Positions 1 to 64,000 of a DNA stretch of 64,000 bases are shown here, in pieces. Origin of the DNA: Bacilli bacterium. Lineage in GTDB: Bacteria > Bacillota_I > Bacilli_A > RFN20 > CAG-826. The position numbers and the translations under genes are program-made. How positions within the stretch are numbered: position 1 is the first letter of the stretch; the number at the start of each line of letters is the position of its first letter. The notes under the pieces are model-generated. The model worked only from the letters and a program-made list of their open reading frames with translations. It did no database searches and had not been told where the DNA came from. The stretch covers positions 12,256 through 76,255 of the forward strand of contig JAFVUY010000050.1 in assembly GCA_017502465.1 (NCBI GenBank), in the 5' to 3' direction.

Positions 1-1641
1 TCTGATTTAGAAGCAGGACAAGAGATTACTCTTCCTACACCTTATATCCGCGTATATAACAACGAACCTCAAATTAAAGCATACGCGACATTTGAAGACG
101 GAAGTGTCACCAATATCAACACAACTTCTTGGAAATTATTCTTAAAACAAGTTGGTACATATGAAATCACATATGTTTATGGTGATGGTATTTTAGAATA
201 TGAATATTCATATTCATTTACCACTAAAACATCTAGCAACTTCTATTTAGAAGAAGTTAGACTTCCAAAATACATCATTAGAGAAGCTGCATATACTTTT
301 GATTCCGCAAGAGTTGTTAAAGTTGCTTCAAAAGAACTTGCTTATGATGAACCAAAGATTTATGTCATTGAAGATGGAGTGGATAATCACAAATTAATCA
401 ACAGAAAAAACTTCTCCACCGAAGCAAATACAAGTGTTCAATTTAAGTATGTTTATGACAATGCTGTCTTATATACATCAGAAGTTATTCCAGTTCAAAA
501 CGTTGACTTTAAGACAAAATTAAACAAAATGTCTTATTTCGCAACCGAAAACTTTGAAGTTTCTGGAACATCTTCCGCGATTAAATTAACCACAAACACA
601 AGTGTTGGTGATGCCTCCGCAGAATTCATCAACCCACTTAATTTCTCATCCTTCGCCATTAAGTTTGACTTAAGAGGTAGCGATCTTAATGCTGCTAAAC
701 TTGAAATCATCTTAGAAGATTATATGGATGAAAATAATAAATACGTTTTCTCAATTTACTCAAAGAGTGATAGTTATTACATTTCATGTAACGGAGGAAT
801 TGAATTCACTATTTCTAAAGCCACATACACCCTTACATATAACCCAATCACCAAAGTTATGAGTGATACATTTGAAAACTCATATGAAATGGAAAACCCA
901 TTTGAAACAGATAGATTCTATTTATCTCTTAGATATGTCGGTTTAGAAGGTATTTCCTCCATTTCTGTTAACTCAATTGACGGTCAACCAATGAACCAAG
1001 CCTTCTATGACACAAAAGGTGGTAATGTTGTCGCTCCATCAATTGAAAATACACGTGCTATTAACACAGTTATTCCATTAGATTTCTTCTTTCCAGAAGA
1101 TGTCTTCTCCCCATATTTAGAAGAAAACTTTGAAATCTCTGTTGTTTACTATGAAACAGAAGATTCCGAAGGTGAATACGCATATGCGGATGATGGAACT
1201 CTCCTTGATGGCACTCAAGAAAACATCAAACACCGCACTTTCACATTAACAAAGGTCGGTTGTTATCAAGTTTTCTACAATTATTATGATCAAACTTACG
1301 CAAATGGTAAGTTAAATTCACGCGTTGGTAGCGATGTTAAATCAATTTACAGTGTTGATGACACCCCACCAACCATCATCTTAAATAACGGTTATAACGA
1401 ATCCACGATTGTCCAAGTTAAAGTTGGTTCAACTCACAAGGTTCAAGGTTATAAAGTTATCGATGATCTCGATGAAAATGTTGAAGTAACAAAATACGTT
1501 ATGGATCCAAACTTAGTTCACACCAAACTCACAGGCAATTCATTCAAATGTAAAGTTGCTGGTGACTACCGTGTTTACTACTACGCAAAAGATTCAAACG
1601 GTAATATTTCTACTGTCTATTACACAGTTAGAGCGATATAA
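1..1641 (+). CDS. Large beta-rich surface or secreted protein, 5'-partial, with a C-terminal Ig-like module
   Basis: Frame 1 is open from base 1 (SDLEAGQDYTLPTP...), so the GTG start at 379 in the ORF track is internal. The C-terminus DDTPPTIIL...V.D..D...GDYRVYYYAKDSNGN resembles DUF5011/Ig-like folds. Confidence 0.6.
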   Translation, partial: SDLEAGQEITLPTPYIRVYNNEPQIKAYATFEDGSVTNINTTSWKLFLKQVGTYEITYVYGDGILEYEYSYSFTTKTSSNFYLEEVRLPKYIIREAAYTFDSARVVKVASKELAYDEPKIYVIEDGVDNHKLINRKNFSTEANTSVQFKYVYDNAVLYTSEVIPVQNVDFKTKLNKMSYFATENFEVSGTSSAIKLTTNTSVGDASAEFINPLNFSSFAIKFDLRGSDLNAAKLEIILEDYMDENNKYVFSIYSKSDSYYISCNGGIEFTISKATYTLTYNPITKVMSDTFENSYEMENPFETDRFYLSLRYVGLEGISSISVNSIDGQPMNQAFYDTKGGNVVAPSIENTRAINTVIPLDFFFPEDVFSPYLEENFEISVVYYETEDSEGEYAYADDGTLLDGTQENIKHRTFTLTKVGCYQVFYNYYDQTYANGKLNSRVGSDVKSIYSVDDTPPTIILNNGYNESTIVQVKVGSTHKVQGYKVIDDLDENVEVTKYVMDPNLVHTKLTGNSFKCKVAGDYRVYYYAKDSNGNISTVYYTVRAI

Positions 1642-1654
1642 GGAGGACAGATAA

Positions 1655-3778
1655 ATGAAAAGTAACAAAATTTTATTTCCATTATTATTAGTCCTTTCCG
1701 TATCTGCTTTAGCAGGTTGTGGTGGTTCAAGTCTTGTTAGCGATGATAATCATATTTATATTGATGACAATAATGTCGCGACGACAGGCTATGAAGATGT
1801 CCACGTTGAAGGCGAATATTATCAAGGCGTTCATGACTTTAACTATAAATCCACAGGTAAAGCTTTCGTGAAAGCAGGAAAAACATCTTATAAGATTGTT
1901 ATTCCAAGCAAAACAAGCTCAGATATTTCAGTTGCAAGAGACGAATTAATTCATTTCTTCAAAATCGCGACTGGTATCGAACTTGAATGTATTACCGATG
2001 AAAATTTAACACATAGCAAAAACAGCAAATATATTTCTCTTGGTAAAACAAAATTATTAGAATCTTCTGGCATTAAAATCGATTACAACGCCTTAACACC
2101 AGATGGATGTAGAATCGTCACAAAAGGTGACTCTATCTTCATCGTCGGTGGCACGGATATCGGTACTCTTAACGCCACATACGATTTCTTACATATTTAT
2201 TTTAAATATGAACAATATTCACCAGATGTTTATGAAATTGACCGTAACGTCAAAAACTTAGTTTTATATAACTTTGATGTTACCGATATTCCTGACATCC
2301 AACAAAGAGCAAGAAACTATGGTTTCCTTCTTAACGGAAGCGGTAATTACGATCAATCTAGATACGGTTATCGTATGAGAATGACTAAAGGTAGAGGTTA
2401 TTACTTCATGCCTGTCTTTTCCGACTTTGATTATTCTTCCGAATCCAAATTATCTACGAACACAAATACATATGTTCCTTATGAACAATACGCGAGCTTA
2501 CACCCTGATTGGTTCTCTGATTTATGTACCACAAATACATATCAACTCTGTTACACCGCTCATGGTAATCCAGAAGAACTTGAAGGATTAATTGACATTG
2601 TCACAAGAAAAATTATCTTCTCTTTAAAAAGATTTACACCTGAAGAATACCCAGATTTAAACGTTATCACCTTCACAATAGAAGATAACTTCAATCTTTG
2701 TAACTGCTATCACTGTAAATTAGATGAAGAAACTTATGGAGCTTCCAGTGCTTCCTTAATTAAATTTGTTAACGAAGTCGGAAGAAGAGTTAAAGCTTGG
2801 TCTATTTTAGAAGAAAACGCTGAATACTATAGACCAAACTTCCAAATCATTTACTTCGCATATAACGGTTATGTTGATGCACCTATTAAATATAATGAAA
2901 GCAAAAAGGTGTATGAACCATCCCACCCATCAATGGTGTTAGAAGATAATACTGGTGTCTATTTAGCTATTATTGACCGTGGCGATTTCCAATTTGATTT
3001 CTTTAATAACCCTATTTCTAACGGAGGATATTCCGGAAACATGGGCATTAAAGAAACACTTGACTCTTGGGGTGCTCTTACAAACTCTATCTATTTATGG
3101 TTATATCAAACAAACTTCTCTTTATATCCATATTTCTATGATAGTTTCTCATTCTATAATCAACCATTCTATAACTACATCTCTTCAAAAGGATTAAAGA
3201 TGTTCTTTGCCCAAGGCCAAGACACCAAGGCCAGTGGTAATACAGGCACAAACTTCAATAACTTAAAGGTTTACTTAAACTGCAAATTAAGTTGGGACTC
3301 CACACTTGATCAATCAGTTCTTATGAAAAGATACTTTAAGGCTATGTATGGAAGAGCCTCTGAAAAGATGTGGGATTACTTTGGTTTATTAAGAAGCTTC
3401 TATAGCCAAATGCTTGAAAGCAACCCATCATTAGTTAATAACAGAAGTATTTATAACAAAATCAATTCAAGAAACAATCTCCCTCTTGCCACACTCAAGA
3501 GCTTAGTCAAAGCAGTTGACGCTGCTCAAGAAATGATTAAGAGAGAATATTATAGTGAAGAAGAATATTTGACCTATAAATATAACATTGAAGCTGAAGC
3601 GTTATTCCCACTTTACGCGATGCTTGAATTATATGCTTCTGTCGATTTAACAATCGATGAAAGAAAAGCCATCGCTCAAAGATTATTAGATTCTATCTAT
3701 TACTTAAGAAATGATGGTATGAATACCAGGGAACATGGCGGAGATACAATCGCCTCCATTCCACTTGAAAACTTATAG
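1655..3778 (+). CDS. DUF4838-like lipoprotein with GH20/GH67-type N-terminal domain (putative glycoside hydrolase)
   Basis: Lipobox LAGC, RBS AGGAGG, motifs GGTDIGTLNATYDFL, HPDWF...QLC and CNCYHC. Confidence 0.65.
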   Translation: MKSNKILFPLLLVLSVSALAGCGGSSLVSDDNHIYIDDNNVATTGYEDVHVEGEYYQGVHDFNYKSTGKAFVKAGKTSYKIVIPSKTSSDISVARDELIHFFKIATGIELECITDENLTHSKNSKYISLGKTKLLESSGIKIDYNALTPDGCRIVTKGDSIFIVGGTDIGTLNATYDFLHIYFKYEQYSPDVYEIDRNVKNLVLYNFDVTDIPDIQQRARNYGFLLNGSGNYDQSRYGYRMRMTKGRGYYFMPVFSDFDYSSESKLSTNTNTYVPYEQYASLHPDWFSDLCTTNTYQLCYTAHGNPEELEGLIDIVTRKIIFSLKRFTPEEYPDLNVITFTIEDNFNLCNCYHCKLDEETYGASSASLIKFVNEVGRRVKAWSILEENAEYYRPNFQIIYFAYNGYVDAPIKYNESKKVYEPSHPSMVLEDNTGVYLAIIDRGDFQFDFFNNPISNGGYSGNMGIKETLDSWGALTNSIYLWLYQTNFSLYPYFYDSFSFYNQPFYNYISSKGLKMFFAQGQDTKASGNTGTNFNNLKVYLNCKLSWDSTLDQSVLMKRYFKAMYGRASEKMWDYFGLLRSFYSQMLESNPSLVNNRSIYNKINSRNNLPLATLKSLVKAVDAAQEMIKREYYSEEEYLTYKYNIEAEALFPLYAMLELYASVDLTIDERKAIAQRLLDSIYYLRNDGMNTREHGGDTIASIPLENL

Positions 3779-3790
3779 GAGGTAAAGAAC

Positions 3791-5752
3791 ATGAAATTAA
3801 AATATCTTATTGCATCTCTTCTTGCCTTTTTCCCATTATCACTTGTCTCTTGTGGTGGAAGTTCCACCCCATCAGAAAGTGAACAAGTAAACAAAATTGT
3901 TTTAACTGCAACTGAAGTTGACCTAGTTATCGGTGAATCTTACCTCTTAGGTATCGCGTTCACTGATGTTGATCCAAGCGAATTAACAAGTTATACATCA
4001 AGTAACACCGACATTGTTTCTGTCAGTGAATCCGGTTTAGTTGTTGCAACTGGACCAGGAAGTGCGACAGTTTCAGTTAATAAAGGTGACGCATCCGCGG
4101 AATGTGAGTTCAACGTTTCTTATGGCACACAAGTTCCTGTTATTCACGTTGATGGAATTCTTAATAATTTTCTTGAATTAGATTTAGAATCATCATTCCA
4201 ATTAAACATTTCTGTTTCTTTCAGCGGACAACGTTATGCGATTACCAATCCATCTATTTCTATTGAAGAAGGTGGAACAGGTGAGGCAACAATTTCTGAT
4301 AACGTTATCACACCTAGTAAAACAGGTGACTTTGTCTTAAAAATCACCGGTTCATTTAATGACTTCACACTTCATCCATATTATATTGATGTCACTGTTA
4401 AAGACGCGGTTACATTCTATTTAAGAGATGGAGATGAAGGATTTGAATATAAAGAAGTTAACTTATATTCTCTTTCTGAATTTGGAGGTAAAGAATATAA
4501 AGATTCCTTCACTCCAAATCCTGCAATTTCAATTAATGGAGAAGTCTTTACTACTGGAATCGCAATCGATTTAATCGACCTTGACTCTGTTGTTAATTAC
4601 AACCAAACCACTAATACAATTACTCCAATTAAAGCCGGGGTTGCTTCACTTCGTCTTACATATGGAGAATACCAAAAATCATATATTGTCAGAGTTAACC
4701 ACGTTTTCGGTGGCAATATTGGTAATGAACCATATGTTATCGATGCCTCTACAGGCGTCTTACCAAGTGAAGAAATTTTTAAAGACTTCCCTGGTGATAA
4801 CAAAATCATTAAAGCCACTAACCTTGACGGAACGCTTGATTATGAAGTTGTTGATGGAAAAGTCTTTGGCATTCAAGCCAATAACTTTGAAGAACAACAA
4901 GTCGTTGTTTATAACTCCAAAATCGCCTTCATCGTCAATATTAAGGCTTACACAAAAATCCTTAGAACTCCTGAAGACTTAAATGTTTTCATCATCAATT
5001 TCGGTGAAGATACAAGTAAAGTTCAAACATTTAGAAACGACGGTTACTATATTTTAGCTAATGACATTGATTGCTCTGGATATACTTATCCAAACCAAAC
5101 ACGTATGTTAGGTATGAGCTCAAATCAAATCGATGCGAACTGCGGTTTCGTTGGAACATTTGATGGTCAAGGCCACACTATTAGTAATTTAAAAGCACCT
5201 AAGGGTGGATTATTCTTAATCATCGGTAATGGCGCGGTTATTAAAAACGTTGGATTTAAAGATGCAGTTTTAGACACATCTAAAGACAATGATAAATTCG
5301 TTTTAGCGACATATATTTACGCGGCAGATATCTCAAACATCTTTATTTCCTCATCATCTTTAATTGAATCCGTAAATAATGCATTGGTCGCGGCGTGTGT
5401 CACAAACACATGTGCGATGTATAATTCCTTATTTGAATTCTATGGGGATGCCACAGTGAATCAAAACTTTGGATCGTTTATGCACGTTCCAAACACTAAC
5501 TTCAATTACCATCCAAAATATTTGGCTAATTGTCATTTAATTTCTGAAATTCCTATGACAGTGGCGAATAACAACAGATATTTTGATGCGATTGATTATG
5601 AAATCGAAGGTTGGACATATAACAATATTCCAAACATCAAACACTATTTAAATGAAAACGAATTCATTAATAGTGAAAATGATTTTTCAACATTTGATTC
5701 TAGATACTGGGATACAACCACTATTCCAGGAAGATTAATTTGGAGAGACTAA
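3791..5752 (+). CDS. Lipoprotein with Big_2 Ig-like domain and GLUG-type beta-helix region
   Basis: Lipobox LVSC, SSNTDIVSVSESGLVVA (Big_2), YYILANDID...FVGTFDGQGHTISNL. Confidence 0.6.
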   Translation: MKLKYLIASLLAFFPLSLVSCGGSSTPSESEQVNKIVLTATEVDLVIGESYLLGIAFTDVDPSELTSYTSSNTDIVSVSESGLVVATGPGSATVSVNKGDASAECEFNVSYGTQVPVIHVDGILNNFLELDLESSFQLNISVSFSGQRYAITNPSISIEEGGTGEATISDNVITPSKTGDFVLKITGSFNDFTLHPYYIDVTVKDAVTFYLRDGDEGFEYKEVNLYSLSEFGGKEYKDSFTPNPAISINGEVFTTGIAIDLIDLDSVVNYNQTTNTITPIKAGVASLRLTYGEYQKSYIVRVNHVFGGNIGNEPYVIDASTGVLPSEEIFKDFPGDNKIIKATNLDGTLDYEVVDGKVFGIQANNFEEQQVVVYNSKIAFIVNIKAYTKILRTPEDLNVFIINFGEDTSKVQTFRNDGYYILANDIDCSGYTYPNQTRMLGMSSNQIDANCGFVGTFDGQGHTISNLKAPKGGLFLIIGNGAVIKNVGFKDAVLDTSKDNDKFVLATYIYAADISNIFISSSSLIESVNNALVAACVTNTCAMYNSLFEFYGDATVNQNFGSFMHVPNTNFNYHPKYLANCHLISEIPMTVANNNRYFDAIDYEIEGWTYNNIPNIKHYLNENEFINSENDFSTFDSRYWDTTTIPGRLIWRD

Positions 5753-5774
5753 TTAAATAGAAAGGGCTTTCTTT

Positions 5775-7250
5775 ATGGCTACATTATCTTTTAAAAATGT
5801 AAACAAAGTTTACGATAACAACGTACAAGCGGTATTTGATTTTAACTTAGAGGTCAAAGACAAAGAATTTATCGTCTTCGTCGGTCCATCTGGATGTGGT
5901 AAATCCACAACTTTAAGAATGGTCGCTGGTTTTGAAGAAATCACCGATGGTGAAATCTATATTGGAGACAAAATTATCAACTTAATGCCTCCAAAAGATA
6001 GAGATATCGCGATGGTTTTCCAAAACTACGCGTTATATCCTCATATGACAGTCTACGACAATATGGCGTTCGCTCTTAAATTACGTAAGGTTAGAATGCC
6101 TTTAAAAGCTTTGGATTCTAAAAACCCAAATTATATTGAGAAAAAACGTGTCATTATTGAAACGAAACAAAATGAATTAAATGAAGGTTTAAAAGAATTA
6201 AAAGAAAGAAAAGCTGGTAAAGACGCGATTACTGAATTTAAGTTCCGTAAATCAAATGAAGCAAAACAACTTTTATTACAACTTGAAGAAGAGTACTCCT
6301 CTTTAGTACTTTCTTACGATAAAGATAAAGTCCTTTTACTCGAAAAACAAATTAGCTCTCTTAAAAAAGAAAATCCTGAAAACATTGAAGAAATCTCCAA
6401 ATTAGAAAAAGAATTAGCTCTCGTTTTAGCGGATGAAAGTGTTCCTGTTTATACTTATAGACATTACACAAATAAAGAAATCGCAGATAGAGTTATGGAA
6501 ACCGCGGAAATCCTTGGCTTAATTCCATATCTTAAACGTAAACCTGCTGCTCTTTCCGGCGGTCAAAGACAACGTGTTGCCTTAGGCCGTGCGATTGTTA
6601 GAAAACCAAAAGTCTTCTTAATGGACGAACCACTTTCTAACTTAGACGCAAAACTCCGCGTTCAAACAAGAAGCGAAATCATTAAAATTCATAGACAAGT
6701 CGGTGCAACGACAATTTATGTCACCCACGACCAAACTGAAGCTATGACTATGGCGAGCCGTATTGTCATTATGAAAGACGGCTATATCCAACAAGTTGGA
6801 ACACCAGAAGAAGTCTACGCTTCTCCAGAAAATATGTTTGTCGGTGGTTTCATTGGTTCACCATCCATGAACTTTGTTAACGGAATTTATGATGGAAAAG
6901 ATTTCCTTGTCGAAGGCGAATCTAATTTAAAAATTAAATTAAACAAAGAACAAAAAGAATTATTAAAAAACCATATCAATACACCACTTTCATTAGGTAT
7001 TAGACCTGAAGATATCTACATTGAAAATGATTTAGGCAATGAAAACCCAGGTCAAAAGATCACTATCCCATGTGATTTCTGTGAATTACTTGGTCATGAA
7101 AAAATTGTTTATGGTGTTATCGATAAACAAAAATTAACAATTAAAATCCCTGCTAAATATCAAATTAACACTGGAGACGCTGTCACATTCTGTTTTGACA
7201 ACAACAAAGTCTTATTCTTTGATCGTGAATCAACAATAAGGATTAGATAA
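5775..7250 (+). CDS. Sugar ABC transporter ATPase (MsmX/MalK family) with a ~125-aa charged insertion
   Basis: Walker A GPSGCGKS, signature LSGGQRQR, Walker B LMDEPLSNLD, H-loop VTHDQ, TOBE-like C-terminus. Confidence 0.93.
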   Translation: MATLSFKNVNKVYDNNVQAVFDFNLEVKDKEFIVFVGPSGCGKSTTLRMVAGFEEITDGEIYIGDKIINLMPPKDRDIAMVFQNYALYPHMTVYDNMAFALKLRKVRMPLKALDSKNPNYIEKKRVIIETKQNELNEGLKELKERKAGKDAITEFKFRKSNEAKQLLLQLEEEYSSLVLSYDKDKVLLLEKQISSLKKENPENIEEISKLEKELALVLADESVPVYTYRHYTNKEIADRVMETAEILGLIPYLKRKPAALSGGQRQRVALGRAIVRKPKVFLMDEPLSNLDAKLRVQTRSEIIKIHRQVGATTIYVTHDQTEAMTMASRIVIMKDGYIQQVGTPEEVYASPENMFVGGFIGSPSMNFVNGIYDGKDFLVEGESNLKIKLNKEQKELLKNHINTPLSLGIRPEDIYIENDLGNENPGQKITIPCDFCELLGHEKIVYGVIDKQKLTIKIPAKYQINTGDAVTFCFDNNKVLFFDRESTIRIR

Positions 7251-7252
7251 TA

Positions 7253-7585
7253 ATGTGTTTTATACGATATGCCTCAACTAATGACATCACTTCTAAAAAA
7301 GGAAAGATGCCGATGATTGAGGCGAAAGCATCTCCTCATGTTATCTTCTCTGATATTAAGAAATATCTAAGTGAACATGGTTATGAAGATATCATTGCCA
7401 GAGAAGATTACTTCGATATATTTAGCAAATTGAACAACTTTGAAATCTCCTTCAACATTGTTCTTAACGAAGGAAAAAGTTTAATCTCTATCTCTGTTTA
7501 TAGTGAGAAAAGAAGATTTAACACAAAATCTACATTAAATAAAATTTATCAAGATATCGAAAAATTATTAGAAAGGTATAGGTAA
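7253..7585 (+). CDS. Hypothetical protein (start uncertain)
   Basis: 110-aa ORF that fills the gap between the ATPase and permease genes in the operon. Confidence 0.55.
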   Translation: MCFIRYASTNDITSKKGKMPMIEAKASPHVIFSDIKKYLSEHGYEDIIAREDYFDIFSKLNNFEISFNIVLNEGKSLISISVYSEKRRFNTKSTLNKIYQDIEKLLERYR

Positions 7586-7590
7586 TTTAC

Positions 7591-8511
7591 GTGGCAAAAA
7601 CAAAAATTAAAAACACTCGTAGAAATAAAAGACTTTTGTTTTATTGCATCGTTTTAGCGTTGCCTATATTACAATTCTTAATTTTCTATCTTTACGTTAA
7701 TATCGATAGCCTTGTTTTAGCGTTCCAACATTATGAAATTAAAGACGGTGCACTCGGCTATAATGTTACTTTCGCGGGATTTTCTAACTTTATAAATGTT
7801 TTTAACATTTTGAAAAGTAAACCTCAATTATTAGAAAACTCCCTCATCTTAGCAGCATGTGAATTATTAATTGGTATCCCACTTGCTTTATTATTCTCTT
7901 ATTACATTTATAAGAAAAGATTTATGGGTGGATGGTTTAGAGTTTTACTTTTCCTCCCTCAAATCATTTCCGGAACAGTTTTCGTTATTATTGTCAAAGT
8001 CTTATTAGGCGAAGCTCTTCCATATTACAATTTACCAAACTTACTTGATAATAAAGTAGAAGTGACAAGATTCACTCTTATTGCCTTTACTTTATTCTTA
8101 AGTTTTGGCACGAACGTTCTTTTATTTACAGGTGCAATGAGTAACATTTCTCCAAGTCTTATTGAGGCTAGCGAATTGGATGGTTGTAATCCAATTCAAG
8201 AATTATTCCATGTTACTATTCCATGCATCTTCCCAACCGTTGTGACATTTATCATTATGATTTTCTCATCGATATTCGTTAACCAGATGTATTTGTTTAC
8301 CTTTGCTTTGAATAACGATAGATTGTCCACGATTGGTTTCTTCTTATATCAACAATCCCAAGCTAAAGGTGGCGGTTTAGTCCCACAAGACGCAACCGTT
8401 GCAAGTTTCTCAACTTTATCAGCGTTCTCACTATTGATTACTCTTATTTTGTTCCCACTTAGTCTTGGAATTAGAAAATTATTGACCAAATTTGGTCCAA
8501 GTGCGAGGTAG
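7591..8511 (+). CDS. Carbohydrate ABC transporter permease (MalF/UgpA-like)
   Basis: Hydrophobic helices and EAA loop SLIEASELDG. Confidence 0.9.
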   Translation: MAKTKIKNTRRNKRLLFYCIVLALPILQFLIFYLYVNIDSLVLAFQHYEIKDGALGYNVTFAGFSNFINVFNILKSKPQLLENSLILAACELLIGIPLALLFSYYIYKKRFMGGWFRVLLFLPQIISGTVFVIIVKVLLGEALPYYNLPNLLDNKVEVTRFTLIAFTLFLSFGTNVLLFTGAMSNISPSLIEASELDGCNPIQELFHVTIPCIFPTVVTFIIMIFSSIFVNQMYLFTFALNNDRLSTIGFFLYQQSQAKGGGLVPQDATVASFSTLSAFSLLITLILFPLSLGIRKLLTKFGPSAR

Positions 8512-8519
8512 GTGATATT

Positions 8520-9497
8520 ATGGCAAAATTAAATCTTAAATCGCATAAAAATAAAATCAAACAAAACTCTGTTACAGGCACAATTTTCTACGCCTGTATC
8601 TGCGCGATTCTTATCTTATTTACAATTGTTTTATCATTTGTTATTTGTTGGACTCTTTTAAATTCCTTAAAGGATGGATTTGATTTAGAAGATGGTAACT
8701 ATTTTGGTTTACCAAATTTAAGCGCATATCCAAATCATGGAATTTTTGATAACTTTGTTAACATTCTTTTAAACTTCAAAATTAGAGTAGGGTTACAAAC
8801 ATATTATTCTTCTATCTTTGGAGAAATTGTTTGCCCCGCAAAAGAAGTTAGTTACTTAGAAATGTTAGGCTACACTCTCGTATACGCGGGTGTCGGCGCG
8901 CTTTTCCAAGCAGTTTTACCTGCAATCGTTGCCTTTATGCTTTGTAAATATCGTTTCAAAGTTTCAAAGATTATCTACGCGATTGCTTTGGTTGTTTATA
9001 TTATTCCAATCGTTGGTAACTATCCAGCAATGATTACATTAATGAGAGACTTGGGTATTTATAACACCTTACACGGCTCTCTTATTCAAAAATTTAATTT
9101 CTTCGGAATGTATTTCTTTGTTTTCTATGCATATTTTGAAAATTATTCCGATTCATATTTAGAAGCTGCGGAAATCGACGGGGCCACTCAACTTAATTGC
9201 CTCACAAGAATCGCTCTTCCAATGGCCTCTAAATTAATTGCGACAGTATTTTTAATCTCCTTTGTTAACTTATGGAATGATTATCAATCCCCATTACTTT
9301 ATATGCCAAGTTATCCAACACTTGCATATGCAATTTATGTCTTATGTACCACAAGTGGTAATAATATTTCCATTGTTGTTACATCAAGTATGAAGTTTGC
9401 TGGAGTTATTTGTACTTCCTTACCAATCGTCTTATTATTTATCTTCTTAAAAGACAAACTTATGACAAATTTATCACTTGGAGGTGTTAAAGAATAA
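8520..9497 (+). CDS. Carbohydrate ABC transporter permease (MalG/UgpE-like)
   Basis: YLEAAEIDGA, WNDY..PL and C-terminal GGVKE. Confidence 0.92.
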   Translation: MAKLNLKSHKNKIKQNSVTGTIFYACICAILILFTIVLSFVICWTLLNSLKDGFDLEDGNYFGLPNLSAYPNHGIFDNFVNILLNFKIRVGLQTYYSSIFGEIVCPAKEVSYLEMLGYTLVYAGVGALFQAVLPAIVAFMLCKYRFKVSKIIYAIALVVYIIPIVGNYPAMITLMRDLGIYNTLHGSLIQKFNFFGMYFFVFYAYFENYSDSYLEAAEIDGATQLNCLTRIALPMASKLIATVFLISFVNLWNDYQSPLLYMPSYPTLAYAIYVLCTTSGNNISIVVTSSMKFAGVICTSLPIVLLFIFLKDKLMTNLSLGGVKE

Positions 9498-12400
9498 TGA
9501 AAAAAAGACTATTTGTTTTTGCCACTGCATCGATTGTTTGTGGCATTATCTTTGCTAGTGTCATTCAAGATAACACCCAAATTAGAAATGCTTTTGCGAG
9601 CAACTCTCACACCAGTAGTTGTAATTGGAACCATTACAACGAACTCCTTCCTACATATAACGAAAACGGAGTTAAAGAATATTGGATTTGTTGTGACCAT
9701 CCACATTTAGGACCATCTTTAAGTGCTCCTACAAGTGGAAAAGTCACTAATAGAAGTGCGAGTAGCGACTTTAGAAAAACTATTCAACCTGCGGATATTA
9801 GATATTTAAAACCTTATAATGAACCATTAGATTTTTCTGATGGTTATTTGCCTTCTATCTTAACCCATAATAGCAACGTTAAATCTGCGACAGTTACTGA
9901 CGAAGGTGAATATAAATTTGTTGTGAAAAACGGTAGTTTTGGCGTTTTCCTTAGCAAATATTATTTAGATCAGGTCTTTTCTGATCCAAGTGTTGTTGCG
10001 ATTAACTTTGAAGCAAAAGGTGACTTCGCCACAAACAACTTCAGAAGAAAATATTATGATCCCCTTAAAAATGCTTGGACAAATAGAACTTACGAGTCCA
10101 ATCACTCTGCATATGGTATTACCCAAAATTGGAAAACATTCACATATACACGTGAATATTATGATTTATATCAAGAAGGTGAAACCTTCCTTTGTGGAGG
10201 AAACGTTAGTGAAAATAACTATATTCTTATCGACAATATTACTCCAGTTAAAGTTCATTTAGATCCTTATCGTTTTGAAAATGGCGGTATTAGAGATACA
10301 TGGAATTTCTACACCCCAGGCCACTCTGATAGCGGATATATTTATTACGAAGCTCCTGAAAGAATTTTCCGCGCACACGATGATAATAAAGGAGTTCTTA
10401 CTGAAGCGGGTTATGACTATGACCACAAATCAGAAGGTAGACGCTCCATTAGAATTGGTAAAAATAATGGTTATGTTGCCTTTTATTTAAGAAATAATAT
10501 TCAAACCATTTTAGGAGATGACGATATTATCTTATTTGATTTTATGTCTTCAATAGGCATTAACTCCAACTTAACGGCTAAAAATCTCACTGACGGCATG
10601 AACCAAATCGGTTTTGCTCCTAATGGAGTTCATCCTGGAAATCAATGGGTGACATATGCTTTCACAAAGAGCAATATTACCTCTGATGGCAGATTCCTTA
10701 TTGTTCAAGGTAGTACCAGTGGATATTACTATTTTGATAATATCCGTATTGTTAAAAATAATGGATATGTCAATCAAGGTAATATTCATCTTGAAAAAGG
10801 TGAAGGATATTCACTTACCACTTCACACAATATCGATAAAGTTGAATACATCGCGATTAACGATATTGAAGCAAGTCCAAGCGACACAAATATTTCTGTT
10901 TCTGGAAGAACAGTTAATTTATCAAGCGCCTTGATGGAAGAAGGCAAAATCACAAAATTCTTAATTGTTTATGAACATAACTACCAGTTATATTCCAATT
11001 ACACTTTCTTCGAACCAAATGTTTTCACAAAACAAAGCGATGTTAGTCTTTCTATTGCCTATGGTGATAGTGGATACCACACATTATCTGGTTATTCAAA
11101 CATTTATCGAATGACATGTAATGGAAAAGAAGTTCCGTTTGAAGTCAGTGGGGCAAATTATTTAATTCCTAAAGCCGCGCTTATTGAACTTCTTGAAACA
11201 TCTAATAATAAAAAAGTAAGCGGTAAAATCAATTTAGATTTATATTCATTAACCGCGAAATATAGAATTCCATTTAACATTACAGTTTCTAACAACGTTG
11301 ATGTTAAACCAATTCCAAATTATCAAGGTGAAGGTATTAAAACTCACGCTTATTCCTTCTCATCTGAATTAGGTGATCAAAATACTTACGCACCTTATTT
11401 AAACACAACAAAAATTGCCGAATATAACAATGTCGGTTATGAAATTATTTACGAACAAAGAGTTCACGTCCTCACCGACCACTCTAAATCTAAAAACGCA
11501 ATTAATTTCTTGTTAGATAACGCTCAAAGATTGGGCAAAAAAGTTATCTTATCAGAAGATGCCTTTGGTTTATTCTCCAAACAAACTCAATCCCTTATTG
11601 GAAACGATGTTATGAACGGCTCTTCGGTTTATTCTCACTTTAATAGTGAAGCTGAACTTGATTCCTTTGTTGAATCAAGACTCAAATTATATATTGATCA
11701 TCCAGCTTGCTATGGGGTCTCTATTGGTGATGAACAATCTTATGATCAAATTGTCAATGGCTTTAAAGATATCATGCAATCACTTCACCGTGTTTTAACT
11801 AAACTCGGAAGAACTGATTTCTATCTTGGTAATAACTTACATCCATTCTCCGCGAGCGATGAAACTCTTGCCGGCGCAAATTATAAGACAGCATCTGATG
11901 CCGAAAATTACCACGAACTTAATTATCTTACTTACTTAAACGCTTACTTAAACGCAAGCGGTAATGACTATATTCAGTTCGACGCTTATCCATTCGCAGA
12001 TAATAAAAAAGGCGGAAACTATGGTAAACACTCTGATCCTGATATCACAACAGCAAATGGCATTACATATTTCTATATGGCGAACTTATTATTAGTCGCT
12101 AACTTTGCAAAAGAAAACAATCTTGAACTTAAGATGGTTGGTCAATCTACCACATATTACGGCACCCGTATTATTGATAGAAAAGATATGGCGTGGATTT
12201 ATAACATGATGCTTGGTATGGGTGTCAAACATATTTCTAGCTTCGTCTATTGCAATAGAGGTACTTCGGGCGTTTCAAAAGAAGGATGGCTTGACGAATC
12301 TTCTCCACTTAATGGTAACGGAGAAAGAAATGATCATTATTATCTTTTCCAATCCACCCTTATGGAAATTCAACAATTCTCAAAATTCATCTCAGCGTTT

Positions 12401-12808
12401 GATTATGAGTGGTGTAATTTATTTAACTTCACACCTTCCTGGATTGAATCAACCTTTCAAGGAAAGGTAAAACCAAATACTGCTTATGTTTATGAATATA
12501 TGAGAAGTATGTCTTCATATTCTTCCACTAAGACATATGGAGAATTCTCTTCCCTTACAGTTAACCAAGACTGGGTTTTGGTTTCGGGTTTAAAAGCTAA
12601 AGCTGATGGAAAGAAAATGTTTATGATTCAAAACGTTTACAACAACTTTGAAAACGAATTATTACAAAATATCACAGTTACCTTAAATGGCACATATAAC
12701 TATGCGGTCATTTATGAATCTGGTTTACCACGTGTTGTGACATTAAATAGCAAAACACTTAATTTACAATTATCGAGTGGTAGAGCAGCCTTTGTGCTTG
12801 TTTACTAA
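9497..12808 (+). CDS. Secreted multidomain protein with a putative C-terminal TIM-barrel glycoside hydrolase-like domain
   Basis: N-terminal signal or anchor, beta-rich middle, and C-terminal half with HPACYGVSIGDEQ and YIQFDAYPF motifs seen in clan GH-A-like barrels. Confidence 0.55.
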   Translation: MKKRLFVFATASIVCGIIFASVIQDNTQIRNAFASNSHTSSCNWNHYNELLPTYNENGVKEYWICCDHPHLGPSLSAPTSGKVTNRSASSDFRKTIQPADIRYLKPYNEPLDFSDGYLPSILTHNSNVKSATVTDEGEYKFVVKNGSFGVFLSKYYLDQVFSDPSVVAINFEAKGDFATNNFRRKYYDPLKNAWTNRTYESNHSAYGITQNWKTFTYTREYYDLYQEGETFLCGGNVSENNYILIDNITPVKVHLDPYRFENGGIRDTWNFYTPGHSDSGYIYYEAPERIFRAHDDNKGVLTEAGYDYDHKSEGRRSIRIGKNNGYVAFYLRNNIQTILGDDDIILFDFMSSIGINSNLTAKNLTDGMNQIGFAPNGVHPGNQWVTYAFTKSNITSDGRFLIVQGSTSGYYYFDNIRIVKNNGYVNQGNIHLEKGEGYSLTTSHNIDKVEYIAINDIEASPSDTNISVSGRTVNLSSALMEEGKITKFLIVYEHNYQLYSNYTFFEPNVFTKQSDVSLSIAYGDSGYHTLSGYSNIYRMTCNGKEVPFEVSGANYLIPKAALIELLETSNNKKVSGKINLDLYSLTAKYRIPFNITVSNNVDVKPIPNYQGEGIKTHAYSFSSELGDQNTYAPYLNTTKIAEYNNVGYEIIYEQRVHVLTDHSKSKNAINFLLDNAQRLGKKVILSEDAFGLFSKQTQSLIGNDVMNGSSVYSHFNSEAELDSFVESRLKLYIDHPACYGVSIGDEQSYDQIVNGFKDIMQSLHRVLTKLGRTDFYLGNNLHPFSASDETLAGANYKTASDAENYHELNYLTYLNAYLNASGNDYIQFDAYPFADNKKGGNYGKHSDPDITTANGITYFYMANLLLVANFAKENNLELKMVGQSTTYYGTRIIDRKDMAWIYNMMLGMGVKHISSFVYCNRGTSGVSKEGWLDESSPLNGNGERNDHYYLFQSTLMEIQQFSKFISAFDYEWCNLFNFTPSWIESTFQGKVKPNTAYVYEYMRSMSSYSSTKTYGEFSSLTVNQDWVLVSGLKAKADGKKMFMIQNVYNNFENELLQNITVTLNGTYNYAVIYESGLPRVVTLNSKTLNLQLSSGRAAFVLVY

Positions 12809-12823
12809 GGGAGATGAACATTA

Positions 12824-14518
12824 ATGAAATTAAACAATAAATGGGGATATGGACAATTATTTGGTTTTTCAGCGATTGAAGGACCAAATAGATACTATTT
12901 TGATAACATCCTTATCACTATGCATAAAAAAGGAGAATTTAGATTTGAATATAGACCTTATTGGAACAAATTTAACTTCCCTACAAAAAGTCCATTATCA
13001 ATTAAATACATTATGAGTGACTTCTTTGTCGCATCATGCAAAGAAGGAGAAATCTTATTAACTTTCTATGATAATGACACCCTCGTAGGTGTTGCCCCTA
13101 CTTTACCTATTTTTAAAGGTGAAAAGAAATTAGAAGAAATCACAGAAAGAAATGTCAAAGTTTATGGCTTAGGTGGACATTATGTTGGAATTTTAGCTAA
13201 AGAAAGAGAAGATGGATTATTCGAATTTGTTATTCATCATTCTTTCTGCTCAACAGAAGCTCGCGCGGGTTGTAATCATATTTTTGGTACATATAACATT
13301 AACAACTTAATGGAAAAAAGAATTTCTTATTACCGCGAACTTCCAAAATGCTTAGATAAAAAATATGAAAAACTTTATTACAAATGTTTAAGTGTTAACA
13401 AAGTTAATGTTAATTCTCCAGTTGGACAAATTGACTCACTTTGGACCACACCTGATAGAGTTCCTCATCGTCATATGTGGATGTGGGATAGCGCCTTCCA
13501 TGCGATGGCCTTCTCTACTTATAACCTTCCACTTGCGGAAGAAATCTTTTTAGCGATGTTAAAACAAACTAGAGAAAATGGCTTTATGCCTCATATGGCG
13601 AACCCAACAGATATGAGTGATGTCACTCAACCATGTGTTATGTCTTACGCAGCTTATTGGGTTTATGAAAGAGGTCATAATTTAGAATTTTTAAAACAAT
13701 GTGTCCCATATCTAGAAAAATATTTGACATATGATTTAAAAAATAGAGATAAAAACAATAATGGTTTATTAGAATGGTTAACTGAACCAGACTATGAACT
13801 TTGTAAATGTGGAGAATCTGGATTAGATAATTCTCCAAGATTTGATTTTGATATTGAAATGGTTTGTCTTGATTTCACTTCATATTTTGTTTTAGACACA
13901 TTGTATTTAAGCAAAATTTATGAATTATTAGGTGATCAAGAAAACGCTGCAAAATGGATGAAAATCCACTTAGAAACAAAAGATAAAGTTAATGAACTCC
14001 TTTGGAGTGAAGAGGATGGAATGTATTATGACCGTTTATTTAACGGGGAATTAACAAAAGTTTTAACTAATTCTAATTTCGTCCCACTTTTCGCAGGAAT
14101 TCCAAGTAAGGAACGCGTAGAAAAAATGATGAAAGTTTTATTTGATGAAACATTATTAAATACACCTGCATCATTCGCATCTATTTCTAAAAAAGACCCA
14201 CGTTATTCTACAGATATGTGGAGAGGTGGCGTCTGGATTAATTTTAACTACTTTATCATTAAAGGTCTTAAACAATACGGTTTTAAAAAAGAGGCTGATG
14301 AGGTTAGAAATAGAACCCTTGAAATGATTAATAAATGGTATAAAAAGACAGGAGTTGTCTTTGAATTCTATGATCCAGAAGATCAAATTTCCCCTTTCTA
14401 CTGTGAAAGAAAAGGAAAACAACCCAAGGTTCCAGATTATAGAAAACACGTTCATAGCATTGCTGATTTCAACTGGTCATGCTGCTTTGCAATGCTTCTT
14501 ATTCAAGGAGATTATTAA
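12824..14518 (+). CDS. (alpha/alpha)6 glycoside hydrolase, GH63/MGH1/trehalase-like
   Basis: WMWDSAFH, TQP, ESGLDNSPRFD, WRGGVW.N.N, EFYDP. Confidence 0.8.
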   Translation: MKLNNKWGYGQLFGFSAIEGPNRYYFDNILITMHKKGEFRFEYRPYWNKFNFPTKSPLSIKYIMSDFFVASCKEGEILLTFYDNDTLVGVAPTLPIFKGEKKLEEITERNVKVYGLGGHYVGILAKEREDGLFEFVIHHSFCSTEARAGCNHIFGTYNINNLMEKRISYYRELPKCLDKKYEKLYYKCLSVNKVNVNSPVGQIDSLWTTPDRVPHRHMWMWDSAFHAMAFSTYNLPLAEEIFLAMLKQTRENGFMPHMANPTDMSDVTQPCVMSYAAYWVYERGHNLEFLKQCVPYLEKYLTYDLKNRDKNNNGLLEWLTEPDYELCKCGESGLDNSPRFDFDIEMVCLDFTSYFVLDTLYLSKIYELLGDQENAAKWMKIHLETKDKVNELLWSEEDGMYYDRLFNGELTKVLTNSNFVPLFAGIPSKERVEKMMKVLFDETLLNTPASFASISKKDPRYSTDMWRGGVWINFNYFIIKGLKQYGFKKEADEVRNRTLEMINKWYKKTGVVFEFYDPEDQISPFYCERKGKQPKVPDYRKHVHSIADFNWSCCFAMLLIQGDY

Positions 14519-14521
14519 TTT

Positions 14522-15325
14522 ATGGGTATTTCAAGATATTTACCAAATAACCCTATAAGAAAATTTATTTCCACTCCAGGAGCGATGTCTATTTTTAGAG
14601 AAGTAGGGTTTATCGGTGATTCTCTTTCAAGTGGGGAACACGAAGGCTTCTTAAATGACACGAAAACATACCATGATTATTATGAATATTCATGGGGCCA
14701 ATTCATCGCGAGAAGATGTGGATTAAAAGCTTATAACTTTTCTCAAGGCGGCCTAAAAGCGTCCACATTCTTTGATTATATTCAAAAAGAAGGATGTAAT
14801 CCTTTCGTGGATGAAAAACGTTGTCAGGCTTATTTTATTGCCTTAGGCGTTAATGACTTAAACCATATTGATACTTATGAAGATGGTTTTGGAAGTATTG
14901 ATGATGTTGATTTTGAAAATGAAGATAACAATAAACATTCATTTGTTGGTCAATATGTAAGAATTATTCAAAAATTAAGAAAATTTGAACCAAAATGTCG
15001 TATCTTTGTTCTTACTATGCCTACTGGTCAAAAAGAAGATAAAGGAGCCAAAATACGCGCGAATAAACATAGGGATTTTCTTCTTTCTTTAAAAAAATAT
15101 TTTGATTTTTTCTATGTTATTGATTTAAGAAAATACGCGCCTATATACGGCAAAAAGTTTAGAAAAAAATATTTCTTAGGTGGACACATGTCCGCGTTAG
15201 GCTATCTTTTCACCGCGGATATGGTGATTACTTATGTTGATTATATTATTAACAAACACCCAGAAGATTTCGCTCAGATTGGGTTTATTGGAAAAGGTGT
15301 TTATAACAGCCTTTGTAAATGGTGA
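14522..15325 (+). CDS. SGNH/GDSL hydrolase (possible pectin or rhamnogalacturonan acetylesterase)
   Basis: GDSLS, LGVND and GHMS..GY blocks. Confidence 0.8.
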   Translation: MGISRYLPNNPIRKFISTPGAMSIFREVGFIGDSLSSGEHEGFLNDTKTYHDYYEYSWGQFIARRCGLKAYNFSQGGLKASTFFDYIQKEGCNPFVDEKRCQAYFIALGVNDLNHIDTYEDGFGSIDDVDFENEDNNKHSFVGQYVRIIQKLRKFEPKCRIFVLTMPTGQKEDKGAKIRANKHRDFLLSLKKYFDFFYVIDLRKYAPIYGKKFRKKYFLGGHMSALGYLFTADMVITYVDYIINKHPEDFAQIGFIGKGVYNSLCKW

Positions 15326-16701
15326 GTAATATGAAAGTTGTTCAATTTGGAGAAGGTAATTTCCTTCGAGCGTTTGTGGATTTATATTTAGATACTTTAA
15401 ACAAAGAAGGTTTAAATAATTTTGAAGTGTCTATTATTAAACCAATTGCCTCAGGTTCCTTAGAAAAATTTAAAGTGCAAGATTGTAAATATAATGTTAT
15501 TTTACGCGGCAGATTGAACAACGCAGATGTCGAAAATATTTATCACGTTGACTGTGTGAAAGAGGCTATTAATCCATTTTTAGACAATGATAGATATTAT
15601 GAACTAGCAGAAGATAAAGAAGTGAAATTATTTATTTCTAACACTACTGAAGCAGGTATCTGTTTTGATGAAAATGATAAATTTGATAATTGTCCAAATA
15701 TGACCTTCCCTGCAAAAGTCACAAAATGGTTATTTAAAAGATTTAACGCTGGTCTTGATGGAGTTTATTTCTTACCAGTGGAATTAATTGACAATAACGC
15801 TTTAGAACTTTATAGATGCATTGATAAATACATTACTTTATGGAATTTACCAGAAGAATTTAGAAAATGGAATAATTCTAAGAATTATTATTGCAACACG
15901 CTTGTTGATAGAATTGTCTCTGGATATCCAAGAGACAATGAAACTAAACAACATTTAACAAAATTAATCGGTTATGAAGACTCTCTTATGACAATTGGAG
16001 AGCCATTTGGTTTATGGGTCATTGAAGACAAGGGCGATATTAAAAATATTTTAAAAGACGGACTTCATAATATTGAAGTTATCTTCTCTAAAGACATTTC
16101 TTATTACAAGAAAAGAAAAGTTAGAGTCTTAAATGGATCTCACACAAATCTTGTTCCAATTTCTCTTTATTTAGGAATGCACACAGTCTACGATGTGATG
16201 AAAGATAAAGATTTATCTACTTTTGTAGATAATTCACTTAAATATGATATCGTCCCATTTGTCAGTGATGATATTAAGACGACTATAAAATTTGCAGAAG
16301 AAACAAAAGAAAGATTCTTAAATCCATATTTAAACCATCAACTAACTAGCATCGCCCTTAACTCTGTTAGTAAATGGAAAGCAAGAGTCCTCCCATCATT
16401 TAAAGATTATTATGATTTAAATCATAAAATCCCTACATATTTAACTATCGGATTTGCCTATTTGGTGACCTTATATTCAAATATTTATCAACTTAACGAT
16501 ACATTTATTTGTAAGCTTCCAAATAGAGAAATAGAAGTTAAAGATGATATTTCAAATCTTACATATTTCTTTGATAAATCTATTTTAGATTTTATGAAAG
16601 ATACTTCAATCTGGGGTATGGATTTAACAAGCTTTGAAGGATTCTATGAACAAGTAGAATTTTATATTGATAAAATTAAAAAGGGAGAAAAGGTAATCTA
16701 A
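15319..16701 (+). CDS. uxaB: Tagaturonate reductase (altronate oxidoreductase)
   Basis: VQFGEGNFLRAF, ISNTTEAGI, LVDRIVSGYP, KVRVLNGSHT. Confidence 0.93.
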   Translation: MVSNMKVVQFGEGNFLRAFVDLYLDTLNKEGLNNFEVSIIKPIASGSLEKFKVQDCKYNVILRGRLNNADVENIYHVDCVKEAINPFLDNDRYYELAEDKEVKLFISNTTEAGICFDENDKFDNCPNMTFPAKVTKWLFKRFNAGLDGVYFLPVELIDNNALELYRCIDKYITLWNLPEEFRKWNNSKNYYCNTLVDRIVSGYPRDNETKQHLTKLIGYEDSLMTIGEPFGLWVIEDKGDIKNILKDGLHNIEVIFSKDISYYKKRKVRVLNGSHTNLVPISLYLGMHTVYDVMKDKDLSTFVDNSLKYDIVPFVSDDIKTTIKFAEETKERFLNPYLNHQLTSIALNSVSKWKARVLPSFKDYYDLNHKIPTYLTIGFAYLVTLYSNIYQLNDTFICKLPNREIEVKDDISNLTYFFDKSILDFMKDTSIWGMDLTSFEGFYEQVEFYIDKIKKGEKVI

Positions 16702-16702
16702 T

Positions 16703-18106
16703 ATGTCTAAATTTCTTAAAATTCATGAATTAGATAATGTAGCGATTGAATTAGATGACTTTTCTAATATTAAAAAAGGTCATAAAGTTGCTTGTAAAGA
16801 TATCAAAAAAGGCGAATATGTTTATAAATATGGACATATTATCGGAAAGGCAAAAGTTGATATTAAAAAAGGTGAATGGGTCCATTCGCATAATTTAATT
16901 TCTCATTTAGATGAGGATGTTTCTTATACCTATAACAAAGTTAATATAACTTTAAATAAAGATAGGGGAACATTCTTGGGTTACAAACGCAAAAACGGAC
17001 GCGCGGGTATTAGGAATGATATTTATATCATTCCTACAGTCGGATGCGTTAATAGTGTGGTTAAAGAAATTGAGAAAGAATCTCAAAAATTTGTTAAAGG
17101 ATCAATCGATAGCATCTTTGCCTTACCTCATCAATTTGGTTGTTCTCAACTTGGTGATGACCAAAACAATATCGAAAATCTTTTAGCAAGTATCGCGCTT
17201 AACCCAAACGCAACATATGTCTTGTTCGTGGGTTTGGGATGTGAAAATAACTCAATTAAAGGTATTAAAAAGATTTTAGAAAAATATCAACGCGACAATA
17301 TTGAATTTATGATTGCTCAAGAAGTTGAAGATGAAGTCTCTTATGGTGTTAACATCATTAAAGGTATGGCGGATAAAGCTTCAAAACTTACTAGAGAAGA
17401 AATTGATATTAAAGAACTTTGTATCGGTCTTAAATGCGGAGGAAGCGATGCTTTCTCTGGTATCACCGCGAACCCACTTGTTGGGAAAGTGGCGGATAAG
17501 ATTATTTCCATGGGAGGAAGTGCGATTCTTACTGAAGTCCCAGAAATGTTTGGCGCGGAACAAATCTTAATGAATAGATGCGTTGATCAAAAAACCTTTG
17601 ATAAATTCAACAAAATGATTAATGATTTCAAACATTATTATTTAGATTTAGGTTTTCCAATTTATGAAAATCCTTCACCTGGAAATAAGGAAGGTGGTAT
17701 CACTACTTTAGAAGAAAAATCTTTAGGTTGTATCACAAAAGCAGGTGAATCTTTGATTCAAGACGTCTTAGAATATACAGAAACCATTAAAAAAGACGGA
17801 CTGAATGTCTTAAATGGACCTGGTAATGATTTAATTGCAGCGACCGCATTAATTGCCTCTGGCTGCCAATTAATCTTATTCACAACTGGAAGGGGCACTC
17901 CATTTTCTACAGCGGTTCCAACACTTAAAATTGCGACAAACAATTATATTGCCCGCCATAAATCACATTGGATAGACTTTGATGCCTCTACAATGGATGA
18001 AGAAGGTTTATATAACTTAGTTATTAATACCGCTTCAGGAAGGTATAAAGCTAAACAAGAAGATGGTCATGAGATTGCTTTCTTCAAGAAAGGAGTAACA
18101 TTATGA
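16703..18106 (+). CDS. uxaA: Altronate dehydratase
   Basis: SAF N-terminus, GCSQLGDD, LKCGGSD, ENPSPGNKEGG, FTTGRGTP. Confidence 0.93.
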   Translation: MSKFLKIHELDNVAIELDDFSNIKKGHKVACKDIKKGEYVYKYGHIIGKAKVDIKKGEWVHSHNLISHLDEDVSYTYNKVNITLNKDRGTFLGYKRKNGRAGIRNDIYIIPTVGCVNSVVKEIEKESQKFVKGSIDSIFALPHQFGCSQLGDDQNNIENLLASIALNPNATYVLFVGLGCENNSIKGIKKILEKYQRDNIEFMIAQEVEDEVSYGVNIIKGMADKASKLTREEIDIKELCIGLKCGGSDAFSGITANPLVGKVADKIISMGGSAILTEVPEMFGAEQILMNRCVDQKTFDKFNKMINDFKHYYLDLGFPIYENPSPGNKEGGITTLEEKSLGCITKAGESLIQDVLEYTETIKKDGLNVLNGPGNDLIAATALIASGCQLILFTTGRGTPFSTAVPTLKIATNNYIARHKSHWIDFDASTMDEEGLYNLVINTASGRYKAKQEDGHEIAFFKKGVTL

Positions 18107-19479
18107 GTTATTTAAAATCTAATTTCTTACTTAAAAATAAAACCAGTGAAAAATTATATTTTGATTATGCTTCTAACATGCCAATTTTTGATTATCACTG
18201 CCACTTATCTGAATATCAAATTTATGAAAATAAACAATTTGAAAACATTTTCCAAATTTGGTTAGCAGGCGATCATTACAAATGGAGATTAATGAGAAAT
18301 TACGGAATTAACGAAGAATATATCACTGGATCAAAAAGTGATAAAGAAAAATTTATCACCTATTGTAGTGTTCTTGGCAAAGCGTTTGGTAATCCTTTAT
18401 ATCACTGGAGTCAAGTTGAACTTGAAACATATTTTGGATGTGATTTAGAAATTAATGAAGCTAATGCAGAAAAGATTTGGGATATTTGTAACGCTTATAT
18501 TTCAAGTCACGTTGTTACCCCTCAAAGTTTAATTGAATCAAGCAATGTTAAAATTATTTTCACAACAAATGAAATCTTTGATGATTTAGAAATTTTTGAA
18601 AAAATCCAGCAAAAAGGCTATAAATTTAAGGTTTTTCCTGCTTTTAGGGCGGATAAAATCATGTTTATTGAAGCGGAAAAATATTTATCTTTTATTGAAA
18701 AATTAGGTGGCGTTTCTAGTTTTGAAAGCCTACTTAATAGAGTAGAAGAAAGATTAATTGAATTTAAAAAAGTTGGATGTGTAGCGAGTGACACTGCTCT
18801 TCAAGGAGTTTTTCCAGTAAGTGAATATGAAGAGGCAAAAGCAGTTTTTGAAAAAAGAATTAAAGGAGAAGAAATAACAGAAGAAGAAGCGAAAATATTC
18901 AAAGGTTATTTTACATATTTCCTTATGTCCCTATACGCGAAACATAATATCAAAAGCGAACTTCATATTGGTGCGATGAGAAATAATAACACAGTGATGC
19001 TAAATAAACTTGGTTTAGACACTGGCTTTGATTCAATCGCAGAAGACAATGGAATTTATAACTTATCTCGTCTTATGGATAGATTAAATAGTGAAGGAAA
19101 ATTGCCTGCGATGATCATCTTTAATCTTAATCCAAAGATGAATAGTGAAATTATGACTCTTATTGGTTGTTTCCAAGATGATTCTCATAGAGGAAAAATC
19201 CAATATGGTCCAGCCTGGTGGTTTTTAGATAATAAAGAAGGTATGGAAAAGCATCTTAAAGATTTAACCGCGACAGGCCACATCGGAGCGTTTGTTGGAA
19301 TGTTAACCGATTCAAGAAGTTTGCTTTCCTATCCAAGACATCATTATTTCAGAAGAATTTTATGTAATTATCTTGGTGAAATGGTGGAAAATGGAGAAAT
19401 TACTTCTGACTTAGAATTTATTGGTAAAGTCATCCAAGACATTTCTTATAACAACTCGATTGAATATTTTGGTTTTTAA
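18103..19479 (+). CDS. uxaC: Uronate isomerase
   Basis: DYHCHL, GDHYKWRLMR, GNPLYHW, WWFLD, GMLTDSRS, RHHYFRR. Confidence 0.95.
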   Translation: MSYLKSNFLLKNKTSEKLYFDYASNMPIFDYHCHLSEYQIYENKQFENIFQIWLAGDHYKWRLMRNYGINEEYITGSKSDKEKFITYCSVLGKAFGNPLYHWSQVELETYFGCDLEINEANAEKIWDICNAYISSHVVTPQSLIESSNVKIIFTTNEIFDDLEIFEKIQQKGYKFKVFPAFRADKIMFIEAEKYLSFIEKLGGVSSFESLLNRVEERLIEFKKVGCVASDTALQGVFPVSEYEEAKAVFEKRIKGEEITEEEAKIFKGYFTYFLMSLYAKHNIKSELHIGAMRNNNTVMLNKLGLDTGFDSIAEDNGIYNLSRLMDRLNSEGKLPAMIIFNLNPKMNSEIMTLIGCFQDDSHRGKIQYGPAWWFLDNKEGMEKHLKDLTATGHIGAFVGMLTDSRSLLSYPRHHYFRRILCNYLGEMVENGEITSDLEFIGKVIQDISYNNSIEYFGF

Positions 19480-20850
19480 ATGAAAAGAATAAATGTTACT
19501 AAATACGGCATAGTCCCTAATACGGATGAATTATTAACTAATAAGATTCAATCTTTGATTGACTCTCTTTCTGATGGAGGAGAAATATTTTTTCCTCGCG
19601 GTAAATATATCTTATCTACAATTGTTTTAAGAGATAACATCACGATTAATATTGCGAAAGGCGCGACTTTATTAGGTTCTTTAAATTTTGATGATTTCTT
19701 AGATTTAGACCCCGTGGATTACCCTTTATATCAAGATGTCTCACATAGCTATTTTAATTGTTCTATGTTTTTGGGGAAAAATTTGACTAATATCACCTTC
19801 AAAGGAAAAGGCAAAATTGACTTAAGAAGTGTTTGGGACGAAAAGAATAAAAACAATATGGCTCATAGAGGTGCGAAGGTTATTGCACTTAAAGAATGCA
19901 AAGATGTTCATATTCATGATATCTCTTTGTATAACGCTACAGATTTAGCAATTTATTTCGCATGGTGTGAGTATGTGTGGGTTAAAGGTGTAAAATTAAA
20001 AGTTCATATTGATGGCATATCTCCAGACAATTCTAAACATGTGGTAATTGAAGATTGTAATGTTTTCTCTGGGGATGATGGAATTGTTTTTAAATCTTCC
20101 TATAACTTAAATAAATTAGGAGTTTGCGAAGATATCAAAGTTAGAAATTGCTCTATTCAATCACGTTGCAACGCGATTAAATTTGGCACAGAATCTAACG
20201 GTGGATTTAAAGACATTTCCATTAAAGATATAAAGATAAAAAATACACGTATCAGCGGGATCGCTCTTGAATCAGTTGACGGGGCTTTTGTTGAAAATAT
20301 TTCTTTTGAAAATATCGTCATGAAAAATGTTAACGCACCTATATTCATTCACTTGGGAAATCGTTTAAGAGGTCCAAAAGGTAGCAAAATTGGTGGCATT
20401 TCCAAGATTAAAATCTCAAATTTGGTCGCAACCGGACCTTATGTTCCTTATAAAACAATTCCATGGAATTACCTTTCATATGTTGCAAAAGATTATGTTC
20501 AATATCCTTGGAGTAATGAATATAAACACACAAAAGAAGAACTTAAAGAAAAACGTAATAAGCATTGGCAACATACTTGTAATATTTGTGGTTATAACGG
20601 AAAAGTTATTTCAGATATTACTTTAGAAAATGTCTATTTAGAACTCTTAGGAGGGGTTAAGGAATATAGCAATGATGTTCCACACACTTACTGCTCCTAT
20701 CCAGAGGTATATGTTTATGGAAGCAAGCTTCCCGCAAAAGGTATTTATTTTAGAGACATTAATGGATTAACAATAAAGAATGTGAAGGTTAAGACAATTA
20801 AGGAAGACGCTAGACCTGATTTCACATTCGAAAATGTTAAAAGATACTGA
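19480..20850 (+). CDS. GH28 glycoside hydrolase (polygalacturonase-like, no signal peptide)
   Basis: DGISPD, GDDGIVFKS and AIKFGTES motifs with beta-helix periodicity. Confidence 0.88.
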   Translation: MKRINVTKYGIVPNTDELLTNKIQSLIDSLSDGGEIFFPRGKYILSTIVLRDNITINIAKGATLLGSLNFDDFLDLDPVDYPLYQDVSHSYFNCSMFLGKNLTNITFKGKGKIDLRSVWDEKNKNNMAHRGAKVIALKECKDVHIHDISLYNATDLAIYFAWCEYVWVKGVKLKVHIDGISPDNSKHVVIEDCNVFSGDDGIVFKSSYNLNKLGVCEDIKVRNCSIQSRCNAIKFGTESNGGFKDISIKDIKIKNTRISGIALESVDGAFVENISFENIVMKNVNAPIFIHLGNRLRGPKGSKIGGISKIKISNLVATGPYVPYKTIPWNYLSYVAKDYVQYPWSNEYKHTKEELKEKRNKHWQHTCNICGYNGKVISDITLENVYLELLGGVKEYSNDVPHTYCSYPEVYVYGSKLPAKGIYFRDINGLTIKNVKVKTIKEDARPDFTFENVKRY

Positions 20851-20857
20851 TTTATAT

Positions 20858-20886
20858 TTGAAACATTTGAAATGGTGTTTTATAGT
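20858..20886 (+). promoter_or_regulatory. Putative sigma-A promoter for the oxidoreductase-eda-kdgK-GH4 operon
   Basis: TTGAAA, 17-bp spacer, TATAGT, in the only sizeable gap of the gene run. Confidence 0.5.
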
Positions 20887-20938
20887 TTATAAGTAGAAAC
20901 AAATAAGTTTATACTTAAAACAATTAAAGAGGTGGATT

Positions 20939-22177
20939 ATGAGTAAAGTTTTAACAGTCGCTATTCTAGGTGCTGGGTCAAGAGGCGCTGACTCTTATGG
21001 AAAATTAATGAATGAAGACCCTAGATTTAAAATCGTTGCGTTATGCGATGTTAGAAAAGCGAAAATCGATAGATTCCAAGAGGTCTTCAATGTTCCTCAA
21101 GAAAATTGTTTTTTAGATGAAAACGATTTCTTTAAAACAAAATTAGCGGATGTTTGTGTTATCGCAACACAAGACAAAGACCATGTGAGACACTGTTTAA
21201 AAGCGTTAGAACTTGGCTATGATATCTTGCTAGAAAAACCAATTACCCCAGTTTTAGATGAATGTTATCAATTGATTGAAGCCCAAAAGAAGTATGGTGG
21301 AAAAGTTATTGTTTGCCATGTTTTAAGATACGCCCCTTTATATAAGAAATTAGATGAAATCATTGATAGTGGAAAGATTGGTAAATTAATCGATATTCAC
21401 GCGATTGAAAATGTCGGTTATTGGCATATGTCCCATTCCTTTGTTAGAGGAAATTGGAGAAGTTCTAAAAATTCTACCCCAATGATTATGGCGAAATGCT
21501 GTCACGACTTAGATTTAATTCAACACTTTGCAAAAAGTAGATATAAACACGTTTCCTCAATTGGAGGATTAACTTTCTTTAGAAAAGAAAATCAACCAGA
21601 TGGAGCCTCTGATAGATGCTCTACTTGTAAATATAAAGACACATGTCCATATTCAGCTTATAGACTTTATATCGAAAGATGGAAAATACAAGGACAACTA
21701 GAAAACTGCTGGCCACAAAATGTTATTACTAGCACGGTTCCATTAACAGAAGAAGCTCTTAAAAAAGCCATTGAAGAAACATATTACGGTCAATGCGTTT
21801 TTGCTTGTGATAATGACGTAGTTGACCATCAAGAAACAAATATTTTATTTGAAAACGGAGTTACTGCTAACTTGCTTATGACAGGCTTCACACACGAATG
21901 TGGAAGACGTTATACATTTCATGGTACATTTGGTGAAATCATCTTTGATGAAATCAATCAAAAATTAGAACTTTATGTCTATGGGGAAGAACCTGAAATC
22001 ATTCCATTTAGCGTTATCGCAGATGTCAATGGTGGCCATGGTGGTGGTGATGCAGGTCTTGTTCAAGATTTATATGATGTATGCGCACTTAATAAACCGG
22101 CGACAACTACATTAGAGGAGTCTTTAGAATCTCATATTATTGCCCTTAAAGCGGAAGAAGATAGACTCTCTCATTAA
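20939..22177 (+). CDS. Gfo/Idh/MocA oxidoreductase (YteT-like)
   Basis: GAGSRG, LEKP, HSFVRGNWR, KCCHDLD, GGHGGGD. Confidence 0.88.
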   Translation: MSKVLTVAILGAGSRGADSYGKLMNEDPRFKIVALCDVRKAKIDRFQEVFNVPQENCFLDENDFFKTKLADVCVIATQDKDHVRHCLKALELGYDILLEKPITPVLDECYQLIEAQKKYGGKVIVCHVLRYAPLYKKLDEIIDSGKIGKLIDIHAIENVGYWHMSHSFVRGNWRSSKNSTPMIMAKCCHDLDLIQHFAKSRYKHVSSIGGLTFFRKENQPDGASDRCSTCKYKDTCPYSAYRLYIERWKIQGQLENCWPQNVITSTVPLTEEALKKAIEETYYGQCVFACDNDVVDHQETNILFENGVTANLLMTGFTHECGRRYTFHGTFGEIIFDEINQKLELYVYGEEPEIIPFSVIADVNGGHGGGDAGLVQDLYDVCALNKPATTTLEESLESHIIALKAEEDRLSH

Positions 22178-22198
22178 TTTCGAAAGAAAACTTTAATT

Positions 22199-22795
22199 AT
22201 GATTCAAGAAATATTAGAAACAAAATTAGTTCCAGTTGTAGTTTTCAAAGAAATTGAAGATGTTGATGTAATTTTACCTGCCTTAAGTAAAGGTGGAGTC
22301 AACGTTGCAGAAATTTGTTTTAGAAATGAGGCTTCAATTAACGGTTTGAAACTTGCAATTCAAAAATACCCAGACATGGTTATTGGCGCAGGCACAATTA
22401 TTAACAAAGAACAAGCAGAACTTGCGATCAGTTATGGTGCGAAATTCATTGTTTCTCCTGGATTAAGTGAAAGTGTTAATGAAGTATGTGTTAAACATAA
22501 TATCCCATATATTCCAGGAGTGGTCACACCAACCGAGATTATTAAAGCTATTGATTTAGGTATCTATTATTTAAAATTCTTCCCTGCAGGCGTATTTGGA
22601 GGCCTTAAAGCCATTAAAGCTCTTTCAAGTGCTTTTCCTTCGGTTAAATTTATGCCTACTGGTGGAGTTGATAATTCAAACCTTGCCGAATTTATTAAAG
22701 AAAAATCAATTTTTGCGATTGGCGGTAGTTGGTTAGTCAAAGGCGACATCACCGCGAATTGTTTAGAGGCAAATAAAATTATTAAAGGAGAATAA
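22199..22795 (+). CDS. eda: KDPG/KHG aldolase
   Basis: GAGT, FIVSPG, PGVVTPTEI, KFFPA, MPTGGV. Confidence 0.95.
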   Translation: MIQEILETKLVPVVVFKEIEDVDVILPALSKGGVNVAEICFRNEASINGLKLAIQKYPDMVIGAGTIINKEQAELAISYGAKFIVSPGLSESVNEVCVKHNIPYIPGVVTPTEIIKAIDLGIYYLKFFPAGVFGGLKAIKALSSAFPSVKFMPTGGVDNSNLAEFIKEKSIFAIGGSWLVKGDITANCLEANKIIKGE

Positions 22796-23820
22796 TGATG
22801 GCGAAAGTAGTTACATTAGGTGAAATCATGTTACGTCTTTCCACTCCAGGACACGAAAGATTTGTTCAATCAAAATCATTCGATGTTTGTTATGGTGGAG
22901 GCGAGGCTAATGTTGCAGTTTCTCTTGCTCATTATGGACATGATGCATATTTTATCTCCAAATTACCAAATAACGATATTGGGGAATCGGCTTTAAAAGT
23001 TTTGCGCGCAGAAAAAGTTAATGTCGACTATGTTGCAAGAGGCGGAAATAGAGTTGGTATTTATTATTTAGAATCTGGCTCAGCATTACGGGCAAGTAAG
23101 GTAATTTACGACCGTGCGAATAGCGCCATAAGCGAAGCTTTATTAAGCGATTTCCAACTAGAAAAAGCTCTTAAAGGTGCAAGTGTATTTCATTTCTCTG
23201 GTATTACACCAGCCTTATCTGATAATTGTGCAAAACTCGTGCAAAAAGCCTGCAAAATAGCAAAAAAATTAGGAATTTTAGTCTCTTGTGATTTAAATTA
23301 TCGCAAGAAATTATGGAGCAAAGAAAAGGCAAGATCAGTCATGATTCCATTAATGAATTATGTTGATATCTGTATTGGCAATGAGGAAGATGCAGAATCA
23401 TGTTTAGGTTATAAACCAAATAGCGATGTCGTAGGCGGAAAAACTGACGCAAGTGGATATAAAGATATCTTTCTAAGAATGAAAAATGATTTTAATTTTA
23501 AAATCGTTGCATCCACATTAAGAGAATCTTTCTCAGCTTCGCATAATGGTTGGAAAGCTCTTATGTACGATGGAGAAAAATTCTATGAATCTAAACGTTA
23601 CGACATCAATCCTATCGTCGATAGAGTTGGTGCGGGTGATAGCTTCTCTGGTGGTTTGATTCACGGCTTATTAACTTATGAAGATAAACAAATCGCATTA
23701 GAATTTGCAGTTGCCGCTAGTGCGTTAAAACATACCATCCCGGGCGACTTTAATCACGTTAGCGTTGACGAAGTTGTTAACTTAATGAATGGAGATGGAT
23801 CAGGAAGGGTAGTGAGATAA
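22795..23820 (+). CDS. kdgK: 2-keto-3-deoxygluconate kinase (PfkB family)
   Basis: GEIMLRL, GGGEANVA, DLNYRKKLW, DRVGAGDSF. Confidence 0.93.
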   Translation: MMAKVVTLGEIMLRLSTPGHERFVQSKSFDVCYGGGEANVAVSLAHYGHDAYFISKLPNNDIGESALKVLRAEKVNVDYVARGGNRVGIYYLESGSALRASKVIYDRANSAISEALLSDFQLEKALKGASVFHFSGITPALSDNCAKLVQKACKIAKKLGILVSCDLNYRKKLWSKEKARSVMIPLMNYVDICIGNEEDAESCLGYKPNSDVVGGKTDASGYKDIFLRMKNDFNFKIVASTLRESFSASHNGWKALMYDGEKFYESKRYDINPIVDRVGAGDSFSGGLIHGLLTYEDKQIALEFAVAASALKHTIPGDFNHVSVDEVVNLMNGDGSGRVVR

Positions 23821-23821
23821 T

Positions 23822-25213
23822 ATGAAAGACATTAAAAATTTAAAAATTGCTTATATTGGTGGAGGCTCAAGAGGTTGGGCAAGAAATCTTATTAACGACC
23901 TGGCAAAAGAACCTCTTTTAGCAGGCGAAGTTGCTTTGTATGATATCGACTTAGAAGGTGCGAGAATGAATGAAAAAATCGGAAACGATTTAAGCGCGAG
24001 AGAAGATATTGTTGGTAAATGGAATTATAAAGTTTATGAAAAAATCGATGATGCTTTAACGGGCGCTGACTTTGTTGTTATATCTATTTTACCTGGCACT
24101 TTTGATGAAATGGAAAGTGATGTCCACACACCTGAAAAATATGGTATTTATCAACCAGTTGGTGATTCAACAGGTCCTGGTGGTATCGTTAGAGCCCTAA
24201 GATGTCTTCCAATGTTTGAAGAATTCGCGATTGCGATTAAAAACAATTGTCCAAACGCTTGGGTTATTAACTTCACAAACCCGATGACAATGTGTGTCAG
24301 AACACTTTATAAAGTGTTCCCTGAAATTAAAGCCTTTGGTTGCTGCCACGAGGTTTTTGGCACTCAAAAACTTTTAGCAAAAGTCCTTAAAGATACATAT
24401 GATTTGGATGTACCAAGAGAAGATATTATTGTTAATATCGTTGGGGTTAACCACTTCACATTCTTAACTGAAGCAAAATACAAAGGCATGGATTTGTTCC
24501 CAATTTATAAAAAATATGTTGATGAACATCCAGAAGGTATTGGAGAACCAATTGATCCTGACCACTGGGCTAACGCTCCATTTATGTGCACACACAAAGT
24601 TAAATTTGATTTATTCAAAAGATATGGAGCAATTGCTGCAGCAGGTGATCGTCACCTTGTCGAATTCTGCCCAGGCAAATGGTATTTAAAAGATATCGAT
24701 ACAATTAGGAGTTTTGGTTTCACCTTAACAAGTGTTCAATGGAGAAAAAATGATTTAGTCAATCGTAAAAAAGTCACTTTAGATAACTATAATGGTAAAC
24801 CTTTTGAATTACGCGAAACAGGTGAAGAAACAGTCCTTCAAATCAAGGCCTTGCTTGGTTTAGGAAACATTGTCACAAATGTCAATATTCCAAATAAAGG
24901 ACAAATTGAAAATTTACCAATCGATGCGGTTGTTGAAACAAATGCTTTCTTCTCAGGCGATTCTTTAAAACCAGTTCACGCAGGAAAAGTTGAACCAGCT
25001 TTAAATGCTTTATTTGAAAGAATTGTTGAAGAACAAGAAACCGTTTGTGATGCTGCACTTACTGGCGATTATGAAAAAGCTTTTGTTGCATTTGTTAATA
25101 ATCCAAACGTTTGTTTAGGTTTTGAAGATGCGAGAAACTTATTCAACGAAATGTTAGAAAATACAAAAAAATATCTACCACATTATGATAGATATTTAAA
25201 GCAACTTAATTAA
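23822..25213 (+). CDS. GH4 NAD-dependent glycosidase, alpha-galacturonidase (LplD-like)
   Basis: IGGGS.GW, GDSTGPGG, NFTNPM and the CHEV motif associated with alpha-galacturonidases. Confidence 0.85.
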   Translation: MKDIKNLKIAYIGGGSRGWARNLINDLAKEPLLAGEVALYDIDLEGARMNEKIGNDLSAREDIVGKWNYKVYEKIDDALTGADFVVISILPGTFDEMESDVHTPEKYGIYQPVGDSTGPGGIVRALRCLPMFEEFAIAIKNNCPNAWVINFTNPMTMCVRTLYKVFPEIKAFGCCHEVFGTQKLLAKVLKDTYDLDVPREDIIVNIVGVNHFTFLTEAKYKGMDLFPIYKKYVDEHPEGIGEPIDPDHWANAPFMCTHKVKFDLFKRYGAIAAAGDRHLVEFCPGKWYLKDIDTIRSFGFTLTSVQWRKNDLVNRKKVTLDNYNGKPFELRETGEETVLQIKALLGLGNIVTNVNIPNKGQIENLPIDAVVETNAFFSGDSLKPVHAGKVEPALNALFERIVEEQETVCDAALTGDYEKAFVAFVNNPNVCLGFEDARNLFNEMLENTKKYLPHYDRYLKQLN

Positions 25214-25231
25214 TTTTAATTAAAATATTGG

Positions 25232-26662
25232 TTATTTGCAGTGTTCTTTAATAAATTTAATAACACCAGATGACCAACCATGACATAAGGAATGTCTATA
25301 ACCGACATAACAATGTTTACCGAAATCCCCGTGAAGATCTAATAATCCTTCCGGGGTTTTTTCATCGATTCTTCCGGAATTATTAAGCCATTCAATGTCG
25401 AAATCTTCAAAGAAAGTGGTTGCACCTCTTGATAGCATTGCTCCATAATAATCCTTCATTAATTTAATCGCGAGTTGTTCATCACGAGAGGCGATGGCGT
25501 TAAGAATATAATAACTCATAAATGTTGAGAAGCCTTTTGCTCCACCTCTAATAAGTGTTTCATATTCTTCATCAGACATTTTTCCTGTGGCCGCATATTT
25601 TAAACCGATAATTTGTTTCATTTCTTTAACACTTAAGTCGTTAAGATATGCTTTATTTCTAACATTGATTAAGTGAGTTTTATCTAAATCAAAATCATCA
25701 AAAATATTTTCAACAGAATTTAACGAGAGAATAACAATCACAAGATTACCAACATTTTCATCAACAGAACCAACGCTTGGCCAGTCAACGATAGAGCGAA
25801 CGTTTGTTGGAATTTCACCTCTGTCATTGATATCTTTATCAAGTTGAGCTATTAAACCTTGCATATAATCAAGGTGTTTCTTAACATAATCGCTACATTT
25901 AAGATCATTATAATAAATTCCTAAAATAATTAGCCACCACAAGGAATAGGAGAACATGTTATTCATATAACCTGGTAATGGATACATTTTTACCGCGCGT
26001 TCTAAAGAAGTCTCGATGGTTTTAACTCTTCCATACATTGATGTTAAGGCCATGACTTCTGGAGCTAAATCACCAATCCAAAGGAGTCTATCTCTTTTAA
26101 TTCCATCCCAAATAACTTCTCCACTTGAACAAAGATCAACTGTTCTTTTCGCTGTGTTAAAGATTTGTTTGATAAGTTTATCTTCGCCTTCATATTTATA
26201 AATTAAAGGCTTTGATAAAATGTGATTTTCACAGAAAATATTTTTAATAAAAATATATTTATCTTCTAAAACATCAATTCTTACAAATCTAAAGCCTGTT
26301 GCCCCAATGATAATGTCACCATATGCAGGAATAACATATTCAAAATCTCTTGGGGAGCAATCGTTTGTGGCATTTTTTTCTCCGATTGATGAATTAACTT
26401 CCCCATAGGATTCACCAAATCTAATTCTTACCTTACAAGAACCTAATTGAACCCAGTCGGTGATGAATTTAATTCCTCCGTGCATTTCTTTACCAAAATC
26501 TATTAAAAGATGCGCGCCTTTTCCTTCGATTTTCGCGCAGAATTTAATCTTATCGTCACCAGGAATAATACATGCGTATTTATCTTTGTCGATAAAAAGA
26601 GATTCAATGTTTTCAATTGACTCAAAAGAAAGAATTTTTCTAGGAAGAATATATTGTTTCAT
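25232..26662 (-). CDS. Compact GH78 alpha-L-rhamnosidase
   Basis: LIDFGKEMHGG, GFRFVRI, WDGIKRDRLLWIGD, GATTFFE, SLCHGWS. Confidence 0.88.
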   Translation of the reverse strand: MKQYILPRKILSFESIENIESLFIDKDKYACIIPGDDKIKFCAKIEGKGAHLLIDFGKEMHGGIKFITDWVQLGSCKVRIRFGESYGEVNSSIGEKNATNDCSPRDFEYVIPAYGDIIIGATGFRFVRIDVLEDKYIFIKNIFCENHILSKPLIYKYEGEDKLIKQIFNTAKRTVDLCSSGEVIWDGIKRDRLLWIGDLAPEVMALTSMYGRVKTIETSLERAVKMYPLPGYMNNMFSYSLWWLIILGIYYNDLKCSDYVKKHLDYMQGLIAQLDKDINDRGEIPTNVRSIVDWPSVGSVDENVGNLVIVILSLNSVENIFDDFDLDKTHLINVRNKAYLNDLSVKEMKQIIGLKYAATGKMSDEEYETLIRGGAKGFSTFMSYYILNAIASRDEQLAIKLMKDYYGAMLSRGATTFFEDFDIEWLNNSGRIDEKTPEGLLDLHGDFGKHCYVGYRHSLCHGWSSGVIKFIKEHCK

Positions 26663-26819
26663 AAAACGCCTCTAAATTAATTAACATTTATAGTATAAAA
26701 GTAAAAACACATTTTTGCAAAATAGTGTTTAAACTGTGCAGAATTATTTATTTTTTTATGCTTGTATATATTGTTTTGTTGAGAGGCTTTGTTTCAAATA
26801 ATATACTGATAATGTCATT

Positions 26820-29039
26820 ATGAATAAAAAAGAAAGATACGAAAGATATAAATATTTAACTGGCCTTTCAGCGTGGGAAATCGCAAGTTATAAAGATAAA
26901 GATAATGTTGTTATATTAAACGATGGACCTAGCGGTTTAAGAAAGCCTATTTGTAACGAACATACAAAACAAAACGAGATTATTCAAACAGTTTGCTTTC
27001 CTACTCCAAGTGCGTTAGCAGCTTCTTTTGACGAAGAAATTGTTTATTATTCTTCAAAAAATATCGCTTTAGAATGTAAAAGATATGGCACGAATATCTT
27101 GTTAGCGCCTGGAGTTAATATTAAAAAATATGTTTTATGTGGAAGAAATTTTGAATATTTTTCTGAGGATCCTTTTTTAGCAGGCCTACTAGCGGCTTCT
27201 TATGTTAATGGTCTTGAAGAAAATGGAGTTGGGGCTTGTTTAAAACATTTTGCGGTTAATTCACAAGAATGGGCAAGAACTATTTCATCTGCTGATGTCT
27301 CCCTAAGAGCGTTGAATGAAATTTATCTTAGAGTGTTTAAGTATGCATTAAAATATTCAAACCCTACTGCAATTATGACCTCATATAATCGCATCAATGG
27401 GGTGTATGTTAATGAATCTGATTATTTAATTAATAAAAAGTTAAGAGGCGAATACAACTTTAAAGGTTTAATTATGTCCGATTGGTGTGCGATTAGCGAT
27501 AAAGGTAAAACCATATCGACTGGAGTAAATATTGAAATGCCTAAATCTTTATTAACAAATGAAGAAATTGATGCTCAATATGGAACCTGTTTTAATGATG
27601 AAGATTTAATTAAAAGAGATGAAGAAACATATAATTCTTTGTTACGTTTTAAAAATAAAGAAAGATTAAAAGAATTAGATTTAGATGTTCTTTATTCTAA
27701 CGCGGTTGAAATCGCAAATAAAACTTTAGTTTTAGCGAAAAATGATAATCATTATTTTCCGTTAAATAAAGACGAGAAAGTGCTTGTACTTGGTTATTTC
27801 GCAAATCACTCTAGGTTTGTTGGTAACGGAAGTGGTTTTGTAAAAGCGTATCGCAAAGAAACATTTATAGATGTTTTAGATAAACAAAACATTTCTTATG
27901 AATTTATCGAATGTTTTGATGGAGATAATGTCTCTATAAACGCTGATAAACTTATAGAATGCAAAAATAGATTTGATAAGGTTATTTTATTTCTTGGACA
28001 ATACCAAGAAGATGAATCCGAAGGCGAAGATAGAAAAACAATTCAATTAAGAAAATCTCAAATCGATACTTTAAAAATGGTTAAAGAAGTCTTTGGCGAT
28101 TTTGGCGTAGTCCTTATTAGCGGAAGTGTAGTCGATGTAAGTGAAATTTATAAACTTTCTAATTCACTTCTTATCACCTATTTAGCAGGAGAAGGACAAG
28201 CTGAAGCAATATTTAATAATCTCTATGGAATTAATAACCCATCAGGTAGATTACCAGAAACCTGGATTAGCGATATTTATCAAAATGAACACAATCATCA
28301 ATATGATTCTAAAGATTATTTTTACACTCTTTACACAGACGATGTTTTTGTTGGATATCGTTATTATGATTTAGGGGTAGAAGGTTTTTATTTACCTTTT
28401 GGATATGGGATAAGTTATTCAACGTTCTCTTACTCCAATTTCTCATTAGAAAAGGAAGAAAACCTCTTAAAAGTTCGCTTAAATATTAAAAATGAATCAG
28501 AAATTGATGGAGAAGATGTTATTCAAATTTATGTTGCTAAAGAAACATCTAACATCTATCGTCCAAAGAAAGAATTGAAAGGATTTAAGAAAATTTTTGT
28601 TCCTAAAAAAACAGAAAAAGAAGTTGTTGTTTCATTAGATATTGATGATTTAACTTCTTATAGAGATAAGACTGATTCTTTTGAATTAGAAGACGGAATT
28701 TATCAAGTTTATATCATGAAAAACGCGAAGGAAATTATTCACAAACTTGAAATTAAATTAGATGGAATTATCTTTGAAGAAATTAAAAGCCCAAAGGCAC
28801 TTATTCCAAGCGTTGGAAGCGAAACGATTACTTTAGATCATCCACTTGTTTTGCTATATAAAAATCCAATATTTGAAAAATACATCTATGAACACCACAA
28901 AGAGATAGATTTAAAACCTTTTTATGATTTATTTCCTCACGCAGGGCAACTCGCAATAAGAAAAATTGTGAGCGATGAGTTTTTAAAAATCTCCTTCACT
29001 GAACTAAAGGAGATTGTCGATTTAATTAATAAAAGTTAA
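26820..29039 (+). CDS. GH3 beta-glucosidase-like enzyme with FnIII domain
   Basis: DGPSGLR, GRNFEYFSEDP, KHFAVN, MSDW, PFGYGISYS. Confidence 0.93.
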   Translation: MNKKERYERYKYLTGLSAWEIASYKDKDNVVILNDGPSGLRKPICNEHTKQNEIIQTVCFPTPSALAASFDEEIVYYSSKNIALECKRYGTNILLAPGVNIKKYVLCGRNFEYFSEDPFLAGLLAASYVNGLEENGVGACLKHFAVNSQEWARTISSADVSLRALNEIYLRVFKYALKYSNPTAIMTSYNRINGVYVNESDYLINKKLRGEYNFKGLIMSDWCAISDKGKTISTGVNIEMPKSLLTNEEIDAQYGTCFNDEDLIKRDEETYNSLLRFKNKERLKELDLDVLYSNAVEIANKTLVLAKNDNHYFPLNKDEKVLVLGYFANHSRFVGNGSGFVKAYRKETFIDVLDKQNISYEFIECFDGDNVSINADKLIECKNRFDKVILFLGQYQEDESEGEDRKTIQLRKSQIDTLKMVKEVFGDFGVVLISGSVVDVSEIYKLSNSLLITYLAGEGQAEAIFNNLYGINNPSGRLPETWISDIYQNEHNHQYDSKDYFYTLYTDDVFVGYRYYDLGVEGFYLPFGYGISYSTFSYSNFSLEKEENLLKVRLNIKNESEIDGEDVIQIYVAKETSNIYRPKKELKGFKKIFVPKKTEKEVVVSLDIDDLTSYRDKTDSFELEDGIYQVYIMKNAKEIIHKLEIKLDGIIFEEIKSPKALIPSVGSETITLDHPLVLLYKNPIFEKYIYEHHKEIDLKPFYDLFPHAGQLAIRKIVSDEFLKISFTELKEIVDLINKS

Positions 29040-29735
29040 TTATTGTTGTTGTCCATCTGGATTAGTAGCAGGTGGATTATTTGGGGTTTGGATAGTAGGA
29101 TTTGTATTAAAACCATGAGCTTGGGTATAACCTTCCAAGCTTTTTTCAAATATTGTAGAACATAATTTAAAAAGTCTAATTCTTCTTGAAATATAAGATT
29201 GGACTGCAACTAAATACCAAATCGCACCTACTAAAAATAGAGGCACAAAAATGTAAGAGCCAATCGCGTCTACTTCAAAATGAGGAGTATTTAATAAAGG
29301 TGGCCATTCTGAAAGAACAGTCATACCGAAAACCTTAACATAAATTGCATTATCAAAATCCCAAAGGAACAATAACGTCGAAAAGCCCGTTTTCTTGTGG
29401 TCGAAAATATTATAGCTAAAATCTTTCCTTACCATGCACGTAATTAATAGACTTAAAAAAGCCGCCATAATGAGGATAAGTGGAATATAAGACTGTTTAA
29501 AGAAAAGCGCCCAGCTTTTTTTCTTACCGTATTTTTTAAGTTGTTTTTTGTTGGTAATTACTTTAGTAACTACGACATCATGAACAAGGGTGTCCATTCG
29601 TTTACCTTGCCATCTCATTACTCTTTGAACGAGCATTCCGATAACACCGATAAGAACAAACACTAAAATAAGAACAAGTAAAAGAGCTATGATCAATCTT
29701 TTATCGTTTTCGCTTAACTTAATTAAAGTAATCAT
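29040..29735 (-). CDS. Hypothetical membrane protein
   Basis: 231-aa ORF with about three hydrophobic segments. Confidence 0.7.
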   Translation of the reverse strand: MITLIKLSENDKRLIIALLLVLILVFVLIGVIGMLVQRVMRWQGKRMDTLVHDVVVTKVITNKKQLKKYGKKKSWALFFKQSYIPLILIMAAFLSLLITCMVRKDFSYNIFDHKKTGFSTLLFLWDFDNAIYVKVFGMTVLSEWPPLLNTPHFEVDAIGSYIFVPLFLVGAIWYLVAVQSYISRRIRLFKLCSTIFEKSLEGYTQAHGFNTNPTIQTPNNPPATNPDGQQQ

Positions 29736-29744
29736 ATTGCCCTC

Positions 29745-30269
29745 CTATTCGTCGTCCTTAATAATTCTTCTTGAACCCAAATCAAAGTGGTCGAGATCTA
29801 AATCTTCGCTTTCTTCTTTGATTTCAATTCCATCTGGTTCATCTAAAAATGGGTCTTCATATTGTTCTTCTTCGACTTGTTCTTGAACAATTTCTTGTGG
29901 TGTTTCTAATTCAGGGATATCTTCTTTTAAATCAATTTCATCAACCTCTTGCTCCTCTACAGTTGGGTAAGAAGTTGTTGGATCTTGAAAATAAGTTTGA
30001 GTAAAAGCAGAAGGAAGAACGTTTTCTTCTGGTTCGATTACATCAACTTCATCTTTAGGGGTTGGATTTAAGATTTCTCTTGCTTTGATATCTTCTGGGA
30101 GTTCAGAGAAAATTGTTTTTCCTTTGAAAAATAAAACCACAGATTTAATCATAAGAAAAAGGAATGTCACTAATCCTATAGCAGCGTAGAAAACTAACAC
30201 CACTAAGACAACTGGGAGAGTTAATATATATAAGACACCTTTTCCGAAACTTTTAAAAAATGAACCCAT
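29745..30269 (-). CDS. Hypothetical protein with N-terminal membrane anchor and acidic tail
   Basis: Hydrophobic N-terminus and D/E/P-rich C-terminus. Confidence 0.7.
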   Translation of the reverse strand: MGSFFKSFGKGVLYILTLPVVLVVLVFYAAIGLVTFLFLMIKSVVLFFKGKTIFSELPEDIKAREILNPTPKDEVDVIEPEENVLPSAFTQTYFQDPTTSYPTVEEQEVDEIDLKEDIPELETPQEIVQEQVEEEQYEDPFLDEPDGIEIKEESEDLDLDHFDLGSRRIIKDDE

Positions 30270-30346
30270 AATTATCTTAATTATAATATAAACTTTTCAA
30301 TAAATTACATTGTTTTGTAAAAATAATAGTAAGAAATTCTTTCTAA

Positions 30347-31276
30347 TTATTTTTGTTTGAAATTTTTAAGCAAAGAATAAATGAAAGAAATTGTTGATGG
30401 AATAATGAAAAAGACCCCGATTAATAATAAGGAGAATGGAGCAGGAATAAAACTATACAGTCCACTGAAAAGGAAGAAAGAAACAATTAAACTAGATAGC
30501 AAAATTATTGTTAAGATTTTATTCATTTTCATAAAACCTAAAGCTGTTTCGTTTATTGCTAAATAGATTAAAAACGCGAGTAATAAATAACTAATCGGAC
30601 CATAAACAAATGCGAAGATAATAATTAAAATTATTAAAACGTAAATAATGAGATTAATAATAACTTCACTTTTAAACGAAAGTGTATCATTAGTTTTTTC
30701 TGTAATTTTTTCAATTTCATCTTTAACCACCATAAAGGAAATTATGGTTTGCATTAAGGAGATAAAAAACACACTAATTGGAATTAAATAATCAATATAT
30801 GCAAAGTTTTCTAACTTAAATAGGTTGACAAAGGTTGTAATAACATTTACACCACTAAAAAGTTCAATAAGAGGTAAGGTTGCATAAGTGATAACACTTT
30901 GAATAATCGATGTGATGATAATAATTATTGAGTTACTGACCTTCTTTTCTATAAGGAGACCAAAAACGCCACCAGTGATAATCGATGGTAGAACATAAAA
31001 AAGAGTGTCTCCAATGTTGGATAGGGTAATAATTAAGCAAATTCCAAGTGTAGAAAATGCGTATATAGCGAAATAACGCTTTTTGCAGAAAAGCATTACG
31101 ATTGTAGATGTAAGAGGTAAGACAAAAACTATTAAGAAGAATAAATATGGAACAAATGTAGTGAGTAAGACAAAAACGACATTAATCGCCGCCATTATTG
31201 CCATATATGAGATATTTTGAGTGATAGTTTCTCTTTTTTTGAATATATTCATCCCCAATATTTTATCATCTAACAC
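30347..31276 (-). CDS. Polytopic membrane protein (DUF2232/YybS-like)
   Basis: Many TM segments. The start is probably the internal Met (MNIFKK). Confidence 0.6.
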   Translation of the reverse strand: MLDDKILGMNIFKKRETITQNISYMAIMAAINVVFVLLTTFVPYLFFLIVFVLPLTSTIVMLFCKKRYFAIYAFSTLGICLIITLSNIGDTLFYVLPSIITGGVFGLLIEKKVSNSIIIIITSIIQSVITYATLPLIELFSGVNVITTFVNLFKLENFAYIDYLIPISVFFISLMQTIISFMVVKDEIEKITEKTNDTLSFKSEVIINLIIYVLIILIIIFAFVYGPISYLLLAFLIYLAINETALGFMKMNKILTIILLSSLIVSFFLFSGLYSFIPAPFSLLLIGVFFIIPSTISFIYSLLKNFKQK

Positions 31277-31356
31277 AAAAATAATAAATTTTCTTAAGCA
31301 TTATTTTTCATCATTAATTAGTTTTGCTTTATTATGTAGTTAGGAGGATACATATT

Positions 31357-31731
31357 ATGAAATTCTATAAATGCCCAATATGCGGAAATATTGTTACAAT
31401 GATCAACGACTCTGGAGTCACCCCACACTGCTGTGGAGTAGAAATGGAAGAGCTTAACGCAAACACCGTTGATGCCTCGCTTGAAAAACATGTTCCAGTT
31501 GTAGAAATTGAAGAACAACACCTTAGCGTTAAAGTTGGTTCAGTTCCACATCCGATGACCCCCGAACACCATATCTCATTTATTGCTCTTGAAACAACAA
31601 AAGGATTTAGAGTCAATAAAATTAGCGATAAGCTTGAAGCTGTAACATGTTTCCCACTTTGCAAGAAGGAAACTCCAATCGCAGTTTACGAATACTGCAA
31701 TCTCCACGGTCTTTGGAAAGTTGAACTATAA
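31357..31731 (+). CDS. dfx: Desulfoferrodoxin (superoxide reductase)
   Basis: CPICGN...CCG..M, EKHVP, HPM...H.I, YCNLHGLW. RBS AGGAGG places the start at ATG 31357. Confidence 0.93.
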   Translation: MKFYKCPICGNIVTMINDSGVTPHCCGVEMEELNANTVDASLEKHVPVVEIEEQHLSVKVGSVPHPMTPEHHISFIALETTKGFRVNKISDKLEAVTCFPLCKKETPIAVYEYCNLHGLWKVEL

Positions 31732-31747
31732 TTCCCGCATTTGATAT

Positions 31748-31775
31748 AAAGGCTACCTTATAAGGTAGCTTTTTT
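31748..31775 (+). terminator. Intrinsic terminator after dfx
   Basis: GCTACCTT/AAGGTAGC inverted repeat followed by a T-run. Confidence 0.8.
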
Positions 31776-31819
31776 CATTCTATTTAGGTTAGACAAAGCG
31801 ATGGATACTATGTATAATT

Positions 31820-33913
31820 GTGTATGTTATGGGAAAGTTAAATTTTGTTTTAACAAAACTTATATTTTGGCCAATCATCGCATTAACCGCTGTCTTATTA
31901 AGTAGTTTTGAATTTGCCCCAGGTGATTTTTACAAAGGTTATTCTGATCCTGGTTTTTATATTATGGCGGGCGTTATTTTCTTTTTAATTATTATTTATT
32001 TTGTGTTGGAACATAGATTAAATAAGTTTAAAGTCCATCCTGTCTATTTCCCAATTTGTTTAACTTTACTTGTTTTAATGATTACAGCAATCTGGATGCA
32101 AGGAAGCGAAACTTTCACCAATAGCGAAACAAATTATACAATCGTAGTTTCTATAACTGTTACTCAAAAAATAAAATTTAGTGTGGTTATTGCTTTGTTT
32201 TTGACAAATATCTACATGATTTTATTCAGTTTTGGACGCAAACAATTTAGGGTTAAGCAAATATTCTGGTTTGTTAGAATCTATATTGCATTTGTTGTAT
32301 TTGCAATTATTTATTCTATCTCTACTGAATTTACTACATTAAAAGGAATCTTTGTCTCAGAAGGAACAGATTTAGTAGGGTTGAGTTCATTCTTCCATAA
32401 CGAAAACCTCTTTGCGATGTTTATTCTATATGCAATATTTGGTTGCTTCATTTTAAATTTTTATCACACTAGACCTCATAATTATATTTTAATCGCGGGC
32501 CTATTTTTCTATATGACATTAACCACATGCGCGGCTACATTCTTTGTTGGATTATGCGCTGTTATTATTTATATCATCTTTGACTTAATTCGAAACTTTA
32601 AAAAACATTGGGTGTTAACTTTAATCTCTGCTGGTATTTCAACAGCCATTATTGTTGGCGCTATTATTTTCTTTTCAACAGCGTATTCTAATGAAATTTC
32701 TTGGGTTAAAAACTTATTCACATATATTCAAAAAGAAATCTTTTCTAAAGACTTTAATACATTCACTGGTAGAACACGTATTTGGAAAGATATTTTTGAT
32801 AATTTAATTAATACCAATCTTGTTAATTTATTAATAGGTAGAGGTTATGGAACATCTTCCATGTTTTTAAAGGGATTAGGGTTAATGCATAGCAGTGGCT
32901 CTTTTGAAAGAGCTATTATTTCCGCTCACAATGGCTTAATTAATATCTTACTTAATAGCGGATTAATTGGTTTAGGTTTATATGCAATTCTTATCCTTTT
33001 AGTGGTATTTACCTGTATCTATTTACTTTTTAAGAAAAAAGTTAATCTTTCTATAACATTTGGGTTAATTATTTGCGGAGTTTTAGCGCACTCATTATTG
33101 GAAAGCGTTGCTTTCTATTCTACATCTATGGTTAATATGCTAGTCACAATTATGTTTATGTGTCCATTATTTAACTGTGCGAGAGGGGTCTTTAAACCTA
33201 AACTTGTTAATCAAGTTAAAAATGGTGATTACGCATATAACAAGATGCAATATCGCAAGTTACGTAGATTCATTAGCGTTGTTATTATTTCTTTAATTAT
33301 TCCTTGCGTTACTTTATTAACATCTTTGATGACCTATCAACATAAAGAGATGTTGAATACAGTTTTAACTATCTTAGTCGTGTTAGCGATTTCTTTAATC
33401 TTTGTTCCTCAATTAATCACAATGTTTTATAAAGATTCTAGTAGAAAGAGATTTATCTTTAGAACTATCTTCTATCCAATATTAACCACTGTTTTAGTTA
33501 GCGTATTAAGTGGTCTATATGTCCGATTCCTCTATAACAAAATAAATATTAAACCATATTTAGCAACTTTAATTATTTTTGTATCTATATTGTTGGTGTT
33601 AACATTCATTTTCACTTTAGTGAAAAAAGATAGATTTGTTCACTATTTGAGCGATACATTCTTACATAGTTTGTGCTTGGTGAAGATTGCTCTTCCATTA
33701 ACTTTAGTTGTTGGTGTCTTAGGAAATGTTATTTATGATATGTTATTTGTGCCTACACCTCTGACTGTCTTGGAAATTAATACTATTCCATTTATTTTGT
33801 ATTTCGTATTATTTGCAACTATTCCATCTAAAGAAAAATATTATTATACAAATTACTTTAATGAATTATCGCTTTATAACTTTAAAAGAACTACTCTAAA
33901 ATATAAAATTTAA
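31820..33913 (+). CDS. O-antigen ligase/Wzy_C-like membrane protein with extra C-terminal TM region
   Basis: TGRTRIW...LLIGRGYG...SAHNGLINILLNSGLIG signature and many TM helices. Confidence 0.72.
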   Translation: MYVMGKLNFVLTKLIFWPIIALTAVLLSSFEFAPGDFYKGYSDPGFYIMAGVIFFLIIIYFVLEHRLNKFKVHPVYFPICLTLLVLMITAIWMQGSETFTNSETNYTIVVSITVTQKIKFSVVIALFLTNIYMILFSFGRKQFRVKQIFWFVRIYIAFVVFAIIYSISTEFTTLKGIFVSEGTDLVGLSSFFHNENLFAMFILYAIFGCFILNFYHTRPHNYILIAGLFFYMTLTTCAATFFVGLCAVIIYIIFDLIRNFKKHWVLTLISAGISTAIIVGAIIFFSTAYSNEISWVKNLFTYIQKEIFSKDFNTFTGRTRIWKDIFDNLINTNLVNLLIGRGYGTSSMFLKGLGLMHSSGSFERAIISAHNGLINILLNSGLIGLGLYAILILLVVFTCIYLLFKKKVNLSITFGLIICGVLAHSLLESVAFYSTSMVNMLVTIMFMCPLFNCARGVFKPKLVNQVKNGDYAYNKMQYRKLRRFISVVIISLIIPCVTLLTSLMTYQHKEMLNTVLTILVVLAISLIFVPQLITMFYKDSSRKRFIFRTIFYPILTTVLVSVLSGLYVRFLYNKINIKPYLATLIIFVSILLVLTFIFTLVKKDRFVHYLSDTFLHSLCLVKIALPLTLVVGVLGNVIYDMLFVPTPLTVLEINTIPFILYFVLFATIPSKEKYYYTNYFNELSLYNFKRTTLKYKI

Positions 33914-33939
33914 AAATTTTCGGTAATATTTGAAAAAAC

Positions 33940-33966
33940 GTCCCTATTTATATTAGGGGCTTTTTT
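33940..33966 (+). terminator. Intrinsic terminator
   Basis: GTCCCTA-N7-TAGGGGC followed by T6. Confidence 0.75.
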
Positions 33967-34033
33967 AATTCTAAGAAAAAGTAAGGTTCTATATTTTGGT
34001 AATAATAGAAAGCCCTGATGGAAGGAGGCAAAA

Positions 34034-34096
34034 ATGGAAAATCAAAAGGATTTTTCTTATCCTCTATGTGGTTAGCCAAAGACACGAAATACATAA
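34034..34096 (+). pseudogene. comFA 5' remnant A (internally deleted) ending in the junction motif
   Basis: RBS AAGGAGG then MENQKDFSYPLCG*PKTRNT*. This resembles the ComFA N-terminus (F.CPICG) joined directly to the CGSPKTR.T* tail of remnant B. Confidence 0.6.
34067..34096 (+). repeat. Junction (attL-like) motif, copy 1
   Basis: TGTGGTTAGCCAAAGACACGAAATACATAA, 24/30 identical to 35125-35154. Confidence 0.75.
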
Positions 34097-34111
34097 CAAA
34101 AGGAGGAGAAT

Positions 34112-34414
34112 ATGAATAAATATAGAAGACACTTTAGAATATATTTTAAAAATAATCACCCTGCATATATTGTTGATGAGGAGGGGAATACCTATGTATT
34201 TCATAGAGTTACCCATTCGAAAACTTCTGGTGGTAGAAAAAATTGGACAAAAAATAATAACCCTATAAAAGGGGATAACAGACCAATGAGAATTGTGAAG
34301 AAACAAGAAAAAGATTCAAAAGCTCGATTTAGCTACTTCGAAATTGAACTTAAAAATGGCGTTGATATATCCTACCCAGAAATAAAAGTTATAAAAGAAA
34401 AAAAGAAGAAATAA
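34112..34414 (+). CDS. Small basic hypothetical protein, possibly PemK/MazF-like fold
   Basis: Strong RBS AAAGGAGG. HPAYIV...YVFHRVTHS is reminiscent of the RP-hydrophobic...TS pattern of PemK/MazF RNases. The fold call is inference. Confidence 0.7.
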   Translation: MNKYRRHFRIYFKNNHPAYIVDEEGNTYVFHRVTHSKTSGGRKNWTKNNNPIKGDNRPMRIVKKQEKDSKARFSYFEIELKNGVDISYPEIKVIKEKKKK

Positions 34415-34435
34415 AAAACAAGGATAAACCTTGTT
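34413..34435 (-). terminator. Intrinsic terminator closing the minus-strand RNA
   Basis: Minus strand reads AACAAGG-TTTAT-CCTTGTT-TTTT and overlaps the stop codon of the convergent ORF. Confidence 0.7.
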
Positions 34436-34745
34436 AGTTGTTTTGGACTCCATTGACACATTATGTTTCCCTCTAGTGTTCTAGGCGGGTGTCATCACTG
34501 CTTTAGTTGAGTTTATTAAGCAGCTGGTGTTCTCGTGGTCATTAATCACAAGTTGCCTTGTTCGCCATGTCTGGTGCCGGTCCTTACGCATACAAGTCCT
34601 AACTCTGCAACCGGTAATATCGATTGATATCAGTGAGGCTATTACCATTGAATCTAAGATTCATAAATAAGCGATCTAAACATAGATTTATTTAACAATC
34701 CCGACTAGGTAATCAACGTCCCTATGATCGCTTGCCATACGGCTA
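34413..34745 (-). ncRNA. Candidate ~330-nt structured non-coding RNA of unrecognised class
   Basis: About 41% GC by hand count (34441-34740), a chain of inverted repeats, and a promoter and terminator on the minus strand. No ORF with an RBS. Confidence 0.6.
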
Positions 34746-34751
34746 TCTATT

Positions 34752-34780
34752 ATTAAAACAAAACAAAAGAATTAATGCAA
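34752..34780 (-). promoter_or_regulatory. Sigma-A-type promoter P1 for the long RNA
   Basis: Minus strand TTGCAT, 17 bp, TTTAAT with TGn extended -10. Confidence 0.6.
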
Positions 34781-34796
34781 TATAAAGTCTATTAAA

Positions 34797-34847
34797 AAGA
34801 AAAAATGATTCACCAGACCAACAATGGATCTCACCTGCGAATCACCG
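34797..34847 (-). ncRNA. Candidate ~50-nt hairpin sRNA
   Basis: GGUGAUUCGC...AGAUC-N7-GGUCU...GUGAAUCAUU followed by a U-tail. Several G-U pairs form only on the minus strand. Confidence 0.5.
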
Positions 34848-34852
34848 CATAT

Positions 34853-34881
34853 ATTAAAACAAAATAAAGGAGGCAATGCAA
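34853..34881 (-). promoter_or_regulatory. Promoter P2, a duplicate of P1
   Basis: 34852-34885 is 29/34 identical to 34751-34784, with TTGCAT, 17 bp, TGn-TTTAAT conserved. Confidence 0.6.
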
Positions 34882-34882
34882 T

Positions 34883-35154
34883 ATAGAAACTTATAAATGC
34901 CCAGTTTGTGGCAACACAGATATTCATTTAATTGGTATGTTGAACGGTAAACCTTATAGTCGTAGATGTATCTCTTTTAAAGGTGAAGAAGTAGAACGCA
35001 AACCATCGTATCCTAAAAAGCACCTATTCACTTGGAATATGAGTTATCACCAGAGCAGAAAGAATTATCTGACAAGTTAGTGGAAAACTATAAAAAAGGA
35101 ATAGATAGTTTGGTTTATGCAGTATGCGGGTCGCCAAAAACACGAATAACATAA
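34883..35154 (+). pseudogene. comFA 5' remnant B (start lost, frameshifted, truncated at Walker A)
   Basis: Translates as CPVCGNTD...PKK/PIHLEY...LVYAVCGS-PKTRIT*, about 68/79 aa identical to ComFA residues 8-86. ATA sits where ATG is expected, and one base is missing in the A-run at 35015-35019. Confidence 0.9.
35125..35154 (+). repeat. Junction (attL-like) motif, copy 2
   Basis: TGCGGGTCGCCAAAAACACGAATAACATAA. Similarity to comFA breaks right after GGnTC. Confidence 0.75.
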
Positions 35155-35172
35155 TAGAAAGGAATAACTTTT

Positions 35173-36165
35173 ATGGAAAAAGAATTAAACGAAATTATAA
35201 CAATCATCCAGTCACATAAGGATAAAGCATATCGAAAAATTAATGAAGAATTAGTATTGATGTATTTTGAAATTGGCAAATACTTATCCATGAAGATTAA
35301 AGCAGAAAAATGGGGTTCGAAAACCATTGAATCGATTTCAAAAAATGTTATGAAAGTGTATCCAAATTTAAAAGGTTTTAACAGAGCAGGATTATATAGG
35401 ATGGTACAGTTTTATGAAGAATATGGAGACAATATAATTGTCTCAACACTGTCGAGACAAATTAGTTGGAGCAATAATATTCTAATTTTATCAAGTACAA
35501 AATCAATTGAAGAAAAAGAATTTTATTTAAGACTTTGTATTAAACACAATTACTCATATAGAGAACTAAATAGACAAATATCTAGTGGGTATTATGAAAG
35601 ATATTTATTGTCAGGCACGGACGCTTTAGAAAGTTTGACACCTGCTGTAGACGAGGATGATATTCCAAAATCGAAAATCTTAGACAATTATTCATTGGAG
35701 TTTTTAGATTTACCAAAAACATATTCTGAAAAAGATTTAAGAAAGTCCATAGTCTCAAATTTAAAAGACTTCATTCTAGAAATCGGTAATGATTTTTCCT
35801 TTATCGGAGAAGAGTACAGAATCCAAGTTGGAGTGCATGATTTTTATATTGATTTATTGTTTTACAACAGAACATATTCTTGTCTGGTCGCGTTTGAATT
35901 GAAAATAGGCGAATTTAAACCAGAATACATTTCAAAGATGAGTTTTTATTTGGAGTCATTAAATAGACAAGAAAAGAAGAATAACGAAAATCAAAGCGTA
36001 GGTATTATTCTATGCACTTCAAAAGATAAAACAGTCGTTGAGTATTCAGTGGCACAGAACAATTCAAATATAGCAATAAGTACATACGAGACAAAATTAA
36101 TAAATAAGAAATTGCTAGAAAACAAAATTAAAGAAATAAGGGAGATTCTTAATGTCGACAAATAA
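35173..36165 (+). CDS. YhcG/DUF1016 family PD-(D/E)XK nuclease-domain protein
   Basis: N-terminal YFEIG...WG...ISWS and C-terminal FILEIG.DF.F...IDLLFYNR...FELK...F.PEY..KM.FY. Confidence 0.92.
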   Translation: MEKELNEIITIIQSHKDKAYRKINEELVLMYFEIGKYLSMKIKAEKWGSKTIESISKNVMKVYPNLKGFNRAGLYRMVQFYEEYGDNIIVSTLSRQISWSNNILILSSTKSIEEKEFYLRLCIKHNYSYRELNRQISSGYYERYLLSGTDALESLTPAVDEDDIPKSKILDNYSLEFLDLPKTYSEKDLRKSIVSNLKDFILEIGNDFSFIGEEYRIQVGVHDFYIDLLFYNRTYSCLVAFELKIGEFKPEYISKMSFYLESLNRQEKKNNENQSVGIILCTSKDKTVVEYSVAQNNSNIAISTYETKLINKKLLENKIKEIREILNVDK

Positions 36166-37303
36166 TTTTGTTTGCCCAATATGTGGAAACACTGACATAT
36201 ATTCAATCGGTTACTTAAATGGCAAGCCATATTGCCGTAGATGTATCTCTTTTCGTGGTGAAGAAGTGGAACATAAACCTTCTTGCCCAAAGAAAGCTCC
36301 AATTCACTTAGAGTATGGGCTATCCACAGAACAGAAAGAATTGTCAGAAAAATTAGTGGAAAACTATAAGAAAGGCATAGATAGTTTAGTTTATGCGGTG
36401 TGTGGTTCTGGAAAAACCGAAATAGTTTTATCTTTGATAAGTCTAGTGGTTTCGTGCGGCGGGAATGTTGGTTTTGTGATTCCTAGAAGGGATGTTGTTA
36501 TAGAAATTCAAGAAAGGTTACAATCTATCTTTAAGGAAAATTTAGTTATTGGTGTTTATGGTAGCCATAGCGAAGAAAAAGAAGGAGATATAATTTGTCT
36601 CACTAGCCATCAGCTATATAGATACAAAAACTATTTTGATTTATTAATTATCGATGAAATAGACGCTTTCCCATTTAAAGGGAACGATGTTCTTGAATCA
36701 ATGTTTAAAAGTTCATTGAGAGGTCATTTTATTAAAATGAGCGCGACTCCATCAAATGAGGATATTGATTATTTCAAAAAAGAAGGAAGAGATATTTTAA
36801 AATTATTTAAACGATATCATGGAGATTATCTCCCGGTTCCTATAGTCAAAAAAAGAAATAATTTTTTCGCATTTTTTGAATTATTTAGATTACTCAAAAA
36901 GTATAAAAAGCAAAACAAACCAGTTTTTATTTTTTGTCCAACAATAAAGCTTGCTGAAAAGATATATGACATTACGAAATTATTTTTTAGTAGTGTAAAA
37001 TGCGTTCATTCGAAAAAAGAGGATAGAGCACAAACAATTTCATCATTTAAAAAGGGAGAATTTAAATTTTTAATTACTACATCTGTCTTAGAACGAGGGG
37101 TTACCGTTAAAGATTTGCAAGTCATTGTTATGTATAGTGATCACCAGCTATATGACGAATATGTTTTAATTCAGATTGCTGGAAGGGTTGGAAGAAAAAT
37201 AGGTGCGACAAAAGGAGATGTGATATTTATTTGTGAAGAAGAAAACCAACAAATTACTAACTGCATTAATAAAATCAAAACCGCAAACGAATCATTGCGT
37301 TAA
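36152..37303 (+). CDS. comFA: ComFA competence SF2 helicase/ATPase
   Basis: Zn ribbon CxxC...CxxC, AVCGSGKTE, IPRRDV, DEIDAFP, SATP, TTSVLERGVT, QIAGRVGR. Confidence 0.93.
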   Translation: MSTNNFVCPICGNTDIYSIGYLNGKPYCRRCISFRGEEVEHKPSCPKKAPIHLEYGLSTEQKELSEKLVENYKKGIDSLVYAVCGSGKTEIVLSLISLVVSCGGNVGFVIPRRDVVIEIQERLQSIFKENLVIGVYGSHSEEKEGDIICLTSHQLYRYKNYFDLLIIDEIDAFPFKGNDVLESMFKSSLRGHFIKMSATPSNEDIDYFKKEGRDILKLFKRYHGDYLPVPIVKKRNNFFAFFELFRLLKKYKKQNKPVFIFCPTIKLAEKIYDITKLFFSSVKCVHSKKEDRAQTISSFKKGEFKFLITTSVLERGVTVKDLQVIVMYSDHQLYDEYVLIQIAGRVGRKIGATKGDVIFICEEENQQITNCINKIKTANESLR

Positions 37304-37904
37304 ATGTTTTAAAGAAATAGAACCAAATAGTCTTTTAAACCTTGCAAAAAGAGAAAATATTTTGTGTAATTCTTGTTTGAATGAAAGGAAAACTCATTTT
37401 CAAAAATTTAGAATAGATGGAATAAAAGCCTATTCAATTTATGATTATGATGAATATATCCAAGGTGTCATTTATACATTTAAAGTATGTGGGGACTATG
37501 AACTTCATAAATTGTTCTTATTTCCCTTTGAAAAAGAAATATCTTTGTTTTTTAAAGGATATAAAATTGTTCCAATTCCTTCATTTAAAGGTGATGACAT
37601 TAAGCGAGGTTTCAATCACGTTTTCGCTATTTTTAAAAGATTAGATCTAGAAATTCTAGATATATTAGAAAAGACTAAAGACATTAAACAAGTAGATGTT
37701 TCAGGCGAAAAAAGAAAAGAAATATATAAACATTTGAAGGTTAATAAGTTAGAGTTGGTGAATTCCCAAAAAATACTTATTGTGGATGATATAGTTACTA
37801 CTGGTTCGACTCTAAAAGCAGCGATTAAATTAATAAAAGAAGGCAAACCTAAATCTATTAAGATTTTGGTTATCGCTAAAACTATAAATATTAAACAAAA
37901 TTAA
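37233..37904 (+). CDS. comFC: ComFC/ComF family protein
   Basis: CxxC...CxxC, RGFNH, LIVDDIVTTGSTL. Lies directly after comFA. Confidence 0.9.
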   Translation: MKKKTNKLLTALIKSKPQTNHCVKCFKEIEPNSLLNLAKRENILCNSCLNERKTHFQKFRIDGIKAYSIYDYDEYIQGVIYTFKVCGDYELHKLFLFPFEKEISLFFKGYKIVPIPSFKGDDIKRGFNHVFAIFKRLDLEILDILEKTKDIKQVDVSGEKRKEIYKHLKVNKLELVNSQKILIVDDIVTTGSTLKAAIKLIKEGKPKSIKILVIAKTINIKQN

Positions 37905-38007
37905 TTTTGTTAGACTACATTATATAGATTTGTTAGAATAGAAAAGCAATGTTTATCATTCTTTTAAAAAAAGAAAGGACACAAGAATTTGTGTAAAAGG
38001 TAAAACT

Positions 38008-40401
38008 ATGGGATTTTTTGATAAAAGACTATTAAAGAAATATTCAAAAGAAGCTGACAAAGTTTTAGCGCTTGAAGAAAAATTCGCCGCATTAACAGAT
38101 GACGAACTTCGTGCGAAAACTCAACACTTTAAAGACTTATTAGCTTCCGGCAAAACATTAGATGATATTAAAATTGAAGCATTCGCTACCGCTAGGGAAG
38201 CTGCGAAAAGAACTTTAGGTGAATTCCCTTATAAAGTTCAAATTATTGGCGCGCTTGTTTTACATGCAGGTGATGTCGCTGAAATGAGAACTGGTGAAGG
38301 TAAAACCTTAACTGCCACAATGGCGGTTTATCTTAACGCTCTTTCTGGTAAAGGTGTTCACGTTGTTACAGTCAACGAATACTTATCAAGCCGTGACGCG
38401 GAATGGATGGGTCAAATCTATAGGTTTTTAGGTCTAACAGTCGGTGTTAACCTTAGACAAAAAACTCCTTCCGAAAAGAAAGAGGCCCATTTGTGCGATA
38501 TTACTTACACAACAAACTCTGAACTTGGTTTCGATTATTTAAGAGACAATATGGCGGTTGAACTTAGCCGTAGAGTTTTAAGAGGATTGAACTACTGCAT
38601 TATCGATGAAGCTGACTCGATTTTAATTGATGAATCTAGAACACCTCTTATTATTTCAGGTGGAGCAAAAGCGTCTGCTTCTCAATACACAGTCGCCGAT
38701 AGATTTGTTAAAACTTTAAGAAAAAATAAAGACTACGAAATCGACGTTAAACAAAAAACAGTTAACTTAACTGATGATGGTAACGCAAAAGCGGAACGTA
38801 TGTTTGGCATTAGAAACCTTTACGATCCAGAATACGCTGATTTAGTTCATAGAATTCAAAATGCTTTAAAAGCTAATTACATAATGTCCAGAGATGTCGA
38901 CTATTTAGTCGACGCTGAAGGCGCAATCCAAATTATCGACCAATTTACTGGCCGTGTTTTACCTGGCAGAGAATGGTCTGACGGTTTACATCAAGCTGTT
39001 CAAGCAAAAGAAAACGTCACCATCAAACAAGAAACAGTCACAATGGCAACTATTACATATCAAAACTTCTTCCGTTTATTCAAAAAGATTGGTGGTATGA
39101 CAGGTACTGCTAAAACAGAGGAAGAAGAATTTAGAAAAATCTATAACATGAGAGTTCTTCCAATTCCTACAAATAGACCTATTCAACGTATTGATGCGAT
39201 TGACTATGTCTACGCTCATAAAGGACCAAAATTAGCGGCGCTTGTTAAAGAAGTTAAAGAAAGACACGAAAAAGGTCAACCAATTCTTATTGGTACAGTT
39301 TCTGTCGAATCTTCAGAAGAAATCTCCGCTTTATTAACTGAAGCGGGTTTAAAACATGAAATGTTAAACGCTAAAAACCACGCACGTGAAGCTGAAATTA
39401 TTAAAAACGCTGGTCAAAAAGGCGCTATTACACTTGCTACGAACATGGCAGGTCGTGGTACCGATATTAAGATTAATGACGAAGTTCGTGCATTAGGTGG
39501 TTTATGTGTTTTCGGAACTGAAAGACATGAATCTAGACGTATTGATAACCAATTACGTGGACGTGCTGGACGTCAAGGTGATCCAGGCTTCTCAAGATTC
39601 TATGTTTCATTCGATGATACATTATTAGTTAGATTTGCTGCGGATAATATCCGTAACTTCATTGAAAAGAACTTTGGTGATGAAGCTTTAGAAGCAAAAA
39701 TGATTACAAATGTTATTACATCTGCTCAAAAACGTATCGAAGGTCAAAACTTTGATATTCGTAAAAACTTATTAGATTATGATGATGTTTTAGCGAAACA
39801 AAGACAAATTATCTATGATAAACGTGACCGTATTATCATGGGTGACGACATTACAGATATCGTTGAAGAAATTTTTGAAACAACTGGTAAATTCTTATCT
39901 AAAAAAGCAGTTCCAGTTGGAAATAATGATGGAATTGTTTCTGGTGATTTATTAGTAAAAACAGTTGAACCAAGATTCCTTCCAGCGGGTTCTATCAAGA
40001 AAAATCTTTATGATGAATCTCCTGTTGAAGAATGTGGTCCAGACTTAGGCGTTGTTATTCACGACCATTATTTACGTAGAAAGAAAACATGGCCAGAAGA
40101 AAGTGTTGATAGAGTTGAAAGAAGCGTTATTCTACACTGCATCGACCAAAACTGGACAAAACATATCGACACAATGGCAAGATTAAGAGAAGCAATTCAC
40201 TTAAGAAGTTATGCAAACGTCAACCCACTTCAAGATTACGTTAATGAAGGTTATTCACTCTTTAGTGAATGTTTAGAACTTTCAAGTGTGGACGCTGTCT
40301 TAAATCTTGTAAATATTCAACCAAAACCTGTTGAACAACCTCAACAAGCTGAAGAAGTTCCAGCAGAAGTTAAAGAAGTTCCAAACGAGGAAGATAAATA
40401 A
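38008..40401 (+). CDS. secA: Preprotein translocase SecA
   Basis: AEMRTGEGKT, DEADSILIDE, ATNMAGRGTDI, QLRGRAGRQGDPG. Confidence 0.98.
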   Translation: MGFFDKRLLKKYSKEADKVLALEEKFAALTDDELRAKTQHFKDLLASGKTLDDIKIEAFATAREAAKRTLGEFPYKVQIIGALVLHAGDVAEMRTGEGKTLTATMAVYLNALSGKGVHVVTVNEYLSSRDAEWMGQIYRFLGLTVGVNLRQKTPSEKKEAHLCDITYTTNSELGFDYLRDNMAVELSRRVLRGLNYCIIDEADSILIDESRTPLIISGGAKASASQYTVADRFVKTLRKNKDYEIDVKQKTVNLTDDGNAKAERMFGIRNLYDPEYADLVHRIQNALKANYIMSRDVDYLVDAEGAIQIIDQFTGRVLPGREWSDGLHQAVQAKENVTIKQETVTMATITYQNFFRLFKKIGGMTGTAKTEEEEFRKIYNMRVLPIPTNRPIQRIDAIDYVYAHKGPKLAALVKEVKERHEKGQPILIGTVSVESSEEISALLTEAGLKHEMLNAKNHAREAEIIKNAGQKGAITLATNMAGRGTDIKINDEVRALGGLCVFGTERHESRRIDNQLRGRAGRQGDPGFSRFYVSFDDTLLVRFAADNIRNFIEKNFGDEALEAKMITNVITSAQKRIEGQNFDIRKNLLDYDDVLAKQRQIIYDKRDRIIMGDDITDIVEEIFETTGKFLSKKAVPVGNNDGIVSGDLLVKTVEPRFLPAGSIKKNLYDESPVEECGPDLGVVIHDHYLRRKKTWPEESVDRVERSVILHCIDQNWTKHIDTMARLREAIHLRSYANVNPLQDYVNEGYSLFSECLELSSVDAVLNLVNIQPKPVEQPQQAEEVPAEVKEVPNEEDK

Positions 40402-41505
40402 TGAAGGATATAGCCCAAATTAAAAACGAGTTATATGCAGTTGGTGAGAGAATCCATCAACTCGGGTCTTCACTTTGACCTCGCTAAATTAGAGGAAGAA
40501 AAAAATTCATTAGAAGCGAAGATGAATGAAGGTGACTTTTGGACTGACCAAAAGGAAGCTTTATCTACGATTGCTAGATTAAATTATTGCAAAGATATTT
40601 TAGATATATATAACGAAATTTCATCTAATGTCGCTAATTGTATTGATCTACTTAATTTAGATGATGAAGAATTAGTGGATGAAGTTTTAGAACTTTTACC
40701 CGAACTTAAAAAACAATTAAAAGAATTTGAATTATCGGTTCTGTTTACAGGGGAATTTGATAATTTGGGTGCAATTATTGAAATACATCCAGGAGCAGGT
40801 GGAACAGAAGCTCAAGACTGGGCCGATATGCTCTATAGGATGTATGTCCGTTTTGCGGAAGAACATAGATTTAAAATGTCTTTAATTTCCTATGAAGCGG
40901 GAGAAGAAGCTGGATTAAAATCGGTTACTCTTAAAATTAATGGCAAAAATGTCTATGGACTCCTCAAAGGAGAAAAAGGCGTTCATCGTTTAGTTAGAAT
41001 CTCTCCTTTTGATGCGAATAAGAGAAGACACACTTCATTTGCAAGCGTTAATGTTATTCCTGAATTTAAAAATGATTCAATTAATATTGAAATTAATGAC
41101 ACTGATTTAAAGATTGATACATATAGGTCAGGAGGTGCAGGCGGTCAAAACGTCAACAAAGTTGAAACCGCGGTTAGAATTACTCACTTACCGACTGGAA
41201 TTGTAGTATCTTGTCAAGTAGAAAGAAGTCAGCTTTCTAATAAAGAAACCGCAATGAATATGCTTAAATCAAAACTCTTTTTACTGGAAGAAGAAAAAAG
41301 GAGAAACAAGCTCGATTCAATTATTGGTGAAAAGAAAAACATTGAATGGGGTAGTCAAATTAGATCTTATGTTTTCTGTCCATACACCTTAGTTAAAGAC
41401 GACCGCACTAAATATGAAGAAGGCGATGTAAGAAGTGTTATGGATGGCCATATCGACGGATTTTTATATTCATTCTTAGAAATGGAGGCAAAGAAAAATG
41501 TTTAA
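40401..41505 (+). CDS. prfB: Peptide chain release factor 2 with programmed +1 frameshift
   Basis: ATG 40401, 25 codons, then CTT TGA C (40473-40479). The +1 frame has the SPF and GGQ motifs. Confidence 0.95.
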
Positions 41506-42442
41506 AAAATTAAGTTCTTCATTTGTAAAAAAACACATCTTTGGTAACTTGTTAGTTATCATTGGTTCTATCGCATTAGCGTTAGGGAATGCGATTTTTC
41601 TTATTGAACTTAATATCGTTACCGGTGGATTAAGCGGTATTGGTATTATTGTTCAACACTTTGTTTCTTTGATAAATCCCGATATCCAAGTCATCGATAT
41701 TATTGTTTTCATTATGACGTGGCTATTATGGATAATTGGCTTTAAATTCCTAGGAAAAGAATTTGCTTTAAAAACATTAGTTTCATCTATTGTTTATCCA
41801 ATCGCTTTAGCCATTGCTTTACGTTTTTCATTCTTCACAAATCTTGCAAAAGACATTGCTTATATTGATCCAACCGCTACTGAATTGACTACAGAAGTTG
41901 GTAGAATTCTTCTTTGCGGTATCTTTGGTGGGGTCGCTATCGGAGGAAGCGTTGCTTTAACCTTCTTAGGTGGTGGCTCGACAGGTGGATTAGACGTCCT
42001 TGCTTTCATTGTTGAAAAATACACAAAACTTAAACAATCAATCTTCTTTTTCATTGTAGATGGTTCGATTGTTTTACTTGGTATTTTCTTAATTCCAAAT
42101 AATGTTGTTAATGGATTATGTGGTATTATTGGCACTGCCTTAAGCGCGCTGGTACTAGACGCTATTTATATCAGTAATCAATCTTGTTATATCGCTGATA
42201 TCATTTCAGATAAATGGGAAGAAATTTCTAATTACGCTCAAAAGAAACTTAATAGAGGCACAACTATTATGCATGCCACTGGTGGTTATCAAGGTGCAAA
42301 TAGAATTATTCTTAGAATTGTCTTCCCTAAATCTCAATACCATAAGCTTAGACAAGCGATTTCAGAAATTGATCCAAAAGCATTTATTACCTTTACTCAA
42401 ACTAACGCTGTTTTCGGCGAAGGATTTAAAGAAAACTCATAA
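41498..42442 (+). CDS. YitT family membrane protein
   Basis: [18 protein letters not shown]...GGY, IDPKAF. Confidence 0.9.
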
Positions 42443-42456
42443 AAACACTGCAAAAA

Positions 42457-44439
42457 ATGGATAAAAGTCATAAATTTGAATTAATTTCATCATATAAACC
42501 AACTGGTGACCAACCTCAAGCTATTAGCAAATTAGTAGAGGGTTTAAACCAAAATAAAAAATTACAAGTTCTCTTAGGTGCGACCGGAACTGGTAAAACT
42601 TTTACTATGGCAAATGTCATTCAAGAGGTTCAAAAACCTACGCTTTTTCTAGTTCATAACAAGACACTAGCGGGTCAACTTTATTCAGAATTTAAGGAGC
42701 TTTTTCCTAATAACCGAGTCGAATATTTCGTTTCTAACTTCGATTTTTATCAACCTGAAGCATATATTCCAAAATCAGACACATATATTGATAAAAACGC
42801 AGTCATGAATGAAGAAATCGAGATGCTTAGAACAAGCGCGATTAACTCAGTTATTGAAAGAAGAGACACAATCATTGTTGCCTCAGTTGCTTCTATCTAT
42901 GGTTTAACAGATCCTGACGAATATAGAAGACTTGTTTTTGATATTAGAGTAGGTGAAGAAATTAACCGACAAACGTTTTTTAAAAAATTAATAGACGCTC
43001 AATACACACGAAACAATTTAGAGGTTAATCCAGGCACATTTAGAGTAAGAGGGGATGTCATTGAAATTGTTCCAGCCCACTTTAATGAAAATAATGTTTT
43101 ACGTATAGATACTTTCGGTGATGAGATTGAGAAAATACTTGAAGTTGATATTTTAACAGGGGAGATTAAACATTCTTATAATACTTTCCCTATATTCCCA
43201 GCTTATGACCATGCTTCAACGAGAGAACGAATTAAAGAGGCGTGTGTTACTATCAAGGAGGAATTAAAAGAAAGACTTCAATATTTCAAAGAAAACGGTA
43301 AATATCTTGAGGCCGAAAGACTTGAATTAAGAACTAACCAAGATATTGAAAGTATGGAAGAATTTGGAATGGTTTCTGGAATAGAAAATTATTCTAGACA
43401 CATTGATAAAAGACAACCAGGTACTAGACCTTATTGCTTAATGGATTATTTCCCAAAAGATTTCTTGCTCATCATAGATGAATCTCACGTTTCTATTCCT
43501 CAAATTAGAGGGATGTATAACGGAGATAGATCTCGTAAAACCACTTTGGTAGATTATGGATTTAGATTACCATCCGCTTTAGATAATAGACCTCTAAATT
43601 TCGAAGAATTTGAAAACTTGATGCCTCAAGTTATTTGTACTTCCGCTACACCGGGTGATTATGAACTTAACAAAACTGATTCTGAAATTGTTGAACAAAT
43701 TATTAGACCAACAGGTTTATTAGACCCAATTGTTCAAGTGAGACCAACAACTGGTCAAATTGATGATCTTCTTTTTGAGATTAAACAAAGAATAGAGAAA
43801 AACGAGAGGACAATGATTGTCACCCTTACCGTTCGTATGGCGGAAGATTTAACTAACTTCCTCAAGGAAAGAGGAATAAAAGTCGTTTATTTACATCATG
43901 AAACTAAAACTCTTGAAAGAAGTGAGATTATTTATCAACTTAGAAAAGGTAAATATGACGTTTTAGTAGGTATTAACTTGTTACGTGAAGGTTTGGATAT
44001 TCCTGAGGTATCTTTAATAACTATTTTAGATGCAGATAAAGAAGGCTTCTTAAGAAGCGGACGTTCGTTAGTTCAAATTATTGGTAGAGCCGCTAGAAAC
44101 GCGAATGGTTTAGTTGTTATGTATGCGGACAATATTACCGGATCGATGAGATACGCGATCGATGAAACTAATAGACGTCGCGCTATTCAAATGGATTTCA
44201 ATGAAGAAAACGGCATTGTTCCTATGACAATTATTAAAGAAATTCGACCTCCGATCAGAAATGCTGACGATGAAATTTCTAATATTTTATCTTTAACTAA
44301 AAAAGGTTCTAGAAAAGAAATTGAAGCAAAACTCAAAGATTTAGAATCGCAAATGAAAAAGGCCGCTAAAGAGTTTGATTTTGAAAAAGCTGCAGAACTT
44401 AGAGATATTATTTTAGAAATAAAAGCAGAGTTAAGATAA
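42457..44439 (+). CDS. uvrB: Excinuclease ABC subunit B
   Basis: [32 protein letters not shown]-terminal UVR domain. Confidence 0.98.
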
Positions 44440-44475
44440 AAAGTATTAATTGAATTAATATTTTTAGATGATAGA

Positions 44476-45609
44476 ATGTATATTATGAATTTAACTAGTA
44501 TGTTTAGTGATTTAACAGTCGATCCTCTGTCGAGTATAAATATTTATAGCAATACAGGTGTATTCGGCATGCCCGACTGGGTATGTTGGATTATTATAGG
44601 TGTCTTACTAATTGTAAGTGGACTTTTTTCTGCAAGTGAGAACACCTTTAGCAACTGTAATAAATATCACTTTAAAGTATTAGCGGACGAAGGAAAAATA
44701 ACCGCGAAGATAATTGTTAAACTTACCGAACAATTTGAAGACACTCTTGTTAGTGTTCTTGTCGGAAATAACATTGTTCAAACTTTTATGTCCTTTATGT
44801 CTGCTATTTTGTTCTATAACATTTGTAATGCTTATGGGTGGGGAGATAGTGTTGAAGCTATTTTATCTACCGTTGTAATGGCGTTACTTGTTTATGTTGT
44901 AAGCGACACTATTCCTAAAATTTTATCTAAAGCCGTTCCTAATCGTATGGCTTATGTCCTTGCATGGCCTGATTTTATATTAGGGATTTTACTTTATCCA
45001 ATTATAATAATCTTCAGATTATTACTTAAACTAATTCATAAAATCTTTAAGATCAAAGATAACGGACTTATCACTAAAGAAGATTTCCTCGAAACCGCGG
45101 AAGAGGCAATTAATGTCGAAAATGTCGATAATGAAGAAGAGGCTCTTTTTGAAAAAAATGAAATCAAAATTTTAAAACAAGCTTTTGTTTTCGATGCAAT
45201 TAAAGTTTCTAGTGTTTTAACACCTAAAGAAAAAATTGTTTCCATTAACTTCGAAGATTTAAATGTTAAATCAATGAACAAATTTTTACTTAGTCACAAT
45301 TTTTCTCGTTACCCAGTTTACGAAGATGATAAAGAAAATATTATAGGTATATTAAGTGTTAACACGTACTTCAAAGAATTCGCAGATGATCCACATTTGG
45401 ATATTAGATCTATTATTATTCAGCCTCTTTTCGTTAACGAAAAACAAACTGTGAAAGAAATCTTTGATGAACTTAACAATGAAAAATGCCATATTGCTTT
45501 AGTTAAAAACGACAACAACGAACTTGTTGGGATGATAACTATGGAAGATATTCTTGATGAACTTGTTGGAGAGCAATCTAACATAGAAGCAAAAGGAGGC
45601 AATTTATGA
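44476..45609 (+). CDS. CNNM/DUF21-CBS protein (hemolysin/CorB-like), no CorC tail
   Basis: FSASE, SRYPVY, ITMEDILDELVGE. Confidence 0.87.
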   Translation: MYIMNLTSMFSDLTVDPLSSINIYSNTGVFGMPDWVCWIIIGVLLIVSGLFSASENTFSNCNKYHFKVLADEGKITAKIIVKLTEQFEDTLVSVLVGNNIVQTFMSFMSAILFYNICNAYGWGDSVEAILSTVVMALLVYVVSDTIPKILSKAVPNRMAYVLAWPDFILGILLYPIIIIFRLLLKLIHKIFKIKDNGLITKEDFLETAEEAINVENVDNEEEALFEKNEIKILKQAFVFDAIKVSSVLTPKEKIVSINFEDLNVKSMNKFLLSHNFSRYPVYEDDKENIIGILSVNTYFKEFADDPHLDIRSIIIQPLFVNEKQTVKEIFDELNNEKCHIALVKNDNNELVGMITMEDILDELVGEQSNIEAKGGNL

Positions 45610-46919
45610 CCCCATTAATTACCGCCTATTTGATTATTCTTATTATTTTGATTTTCTTATCAATGTTCTTTTCAAGCGCGGATATGGCGTATGGAAGTGT
45701 ATCTGAAGTCAGACTTCAAAAGGCTTCCGAAAACGACCCTAAATCTAAAACTAAAGCACGAGCGTTCAAACTTACGAAAAATTACGATAAAACTATATCT
45801 ACAATTTTATTGTTTAATGACACGATTAACGCAGGTATCGACACAATAGCGACCTTACTTGGAATTGAGGTAGCAGTAGAACTTTTAGGCATTTCTTCTC
45901 AACCAATTCAAGAAAGTTATGGTCTTATGTTCTCTATGATTTTCTTAGTTGCTAAGATTGTTATTGGAGAAATTATTGCTAAATCACTTGGTAAAGTTTT
46001 TAACTATAAAGCAGTTAATTTGTATAGCTTTGTTATAAATGTTTGTTATTACATTACATTCCCTATCACTATTTTAGTAGGAGGTTTTGGAAACCTTGTT
46101 ACTTATCCACTTACAAAATCTGGTAAAGATATAGCAATTGAAGACGAAGTTCTTCATGAAATGATTGATGAAGGGGAAGAAGAAGGAATTATTGATGAAG
46201 ATAAAGCCGAACTTCTTAGAGGTGCGGTTGATTTTGCTACGACTGAACTTTATGAAGTCATGACCCCAAGAACAAAAATCTATGCAGTTGATAAGACAAG
46301 AACTGTTTCTTCATTAATCGATGATAATAAGATTTTTGGCTGGTCTAGAATTCCTGTTTATGAAGGTGATATCGATAACATTATTGGTTTTATTAGAACT
46401 AAGTTATTGATTAGATTAAAACTTGAAAATAAAACCGAATCTATTGAATCAATTATTGAACCAATTGGTTTCTTCCCAAGAACAAAAGAAATTAATGATG
46501 TTTTAAAATATTTCCATACAACAAGAAAACATATCGCAGTTGTTCTTGATGAATATGGAGGAACAGAAGGTATTATCACAAGAGAAGACATTATTGAAGA
46601 ATTAGTCGGCGAAATTTGGGATGAAACCGATGTTACAAACGAGCCACTTGTTGAACGTAATGATGGATCTTTCATTGTTGATGGTTTGATGAATTTAGAG
46701 GACTTTTGCGACGTTTTTGATATTGATTTCGACGAAATTGAAACAGAATATGTCACAATTGGGGGATTTATTATTGAACTCTTGGATGATGAGTTCGCGA
46801 CCTTAAATACGGAGATAACATTTAAAAATTTAGATATCAAAATTATTGCCTTAGGCAAACATAACACTGTTAAGAAATTGCTTGTTATTCCACATAACGG
46901 CAACGACGATGAAGATTAA
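45606..46919 (+). CDS. CNNM/DUF21-CBS-CorC protein (hemolysin/CorB-like)
   Basis: VMTPR, SRIPVY, DEYGGTEGIITREDIIEELVGEIWDE, TIGG. Confidence 0.9.
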   Translation: MTPLITAYLIILIILIFLSMFFSSADMAYGSVSEVRLQKASENDPKSKTKARAFKLTKNYDKTISTILLFNDTINAGIDTIATLLGIEVAVELLGISSQPIQESYGLMFSMIFLVAKIVIGEIIAKSLGKVFNYKAVNLYSFVINVCYYITFPITILVGGFGNLVTYPLTKSGKDIAIEDEVLHEMIDEGEEEGIIDEDKAELLRGAVDFATTELYEVMTPRTKIYAVDKTRTVSSLIDDNKIFGWSRIPVYEGDIDNIIGFIRTKLLIRLKLENKTESIESIIEPIGFFPRTKEINDVLKYFHTTRKHIAVVLDEYGGTEGIITREDIIEELVGEIWDETDVTNEPLVERNDGSFIVDGLMNLEDFCDVFDIDFDEIETEYVTIGGFIIELLDDEFATLNTEITFKNLDIKIIALGKHNTVKKLLVIPHNGNDDED

Positions 46920-46990
46920 ACTTCTTAAAACATTTGACTATTTCAAATGATTTATATATTATAAATTAGCAACACGAAAGGAGAACAAAG

Positions 46991-47230
46991 ATGTTAGCTT
47001 GGTACGATTGGACTTTATTAGCAGTTAGTATTATCATTATCGTTCTTTGTTTATTACAAGGTGGTAAATCAGAAGGTGCTTCCGGTGCGATTACTGGTGG
47101 TGGACTTAACGTCTTTGTTAAAACCAAAGAAAGAGGCGCAGAAAAAGTTGTTTCAATTCTCACACTCTGCTGCGCGATTGTCTTCTTCCTTCTCGCTGTA
47201 TTAATTTACACATTAACAACTACTGCATAA
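46991..47230 (+). CDS. secG: Preprotein translocase SecG
   Basis: Two TM segments around LLQ.GK..G.SGAITGG...KERG.EK. Confidence 0.9.
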   Translation: MLAWYDWTLLAVSIIIIVLCLLQGGKSEGASGAITGGGLNVFVKTKERGAEKVVSILTLCCAIVFFLLAVLIYTLTTTA

Positions 47231-47240
47231 GCTAAGATAC

Positions 47241-47282
47241 AAAAAAACTTCTGGGTCGCATTTCAAATCCCAGAAGTTTTTT
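47241..47282. terminator. Bidirectional intrinsic terminator
   Basis: AAAAAAACTTCTGGG...CCCAGAAGTTTTTT between convergent genes. Confidence 0.85.
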
Positions 47283-47303
47283 GTTACTCTTTTTTAATGT
47301 TTT

Positions 47304-47843
47304 TTATTTGCTTAAACCATTAATTAGGTTGATCGCACCGAAGACGATTAAGGCGACACCTGCGATAATGTAGATGAAACCTTTTGTTTCAGCATGGAAG
47401 ATTAAACCTAAGATACCTGCCGCTAAAAGAAGTCCACCGATAACAAATGCAAGAACAATGTATTTTGTTGGCGCTTTTTTAACGCAGAAGACAACGGCTT
47501 TAGTGCAAACCGCAACGCCGAATGTTAAAACGGTAATTGCGATAACGTGAACCAAGATACCTGGAAGAAGACTGGTGTTAATGCATAAAGCAACACCAAA
47601 CGCAATTGCAATCGCGCCAGTTAAATAACCGCTATCCAAGAAATTATAAGTGGATTTAATTAAGTTAGTAACGATTAAAATACCACCTAAAATAAATAAT
47701 GAAACAGCAACGATGATAGAGAATACTTTATCTAAAGAACCCTTATCAATAATTGATAAAATTACTGTGACAATACCAGCGATAGCAAGAATTGCTCCAC
47801 CAAATATTTGACTCCATTTATCTTTTTTAATTAACTTTGCCAT
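47304..47843 (-). CDS. Six-TM membrane protein (HdeD/DUF308-like)
   Basis: Repeated Gly-rich TM hairpins. Confidence 0.65.
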   Translation of the reverse strand: MAKLIKKDKWSQIFGGAILAIAGIVTVILSIIDKGSLDKVFSIIVAVSLFILGGILIVTNLIKSTYNFLDSGYLTGAIAIAFGVALCINTSLLPGILVHVIAITVLTFGVAVCTKAVVFCVKKAPTKYIVLAFVIGGLLLAAGILGLIFHAETKGFIYIIAGVALIVFGAINLINGLSK

Positions 47844-47934
47844 AAAATTTCCACCTTTCTAAAATAAATTATAGCAAAGTGTTTAAGAATGATGGTAAAT
47901 TTTGTAAAATATTTACAAATCGAGGAAAAAAATT

Positions 47935-49161
47935 ATGCAAATAGAAAGATTAAGAAAATATGCGAGACTTATCGCTGAAGTAGGTATTAACACCCAAAAG
48001 AAAGAAGAAATTTGGATTAACGCGGATTTAGACCAACCTGACTTTGTCGTCATGGTTATGGAAGAATGTTATAAACTTGGAGCCAGAAAAGTTGTTATCA
48101 GATGGTCATATTCTAAAACTGTTCACCCAACATATAAATACGCTTCTATAAGTGAACTTTCTAAAGTTCCTTCGTATGAAAGAGCAAGATATAAATATAT
48201 GTCTACAAAATTCCCAAGTATTATTCATATCATTTCCGATGATCCAGATGGTTTAAAAGGAATAAATCAAAAGAAAATGGCAAAGGTTAGAATGAAATCT
48301 TATCCAATCATTAAACCTTATCGCGATAAAATGGAAGACCGTTATAAATGGTGTATCGCTGCTGTTCCTGGATTAGGATGGGCAAAGAAAGTATTCCCAA
48401 CTCTAAGCAATGAGGACGCTATTGAAGCTTTATGGGAAGCGATCTTAAAAACTGCTAGAGTGGACGATAATGATCCTATTAAAAACTGGGAAGAACATAA
48501 TGCCTTCTTACATGCTCAAAAACATAAATTAAATGAATTAAATTTAGACAAATTAATTTATCACGCTTCTAACGGAACAGATTTTGAAGTTACATTAATT
48601 CCTAATAGTAAATGGGGTGGAGGATATGACCTTACCCATGATGGAAGAAAATATAATCCTAATATTCCTACCGAAGAAATCTTTATTTCTCCATACGCTG
48701 GAAAATGTGAAGGCACACTAGTGGCCTCTAAACCTCTTTCATATAATGGTGAAGTTATTGAAGATTTCTCGTTAACATTTAAAAATGGAAAAGTAGTAGA
48801 AGTTAAAGCAAGAAAGAACCAAGCTTTATTAGAACAAATGGTTTCCCTTGATGAAGGGGCAAAAATGCTTGGTGAAGTAGCTTTGGTTCCATTTAATTCT
48901 CCAATTAATGAAACTGGCATTTTATTCTATGACACATTATTTGATGAAAATGCCTGCTGTCACTTCGCTATTGGGGCAGGATTCCCAATGACAATCGAAG
49001 GAGCAGCGGATTTAACACCAGAACAAATCAAAGAAAAAGGAATCAATGATTCCATGACTCACGTTGACTTTATGATTGGCACGAGCGACCTTTCTATCGT
49101 CGGAATTACAAGAGAAGGTAAAGAAATTCAAATCTTTAAAGATGGAACTTGGGCTATCTAA
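47935..49161 (+). CDS. M29 aminopeptidase (AmpS/PepS)
   Basis: NIPTEEIF, LGEVAL, TLFDENA.CH.A.G, HVDFMIG. Confidence 0.93.
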   Translation: MQIERLRKYARLIAEVGINTQKKEEIWINADLDQPDFVVMVMEECYKLGARKVVIRWSYSKTVHPTYKYASISELSKVPSYERARYKYMSTKFPSIIHIISDDPDGLKGINQKKMAKVRMKSYPIIKPYRDKMEDRYKWCIAAVPGLGWAKKVFPTLSNEDAIEALWEAILKTARVDDNDPIKNWEEHNAFLHAQKHKLNELNLDKLIYHASNGTDFEVTLIPNSKWGGGYDLTHDGRKYNPNIPTEEIFISPYAGKCEGTLVASKPLSYNGEVIEDFSLTFKNGKVVEVKARKNQALLEQMVSLDEGAKMLGEVALVPFNSPINETGILFYDTLFDENACCHFAIGAGFPMTIEGAADLTPEQIKEKGINDSMTHVDFMIGTSDLSIVGITREGKEIQIFKDGTWAI

Positions 49162-49470
49162 TTAGATTCTTTCTAAGTCTAATAAATTTTTAAATTCAAT
49201 CTTAAGTCCATTAACTAAAATTAACGTTTTATTAAAAGCGTCAATCTTAAATATAGGAGAAATTAATTTGATGATTTCTCCTTTTTTATAATATGTAATT
49301 TTTAATTCTTCGTTTTGGTAATTAACTAAAATTTCGTTAATTTCATCGGCTTTTTCCTGGAAAATTCTTGGTTTTTCAATTTTTTCCCTTTCTTTTCTTA
49401 GCTCATATAACTTCTCGTATTGGTCCGTTAATGTCTTATACGGGGCCCACTTTTTCATACCTCTTTCCAT
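49162..49470 (-). CDS. YolD-like protein
   Basis: RGMKKWAPY N-terminus. Follows the Y-family polymerase. Confidence 0.85.
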   Translation of the reverse strand: MERGMKKWAPYKTLTDQYEKLYELRKEREKIEKPRIFQEKADEINEILVNYQNEELKITYYKKGEIIKLISPIFKIDAFNKTLILVNGLKIEFKNLLDLERI

Positions 49471-50726
49471 TATTTTCTATGACCCCCAATCTGCGAATGT
49501 CTTTCCTTAATAGTGGAGTTTTCAAAAAGAGAAGATGCACGTAAAACAGCGTTTTTACCATAACGCATTTGTATCTCATCAAGTGTTTTTTGTAGCGACC
49601 TTCTTTCCTTTGCTTCTTCTGGATCTTCAAAAAGGTTTAACTGTTCATAATCAGGGATTGGAATTAATTTGTGAAAGTTAAGCCCCACTCTTCTAATAGG
49701 GAAATCTTGAATAAATTTATCAAATATAACCATTAATGCATCGTATAATATTGAACTTTCATTCGTGGGTCTATTAAGCGCTAATTGACGAGAGAACCCA
49801 CCTTCTTTTGAATAACCGATATATAAGGATACCCCATTTGCGACTTTTCCTTCTAACCTAAGTCTTAAAGATAGGTCATCACTCATTTCTCGAATAATAA
49901 GAGGTATTTCATTTTTTGTATAGTCTTTAAATAAGACTTGTCCGATTGATAAGGAACGATCTTTAGGAATATATTCCTCTCTTATATAAGATTCATCAAT
50001 GCCGTTCGCGTGGTTAATAAGTTGTTCACCCATAACACCGAATTGTTGGATAAAGTATTCTTTCGAGGATAAAGCGATATCTTCCACTGTAAATAGCCCC
50101 ATCGCATTTAAACGAGCTTCCATTCTTTCTCCTATGCCCCATATCTTTGATAGAGGAGTAATGGGCCAAAGTTTTGTTTTGATGTCTTCTTTATTCATAA
50201 CTGCGATTCCTGAAGGTTCGTGCTTTGCATAAATATCTAACGCAACCTTTGAAAGGAAGAAGTTAGGACCAATTCCAGCAGTAGCGGACAATCCAGTTCT
50301 TTCTTTAATGGTATTTAAAATAAATCTAACTAATTCAAAAGGATTCATTTTGTAATATTTCAAATAAGAAGTCATATCTACGAATGCTTCATCAATAGAA
50401 TAAACATGAATATCTTCCTCAGAAAAGAAATCTAAAAGTATAGAGATAACTTCACTTGATTTTTCTATATATCTTTCCATTCTAGGAACCGCATATACAT
50501 AATTGAATTTTTTTGGTAAATCTCTAATTCTTAATCTAGATGGCACCCCATGTTTTTTAAGATACGGAGTAACGCTTAAAACAATCGTGTTTTTGCCTCT
50601 TTCCTTGTCACACACAACAAGAGGGGTAGTAAAAGGATCTAACCCCCTATCAAGACATTCAACAAACGAATAAAAAGCTTTTAAATCAATAACCGCGATG
50701 TTTCTTTTTGTTTTCATGTGTTGCAA
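49470..50726 (-). CDS. Y-family DNA polymerase (UmuC/UvrX/YqjW-like)
   Basis: IDLKAFYSFVEC, YSIDEAFVD, WGIG, C-terminal IGGHR. Confidence 0.93.
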   Translation of the reverse strand: MQHMKTKRNIAVIDLKAFYSFVECLDRGLDPFTTPLVVCDKERGKNTIVLSVTPYLKKHGVPSRLRIRDLPKKFNYVYAVPRMERYIEKSSEVISILLDFFSEEDIHVYSIDEAFVDMTSYLKYYKMNPFELVRFILNTIKERTGLSATAGIGPNFFLSKVALDIYAKHEPSGIAVMNKEDIKTKLWPITPLSKIWGIGERMEARLNAMGLFTVEDIALSSKEYFIQQFGVMGEQLINHANGIDESYIREEYIPKDRSLSIGQVLFKDYTKNEIPLIIREMSDDLSLRLRLEGKVANGVSLYIGYSKEGGFSRQLALNRPTNESSILYDALMVIFDKFIQDFPIRRVGLNFHKLIPIPDYEQLNLFEDPEEAKERRSLQKTLDEIQMRYGKNAVLRASSLFENSTIKERHSQIGGHRK

Positions 50727-50940
50727 TTATATATAGAAAAAAATAAATATAAAAGTTAAAAACATAGACACTGTTATAAAATAAAAACCTACATTATTAA
50801 CATGTGGTGTAAAATAAAAAAATCGTTTAATTTCTCTTGTGTGTTAACTACGAGAAACAGCGGTTATTTTTCTATAAAAATTCCTAAAAATAAGAAGGTC
50901 AATATGCTAAAATATACCTACAATATTTTGGAGGCCTTTT

Positions 50941-52152
50941 ATGTTAGAAATTATCATTGTTGTTTTATGCTCTTTATTAATCTTAATTCTTATTGGTTTA
51001 ACTATCTTTCTTGTTATTAATTCTAAGAAACACGCTGGTAACCCAGAAGTTGCTTCAAAAGAATTAGGTGCGATAAGCGAGCAAATTAAATTAATGTCTT
51101 CCGCGATTGAAAAAGACATCCAACTTTCTATCGCGAAGGAAATGATTAAAATTAGTGAACAGGCTAGAAAAACAAGCGAGTCCGACAATGAAAAACTTGA
51201 AAGATTCCAAAAGAACATTACTGAATCTTTAAATAATCGTTTTGATGCATTAAATAAGCAAATCGACGATAAAATGCACAAAATTAACACTAAAGTCGAA
51301 GAAAAATTATCTGAAGGTTTTAAAGGTACAAGCGAGACAATGGCGCAAGTAAGAGAACGCTTGCAAGCTATTGATGACGCACAAAAAAATATTGAAAAAT
51401 TATCTACAGATGTTGTCTCTTTAAAGTCTGTTTTGGAAGGCAATCAAACAAGAGGCCAATATGGAGAATACCAACTTTCAATGGTGCTTCATAATGTTTT
51501 TGGAGACACAATTGGTTGTTATCAAGAACAATACACAATTAAAAAAGGCAAAGACGGGAATGATGTTCGCGCTGACGCTGCTGTCTTTTTGCCAGAACCA
51601 AACAAAATGATTTGTATTGATTCTAAGTTCCCATTCCAAGATTATTCTAGAATGTTTGACGCTTCAACAGACGAAGAAAAAGAAGCCTACAAAAAAGAAT
51701 TCGCTTCAGCGGTTAAAAAACATATAACTGTAATTAAGGATAAATATATCATTGAAGGTAAAACCGCCCCTGAGGCATTAATTTTTATTCCAAACGATGG
51801 AGTGTTTGCTTTTATTCATCACGAACTTCAAGACGTCGTCGAACACGCCAGAGATAAAAGAGTTATTCTTACCTCTCCAAGCACACTCCCAGCTATCTTA
51901 GTCACTATCAGCATGGTGAGAGTAGAAGCGGAAAGAGCAAAAAATGCAAGAGAGATTTCTAAACATTTACAAAAACTTGGAAAAGATTTCGAAATGTTCG
52001 CACGTGAATGGAATACCCTTTCAGATCAACTTGATAGAGCAACTAAAACACGTGAAAAACTTGATTCAAGAGTTGATAGAATTAATAACAAATTTGAATC
52101 AATTAAAGGTTCATCACCATTAATTGAAGAAAAAACTGGTGAAGACGAATAG
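50941..52152 (+). CDS. rmuC: DNA recombination protein RmuC
   Basis: TM plus coiled coil, RGQYGE.QL, IDSKFP, SPSTL. Confidence 0.92.
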   Translation: MLEIIIVVLCSLLILILIGLTIFLVINSKKHAGNPEVASKELGAISEQIKLMSSAIEKDIQLSIAKEMIKISEQARKTSESDNEKLERFQKNITESLNNRFDALNKQIDDKMHKINTKVEEKLSEGFKGTSETMAQVRERLQAIDDAQKNIEKLSTDVVSLKSVLEGNQTRGQYGEYQLSMVLHNVFGDTIGCYQEQYTIKKGKDGNDVRADAAVFLPEPNKMICIDSKFPFQDYSRMFDASTDEEKEAYKKEFASAVKKHITVIKDKYIIEGKTAPEALIFIPNDGVFAFIHHELQDVVEHARDKRVILTSPSTLPAILVTISMVRVEAERAKNAREISKHLQKLGKDFEMFAREWNTLSDQLDRATKTREKLDSRVDRINNKFESIKGSSPLIEEKTGEDE

Positions 52153-52208
52153 AAAAACACTTTTTATTATTTAAAAATAAAAATAAGTTGATATAATAAA
52201 TGTGCTTT

Positions 52209-52284
52209 GGGCCAATAGCTCAGTTGGGAGAGCGCATCGTTCGCAACGATGAGGTCGTCGGTTCGATCCCGATTTGGTCCACCA
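52209..52284 (+). tRNA. tRNA-Ala, anticodon CGC
   Basis: Full cloverleaf, acceptor GGGCCAA/TTGGTCC with G3:U70, anticodon arm CATCG-TTCGCAA-CGATG, T-loop TTCGATC, encoded CCA. Confidence 0.97.
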
Positions 52285-52297
52285 TTTATGAAAGTAG

Positions 52298-52322
52298 AAC
52301 CAATGGCAAACATTGGTTTTTT
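52298..52322 (+). terminator. Terminator after the tRNA
   Basis: AACCAATG-GCAAA-CATTGGTT-TTTT. Confidence 0.75.
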
Positions 52323-52411
52323 ATATAATGGTAATTTCACTTTCTAAAATAAAAATACTAACAAGCATTAAACTTTGATATGTTATCATTTATAAATAAA
52401 AGGTATATCGG

Positions 52412-53542
52412 ATGAAAAAACTAATAAAAGAAAATAAATCTATATTTGTAAGGCTTGTTGTTATAGCCTCCTTAATTGTTTTTTTAATTGTACTAGGCAT
52501 TTTTCAAAATAACCCTTTAATATGCGAATGGTGGACTAGAAATATATCGAGATTTTTCCAAACGACTGCTGGATTTCTATTTAAATATATCCCTTTTTCA
52601 ATTACTGAATTATTTGTGCTTTCTTTAATAGGTGTAACAATTTGGTTAATAGTGTGGACAATAATCTCACTAGTTAAAAAGAGAAAAAAGTTTGCTTTAT
52701 CAAGAACGATTGATATCACTTTAATCTATGTAGCTTTTATTTTTTCTTATGTTTCAACGACCTCACTTGCTTACTATAGAGCGGAATTGCCAATTCCTCT
52801 ATACGAAGAAAAGGTAGAAAAAAGTGAATTTGTGCCTATTGTTTCCTATTTTTTAGAGGACTATAACTACTGTTCTAGCACACTTTCGTATAACGAAGAT
52901 GGCTCCCTTATTATGCCTTATTCCGCGTCTAAATTATCTCGAATTATTGAAGAAGAATATAAAAAAGTAGATGATTCATATTTCTCTAGTTTTACAACAT
53001 ATATGAAACCGTTAGCCACTAGTTTTCTCTTCAGAGAATTCCATATTACCGGAGTATATTTTGGTCCATTTGGAGAATCAAATTACGATTATTTAATGAC
53101 TACTGCCGAATACCCGTTTACATTTGCTCACGAGATTGCTCATTCTAAAGGAGTAATGAGAGAAAATGATGCCCAGCTTATGGCGGCCTATATTTGTTTA
53201 AATAGCAAAGATCCTTATTTAAGATATTCTGGTTATATTTATACTTTTACTTCTTTATTAAATCTCGCTAGATACACAGGTAATAAAGATGATTATAAAA
53301 ATTTAGTCAATCAATTAGATGAAGATATTATCAAAAATTTAAACCAAATTAATAAGTACTGGGCAAGTCATGATTTACTTAATGAAATCGCGGAATTCTT
53401 TAATAATTTGTATTTAAAAATATTTGGCAATGATTCTACGGGTGGATATGATGATACACCTATAATTATCAATCCAGGCACAAATGAAATAACCTCATTT
53501 TCTAGATATCAAAAATTGTATTTTAATATTTATTACAACTAA
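52412..53542 (+). CDS. DUF3810 family membrane zincin-like protein
   Basis: IPFSITE, ITGVYFGPFGE.N, HEIAH.KG..RE.DA. Confidence 0.85.
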   Translation: MKKLIKENKSIFVRLVVIASLIVFLIVLGIFQNNPLICEWWTRNISRFFQTTAGFLFKYIPFSITELFVLSLIGVTIWLIVWTIISLVKKRKKFALSRTIDITLIYVAFIFSYVSTTSLAYYRAELPIPLYEEKVEKSEFVPIVSYFLEDYNYCSSTLSYNEDGSLIMPYSASKLSRIIEEEYKKVDDSYFSSFTTYMKPLATSFLFREFHITGVYFGPFGESNYDYLMTTAEYPFTFAHEIAHSKGVMRENDAQLMAAYICLNSKDPYLRYSGYIYTFTSLLNLARYTGNKDDYKNLVNQLDEDIIKNLNQINKYWASHDLLNEIAEFFNNLYLKIFGNDSTGGYDDTPIIINPGTNEITSFSRYQKLYFNIYYN

Positions 53543-53580
53543 ATATAATAGTAATATAATAAGAAACAAGGAGATTTATT

Positions 53581-53724
53581 ATGTCTGAAAAAGAAAATAA
53601 ACAAGTTAAAAAATGGAAATGCACTCTTTGCGGATTTATCTATCCTCTTCCAGAACTCCCAGAAGATTATGTTTGTCCTATCTGTGGCGCGGGCAAAGAC
53701 GCATTTGAACCAGAAGAAGAATAA
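53581..53724 (+). CDS. Rubredoxin (47 aa, absent from the ORF track)
   Basis: RBS AAGGAG, then [47 protein letters not shown] with two CxxCG knuckles. Confidence 0.92.
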
Positions 53725-53769
53725 GAGAAGGGATTTATCCCTTTTTCTTTGTGACATAAAATCAAGGTT

Positions 53770-54456
53770 ATGAGAAATTTAAAGTTATTAGTTTTATCAA
53801 TCGCTGCAGGTGTTTGCATTGGTTTTGGCGGCATGCTTAATATTATGTGTATCGCTAACAAATTAAACATTTTAGGCGGAATCTTATTTAGTGTTGGATT
53901 ATTTTTAATCTGTGTTTTTGGTTTTAAATTATTCACTGGTCAAGTTGGTTATCTTTTTGCAAAAGAAAACAAATTATCCTTCTTAAAAGAATTATTAATT
54001 TTCTATATTGGTAATGTTATAGGTGCGGTTGGTTTTGGATCAATCTTGCGTCTTACTGGTATTTTAGAAAACGATGTTATTGAAAATGTTGCTACCGAAT
54101 TAGCGCAACACAAACTCGTTAGATTTAATGCAGCAGATTCATTCGGTCAAACATTCTATAGTATGTTAATTTTAGCATTTTTCTGTGGGGTTCTTGTTTT
54201 TCTTGCTGTTGATATTTTTAGAAGAGAAAATATTCACCCATTTATTAGAACTCTAGGTTTAATTGTTTGTGTTGGAGCTTTTGTTATTTCAGGGTTTGAA
54301 CACTGTGTCGCTGATATGTTCTATCTTGGCTTTTCTGGCGACTTTTTTGAAGCTCACGCTCTTAATGCTTTAGTGTCAATTTTACTCGGTTCAACCGGTA
54401 ATATTTTAGGTGCTTTTGCAACATATTTTGTTGTTAATCTTGCAACTAAAAAATAA
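53770..54456 (+). CDS. Formate/nitrite transporter family protein
   Basis: AGVCIGFG, LFTG, GN.IG, FEHCVADM. Confidence 0.9.
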   Translation: MRNLKLLVLSIAAGVCIGFGGMLNIMCIANKLNILGGILFSVGLFLICVFGFKLFTGQVGYLFAKENKLSFLKELLIFYIGNVIGAVGFGSILRLTGILENDVIENVATELAQHKLVRFNAADSFGQTFYSMLILAFFCGVLVFLAVDIFRRENIHPFIRTLGLIVCVGAFVISGFEHCVADMFYLGFSGDFFEAHALNALVSILLGSTGNILGAFATYFVVNLATKK

Positions 54457-54478
54457 TCAATTATTATCAAAATAAAAG

Positions 54479-54506
54479 AAACAACTGCGTTTTTGCAGTT
54501 GTTTTT
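54479..54506. terminator. Bidirectional intrinsic terminator
   Basis: AAACAACTGC-N6-GCAGTTGTTT between convergent genes. Confidence 0.8.
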
Positions 54507-54507
54507 A

Positions 54508-55701
54508 CTATATTTTTAAGATATCTATCACGACATCAATCATCTTTTCGAAGTCTTGGATTACAAGGTATTCATATCGTCCATGACAGTTATAGCCGCC
54601 TGTTCCTAAGTTAGGTGTAACCAGACCCATTTTAGAGAATGTCGCTCCATCAGTTCCACCTCTTATAGGAGCAGATTTTGGCTCTAATCCGTTTTTAATC
54701 ATAGCTTCTTTAGCTTTCTCAATAACAATAGGTTTTTTATCTACATATTCTTTCATATTTGAATATGAATCATAGATAATCGCTTTAGATTTCGAACCTG
54801 GATATTTACTATTTAGTTTTTCGATAGATAGGTTAATTATTTCTACTCTTTTATTTAATCTATCTATATCAAAATCTCTTAATATCATTTCTGCTTCTAA
54901 ATATTGAGAATTTCCATTTACATCATCAATATGCCAGAAACCTTCGTATCCTTCTGAATGATATGGGTTGTCATTTTTAGGCAATTCATTTAAAAATTCG
55001 TTTAATAATAAAACCGCGTTAATTAATTTATCTTTCCCACTTCCTGGATGAATAGCGATACCTTCAAAAGTTAATTTAACTCCTTTAGCGTTAAAGTTCT
55101 CATAATTGATATATGAAATATCTCCTCCATCAATCGTATATGCATATGAGGCGTTCATTTTCTCTAATGAAAAATATCTTGCTCCTCTTCCAATTTCTTC
55201 ATCACATGTGAATGAAATGGCAATTGGATGATGTTTGATTTCTGGGTGAGAAATTAAATAATCAACTGCACCCATTATGATTGCAATTCCCGCTTTATCA
55301 TCTGCACCTAAAAGTGTGTCGCCAGAAGTGGTCACTAAATCTTTTCCGATATGTTTTAAAAGAGTTGGGAATTGTTTGCTAGATAATGTATATTCATCAT
55401 TTAATTTAATATCTTGTCCGTTATAAGAAAGAATTATTTGAGGTTTAACATTTTCTCCGCTTATATTCGTTGCAGTGTCAACGTGTGCATTTAAACCAAT
55501 AGTCTCTCCTTCTCCATCTATATGAGCGTATAAATTGCCATATTCATCAATAAAAGCATTATCAATTCCTAATTCTTTTAATTCTTCTAAAAGTACCTTC
55601 ATCAAATCTAATTGAATAGCGGTTGAAGGGATTGCTTCACTTTTATCATCAGACTTCGTGTTGATTTTCACATATTTTATAAATCTATCAATTGCCTTCA
55701 T
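54508..55701 (-). CDS. pepT: Peptidase T (tripeptidase)
   Basis: AHVDT, LLGADDKAG, DEEIG.G, IRGGTDG. Confidence 0.95.
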   Translation of the reverse strand: MKAIDRFIKYVKINTKSDDKSEAIPSTAIQLDLMKVLLEELKELGIDNAFIDEYGNLYAHIDGEGETIGLNAHVDTATNISGENVKPQIILSYNGQDIKLNDEYTLSSKQFPTLLKHIGKDLVTTSGDTLLGADDKAGIAIIMGAVDYLISHPEIKHHPIAISFTCDEEIGRGARYFSLEKMNASYAYTIDGGDISYINYENFNAKGVKLTFEGIAIHPGSGKDKLINAVLLLNEFLNELPKNDNPYHSEGYEGFWHIDDVNGNSQYLEAEMILRDFDIDRLNKRVEIINLSIEKLNSKYPGSKSKAIIYDSYSNMKEYVDKKPIVIEKAKEAMIKNGLEPKSAPIRGGTDGATFSKMGLVTPNLGTGGYNCHGRYEYLVIQDFEKMIDVVIDILKI

Positions 55702-55798
55702 ATCTAAACCTCTTAATTATTGTCATTATACATTTTTTATATTTTCTTTAAAAAAGAAATAACAATAATTTATTATTTACGTTATTATAGTATTACTT

Positions 55799-57322
55799 AT
55801 GAAAACTAAAAAGATCGCTATTTTATCTATATTTATTGCCTTATTAAGTCTTACAAGTTGTAATTTTGATTTCTTTTTTGGGTCAGAAACTGATTCAACT
55901 CCTTATCCTAGCGAAGAGGAAGAAAGTACACCTCAAAACGCAAATTATTATCGTGCGGATAGAAGCATTGATACCTATTACACAGTAGGTCAACATAGCG
56001 CTTATGGCCAAACACATCCAAAAACACTTGGTCAAGCAAAAACATTAGTTGTACCTATTGCTATTAAAGGCTATGAATCTACCGCGAACGAAACAACAAG
56101 AAGTAAGATACAAAAGGCATTCTTTGGAACCTCTAGTGAAACTGGATGGGAATCTGTTTCAACATACTTTAATAAAGCTTCATTTGGACAATTTGAACTA
56201 GAAGGTGAAGTTACACCTTGGTATAATTCGAATCTATCTCCAAGAGAAATAGCAGCAAAAGAAGATAGTAAATATGGTGATGGTGGAACATATTATCTTT
56301 TAGAAAAAGTTTATTCGTGGTTAAGCACGCAAGGTTATAATCTCAAAGATTATGATTTAGATAAAGATGGTTATATTGACTCGATTTGGATGATTTATGG
56401 TTGTCCAAATGGTTCTAATTCAGTTTTAGTCCCAACAGATACTTTCTGGGCATTTTCTTTCGTTGCGTATAACTTTATGAACGATAAAGATGTTAATAAG
56501 CCTGTTCCTAATACATATGCATGGGCTTCTTATGACTTCATGGACGAAGGGGAAAGCGTTGGAATTGAAATTGACGCACATACATATATTCATGAAACTG
56601 GCCACGTATTAGGGTTAGATGATTATTATGATTACGATAGTGTCCATAGTCCTTTAGGTGCAATAGATATGCAAGATAATAACGTAGGTGATCATAATGC
56701 TTATTCCAAAATGGCTTTAGGCTGGTCACGTCCTTATGTTGTTACAGGTGATTGCACGATTACAATCAAACCTGCTGAAAGTAGTGGTCAATGTATTTTA
56801 TTAAGAGATCCAAGCTCACCATATAACGGAAATGCTTTTAGTGAGTACCTTTTATTAGAATTATTAACACCTACTGGTTTATGGAAACAAGACGCTACTA
56901 AAGCTTATCCTTCAATCCGCTCAAAAACATTTACTCAACCTGGCGTTAGATTGATGCATGTTGACTCTCGTTTGATTGATTACAATAACAATTTTGTTAC
57001 TAAAACATCTTCAAGAAATTTATATTCTGTTGCTTATTCAAATACACCTAGCGACTCATATTCTAGCGGCACATCTTCTTTAAGAGATGATCTAATTGCT
57101 CTTATTCCAGCAAACAACGACACAATATTCCAAAGTAGCGCTAATAGAGACGCAGTTGCTACTAACGCTAGTTTGTTCTCGACAGGTGATAAATTCACTA
57201 TCAACGATTATTCTTCGTTCTTTAGAAACAACCAATTGCACGATGGAACAACTATTCCATTTGAAGTAACTTTTGATAGTGTTACAAGCGAATCCGCTAC
57301 AATTACATTTAAGGTAATTTAA
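55799..57322 (+). CDS. M6 (immune inhibitor A-like) metalloprotease lipoprotein
   Basis: Lipobox LTSC, D.DKDGYID, HETGHVLGLDDYYD, K.ALGW. Confidence 0.85.
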   Translation: MKTKKIAILSIFIALLSLTSCNFDFFFGSETDSTPYPSEEEESTPQNANYYRADRSIDTYYTVGQHSAYGQTHPKTLGQAKTLVVPIAIKGYESTANETTRSKIQKAFFGTSSETGWESVSTYFNKASFGQFELEGEVTPWYNSNLSPREIAAKEDSKYGDGGTYYLLEKVYSWLSTQGYNLKDYDLDKDGYIDSIWMIYGCPNGSNSVLVPTDTFWAFSFVAYNFMNDKDVNKPVPNTYAWASYDFMDEGESVGIEIDAHTYIHETGHVLGLDDYYDYDSVHSPLGAIDMQDNNVGDHNAYSKMALGWSRPYVVTGDCTITIKPAESSGQCILLRDPSSPYNGNAFSEYLLLELLTPTGLWKQDATKAYPSIRSKTFTQPGVRLMHVDSRLIDYNNNFVTKTSSRNLYSVAYSNTPSDSYSSGTSSLRDDLIALIPANNDTIFQSSANRDAVATNASLFSTGDKFTINDYSSFFRNNQLHDGTTIPFEVTFDSVTSESATITFKVI

Positions 57323-57323
57323 T

Positions 57324-57899
57324 ATGGAAATTATTTATAAGAAAAAAGTAATCGAAATTATAGAACAATTAGGTGAAAAATCTTATCGTGTCACTTTTAA
57401 AGGTAAGACATATTTTATGAAGAAATTCGATAACAAAAATGAATTTATAAATTATATTGATTGTTCAAAATATCTCAAAAATTGCGGGGTTTTGCTTCCA
57501 AAAATCTATTTTAAAGACAAAAAACAGTTATTTGTTCTATCTGAGTTTATAGAGGGAGAAAGCCCATTATTATATTTAAGCAAAGGGCCTCTTGATGAAG
57601 TTTATTATAAGTCAATATTTAACATCGCATTTAGATCAAAAATCGAAGGTATTAATCTTAATTTTTCTCCAGAAAATTTTAAGCTTAAAAATGGAAAACT
57701 TGTTTATCTAAATATTCAGTTTGAAAAATATAGTGAAGATAGAAATTTTGTTAATCATTATGTTAAATTATGGTTTCACACAAAAGAGTTAGTGGAACAT
57801 TTAAAAGAGTGTAACTTACCAACAGAATGCATTAAGTTGAAAGAAGAATACGAAACTAACAAAGAGTTAGTGTTAGCAACAATAAAATATTATATGTAA
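57324..57899 (+). CDS. Small protein-kinase-like fold protein
   Basis: Kinase-like N-lobe (SYRV...YFMK...LSEFIEG) and SPENF loop. Confidence 0.5.
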   Translation: MEIIYKKKVIEIIEQLGEKSYRVTFKGKTYFMKKFDNKNEFINYIDCSKYLKNCGVLLPKIYFKDKKQLFVLSEFIEGESPLLYLSKGPLDEVYYKSIFNIAFRSKIEGINLNFSPENFKLKNGKLVYLNIQFEKYSEDRNFVNHYVKLWFHTKELVEHLKECNLPTECIKLKEEYETNKELVLATIKYYM

Positions 57900-57902
57900 A
57901 TT

Positions 57903-57943
57903 ATGGTGTTGTCCTTGATTAACCACCATCAAAACAAGGAGGG
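57903..57943 (+). ncRNA. Putative preQ1 class I riboswitch (translational)
   Basis: Stem AUGGUG/CACCAU, loop starting with U and ending in C, tail CAAAACAAG. Loop UCCUUG pairs with the SD region CAAGGA, directly upstream of queT. Confidence 0.72.
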
Positions 57944-57947
57944 AAAC

Positions 57948-58445
57948 ATGAAAAGTTTCAAAATTAATAATATAGTCGACAACGGACTTGTCGCTGCATT
58001 ATATGTCACAATATCGTTAATAACCTACCCATTATCTTTTGGAATGGTTCAATTTCGTGTTGCAGAGATATTAATGCTTCTTTGCTTTTTTAGGAAAGAT
58101 TTCGCTATTGGATTAGTATTTGGGTGTGTTATCACAAATATTGCAAGCTTTTCCCCTTTAGATATTTTATTTGGTTCTTTAGCAACTTTGTTGTCTTGTT
58201 TGGTTATTATGTTTAGCAAACACCTTTTTATAGCCATGCTAGCACCAATTGTATTTAATGCTTTTATCATTGGCTTAGAACTTCATTACTTATTAGGAGA
58301 ACCGATGTGGATGGCGATAGGTTTTGTTGCACTTGGAGAAGTTGTTGTTATGGTAGTGGGTTACATAATTTTTATGTTCTTAAAACGAAACAAAAACTTT
58401 ATGAGTATTATTAAGGCTAATCAAAATCTTGATTTCAAGATTTAA
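57948..58445 (+). CDS. queT: QueT queuosine-precursor transporter
   Basis: AALY...LSFG.VQFRVAE, D.LFGSLAT. RBS AAGGAGGG places the start at 57948. Confidence 0.9.
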   Translation: MKSFKINNIVDNGLVAALYVTISLITYPLSFGMVQFRVAEILMLLCFFRKDFAIGLVFGCVITNIASFSPLDILFGSLATLLSCLVIMFSKHLFIAMLAPIVFNAFIIGLELHYLLGEPMWMAIGFVALGEVVVMVVGYIIFMFLKRNKNFMSIIKANQNLDFKI

Positions 58446-58458
58446 ATCTATATAATGA

Positions 58459-59588
<1,130 letters not shown>

Positions 59589-59589
<1 letters not shown>

Positions 59590-60620
59590 TGGATATTAAT
59601 TTATTTGATTTTTATCTACCAGAAGAATTAATTGCTCAAAAGCCCGCTGATAAAAGAGATCATTCAAAACTTTTGGCGATTAATAAAATTAATCACACCT
59701 ATGAAGATAGAAATTTCTTTGATATTTTAGAATATTTAAGACCTGGTGATGTTCTTGTTAGAAATAACACAAAAGTTATTCCTGCTAGACTTTTAGGCGT
59801 AAAAGAAGTTACAGGTGCTAAATGCGAACTATTACTTTTACATCGTGTTAAAGGTGATGTTTGGGAATGCCTTTGCAAACCTGCTAAATCACTTAAAGCA
59901 GGAGCGGTGGTCAATTTTGGAGATGGCAAATTATTTGCAAAATGCATTGAAGAAAAAGAAGAAGGACTAAGACTTTTTGAATTTTCTTATGATGGTATTT
60001 TCTTAGAAGTTTTAGATTCCTTAGGTAAAATGCCATTGCCTCCATATATTAGAGAACAATTATGTGGTAATGATAGATATCAAACTGTTTATGCTAAACA
60101 CGAAGGAAGTGCAGCTGCACCAACAGCAGGCTTTCACTTTACTCCTGAGCTTTTTAAAGCGATAGAAGATAAAGGAATTACTATAGTTGATGTTACACTA
60201 CACATTGGTTTAGGTACTTTTAGACCTGTAAAAGTCGAAGACACTAAAGATCATGTCATGCATAGCGAAGTCTATGAAGTATCTAAAGAAGCTGCAGATA
60301 CTTTAAATAAAGCTAAAAAAGAAAGTCGAAGAATAGTTGCAATTGGAACCACATCGGTTAGAACCCTTGAAGCAAATTATTCTAAATATAATGAATTCAA
60401 AGAAACAAAAGAAGCCACAAACATCTTTATTGAACCTGGCTATCAATTTAAGGCTGTGGATACAATTATTACTAATTTCCATTTACCAAAATCAACTTTA
60501 ATTATGCTGGTTTCTGCTTTCGCTGGTAGAGAATTTACTTTAGAATTTTATAAACACGCTGTAGAAAGTAAATATCGCTTTTTCTCTTTTGGAGATTCAA
60601 TGATTATTTATGGAAAATAG
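59589..60620 (+). CDS. queA: SAM:tRNA ribosyltransferase-isomerase
   Basis: [43 protein letters not shown]. Confidence 0.98.
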
Positions 60621-61233
60621 AAAAAATTATCAAAAAATCCTGCAAAACACTATTGAAAACCTAAATAATAGACCTAAACTATTACTCCATGTTTGCTGTG
60701 GACCATGTTCCACAATTCCTTTAAAAATATTTAAAGATCATTTTGACATAACTCTATTTTTCTCTAATTCAAATATATATCCAAAAGAAGAACACGATAG
60801 AAGGCTTGGAGAACTTAAGACATATCTTATAAAAAGTCATAACGAAGATATTCCTTTAGTTATTAATGATTATGATGGGGAATCTTTTCACTATATATTA
60901 GAACCTTATAAAGATTTAAAAGAAGGCTATGAAAGATGCCGTGTTTGTTTTAAAACTAGATTTATTCAAGGTTTTGAATACGCCTATAAAAACGGTTTTG
61001 AATATTTTGGAACGGTTATGACTATCTCAAGATATAAAAACGCTCAAGACATAAATAAAATAGGTGAAAAATTACAAGAAAATTATCCTACTGTTAAATG
61101 GTTATACGCTGATTTTAAAAAGAACAATGGATATGAGGATAGTCTTATTATTTGTAAGGATTTCGACCTATATTTTCAAGAATATTGTGGGTGTAAATTC
61201 TCCTATTTGTCGTACCTAAAAAAACACCAATAA
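60610..61233 (+). CDS. queH: Epoxyqueuosine reductase QueH (DUF208)
   Basis: [27 protein letters not shown]. Confidence 0.92.
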
Positions 61234-61256
61234 TCGATAGAAAAAAATCAAAAAAT

Positions 61257-61279
61257 GACCCATAAAAAATGGGTTTTTT
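61257..61279 (+). terminator. Terminator after queH
   Basis: ACCCAT-AAAAA-ATGGGT-TTTTT. Confidence 0.65.
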
Positions 61280-61365
61280 CTATATTTTTTAATCAAAATA
61301 TTACCTAATTTACGATAGATTCTGAACCGTTTTTATCTTCTCGCGCAAAATTATTAAAATAATGC

Positions 61366-61394
61366 TTGACACATATACACGTATAATATAATAT
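61366..61394 (+). promoter_or_regulatory. Sigma-A promoter of the S10 operon
   Basis: TTGACA followed by overlapping TATAAT/TAATAT hexamers at 15-17 bp. Confidence 0.75.
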
Positions 61395-61399
61395 TTTAA

Positions 61400-61500
61400 C
61401 GTTGACTGCCCGCATTGATGTGCGAGGTTGCAGATACACCCACAGGCGTTGTCATGAAGGTGCATCTGGTAATTCGCTCGGAGCGTCAGCAAGTCAAGCC
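61400..61500 (+). ncRNA. Structured rpsJ (S10 operon) leader
   Basis: GC-rich leader closed by TTGACT...AGTCAA, containing TGATGTGCGAGGTTGCAGATACACCC, similar to rpsJ leaders recalled from other Bacilli. Confidence 0.6.
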
Positions 61501-61527
61501 TGAAGTGATATAGGAGGAAAAAATTTC

Positions 61528-61839
61528 ATGGCAAAAGCAACTAAAATCAGGGTTCGCTTAAAAGCTTACGATCACACTAACTTAGACTTAAGTGCAGAAA
61601 AGATTGTAACAGCAGCGAAAAATACTGGCGCCACAGTTGTTGGTCCAATTCCGCTCCCAACGGAAAAACAAGTATTCACGATTTTAAGAGCTGTTCACAA
61701 GTATAAGGATTCTCGCGAACAATTCGAAATCAGAACACACAAACGTATTATCGATATTACAAATCCAAAGAAGGAAACAATCGATGCATTAAAGAATCTC
61801 GATTTACCATCTGGAGTTGATATCGAAATCAAATTATAA
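61528..61839 (+). CDS. rpsJ: 30S ribosomal protein S10
   Basis: [28 protein letters not shown]. Confidence 0.99.
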
Positions 61840-61853
61840 GGAGGTAAGACAAG

Positions 61854-62561
61854 ATGAAAGCTATTTTAGGTCGTAAAATGGGCATGACTGAAGTCTTCGC
61901 TGAAGATGGAACAATGTATCCAGTTACAGTCGTTGAAGTCTTACCAAACGTCGTTACACAAGTCAAAACAGTTGAAACAGACGGTTATGTCGCTGTTCAA
62001 GTTGGTTACGAAGAAAAGAAAGAAAGCCGCGCTAGCAAATGCGAAAAAGGTATCGCAGCAAAAGCAGGCACAGTTCCTCACCAACACCACCGCGAATTAC
62101 GTGGCGACGAAATGACTGGTTACCAATTAGGTGACAAGATTACAGTCGATATGTTCAAAGCTGGCGATATCGTTGACGTCATCGGCACAAGCAAAGGTAA
62201 AGGTTACACCGGTACCATTAAACGTTGGCATATGTCCATCGGTCCAAAAGGTCATGGTTCAGGTTACCACAGAGGACAAGGTTCATTCGCAAACAATGGT
62301 CGTTGCAATAACCGCGTTATCCCAGGTAAACACATGTCTGGTCACCATGGCAACAAATCCGCTACAATCCTTAATTTAACAGTCATCGCTGTTGATGTAG
62401 AAAGAAATGCCATCTTAATTAAAGGTGGACTTCCAGGTCCAAGAAAATCACTCGTTATCGTCAGAAGCGCAGTGAAATCACAATTAGGTCAAAAACCAGT
62501 TGTCAAAACATTAATCAACCGCGCTCCAGCAGCAGAAGTTGCTGATGAAGCTGCAGAATAA
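61854..62561 (+). CDS. rplC: 50S ribosomal protein L3
   Basis: ILGRKMGMT, DGYVAVQVG, GTSKGKG. Confidence 0.99.
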   Translation: MKAILGRKMGMTEVFAEDGTMYPVTVVEVLPNVVTQVKTVETDGYVAVQVGYEEKKESRASKCEKGIAAKAGTVPHQHHRELRGDEMTGYQLGDKITVDMFKAGDIVDVIGTSKGKGYTGTIKRWHMSIGPKGHGSGYHRGQGSFANNGRCNNRVIPGKHMSGHHGNKSATILNLTVIAVDVERNAILIKGGLPGPRKSLVIVRSAVKSQLGQKPVVKTLINRAPAAEVADEAAE

Positions 62562-62584
62562 TGAACGGAAAGGAGAACAGTAAT

Positions 62585-63223
62585 ATGGCAGAAAAGAAAA
62601 CAGTTACCGTCAAAGTCCTTAACATGGCTGGCGAAAAAGTATCTGACTTAAAGCTTAAAGCAAGTGTGTTCGCAGTTGAACCACACAACCAATCAATGTT
62701 CGACGCCGTTCAAGTTGAACAAAGCAATTCTCGCCAAGCTACTGCTAAAACAAAGAAAAGATTTGAAGTTAGCGGTGGTGGTAAGAAACCTTGGAGACAA
62801 AAAGGCACAGGACGTGCTCGTGCAGGTAGCACACGCTCACCAATTTGGGTTGGCGGCGGCACAGTCTTCGGTCCAACAGGAGTTCAAAACTTCAAAATCT
62901 CCCAAAACAAAAAAGAACATCAACTCGCCCTTAAGAGTGCTCTTAGCTTAAAAGTTAAAGACGGCTTAGTGGTTGTTGATAACATCGCTCTTGATGCAAT
63001 TAAAACTAAATCCTTCGTTAACTTCTTAGATGCAGTTAAAGTTGAAGGCAAAGCAATCGTTGCAGTCAAAGAAATCGATGAAAACTTATTCGCCAGCGCA
63101 CGTAACGTTGGATGGGTAAAATTAGTCACATGGGATAACTTAAGCGTCTTAGATCTTCTCAATGCTGATCACTTAGTTATTTCCCAAGAAGCTATCAAAA
63201 CCGTAGAGGAGGCATTAGCATAG
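62585..63223 (+). CDS. rplD: 50S ribosomal protein L4
   Basis: GGGKKPWRQKGTGRARAGS.RSP. RBS AAGGAG favours the start at 62585. Confidence 0.98.
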   Translation: MAEKKTVTVKVLNMAGEKVSDLKLKASVFAVEPHNQSMFDAVQVEQSNSRQATAKTKKRFEVSGGGKKPWRQKGTGRARAGSTRSPIWVGGGTVFGPTGVQNFKISQNKKEHQLALKSALSLKVKDGLVVVDNIALDAIKTKSFVNFLDAVKVEGKAIVAVKEIDENLFASARNVGWVKLVTWDNLSVLDLLNADHLVISQEAIKTVEEALA

Positions 63224-63224
63224 T

Positions 63225-63560
63225 ATGGCAAAGAAAAAGACAACAGAAGCTAAACGCTTCCCAAAAGCGACACAAAAAGACTTCGAAGTTATCATTAGAC
63301 CAATCATCACAGAAAAATCAATGGCCTTAATGCAAAACGAAAACAAGGTTACAGTTAAAGTTCTTAAAACTGCTAACAAAACCGAAGTTAAACTCGCATT
63401 CGAAAGAATCTTCCAAGTGAAGGTCACTGATGTCAAGGTTAGCAACGTCGCTGCTAAATCATTAACTAGAGGTACAAGATATCAAGGTACAACTGCTAGT
63501 TACAAAAAAGCAATTGTCACTATCGCGGAAGGCGAAGCAATTGACTTATTCAAGGAATAA
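63225..63560 (+). CDS. rplW: 50S ribosomal protein L23
   Basis: PIITEKS, ANKTEVK, KKAIVT. Confidence 0.98.
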   Translation: MAKKKTTEAKRFPKATQKDFEVIIRPIITEKSMALMQNENKVTVKVLKTANKTEVKLAFERIFQVKVTDVKVSNVAAKSLTRGTRYQGTTASYKKAIVTIAEGEAIDLFKE

Positions 63561-63600
63561 TCTAAAAGATTACATCCCACAAATATAGGAGGAAAAGAAA

Positions 63601-64000
63601 ATGTCTATTAGAACTTACAAACCTACGACACCAAGCCGTAGAAACATGACAAACTCGACATTTGACGAAATTACGACATCCACTCCTGAGAAAAGCTTAT
63701 TAGTTACATTATCCAAATCCGGTGGTAGAAATAACCAAGGCGTTATTACCTGCCGTCACATTGGTGGAGGCAATAAACGTAAATACCGTATTATTGACTT
63801 CAAACGTAATAAGGACAACATCCCAGCGACTGTCAAAACTGTTGAGTATGATCCAAACCGTAACGCAAACATTTGTTTAGTTGCTTACGCTGATGGTGAA
63901 AAGAGATACATCCTTGCACCAAAAGATCTCCACGTCGGAGACAAAATCATCTCTGGTGATGCCTGCGATATTATCGTTGGTAACGCAATGAAGCTTAAAA
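63601..64000 (+). CDS. rplB: 50S ribosomal protein L2 (3'-partial, absent from the ORF track)
   Basis: [16 protein letters not shown]...[25 protein letters not shown]...EYDPNR. Confidence 0.98.

Follow-up and report, generated by a model that had tools for sequence, protein, structure and literature searches.

Several genera of rumen bacteria carry small foreign genes stacked ahead of the DNA-uptake gene comFA, and every stacked gene brings a substitute comFA beginning so that comFA is kept intact. In the window, by which we mean the whole 64,000-nucleotide stretch that was analysed, the order from 5' to 3' is a short comFA start remnant with its junction tail, a small gene (ORF100), a non-coding stretch, a long comFA 5' remnant with a second tail, a YhcG nuclease gene and then the intact comFA-comFC pair. 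A sequence-only reading of this DNA had claimed the same array order, and inspection of the ORFs and the sequence confirmed the observation, with all parts located where that reading had placed them. The left limit of the array is an intrinsic terminator found by a terminator scan (33940..33960, plus strand), which belongs to an upstream gene for a Wzy_C-like membrane protein (31820-33913, plus strand; ORF and Pfam match). On the right, comFC, of the phosphoribosyltransferase type (37233..37904, plus strand; ORF and Pfam), overlaps the end of comFA and is followed by secA and prfB, and the order comFA-comFC-secA is also found in relatives.

The short remnant, A (34034..34075, plus strand, with its ATG at 34034), stops after 13 codons of a comFA start, at the zinc-finger CxxCG, where it is joined to the tail so as to read MENQKDFSYPLCG and a stop. 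It matches the MENxxSFxCPxCG starts (ATGGAAAAT...TGCCCAATNTGTGG) of intact comFA in the relatives G266, L105 and G401, and short remnants of the same build, with the zinc-finger CG joined to the tail, are also present in L083/L104, L100 and L111. Nucleotide alignment and tblastn placed the long remnant, B, at 34883..35133 on the plus strand, covering codons 1 to about 86 and ending in ...YAVCGSPKTRIT and a stop; ATA stands where the start codon should be, and the frame is shifted once. Positions 34883-35154 are 75-80% identical in nucleotides to comFA 36173-36424, the tblastn comparison with ComFA gives 77-87% amino acid identity, and the start type is that of intact comFA in G030, G194, L100 and G316. 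In the window as well as in L081, L078 and L141 it is the more distant remnants that are broken; such decay, rising with distance from the intact gene, fits serial insertion at comFA and shows older comFA 5' ends being pushed upstream and then decaying.

Junction tail 1 (34076..34111, plus strand; exact pattern match) is composed of mutated Walker A codons, the stop of the remnant frame and the ribosome binding site (RBS) of ORF100. Its core at 34076-34096, CCAAAGACACGAAATACATAA, reads PKTRNT and a stop, and a Shine-Dalgarno-like GGAGG then precedes the ORF100 ATG at 34112, 15 nt past the stop. Tail 2 (35134..35172, plus strand; core 35134-35154) likewise holds mutated Walker A codons, a stop and the YhcG RBS, with the YhcG ATG at 35173, 18 nt past the stop, so that the 15-18 nt spacing reported from the sequence alone was borne out at both junctions in the window. 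The shared junction consensus runs ...GTNTGYGGNTCN, CCAAARACACGAAAT.CATAR, RBS, ATG. That the same tail ends both remnants also held, but the tail is not wholly foreign as had been proposed, since 15 of its 21 nt derive from the Walker A codons: these initial 15 nt are GGAAAAAC-CGAAAT bearing CC in place of GG and an extra A. The assembly (2.74 Mb) contains the 21-nt pattern at exactly two places, both in the array, with one extra tail-like site elsewhere at two mismatches, while a reversed-pattern control gave no match in the assembly. Neither an attC-like fold nor a hairpin was found at the junction (fold z -0.3 to -1.4).

Cargo 2 (35173..36165, plus strand) is a YhcG/DUF1016 nuclease of the PD-(D/E)XK type by Pfam (YhcG_C 1e-51, DUF1016_N 4e-38), PHROG (22762) and PADLOC (PDC-S02, E 2.1e-112), the last of which lists PDC-S02 as a phage-defence candidate. 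Its 3' end and stop overlap the ATG of the intact comFA, its nucleotide identity to L099, L102 and L118 is about 91.5%, and fragments of YhcG meet the junction at microhomologies. Cargo 1, ORF100 (34112..34414, plus strand), is a small, basic, all-beta protein whose family has no name; it has no match in Pfam, PHROG, NCBIfam or PADLOC, and none of its 523 homologues is named. A MazF/PemK-like fold is predicted for it: in a Foldseek comparison of the AF2 model (pLDDT 78) with the PDB, the matches listed are without exception endoribonuclease toxins of the MazF/PemK type (TM 0.46-0.57, best E 0.019), and the nearest Atlas cluster with a Pfam family is PemK_toxin (0.88), which is a lead only. With a candidate defence nuclease and small proteins of predicted MazF-like fold, the cargo looks defence- or toxin-like. 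Across 35 comFA loci, cargo of six classes or more (YhcG, ORF100, c3, c4, c5 and c5b) follows one and the same junction.

The conserved non-coding stretch that follows ORF100 (34415..34851) travels together with it, being 97.6% identical to L084 (G239) and 98.4% to L111, where ORF100 reaches only 91%. It begins close to a hairpin (34417..34435; terminator scan) that is terminator-like on both strands, with a long T run after it on the minus strand, and its own fold z-scores are merely -1.5 and -1.25. A match to the Rfam family cow-rumen-1 (RF02946) on the minus strand at 34556..34617 (47.7 bits, E 3.7e-9) lies below the gathering score of 53.4, and L084 reaches 48.2 bits at the homologous site. 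The stretch also doubles as the leader for the 'ETYKCPVCG' type of comFA start.

The intact comFA (36152-37303, plus strand; Pfam DEAD/ResIII/Helicase_C) is shown by identity comparisons as a mosaic with its break at the Walker A codons, GSGKT being ComFA residues 85-89. The 5' end, from the start through the zinc finger to Walker A (36152..36421, plus strand), is imported, and the body (36422..37303, plus strand) is by Pfam and identity resident and lineage-specific, at 65-72% nucleotide identity to relatives. Across residues 1-88, nine of the 40 distinct intact ComFA proteins share 83-91% amino acid identity with the window and only 44-54% over the remainder, whereas the other 31 share 41-67% and 42-55% respectively. 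At the nucleotide level identity to the window comFA drops in nine genomes from 80-96% to 36-56% just past the Walker A codons; by position, it is 73-96% over nt 236-265 and 36-56% over nt 266-295, the drop coming at about relative position 266. The proposal that comFA is restored at every insertion, with a 5' end brought in from outside, is thus upheld. Insertion at one single codon is not, as crossovers fall in two conserved patches, one at the zinc finger and the other at Walker A, and in L099 and G239 the imported sequence ends near the start or zinc finger and not at Walker A.

Beyond the window we compared 35 non-redundant comFA loci from rumen Bacilli, all of them in metagenome-assembled genomes (MAGs) or metagenome contigs. 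The prediction for relatives held: the number of comFA 5' fragments ending in CGS plus the tail varies among them, with different cargo after each; arrays hold 0 to 4 comFA 5' remnants, and at least two matches to the 88-aa N-terminus occur in 19 of 401 family genomes (maximum six, in G194). The architecture recurs in independent cattle rumen, goat rumen and JGI metagenome assemblies. Many array genomes belong to one genus (g31) and are therefore not independent. Cargo and non-coding stretch are 91-98% identical across genera in which secA is 73-79% and the comFA body 65-72% identical, and cargo c5 is 94-97% identical in amino acids in six genomes whose ComFA C-terminal parts share 49-53%. Together with the comFA mosaic, this excess of cargo over secA identity indicates that cassettes and comFA 5' ends move horizontally, with comFA regenerated, and on these comparisons exchange between genera is shown.

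Pfam searches for five recombinase and transposase families gave 21 matches to PF00589, 17 to PF00239, 13 to PF00665, 10 to PF01609 and 4 to PF01548 across the assembly and none on the window's contig (C37), which extends the earlier statement that the window lacks an integrase or transposase to the whole contig. The expectation that some versions would carry a recombinase failed: none was seen in the feature maps of 35 arrays, among the ORFs of the L078 array or at 15 junctions recovered by collection scans. No link between the arrays and a phage or viral contig was found, and Logan contigs, in a search of little power, showed neither a transfer event nor an excision product, a circle or an empty-site joint. 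The further proposal that att, cargo and comFA 5' end form one unit did not hold either. In a tree of 47 segments, a weak one built on about 210 nt, 5' segment against upstream cargo required 23 changes compared with 23.8 in shuffles, and 5' segment against locus 14 compared with 17.7, a value reached in 1 of 300 shuffles. The 5' segments thus seem to resemble their array neighbours and not to be inherited as a unit with the upstream cargo, although gene conversion could have wiped an original linkage. With no recombinase in the arrays, no attC-like fold and no linkage of cargo to segment, an integron-like capture site is not supported, and these same absences, with the two crossover patches, favour homologous or microhomology recombination over a site-specific system.

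The explanation we prefer, to which we give an even chance of being right, is that the cassettes spread without an integrase, by homologous or short-patch recombination that probably follows natural transformation, and that the comFA 5' repeats serve as portable homology arms. The 5' end of a competence helicase gene would then be a hot spot of recombination that holds promoter-less cassettes in tandem, a description that we hold with the same evenly balanced confidence. The repeat unit comprises a comFA 5' segment, the tail (mutated Walker A, stop and RBS) and a cargo ORF, the final unit entering the intact gene; no cassette would have an integrase of its own, and the two comFA 5' copies flanking every cargo would serve as its arms. 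DNA of a donor array would enter the cell, with natural transformation as the most plausible route, and recombine through RecA with the recipient comFA. In a naive recipient the crossovers would fall in the two patches common to every comFA, the zinc-finger CxxCG and the Walker A codons, both of which contain GTNTGYGG, and would leave a long remnant or a short start-to-tail remnant plus an intact gene with an imported 5' end that would ease the next transfer. New cargo is probably gained through homology-facilitated illegitimate recombination, with the comFA 5' segment as anchor and the RBS as the point of joining, and the competence operon message would serve for its translation. The assembly contains intact comFA and comFC and a DprA match (5e-68) with a weak ComEC-family match (38 bits), and in these uncultured bacteria transformation is putative. 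Further points weigh against this account. A constant tail before unrelated cargo has exactly the look of a recombinase binding site, and homologous recombination would account for it only through a single ancestral junction with later cargo replacement at the RBS; moreover the 21 tyrosine- and 17 serine-recombinase matches in the assembly could act in trans.

Such a trans-acting site-specific recombinase, excising cassettes of tail, cargo and comFA 5' end as circles and inserting them at the Walker A codon in the manner of integron cassettes, or of the SCC and CIME-type elements that stack up at one att site, is the model of the sequence-only reading and the strongest competitor, though we think it unlikely. 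The constant junction of about 35 nt ahead of six unrelated cargo classes, the mosaic boundary in the same place in nine genomes and the likeness of the tail to its target Walker A codons, as attP resembles attB, would all follow from it, as would the decay gradient if insertion were serial at the intact site, and there are many candidate enzymes elsewhere in the assembly. Against it are the absence of any recombinase in the 35 arrays or beside the 15 collection-scan junctions, the lack of a tail copy outside the array in its own genome, a junction without significant fold, 5' segments unlinked to the cargo of the same putative cassette, right-hand boundaries that also lie near the gene start (L099, G239) and, with little power, the lack of a circle or empty-site joint in Logan contigs. 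Compatible with either mode of movement, and in our view improbable, is a role for the comFA 5' copies as selected ComFA N-terminal zinc-finger peptides, for example regulators or partners of the cargo in two-gene modules like antitoxin and toxin. An open frame of at least 89 codons runs to the tail stop in 14 of 26 remnants (a list that excludes two further pieces, which are intact genes cut by contig ends), the spacing from stop through RBS to ATG resembles that of coupled operons and the predicted MazF-like cargo has no visible antitoxin; but both window remnants are broken, 12 of the 26 elsewhere are truncated or frameshifted, remnants of 13 codons are equally good cassette heads, YhcG cassettes have the same head though YhcG is not of toxin-antitoxin type, and several arrays lack a remnant before the first cargo. 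An old, vertically inherited tandem duplication of the comFA 5' region without mobility, or an assembly artefact, could draw on within-array segments being more alike than chance, on data that are all metagenomic and on the many arrays in one genus, but is very improbable and largely refuted already by the near-identity of cassettes between genera, the mosaic break inside an intact gene, the recurrence in independent assemblies, repeats that at 75-90% identity are too divergent to collapse in k-mer assembly, and the presence of the window's array arrangement, unbroken, in Logan contigs of three runs from three studies, each possibly the assembly's source (one 8.4-kb contig spans 33500-35587 with zero differences).

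Among known systems, Rhs/CdiA polymorphic toxins acquire a new cassette that recombines through short homology and replaces the 3' end, the old end decaying alongside, and displaced fragments accumulate as orphan toxin-immunity arrays without a dedicated recombinase. Here too an end is replaced via homology, the old one is left as a decaying fragment and arrays build up; but it is the 5' end that is replaced, by a near-identical copy and not by a variable part within the protein, the payload is a separate ORF in front, displaced pieces lie upstream, and the target is a competence helicase instead of a toxin. Cis-mobilizable elements beside ICEs and pseudo-SCC elements at rlmH are integrase-less units that accrete at one att site through a tyrosine or serine recombinase, with short att repeats at a gene 3' end and lengths of kilobases. 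The comFA units share with them the head-to-tail arrangement, the lack of a recombinase, bounding repeats that take in one end of the target gene, and a target left intact, but differ in a repeat of about 260 nt of coding 5' end, a unit size of 0.4-1.3 kb and arrays for which no recombinase or circular form was found. Like integron cassettes they are promoter-less, single-gene, in one orientation, read from upstream and common to several genomes, but the arrays have no adjoining IntI and no attC-like fold, and their repeat comes from part of a housekeeping gene. Neisseria minimal mobile elements are cassettes that sit between conserved genes and move through transformation and homology in their flanks, and they resemble the comFA cassettes in small size and in an integrase-free exchange for which transformation and homologous recombination are inferred; they rely however on the resident flanking genes of one genus, whereas the comFA cassette brings its own arms, copies of the target 5' end, and so crosses genus boundaries and leaves tandem remnants. 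Finally, mobile elements are known from competence genes: comM, comK and comGA carry such elements, and in Streptococcus and Bacillus prophages sit in comFA, so that mobile DNA of Firmicutes has comFA among its recognised targets. Passages of the review PMC12378983 class such insertions as competence-gene disruption, those in comFA being prophages. The present arrays differ in that the inserts are tiny and comFA is rebuilt at every insertion.

The array begins behind the terminator (33940-33960) of a gene for a Wzy_C-like membrane protein and runs on the plus strand up to an intact comFA. It opens with the short comFA 5' remnant, remnant A, a 13-codon ORF reading MENQKDFSYPLCG before its stop (34034-34075), which is followed by the tail CCAAAGACACGAAATACATAA (34076-34096), a ribosome binding site (RBS) and the 100-aa ORF of the first cargo, ORF100 (34112-34414). 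Behind ORF100 lies a hairpin that is terminator-like on both strands (34417-34435), from which a G+C-richer non-coding stretch extends to about 34851. The long remnant B, a 272-nt copy of the comFA start with one frameshift and the end ...YAVCGSPKTRIT plus stop (34883-35154), then precedes the YhcG gene with an RBS in front (35173-36165), whose stop codon is overlapped by the ATG of the intact comFA (36152-37303), with comFC, secA and prfB downstream. All parts of the arrangement that a sequence-only reading had described in comFA were found in place, and the same arrays recur in relatives. The intact gene shows the features of ComFA: the protein has a four-cysteine zinc finger at its N-terminus and a helicase core of the DEAD type that includes Walker A, and comFC follows immediately. 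An NCBIfam scan of the protein returned other helicase families only, each under its cut-off. Remnant A is a genuine comFA remnant: it fits the MENxxSFxCPxCG starts of relatives' intact comFA and ends at the zinc-finger CG. The tail pattern occurs at exactly these two sites in the 2.74-Mb assembly. It is shared by both remnants as had been proposed, but it is not wholly foreign, its first 15 nt being Walker A codons in which CC replaces GG and a single A has been added, changes which destroy the P-loop and put a stop in frame. A 46-nt direct repeat, 78% identical (34751-34796 against 34852-34897), doubles the leader and first codons of the remnant B start and looks like an additional vestigial comFA start within the non-coding stretch. 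The upstream neighbour of the array is rpiB with a conserved terminator region in four relatives' loci (L034, L078, L084 and L099) and the Wzy_C-like gene in the window, so conservation extends to the right flank (comFC-secA) but not to the left.

Repeated comFA starts are readily taken for pseudogenes or misassemblies, which poses a risk for annotation. With regard to misassembly, the whole stretch is present in three Logan runs from three studies, the source sample possibly being among them, and one Logan contig spans 33500-35587 with zero differences; the arrays in other genomes are the stronger support for this array being real. The assembly itself totals 2.74 Mb (271 contigs, contamination 7.9%), relatives having about 1-1.5 Mb, and its recombinase and transposase matches lie mostly on short contigs, all of which indicates that the bin may be mixed. 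The contig of the window looks like family core by its comFA-comFC-secA-prfB synteny.

The family to which the window belongs consists of uncultured Bacilli with small genomes (about 1-1.5 Mb) represented by cattle and goat rumen MAGs, its relatives are labelled Bacilli, Bacillales or Erysipelotrichaceae, and all sequences compared were MAGs or metagenome contigs. Queries were ComFA, ORF100 and the 88-aa ComFA N-terminus, together with a 22-nt junction pattern run on two contig collections, where 8 of 10 stretches from genome contigs and 6 of 12 stretches (7 junctions) from metagenome contigs lay in comFA arrays. All searches pooled gave 35 non-redundant cassette-bearing comFA loci, and the order comFA-comFC-secA is kept in relatives. 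Comparison with the relatives bore out the expectation of variable comFA 5' remnants before different cargo, including the further small cargo classes c3, c4, c5 and c5b. Read on the comFA strand, genome G370 carries a YhcG fragment, YhcG, remnant, c3, remnant, ORF100, remnant, c5b and comFA; G194 an ORF100 fragment, a fragment, remnant, c5, remnant, c5b, remnant, c4 and comFA; G410 c4, remnant, c5, remnant, c4 and comFA; and G239 ORF100, the window's non-coding stretch and comFA. Two or more matches to the ComFA N-terminus were found in 19 of 401 family-sample genomes, a minimum figure, given that a locus with a short remnant or a single cassette (such as G239, G316, G348 and G401) scores just one match. 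By scan codes arrays occur in at least seven genera (g1, g8, g9, g22, g24, g31 and g35), with many array-positive genomes belonging to one genus. At the G370 locus (L078, 9230-9928) one ORF100 continues the reading frame of a comFA remnant whose tail is degraded, and the two form a chimeric ORF of 232 aa.

In arrays with remnants in mixed states (the window, L081, L078 and L141) the broken remnants are distal and the open ones adjoin comFA, and the displaced gene-end fragments stay homologous to intact comFA while decaying with distance. This order is consistent with insertions that occur at the intact gene and displace the older starts upstream. G239, in which ORF100 and the non-coding stretch lead directly into intact comFA, shows the predicted earlier state of the window.

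Nine of the 40 distinct intact ComFA (G030, G194, G266, G348, L100, L105, G316, L102 and G370) are mosaics, 83-91% identical to the window ComFA over residues 1-88 and 44-54% identical over residues 95-383, compared with 41-67% and 42-55% respectively in the other 31. At the nucleotide level identity in the nine falls from 73-96% at nt 236-265 to 36-56% at nt 266-295, which places the mosaic break at the Walker A codons, and G013, a relative without cassettes, has no identity step in its comFA. The nine mosaics and the decay gradient support the proposal that cassettes were added serially and that each brought a new 5' end for comFA. Insertion at the same codon, also proposed, holds for the break at Walker A in these nine and fails at L099 and G239, where the import already stops close to the gene start or the zinc finger. 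Among comFA starts the imported form is now the most frequent one in several rumen genera. Cargo differs much less than the hosts do: YhcG has about 91.5% nucleotide identity to its copies at L099, L102 and L118, ORF100 is 91% identical across the compared loci and the non-coding stretch is 97.6% (G239) and 98.4% (L111) identical to the window's, while host genes in the same comparison reach 73-79% (secA) and 65-72% (comFA body). The c5 protein is likewise 94-97% identical among G401, G417, G194, G410, G476 and G467, whereas the C-terminal parts of ComFA from the c5 genomes are 49-53% identical to that of G401. One class of comFA start, (M/I)ETYKCPVCG, has ATA where G239 and L111 have ATG at the homologous codon (sites compared: window 34883-34885, L034 of G030, L081, L100, L079 and L084 1900-1902). 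In the absence of any alternative ATG, GTG or TTG in frame, ORF calling misses the full-length G030 comFA. For the intact comFA of G030, G194, L100 and G316 either ATA is a weak start codon or there is no translation from there.

The second cargo of the window matches YhcG_C (175 bits) and DUF1016_N (131 bits), both above the Pfam cut-offs, and is the PADLOC phage-defence candidate PDC-S02 (E 2e-112). ORF100 has 523 homologues, an unnamed family without a Pfam domain; of 401 genomes from the order, 42 carry it. It gave no match to PF02452 or anything else in Pfam, NCBIfam, PHROG or PADLOC, and its profile found nothing below E 0.5 among PDB sequences. Its AF2 model (pLDDT 78) was matched by Foldseek, among the PDB entries listed, to MazF/PemK-type toxins throughout (TM 0.46-0.57, E 0.02-0.2, best 0.019), and a protein-language-model search (Atlas) gave a PemK_toxin cluster at 0.88 as a lead. 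No second small ORF that might be an antitoxin lies beside ORF100 in arrays or at solitary loci. Given weak MazF/PemK fold matches, no family HMM match and no adjacent antitoxin, we label the modelled protein 'MazF-like fold, function unknown'. ORF100 is often solitary at unrelated loci, with no comFA within about 8 kb in 13 of 20 extended loci. Solitary genes of its family sit, in many genomes, between unrelated housekeeping genes (L085-L097, for example L085 8083-8472 and L088 8187-8558), with no comFA fragment or tail nearby. The classes c3, c4, c5 and c5b have no Pfam or PADLOC match; they share with ORF100 the pattern 'HPxxI/V ... T(S/H)S' by eye, and their homology to it is unproven by hhalign (0.8-78%, the 78% for c5 only).

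The non-coding stretch is more conserved than ORF100 and on the minus strand ends at a good terminator. The RNA motif cow-rumen-1 (RF02946) matches the stretch on that strand at 47.7 bits, and its L084 counterpart at 48.2 bits, both under the gathering threshold of 53.4. The predicted fold of 34405-34775 is unexceptional (z -1.5 and -1.25), and with Rfam giving only the sub-threshold match we make no firm call of a structured RNA; the stretch is a candidate RNA or leader. Above-threshold cow-rumen-1 motifs occur in 17 of 141 family genomes (for example G194:C4:398629-399320, G260 and G410; L120-L139), mostly in tandem groups of three to five with a period of about 300-330 nt, of which the window's copy is a single, weaker and isolated relative. 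A full-text search found no literature on 'cow-rumen-1'.

Upstream of all six cargo classes the junction takes the form GTNTGYGGNTCN, then CCAAARACACGAAAT.CATAR, then (Y)AGAAAGGAG.. and the ATG. Direct repeats of comFA 5' segment (comFA start up to the Walker A codons) plus tail precede the cargo, the strict pattern being found at 27 of 56 cargo starts; most of the remainder have degraded copies by eye, and it is absent at about 8 of the 56, mostly array-first cargo directly behind the terminator of the upstream gene. Across the 35 mapped arrays every cargo gene has the orientation of comFA and an RBS alone in front (56 cargo starts), ORF100 of the window having a terminator behind. The 5' segment is tied to the preceding cargo at its very start only, by physical overlap of three kinds: the YhcG stop on ATGTCG..., '...KKKGKKNG' and stop on ATGGA(A/T)AA..., and the non-coding stretch continuing into 'ETYKCPVCG'.

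In a tree of 47 5' segments (codons 16-84, about 210 nt; limited to segments that start no later than codon 12 and reach at least codon 80, duplicates L143, L153 and L118 removed) the segments were unlinked to upstream cargo, with 23 changes compared with 23.8 in shuffles, and unlinked to downstream cargo too; the linkage expected if segment and cargo travelled as one cassette unit did not show in this tree. They were linked to their own locus (14 changes versus 17.7 shuffled; 1 of 300 shuffles), and locus linkage without cargo linkage points to exchange and conversion among repeats. Short remnants have the zinc-finger ...GTNTGYGG joined to the tail, with at least two start types, and this 8-nt word also occurs around Walker A (AVCG); where YhcG fragments run into the junction, the two sequences share short homologies. 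Segment-locus linkage, the import ends at L099 and G239 that lie by the start or zinc finger instead of Walker A, the short remnants and the YhcG fusions are evidence for homologous or microhomology recombination. Our best reading of these sequences is an integrase-free cassette system carrying homology arms at a competence gene. DNA of a donor array would recombine with the recipient comFA via its two flanking 5' copies, and in a naive recipient the crossovers would fall in two patches conserved in all comFA genes, a scheme from which a mosaic at Walker A and short remnants would both be expected and for which duplication of recipient DNA is not needed. Natural transformation is the obvious putative vehicle given intact comFA and comFC, the presence of DprA and a ComEC-type match among the competence genes. 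The constant tail would be the descendant of one founding junction. New cargo might be acquired, more speculatively, through illegitimate joining at the RBS, with the homologous comFA 5' segment as anchor; cargo-specific sequence starts right at the RBS, with which cargo replacement at this point would fit.

A serious rival is that a recombinase acting in trans moves the cassettes, since a conserved 35-nt junction ahead of unrelated genes is the expected trace of such an enzyme and dozens of unlinked recombinases are encoded elsewhere in the assembly, none of them tied to the site. However, no recombinase in cis was found: five recombinase and transposase Pfam families gave zero matches on the contig, in line with the sequence-only reading, none was among the 25 commonest of 71 Pfam families in the 50 window ORFs of at least 110 aa, no recombinase ORF lies between the upstream gene and comFA in L078, and the 35 array maps show no recombinase in any array and no unexplained gaps. 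A third copy of the tail was not found in the genome. The sequencing runs with the stretch (20 rows, 10 studies) were available as contigs, and a comparison with contigs of four runs, which has little power and says nothing about absence, gave no relevant joint for circles, an empty site or population variants; the two joints listed (from 33579 to 33834, and from 35196 to 37047 across 1581 other letters; sides of 21 nt) look like they derive from other organisms. The integron-like mechanism first proposed is not supported, with no PF00589 tyrosine recombinase match on the contig and hence no IntI beside the array, no segment-cargo linkage and no attC-like hairpin at the junctions (z -0.3 to -1.4 in six ssDNA folds of both strands). 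A Xer/dif-like site was dropped after the tail, compared by eye with a Bacillus dif sequence, gave a 7-mer match only. A phage or viral origin was rejected, as the ComFA N-terminus, queried by tblastn in 50,697 phage records, matched only 4 Listeria records at 33-34% identity, the first cassette had no blastn match in phage records, and in IMG/VR the junction pattern gave 0 matches and ORF100-family patterns 29 candidate stretches with 0 confirmed.

If the integrase-free reading is true, a few hundred conserved coding bases suffice for cross-genus transfer by transformation, and the spread of small defence and toxin genes among tiny-genome gut Bacilli poor in classical mobile elements would be explained. 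A further possibility, which we hold tentatively and consider rather more doubtful than probable, is that the cassettes are a transformation-borne selfish element, a recombinase-free gene drive that uses host competence and RecA to deliver defence and toxin genes. Cargo lying between two copies of a competence-gene 5' end would carry its own homology arms, its target would be present in every cell capable of DNA uptake and the element would rebuild that target on insertion. Each insertion would overwrite the recipient comFA 5' end with the element's version, so that starts would become more alike across genera and the next invasion easier, and the defence and toxin genes would be expressed along with the DNA-uptake apparatus. 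The arrays offer a testable case of cargo wired into a competence operon, with a PDC-S02 nuclease and MazF-like proteins putatively expressed at DNA entry.

Competence genes are a known landing place of mobile DNA, and PMC12378983 classes prophages in comFA of Streptococcus and Bacillus as competence-gene disruption, the opposite of the situation here, where comFA is repaired at each insertion. No account of cassette arrays at comFA was found in the full-text literature. Integrons hold promoter-less single-gene cassettes in one orientation behind a common promoter, with an adjacent IntI and attC sites that form imperfect hairpins; the comFA cassettes resemble these as single-gene and putatively promoter-less units but lack IntI and the attC fold. 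CIME and pseudo-SCC are integrase-less elements that accrete in tandem at an att site, and direct repeats precede the cargo in a similar way here, although the comFA arrays are without a recombinase in cis. In Rhs/CDI orphan arrays homologous recombination swaps a gene end while its predecessor stays alongside, just as the comFA arrays keep displaced, decaying gene-end fragments. Their module however is part of a protein, its 3' end, and it is the end that varies, whereas the imported comFA 5' ends are 83-91% alike and the payload is a separate ORF. The comFA arrays are thus members of none of the integron, CIME/SCC-accretion and Rhs/CDI classes, and by analogy they would work in principle most like the orphan arrays of Rhs/CDI.

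Follow-up and report, generated by a model that had tools for sequence, protein, structure and literature searches.

The described RNA closest to the one analysed here is cow-rumen-1 (RF02946), which is filed in Rfam as a 61-nt sRNA and reportedly stems from a 2017 survey of 224 candidate RNAs. Its signature consists of the helices P1 and P2 with a GAGUUAG-type loop, followed by the single strand CNCCNGACANG...AAGAGG. A term search of the main text of PMC5737381 gave no mention of cow-rumen-1; the supplement may say more, including on tandem occurrence. No description of a large RNA of this kind, with three modules or with one, was found in the searchable literature. The 61-nt core motif is thus catalogued, and the large RNA around it is apparently undescribed in print.

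Large RNAs of other classes offer an analogy. OLE, ROOL and GOLLD are stand-alone, highly structured RNAs (10.1101/2024.12.08.627333), and ROOL, according to PMC5737381, was also first seen in cow rumen. The likeness of the rumen RNA to these three is one of analogy only: it is likewise stand-alone and highly structured, with pseudoknots and loop-loop contacts. It differs in that the RNA studied here has no sequence or model match to any of them, and in that the rumen RNA is built from repeated homologous modules. We know of no such repeated modules described for ROOL, GOLLD or OLE.

The window, that is, the whole 64,000-nt stretch of DNA that was analysed, contains at 34746..34413 (minus strand) an independent gene for a conserved, structured ncRNA of ~330 nt. 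The RNA amounts to a single, complete module of a modular family found in uncultured rumen Bacilli.

The RNA gene, its relatives and its presence in RNA libraries

The gene, the putative promoter and the terminator are placed as follows.

34413..34746, minus strand: ncRNA gene, with a predicted transcript of ~330 nt that would start near 34746-34744 and end in the U-tract at 34418-34413
34752..34780, minus strand: putative promoter of the extended -10 type, read from the sequence, with TTGCAT at 34780..34775, a 17-nt spacer and TGT-TTTAAT at 34760..34752
34417..34435, both strands: bidirectional intrinsic terminator, a hairpin with a T-run, common to the RNA and the convergent small gene at 34112-34414

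An earlier note on this DNA had proposed a structured minus-strand ncRNA of ~330 nt in a relatively GC-rich segment that has no ORF with an RBS and lies between a promoter-like sequence and a terminator. Such a segment is present. GC content is 0.415 at 34400-34599 and 0.385 at 34500-34699 (composition windows), compared with 0.21-0.33 on the left flank (33500-34400) and 0.26-0.355 on the right (34700-36200), and the ORF list has only ORFs of 30-55 aa within the RNA stretch. The terminator scan found two sites, against 0.3 expected in shuffles. The consensus promoter scan called 0 promoters, the TTGCAT/TTTAAT pair included, because TTGCAT agrees with TTGACA at 3/6 positions and TTTAAT lacks the A at position 2. 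The single-sequence MFE z-scores of -1.98 (minus strand) and -1.43 (plus strand) are weak and unremarkable as evidence. The proposed RNA is nonetheless borne out by the GC contrast, the ORF-free stretch and the terminator, together with its relatives and the covariation of the family.

Seven distinct single-module loci keep the body of the RNA at 83-99% identity, while flanks and promoters diverge. At one of them (L055) the RNA is ~99% identical throughout (5 differences, counted in the alignment), and identity stops right after the terminator. Two others (L073 and L038) form a subtype with a different promoter and a conserved body from UAGCC onwards, in which TGATATAGT stands at an equivalent distance from UAGCC (alignment, by eye). 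Since conservation begins at UAGCC and the promoters differ between the two single-module subtypes, the transcription start is placed near 34746-34744, and transcription would run from the extended -10 promoter to the bidirectional terminator. The longest ORF, of 55 aa (34481..34648, minus strand), is broken in these relatives by 1-nt indels, with one base fewer in L055 and one base more in L073 and L038. A blastn search of 61 related genomes (G000 included) returned only short low-complexity matches at the ends of the query and none to the RNA body.

The RNA stretch is contained in 20 of the 23 listed sequencing runs, 11 of which are recorded as RNA; 16 studies are represented, and sheep or bovine gut is the source of the runs with the stretch. 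Four metatranscriptome runs, each from a different study, have contigs of 268-295 nt that fall entirely within the RNA and differ from it by one letter at most; they span 34447-34731, 34441-34735, 34455-34742 and 34451-34718. Logan contigs are silent on strand, true ends and level, and DNA is possible in RNA libraries; the metatranscriptome contigs support expression, short of proof. The flanking genes have essentially no contig cover in the same four RNA runs, which is not countable as absence. Depth at 34392-34431 is made up of 31-33-nt low-complexity pieces of other contigs.

Relation to cow-rumen-1 and to three-module RNAs

A permissive Rfam scan of 33900-35200 matched cow-rumen-1 to 34617..34556 (minus strand) over model positions 1-61 of 61, with 47.7 bits and E 9.7e-10, below the RF02946 gathering score of 53.4 bits; the six remaining matches all had E >= 1.7. 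Close single-module relatives likewise fall below the cut-off, at 40.4-49.8 bits, and typical modules of the family score 65-86 bits. At gathering score, Rfam 15 placed no family in the window except one tRNA elsewhere, and none of the models for ROOL, GOLLD, OLE, raiA, HEARO, tmRNA, RNase P, SRP and 6S RNA matched in the window. The RNA had been put forward as belonging to an unrecognised class, and part of that description stands: nothing reaches the Rfam gathering score, and both the remaining ~270 nt and the modular family lie outside Rfam. Because the core is a full-length match to cow-rumen-1, albeit under the cut-off, the class is only partly unrecognised.

The window RNA carries the cow-rumen-1 signature. 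The P1/P2 hairpin with its GAGUUAG..CUU loop and the 3´ CNCCNGACANG...AAGG tail align across the full model, the letters of the core being CCGG/CCGG, UGCA/UGCG, GAGUUAGGACUU and CACCAGACAUGG, with CAAGG where the motif has GAGG. Habitat and host group (rumen Bacilli) are also the same. The differences lie in extent and in pairing: the catalogued 61-nt motif covers less than one fifth of the window RNA, its 3´ end in Rfam is one strand of the closing helix Hc, and Rfam draws extra P2 pairs in the loop, which forms a pseudoknot instead.

Across 151 genomes of the same order, cow-rumen-1 reaches the cut-off in two (G107 and G112), each with three copies, spaced 302 and 330 nt, in a ~1.1-kb ORF-free stretch with a promoter-like site and a terminator. 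A motif pattern identified 39 stretches in one-genome-per-species contigs, all of them from MAGs titled Bacilli, Erysipelotrichaceae or Bacillales and mostly from rumen or ruminants, and 0 in viral contigs; a second motif pattern identified 22 metagenome stretches. A profile search, for which the window row and L073 were in the profile, gave 173 modules across 63 loci. Exactly three modules, 291-376 nt apart, are present in 44 of the 63 loci, more than three in 3 (3+3, 5+3 and 2+3) and two in 6; another 2 have one module at an apparent cut contig end, and 8 have a single module of the window type, amounting to seven distinct loci (L067 is the contig of L055). The three positions of the array hold three distinct, conserved module types in a fixed order, which makes the array an old triplication and no recent repeat. 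Each ~300-330-nt module has the 61-nt cow-rumen-1 motif as its core, and in the usual gene three diverged modules follow one another over ~1 kb.

A profile from 75 typical modules, built without window-like rows, had 34651..34493 as its sole match in the 2.74-Mb genome to which the window belongs (E 2.1e-6), and in the alignment likeness to other modules reaches well past the 61-nt motif. Sequence homology to typical modules is limited to 34651..34493; the 5´ domain and the 3´ tail are matched by architecture, which carries no score. Three homologous tandem modules were not found here: the locus has one module and so has the genome, and the window RNA is therefore a one-module variant and no standard member of the family. 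A quick, unrooted tree places the single-module pair, whose branch is long (0.51), as sister group of the third-module clade (SH-aLRT 88). The single-module form is most simply explained as a terminal module left after the loss of its partners; alternatively it is the ancestral state, and the unrooted tree fits both.

The copy number in other genomes follows the same division. The window's own genome has one copy of the RNA, and G177, G178 and G179 have one sub-threshold motif match each and no array, so that in all four single-module genomes examined the RNA is the sole copy, without a three-module array. Among genomes with the three-module form, there are 9 matches (three arrays) in G180 and 11 in G181. 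The five genomes G177-G181 are 0.9-1.5 Mb in size.

Module architecture and covariation

A module consists of a 5´ domain closed by the helix P_LR and a 3´ domain in which the P1/P2 core, closed by Hc, is followed by three hairpins. Every module element (P_LR, Hc, P1, P2, PK, the UCAACU hairpin and K2) could be mapped onto the window RNA, which is laid out as follows.

34734..34743, minus strand: 5´ hairpin GCC-GUAU-GGC, mapped; the stem is kept and the loop varies in L070, L084, L062, L073 and L038
34669..34733, minus strand: 5´ domain, closed by P_LR, in which AAGCGAUC (34733-26) pairs with GAUCGCUU (34676-69)
34724-21/34709-06 and 34701-697/34688-84, minus strand: helix Pa and hairpin Pb, both inside P_LR, placed by homology and mapping only
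34649..34663, minus strand: hairpin Pc, UGAAUC-UUA-GAUUCA, mapped; the U-A pair at its base is C-G in L073 and L038 (by eye)
34555..34639, minus strand: span of the closing helix Hc, GCCU (34639-36) with AGGC (34558-55), which encloses the core
34632-26/34621-15, minus strand: hairpin Hm, in the form seen in third modules
34556..34617, minus strand: cow-rumen-1 core, with P1 (34614-11/34580-77), P2 (34609-06/34590-87), the GAGUUAGGACUU loop and the conserved single strand CACCAGACAUGGCGAAC
34532..34552, minus strand: UAAU hairpin with a AUUAAUGAC loop; every module has a hairpin at this position, its stem varying and its loop being of the UAAU/UAAC type
34498..34523, minus strand: UCAACU hairpin, CUGCUU (34523-18) with AAGCAG (34503-498), mapped, with family covariation
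34455..34493, minus strand: hairpin H6, GACAC/GUGUC with an inner CUAG/CUAG, between the UCAACU hairpin and the PK strand
34445..34599, minus strand: span of the pseudoknot PK, in which GGACU of the core loop (34599-95) pairs with AGUCC of the 3´ tail (34449-45), mapped, with family covariation
34506..34717, minus strand: span of the probable loop-loop contact K2, GUUGA (34717-13) in the 5´ domain with UCAAC (34510-06) in a 3´ hairpin loop

The register of Hc in the window RNA is shifted by one base relative to the family helix. Other modules have a variable hairpin at the position of H6, which has one mismatch in L073.

For the 3´ half, pairs were counted in 80 non-redundant modules, over 30 pairs in 6 helices. 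Overall, 89.5% of cells are paired, a share that falls to 35.8-45.0% once partners are slid by 1-3 columns, and 270 cells are changed on both sides, against 25-95 when slid, many of these covarying cells stemming from few events since the module types are related. The observed value was reached by 0/500 shuffles on four of five measures and by 2/500 on the fifth. The helices of the 3´ half gave the following counts.

Hc, family helix NNCCUC/GAGGNN: 81% of cells paired, double changes in 3/6 pairs
Hm: 89.8% of cells paired
P1: 100% of cells paired, double changes present
P2: 92.3% of cells paired, double changes present
UCAACU hairpin: 81% of cells paired, double changes in 6/6 pairs
PK, which joins the core loop to a strand lying ~150 nt downstream: 97.1% paired, with pair 117-348 GC in 42 and AU in 32 and pair 118-347 CG in 59 and UA in 16

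The family counts for Hc, PK and the 5´ domain do not include the window as paired, as MAFFT sets its rows one column off there. The three pairs by which Rfam extends P2 show no double change. In the 5´ half (82 modules), P_LR is 96.5% paired with double changes in 6/6 pairs, and the close relatives L073 and L038 have two compensatory pairs in this helix, C-G to U-A and U-A to C-G. P_J (75%) and Pb (72%) are blurred by one-column register shifts between module types, and Pa and the UAAU hairpin were left uncounted column by column because their registers differ between types. Pa, Pb, H6 and the window's own PK pairing are invariant in the single-module lineage, where variation is slight, and draw their support from analogy with the family. 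Homologue covariation, which the earlier note had named as a check, supports P1, P2, Hc, P_LR, the UCAACU hairpin and PK by pair counts over 80-82 modules.

PK ties the core loop to the 3´ tail, and K2 (GUUGA/UCAAC) probably ties the 5´ and 3´ domains together. At position 2 of K2 the pair is GC in 54 rows, AU in 12 and other in 3, counted in 69 of 77 rows (the extraction rule excluded eight, and at least one of the rows, L075, was extracted wrongly). Within a module, pairing is 0.889; shuffling gave a mean of 0.855 and a maximum of 0.872, and pairing with the loop of the next module gave 0.748. About three independent compensatory events were seen.

Automated searches for structure were less informative about the wider fold. 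RNAalifold on the mixed-type MAFFT alignment returned few pairs only, around P1/P2, and an all-against-all column scan was swamped by the module-type signal. In the seven close relatives RNAalifold also paired the U-rich promoter with GGCGAACAAGG; this helix lies upstream of the presumed start and was taken as an artefact. Self-complementary loops, inspected by eye as a sign of dimerisation, showed no consistent pattern.

Most helices that had been read from the sequence beforehand are present in it: 34454-59/34489-94 (H6), 34498-503/34518-23 (UCAACU hairpin), 34577-81/34610-14 (P1), 34649-55/34657-63 (Pc), 34669-76/34726-33 (P_LR) and the hairpin at 34734-43. P1, the UCAACU hairpin and P_LR have family covariation, and P_LR and Pc (by eye) show compensatory changes in close relatives. 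The long-range GGACUU/GAGUCC pairing suggested earlier is the pseudoknot PK, which family covariation supports and whose pairing in the window is mapped. A helix at 34613-19/34640-46 (GGUAAUA/UAUUACC) was not upheld; it can form, but it competes with Hm and P1, which the family keeps, and it has no family support.

These counts bear on whether the fold reflects chance structure or a decayed coding sequence, as the modest MFE z-scores and the 30-55 aa ORFs of the region would allow. We consider this practically inconceivable, since covariation greatly exceeds that of the slid and shuffled controls, the longest ORF is interrupted by 1-nt indels in relatives, and the Rfam match has an E of 1e-9.

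A second alternative is that the RNA is a decaying relic of a three-module gene which lost two modules and is no longer functional. A single module, an Rfam score below those of typical modules (47.7 vs 65-86 bits) and the long branch beside the third-module clade would all fit such decay. The seven loci, however, conserve the body at 83-99% despite diverged flanks and promoters, and changes in P_LR and Pc are compensated; all module elements are intact, RNA libraries from four studies contain the RNA, and it is the sole family copy in four of four genomes examined. A non-functional relic is thus very unlikely.

The window RNA shares with the three-module rumen RNAs the elements P_LR, Hc, P1, P2, PK, the UCAACU hairpin and K2, the host group, and the status of an independent gene with its own terminator. 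It differs from them in having one module, in its fixed place beside comFA and in being the sole copy in its genomes; its 5´ hairpin stands where other modules carry the helix P_J, and its module is nearest to third modules, on a long branch.

Neighbouring genes and mode of action

Throughout the single-module lineage, the RNA is found next to the 5´ end of a comFA-like gene, from which it is divergently transcribed. L055 has the comFA-like gene intact; in the window it is reduced to a decayed fragment, and the surroundings are rearranged, with a duplicated comFA 5´ end and an inserted YhcG/DUF1016 nuclease gene. The promoter region of the RNA and the DNA upstream of the comFA fragment are copies of one repeat (D3, 78%). 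A 70-nt element beside the locus in L087 and L055 matched no Rfam family.

On the other side, homologues of the small gene at 34112-34414 adjoin the RNA in L084, L070, L073, L062 and L066, and the small ORF of L055 is a different one (24% identity over 57 residues, E 0.04). The small protein matched no Pfam, NCBIfam or convincing PHROG family. Of 151 genomes of the order, 13 have a member of its family, compared with 2 that have cow-rumen-1 at the cut-off; no homologue was found at any of the three-module loci examined, and in G030 the small gene and comFA fragments are kept with no such RNA between them. The earlier suggestion that the RNA travels with the small gene therefore applies to the narrow syntenic single-module lineage, in which the two are adjacent, and is weak outside it. 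The small gene is no obligatory partner of the RNA. The three-module loci have no conserved neighbour either, and the genes beside them, judged from N-terminal sequences, are housekeeping-like. As the small gene is not obligatory and no neighbour is common to the three-module loci, the RNA is an independent gene, neither leader nor cargo of the small gene.

The constant position beside the comFA 5´ end, the divergent orientation, the terminator common to the RNA and the small gene, and the D3 repeat could also point to a locus-specific regulator, either an antisense or divergent RNA controlling comFA or a 3´ element of the convergent small gene. Homologous three-module RNAs nevertheless occupy unrelated loci with no common neighbour, the RNA overlaps neither gene, G030 retains the small gene and comFA fragments without it, and so complex a pseudoknotted fold is unnecessary for antisense action. 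Local regulation of this kind is highly improbable.

The rearranged surroundings, with the comFA 5´ duplication and the YhcG/DUF1016 insertion, and the occurrence of several arrays in some genomes might instead suggest that the RNA belongs to a mobile element or to a defence system, for instance as a guide RNA, as a retron ncRNA or as an intron fragment. Against this, the RNA has no Rfam match to such classes, no reverse transcriptase, transposase or nuclease is consistently adjacent, and no DNA match was found in phage and plasmid collections, nor any motif-pattern match in viral contigs. In L055, moreover, the RNA adjoins an intact comFA without the DUF1016 gene. We regard such an origin as scarcely credible.

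We therefore favour, with considerable confidence, a joint reading in which an independent ~330-nt ncRNA gene encodes one complete module of the rumen RNA family that acts in trans as a folded particle. The RNA would work as a compact, tertiary-folded particle rather than as a leader or an antisense RNA, as suggested by its two tertiary pairings, the invariant unpaired bases in a closed junction, its own promoter and terminator, the variable loci of the family and its presence in RNA libraries. Each module would be an autonomous folding and working unit, because the single-module lineage carries one module as its only copy. As to function, the analogy with OLE, ROOL and GOLLD makes a protein-binding or self-associating scaffold our tentative first suggestion, somewhat short of an even chance. 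A ribozyme or ligand-binding RNA, an idea prompted by the large number of invariant unpaired bases in the junction that Hc closes, is rather unlikely, and something else accounts for the remainder.

A further, doubtful proposal, again by analogy, is that the module is the functional unit, which most lineages would use as a covalent trimer (~1 kb) and this lineage as a single ~330-nt module, alone or in a non-covalent multi-module assembly of a similar kind, much as ROOL, GOLLD and OLE form homo-oligomers. If such a switch between covalent trimer and single module were real, the window RNA would be a natural minimal construct for studying the structure and function of the class.

Large pseudoknotted bacterial RNAs with many invariant unpaired bases have repeatedly turned out to perform unusual chemistry or to form unusual assemblies, and few such classes are known. 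The family described here looks like such a class, limited to uncultured rumen Bacilli with small genomes and present in rumen metatranscriptomes. Its single-module form shows that one module is able to stand alone, at a size (~330 nt) that is tractable for probing, mass photometry and cryo-EM, and comparison of the one-module and three-module forms could reveal why RNA domains triplicate.

Apparent insertions between the structured RNA and comFA

The upstream side of the ~330-nt RNA is occupied by a partial copy of a ComFA-like helicase gene, by that gene itself and by an intervening nuclease gene (window positions):

34751-34796 and 34852-34897, copies of a 46-nt direct repeat, 78% identical to each other
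34898-35148, decayed copy of a comFA-like 5´ end, 75-80% identical to that of the gene at 36152-37303
35173-36165, YhcG/DUF1016 nuclease gene, between the comFA 5´ fragment and the comFA-like gene
36152-37303, ComFA-like helicase gene

The first copy of the repeat covers the putative promoter region of the RNA, the second the stretch immediately upstream of the comFA fragment, and TTGCAAT/ATGCAAT-like words are present in the repeat. At the single-module locus L055 comFA is whole and directly adjoins the RNA. The arrangement of a comFA fragment with a DUF1016 gene was also found at three other single-module loci (L084, L070 and L066), and two comFA fragments were detected in G030, a related genome without the RNA. 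This layout looks like the product of recurrent insertions, each supplying its own substitute comFA 5´ end.

Conserved elements beside or in place of the RNAs

Two further elements were noted in related loci:

L087:1180-1249 and L055:5540-5609, 70-nt element, 97% identical across two genomes
L014:300-430 and L013:440-570, ~130-nt stretch without ORFs and comparatively rich in G+C, kept between G107 and G112, two genomes with the three-module RNA

The 70-nt element, which contains hairpins and a T-run, lies immediately past the terminator of the RNA in L055, and in G030 stands at the position of the RNA and begins with the same AUAGCC. It had no match in Rfam and is absent from the window's genome. 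The ~130-nt stretch, which has a T-run at its end, closely precedes the three-module RNA and had no Rfam match at E <= 0.01.

Small protein gene and module copy number

34112-34414, gene for a basic protein of 100 aa

The product of this gene was assigned to no family in Pfam or NCBIfam; relatives were found in 13 of the 151 genomes of the order, with a maximum of four matches per genome (G159). As for the modules themselves, nine are present in the 1.5-Mb genome G180 (arrays of 3+3+3 on contigs C6, C13 and C20) and 11 in the 1.3-Mb genome G181 (3+5+3 on contigs C11 and C53), a copy number of the ~1-kb RNA gene that is high for genomes so small.
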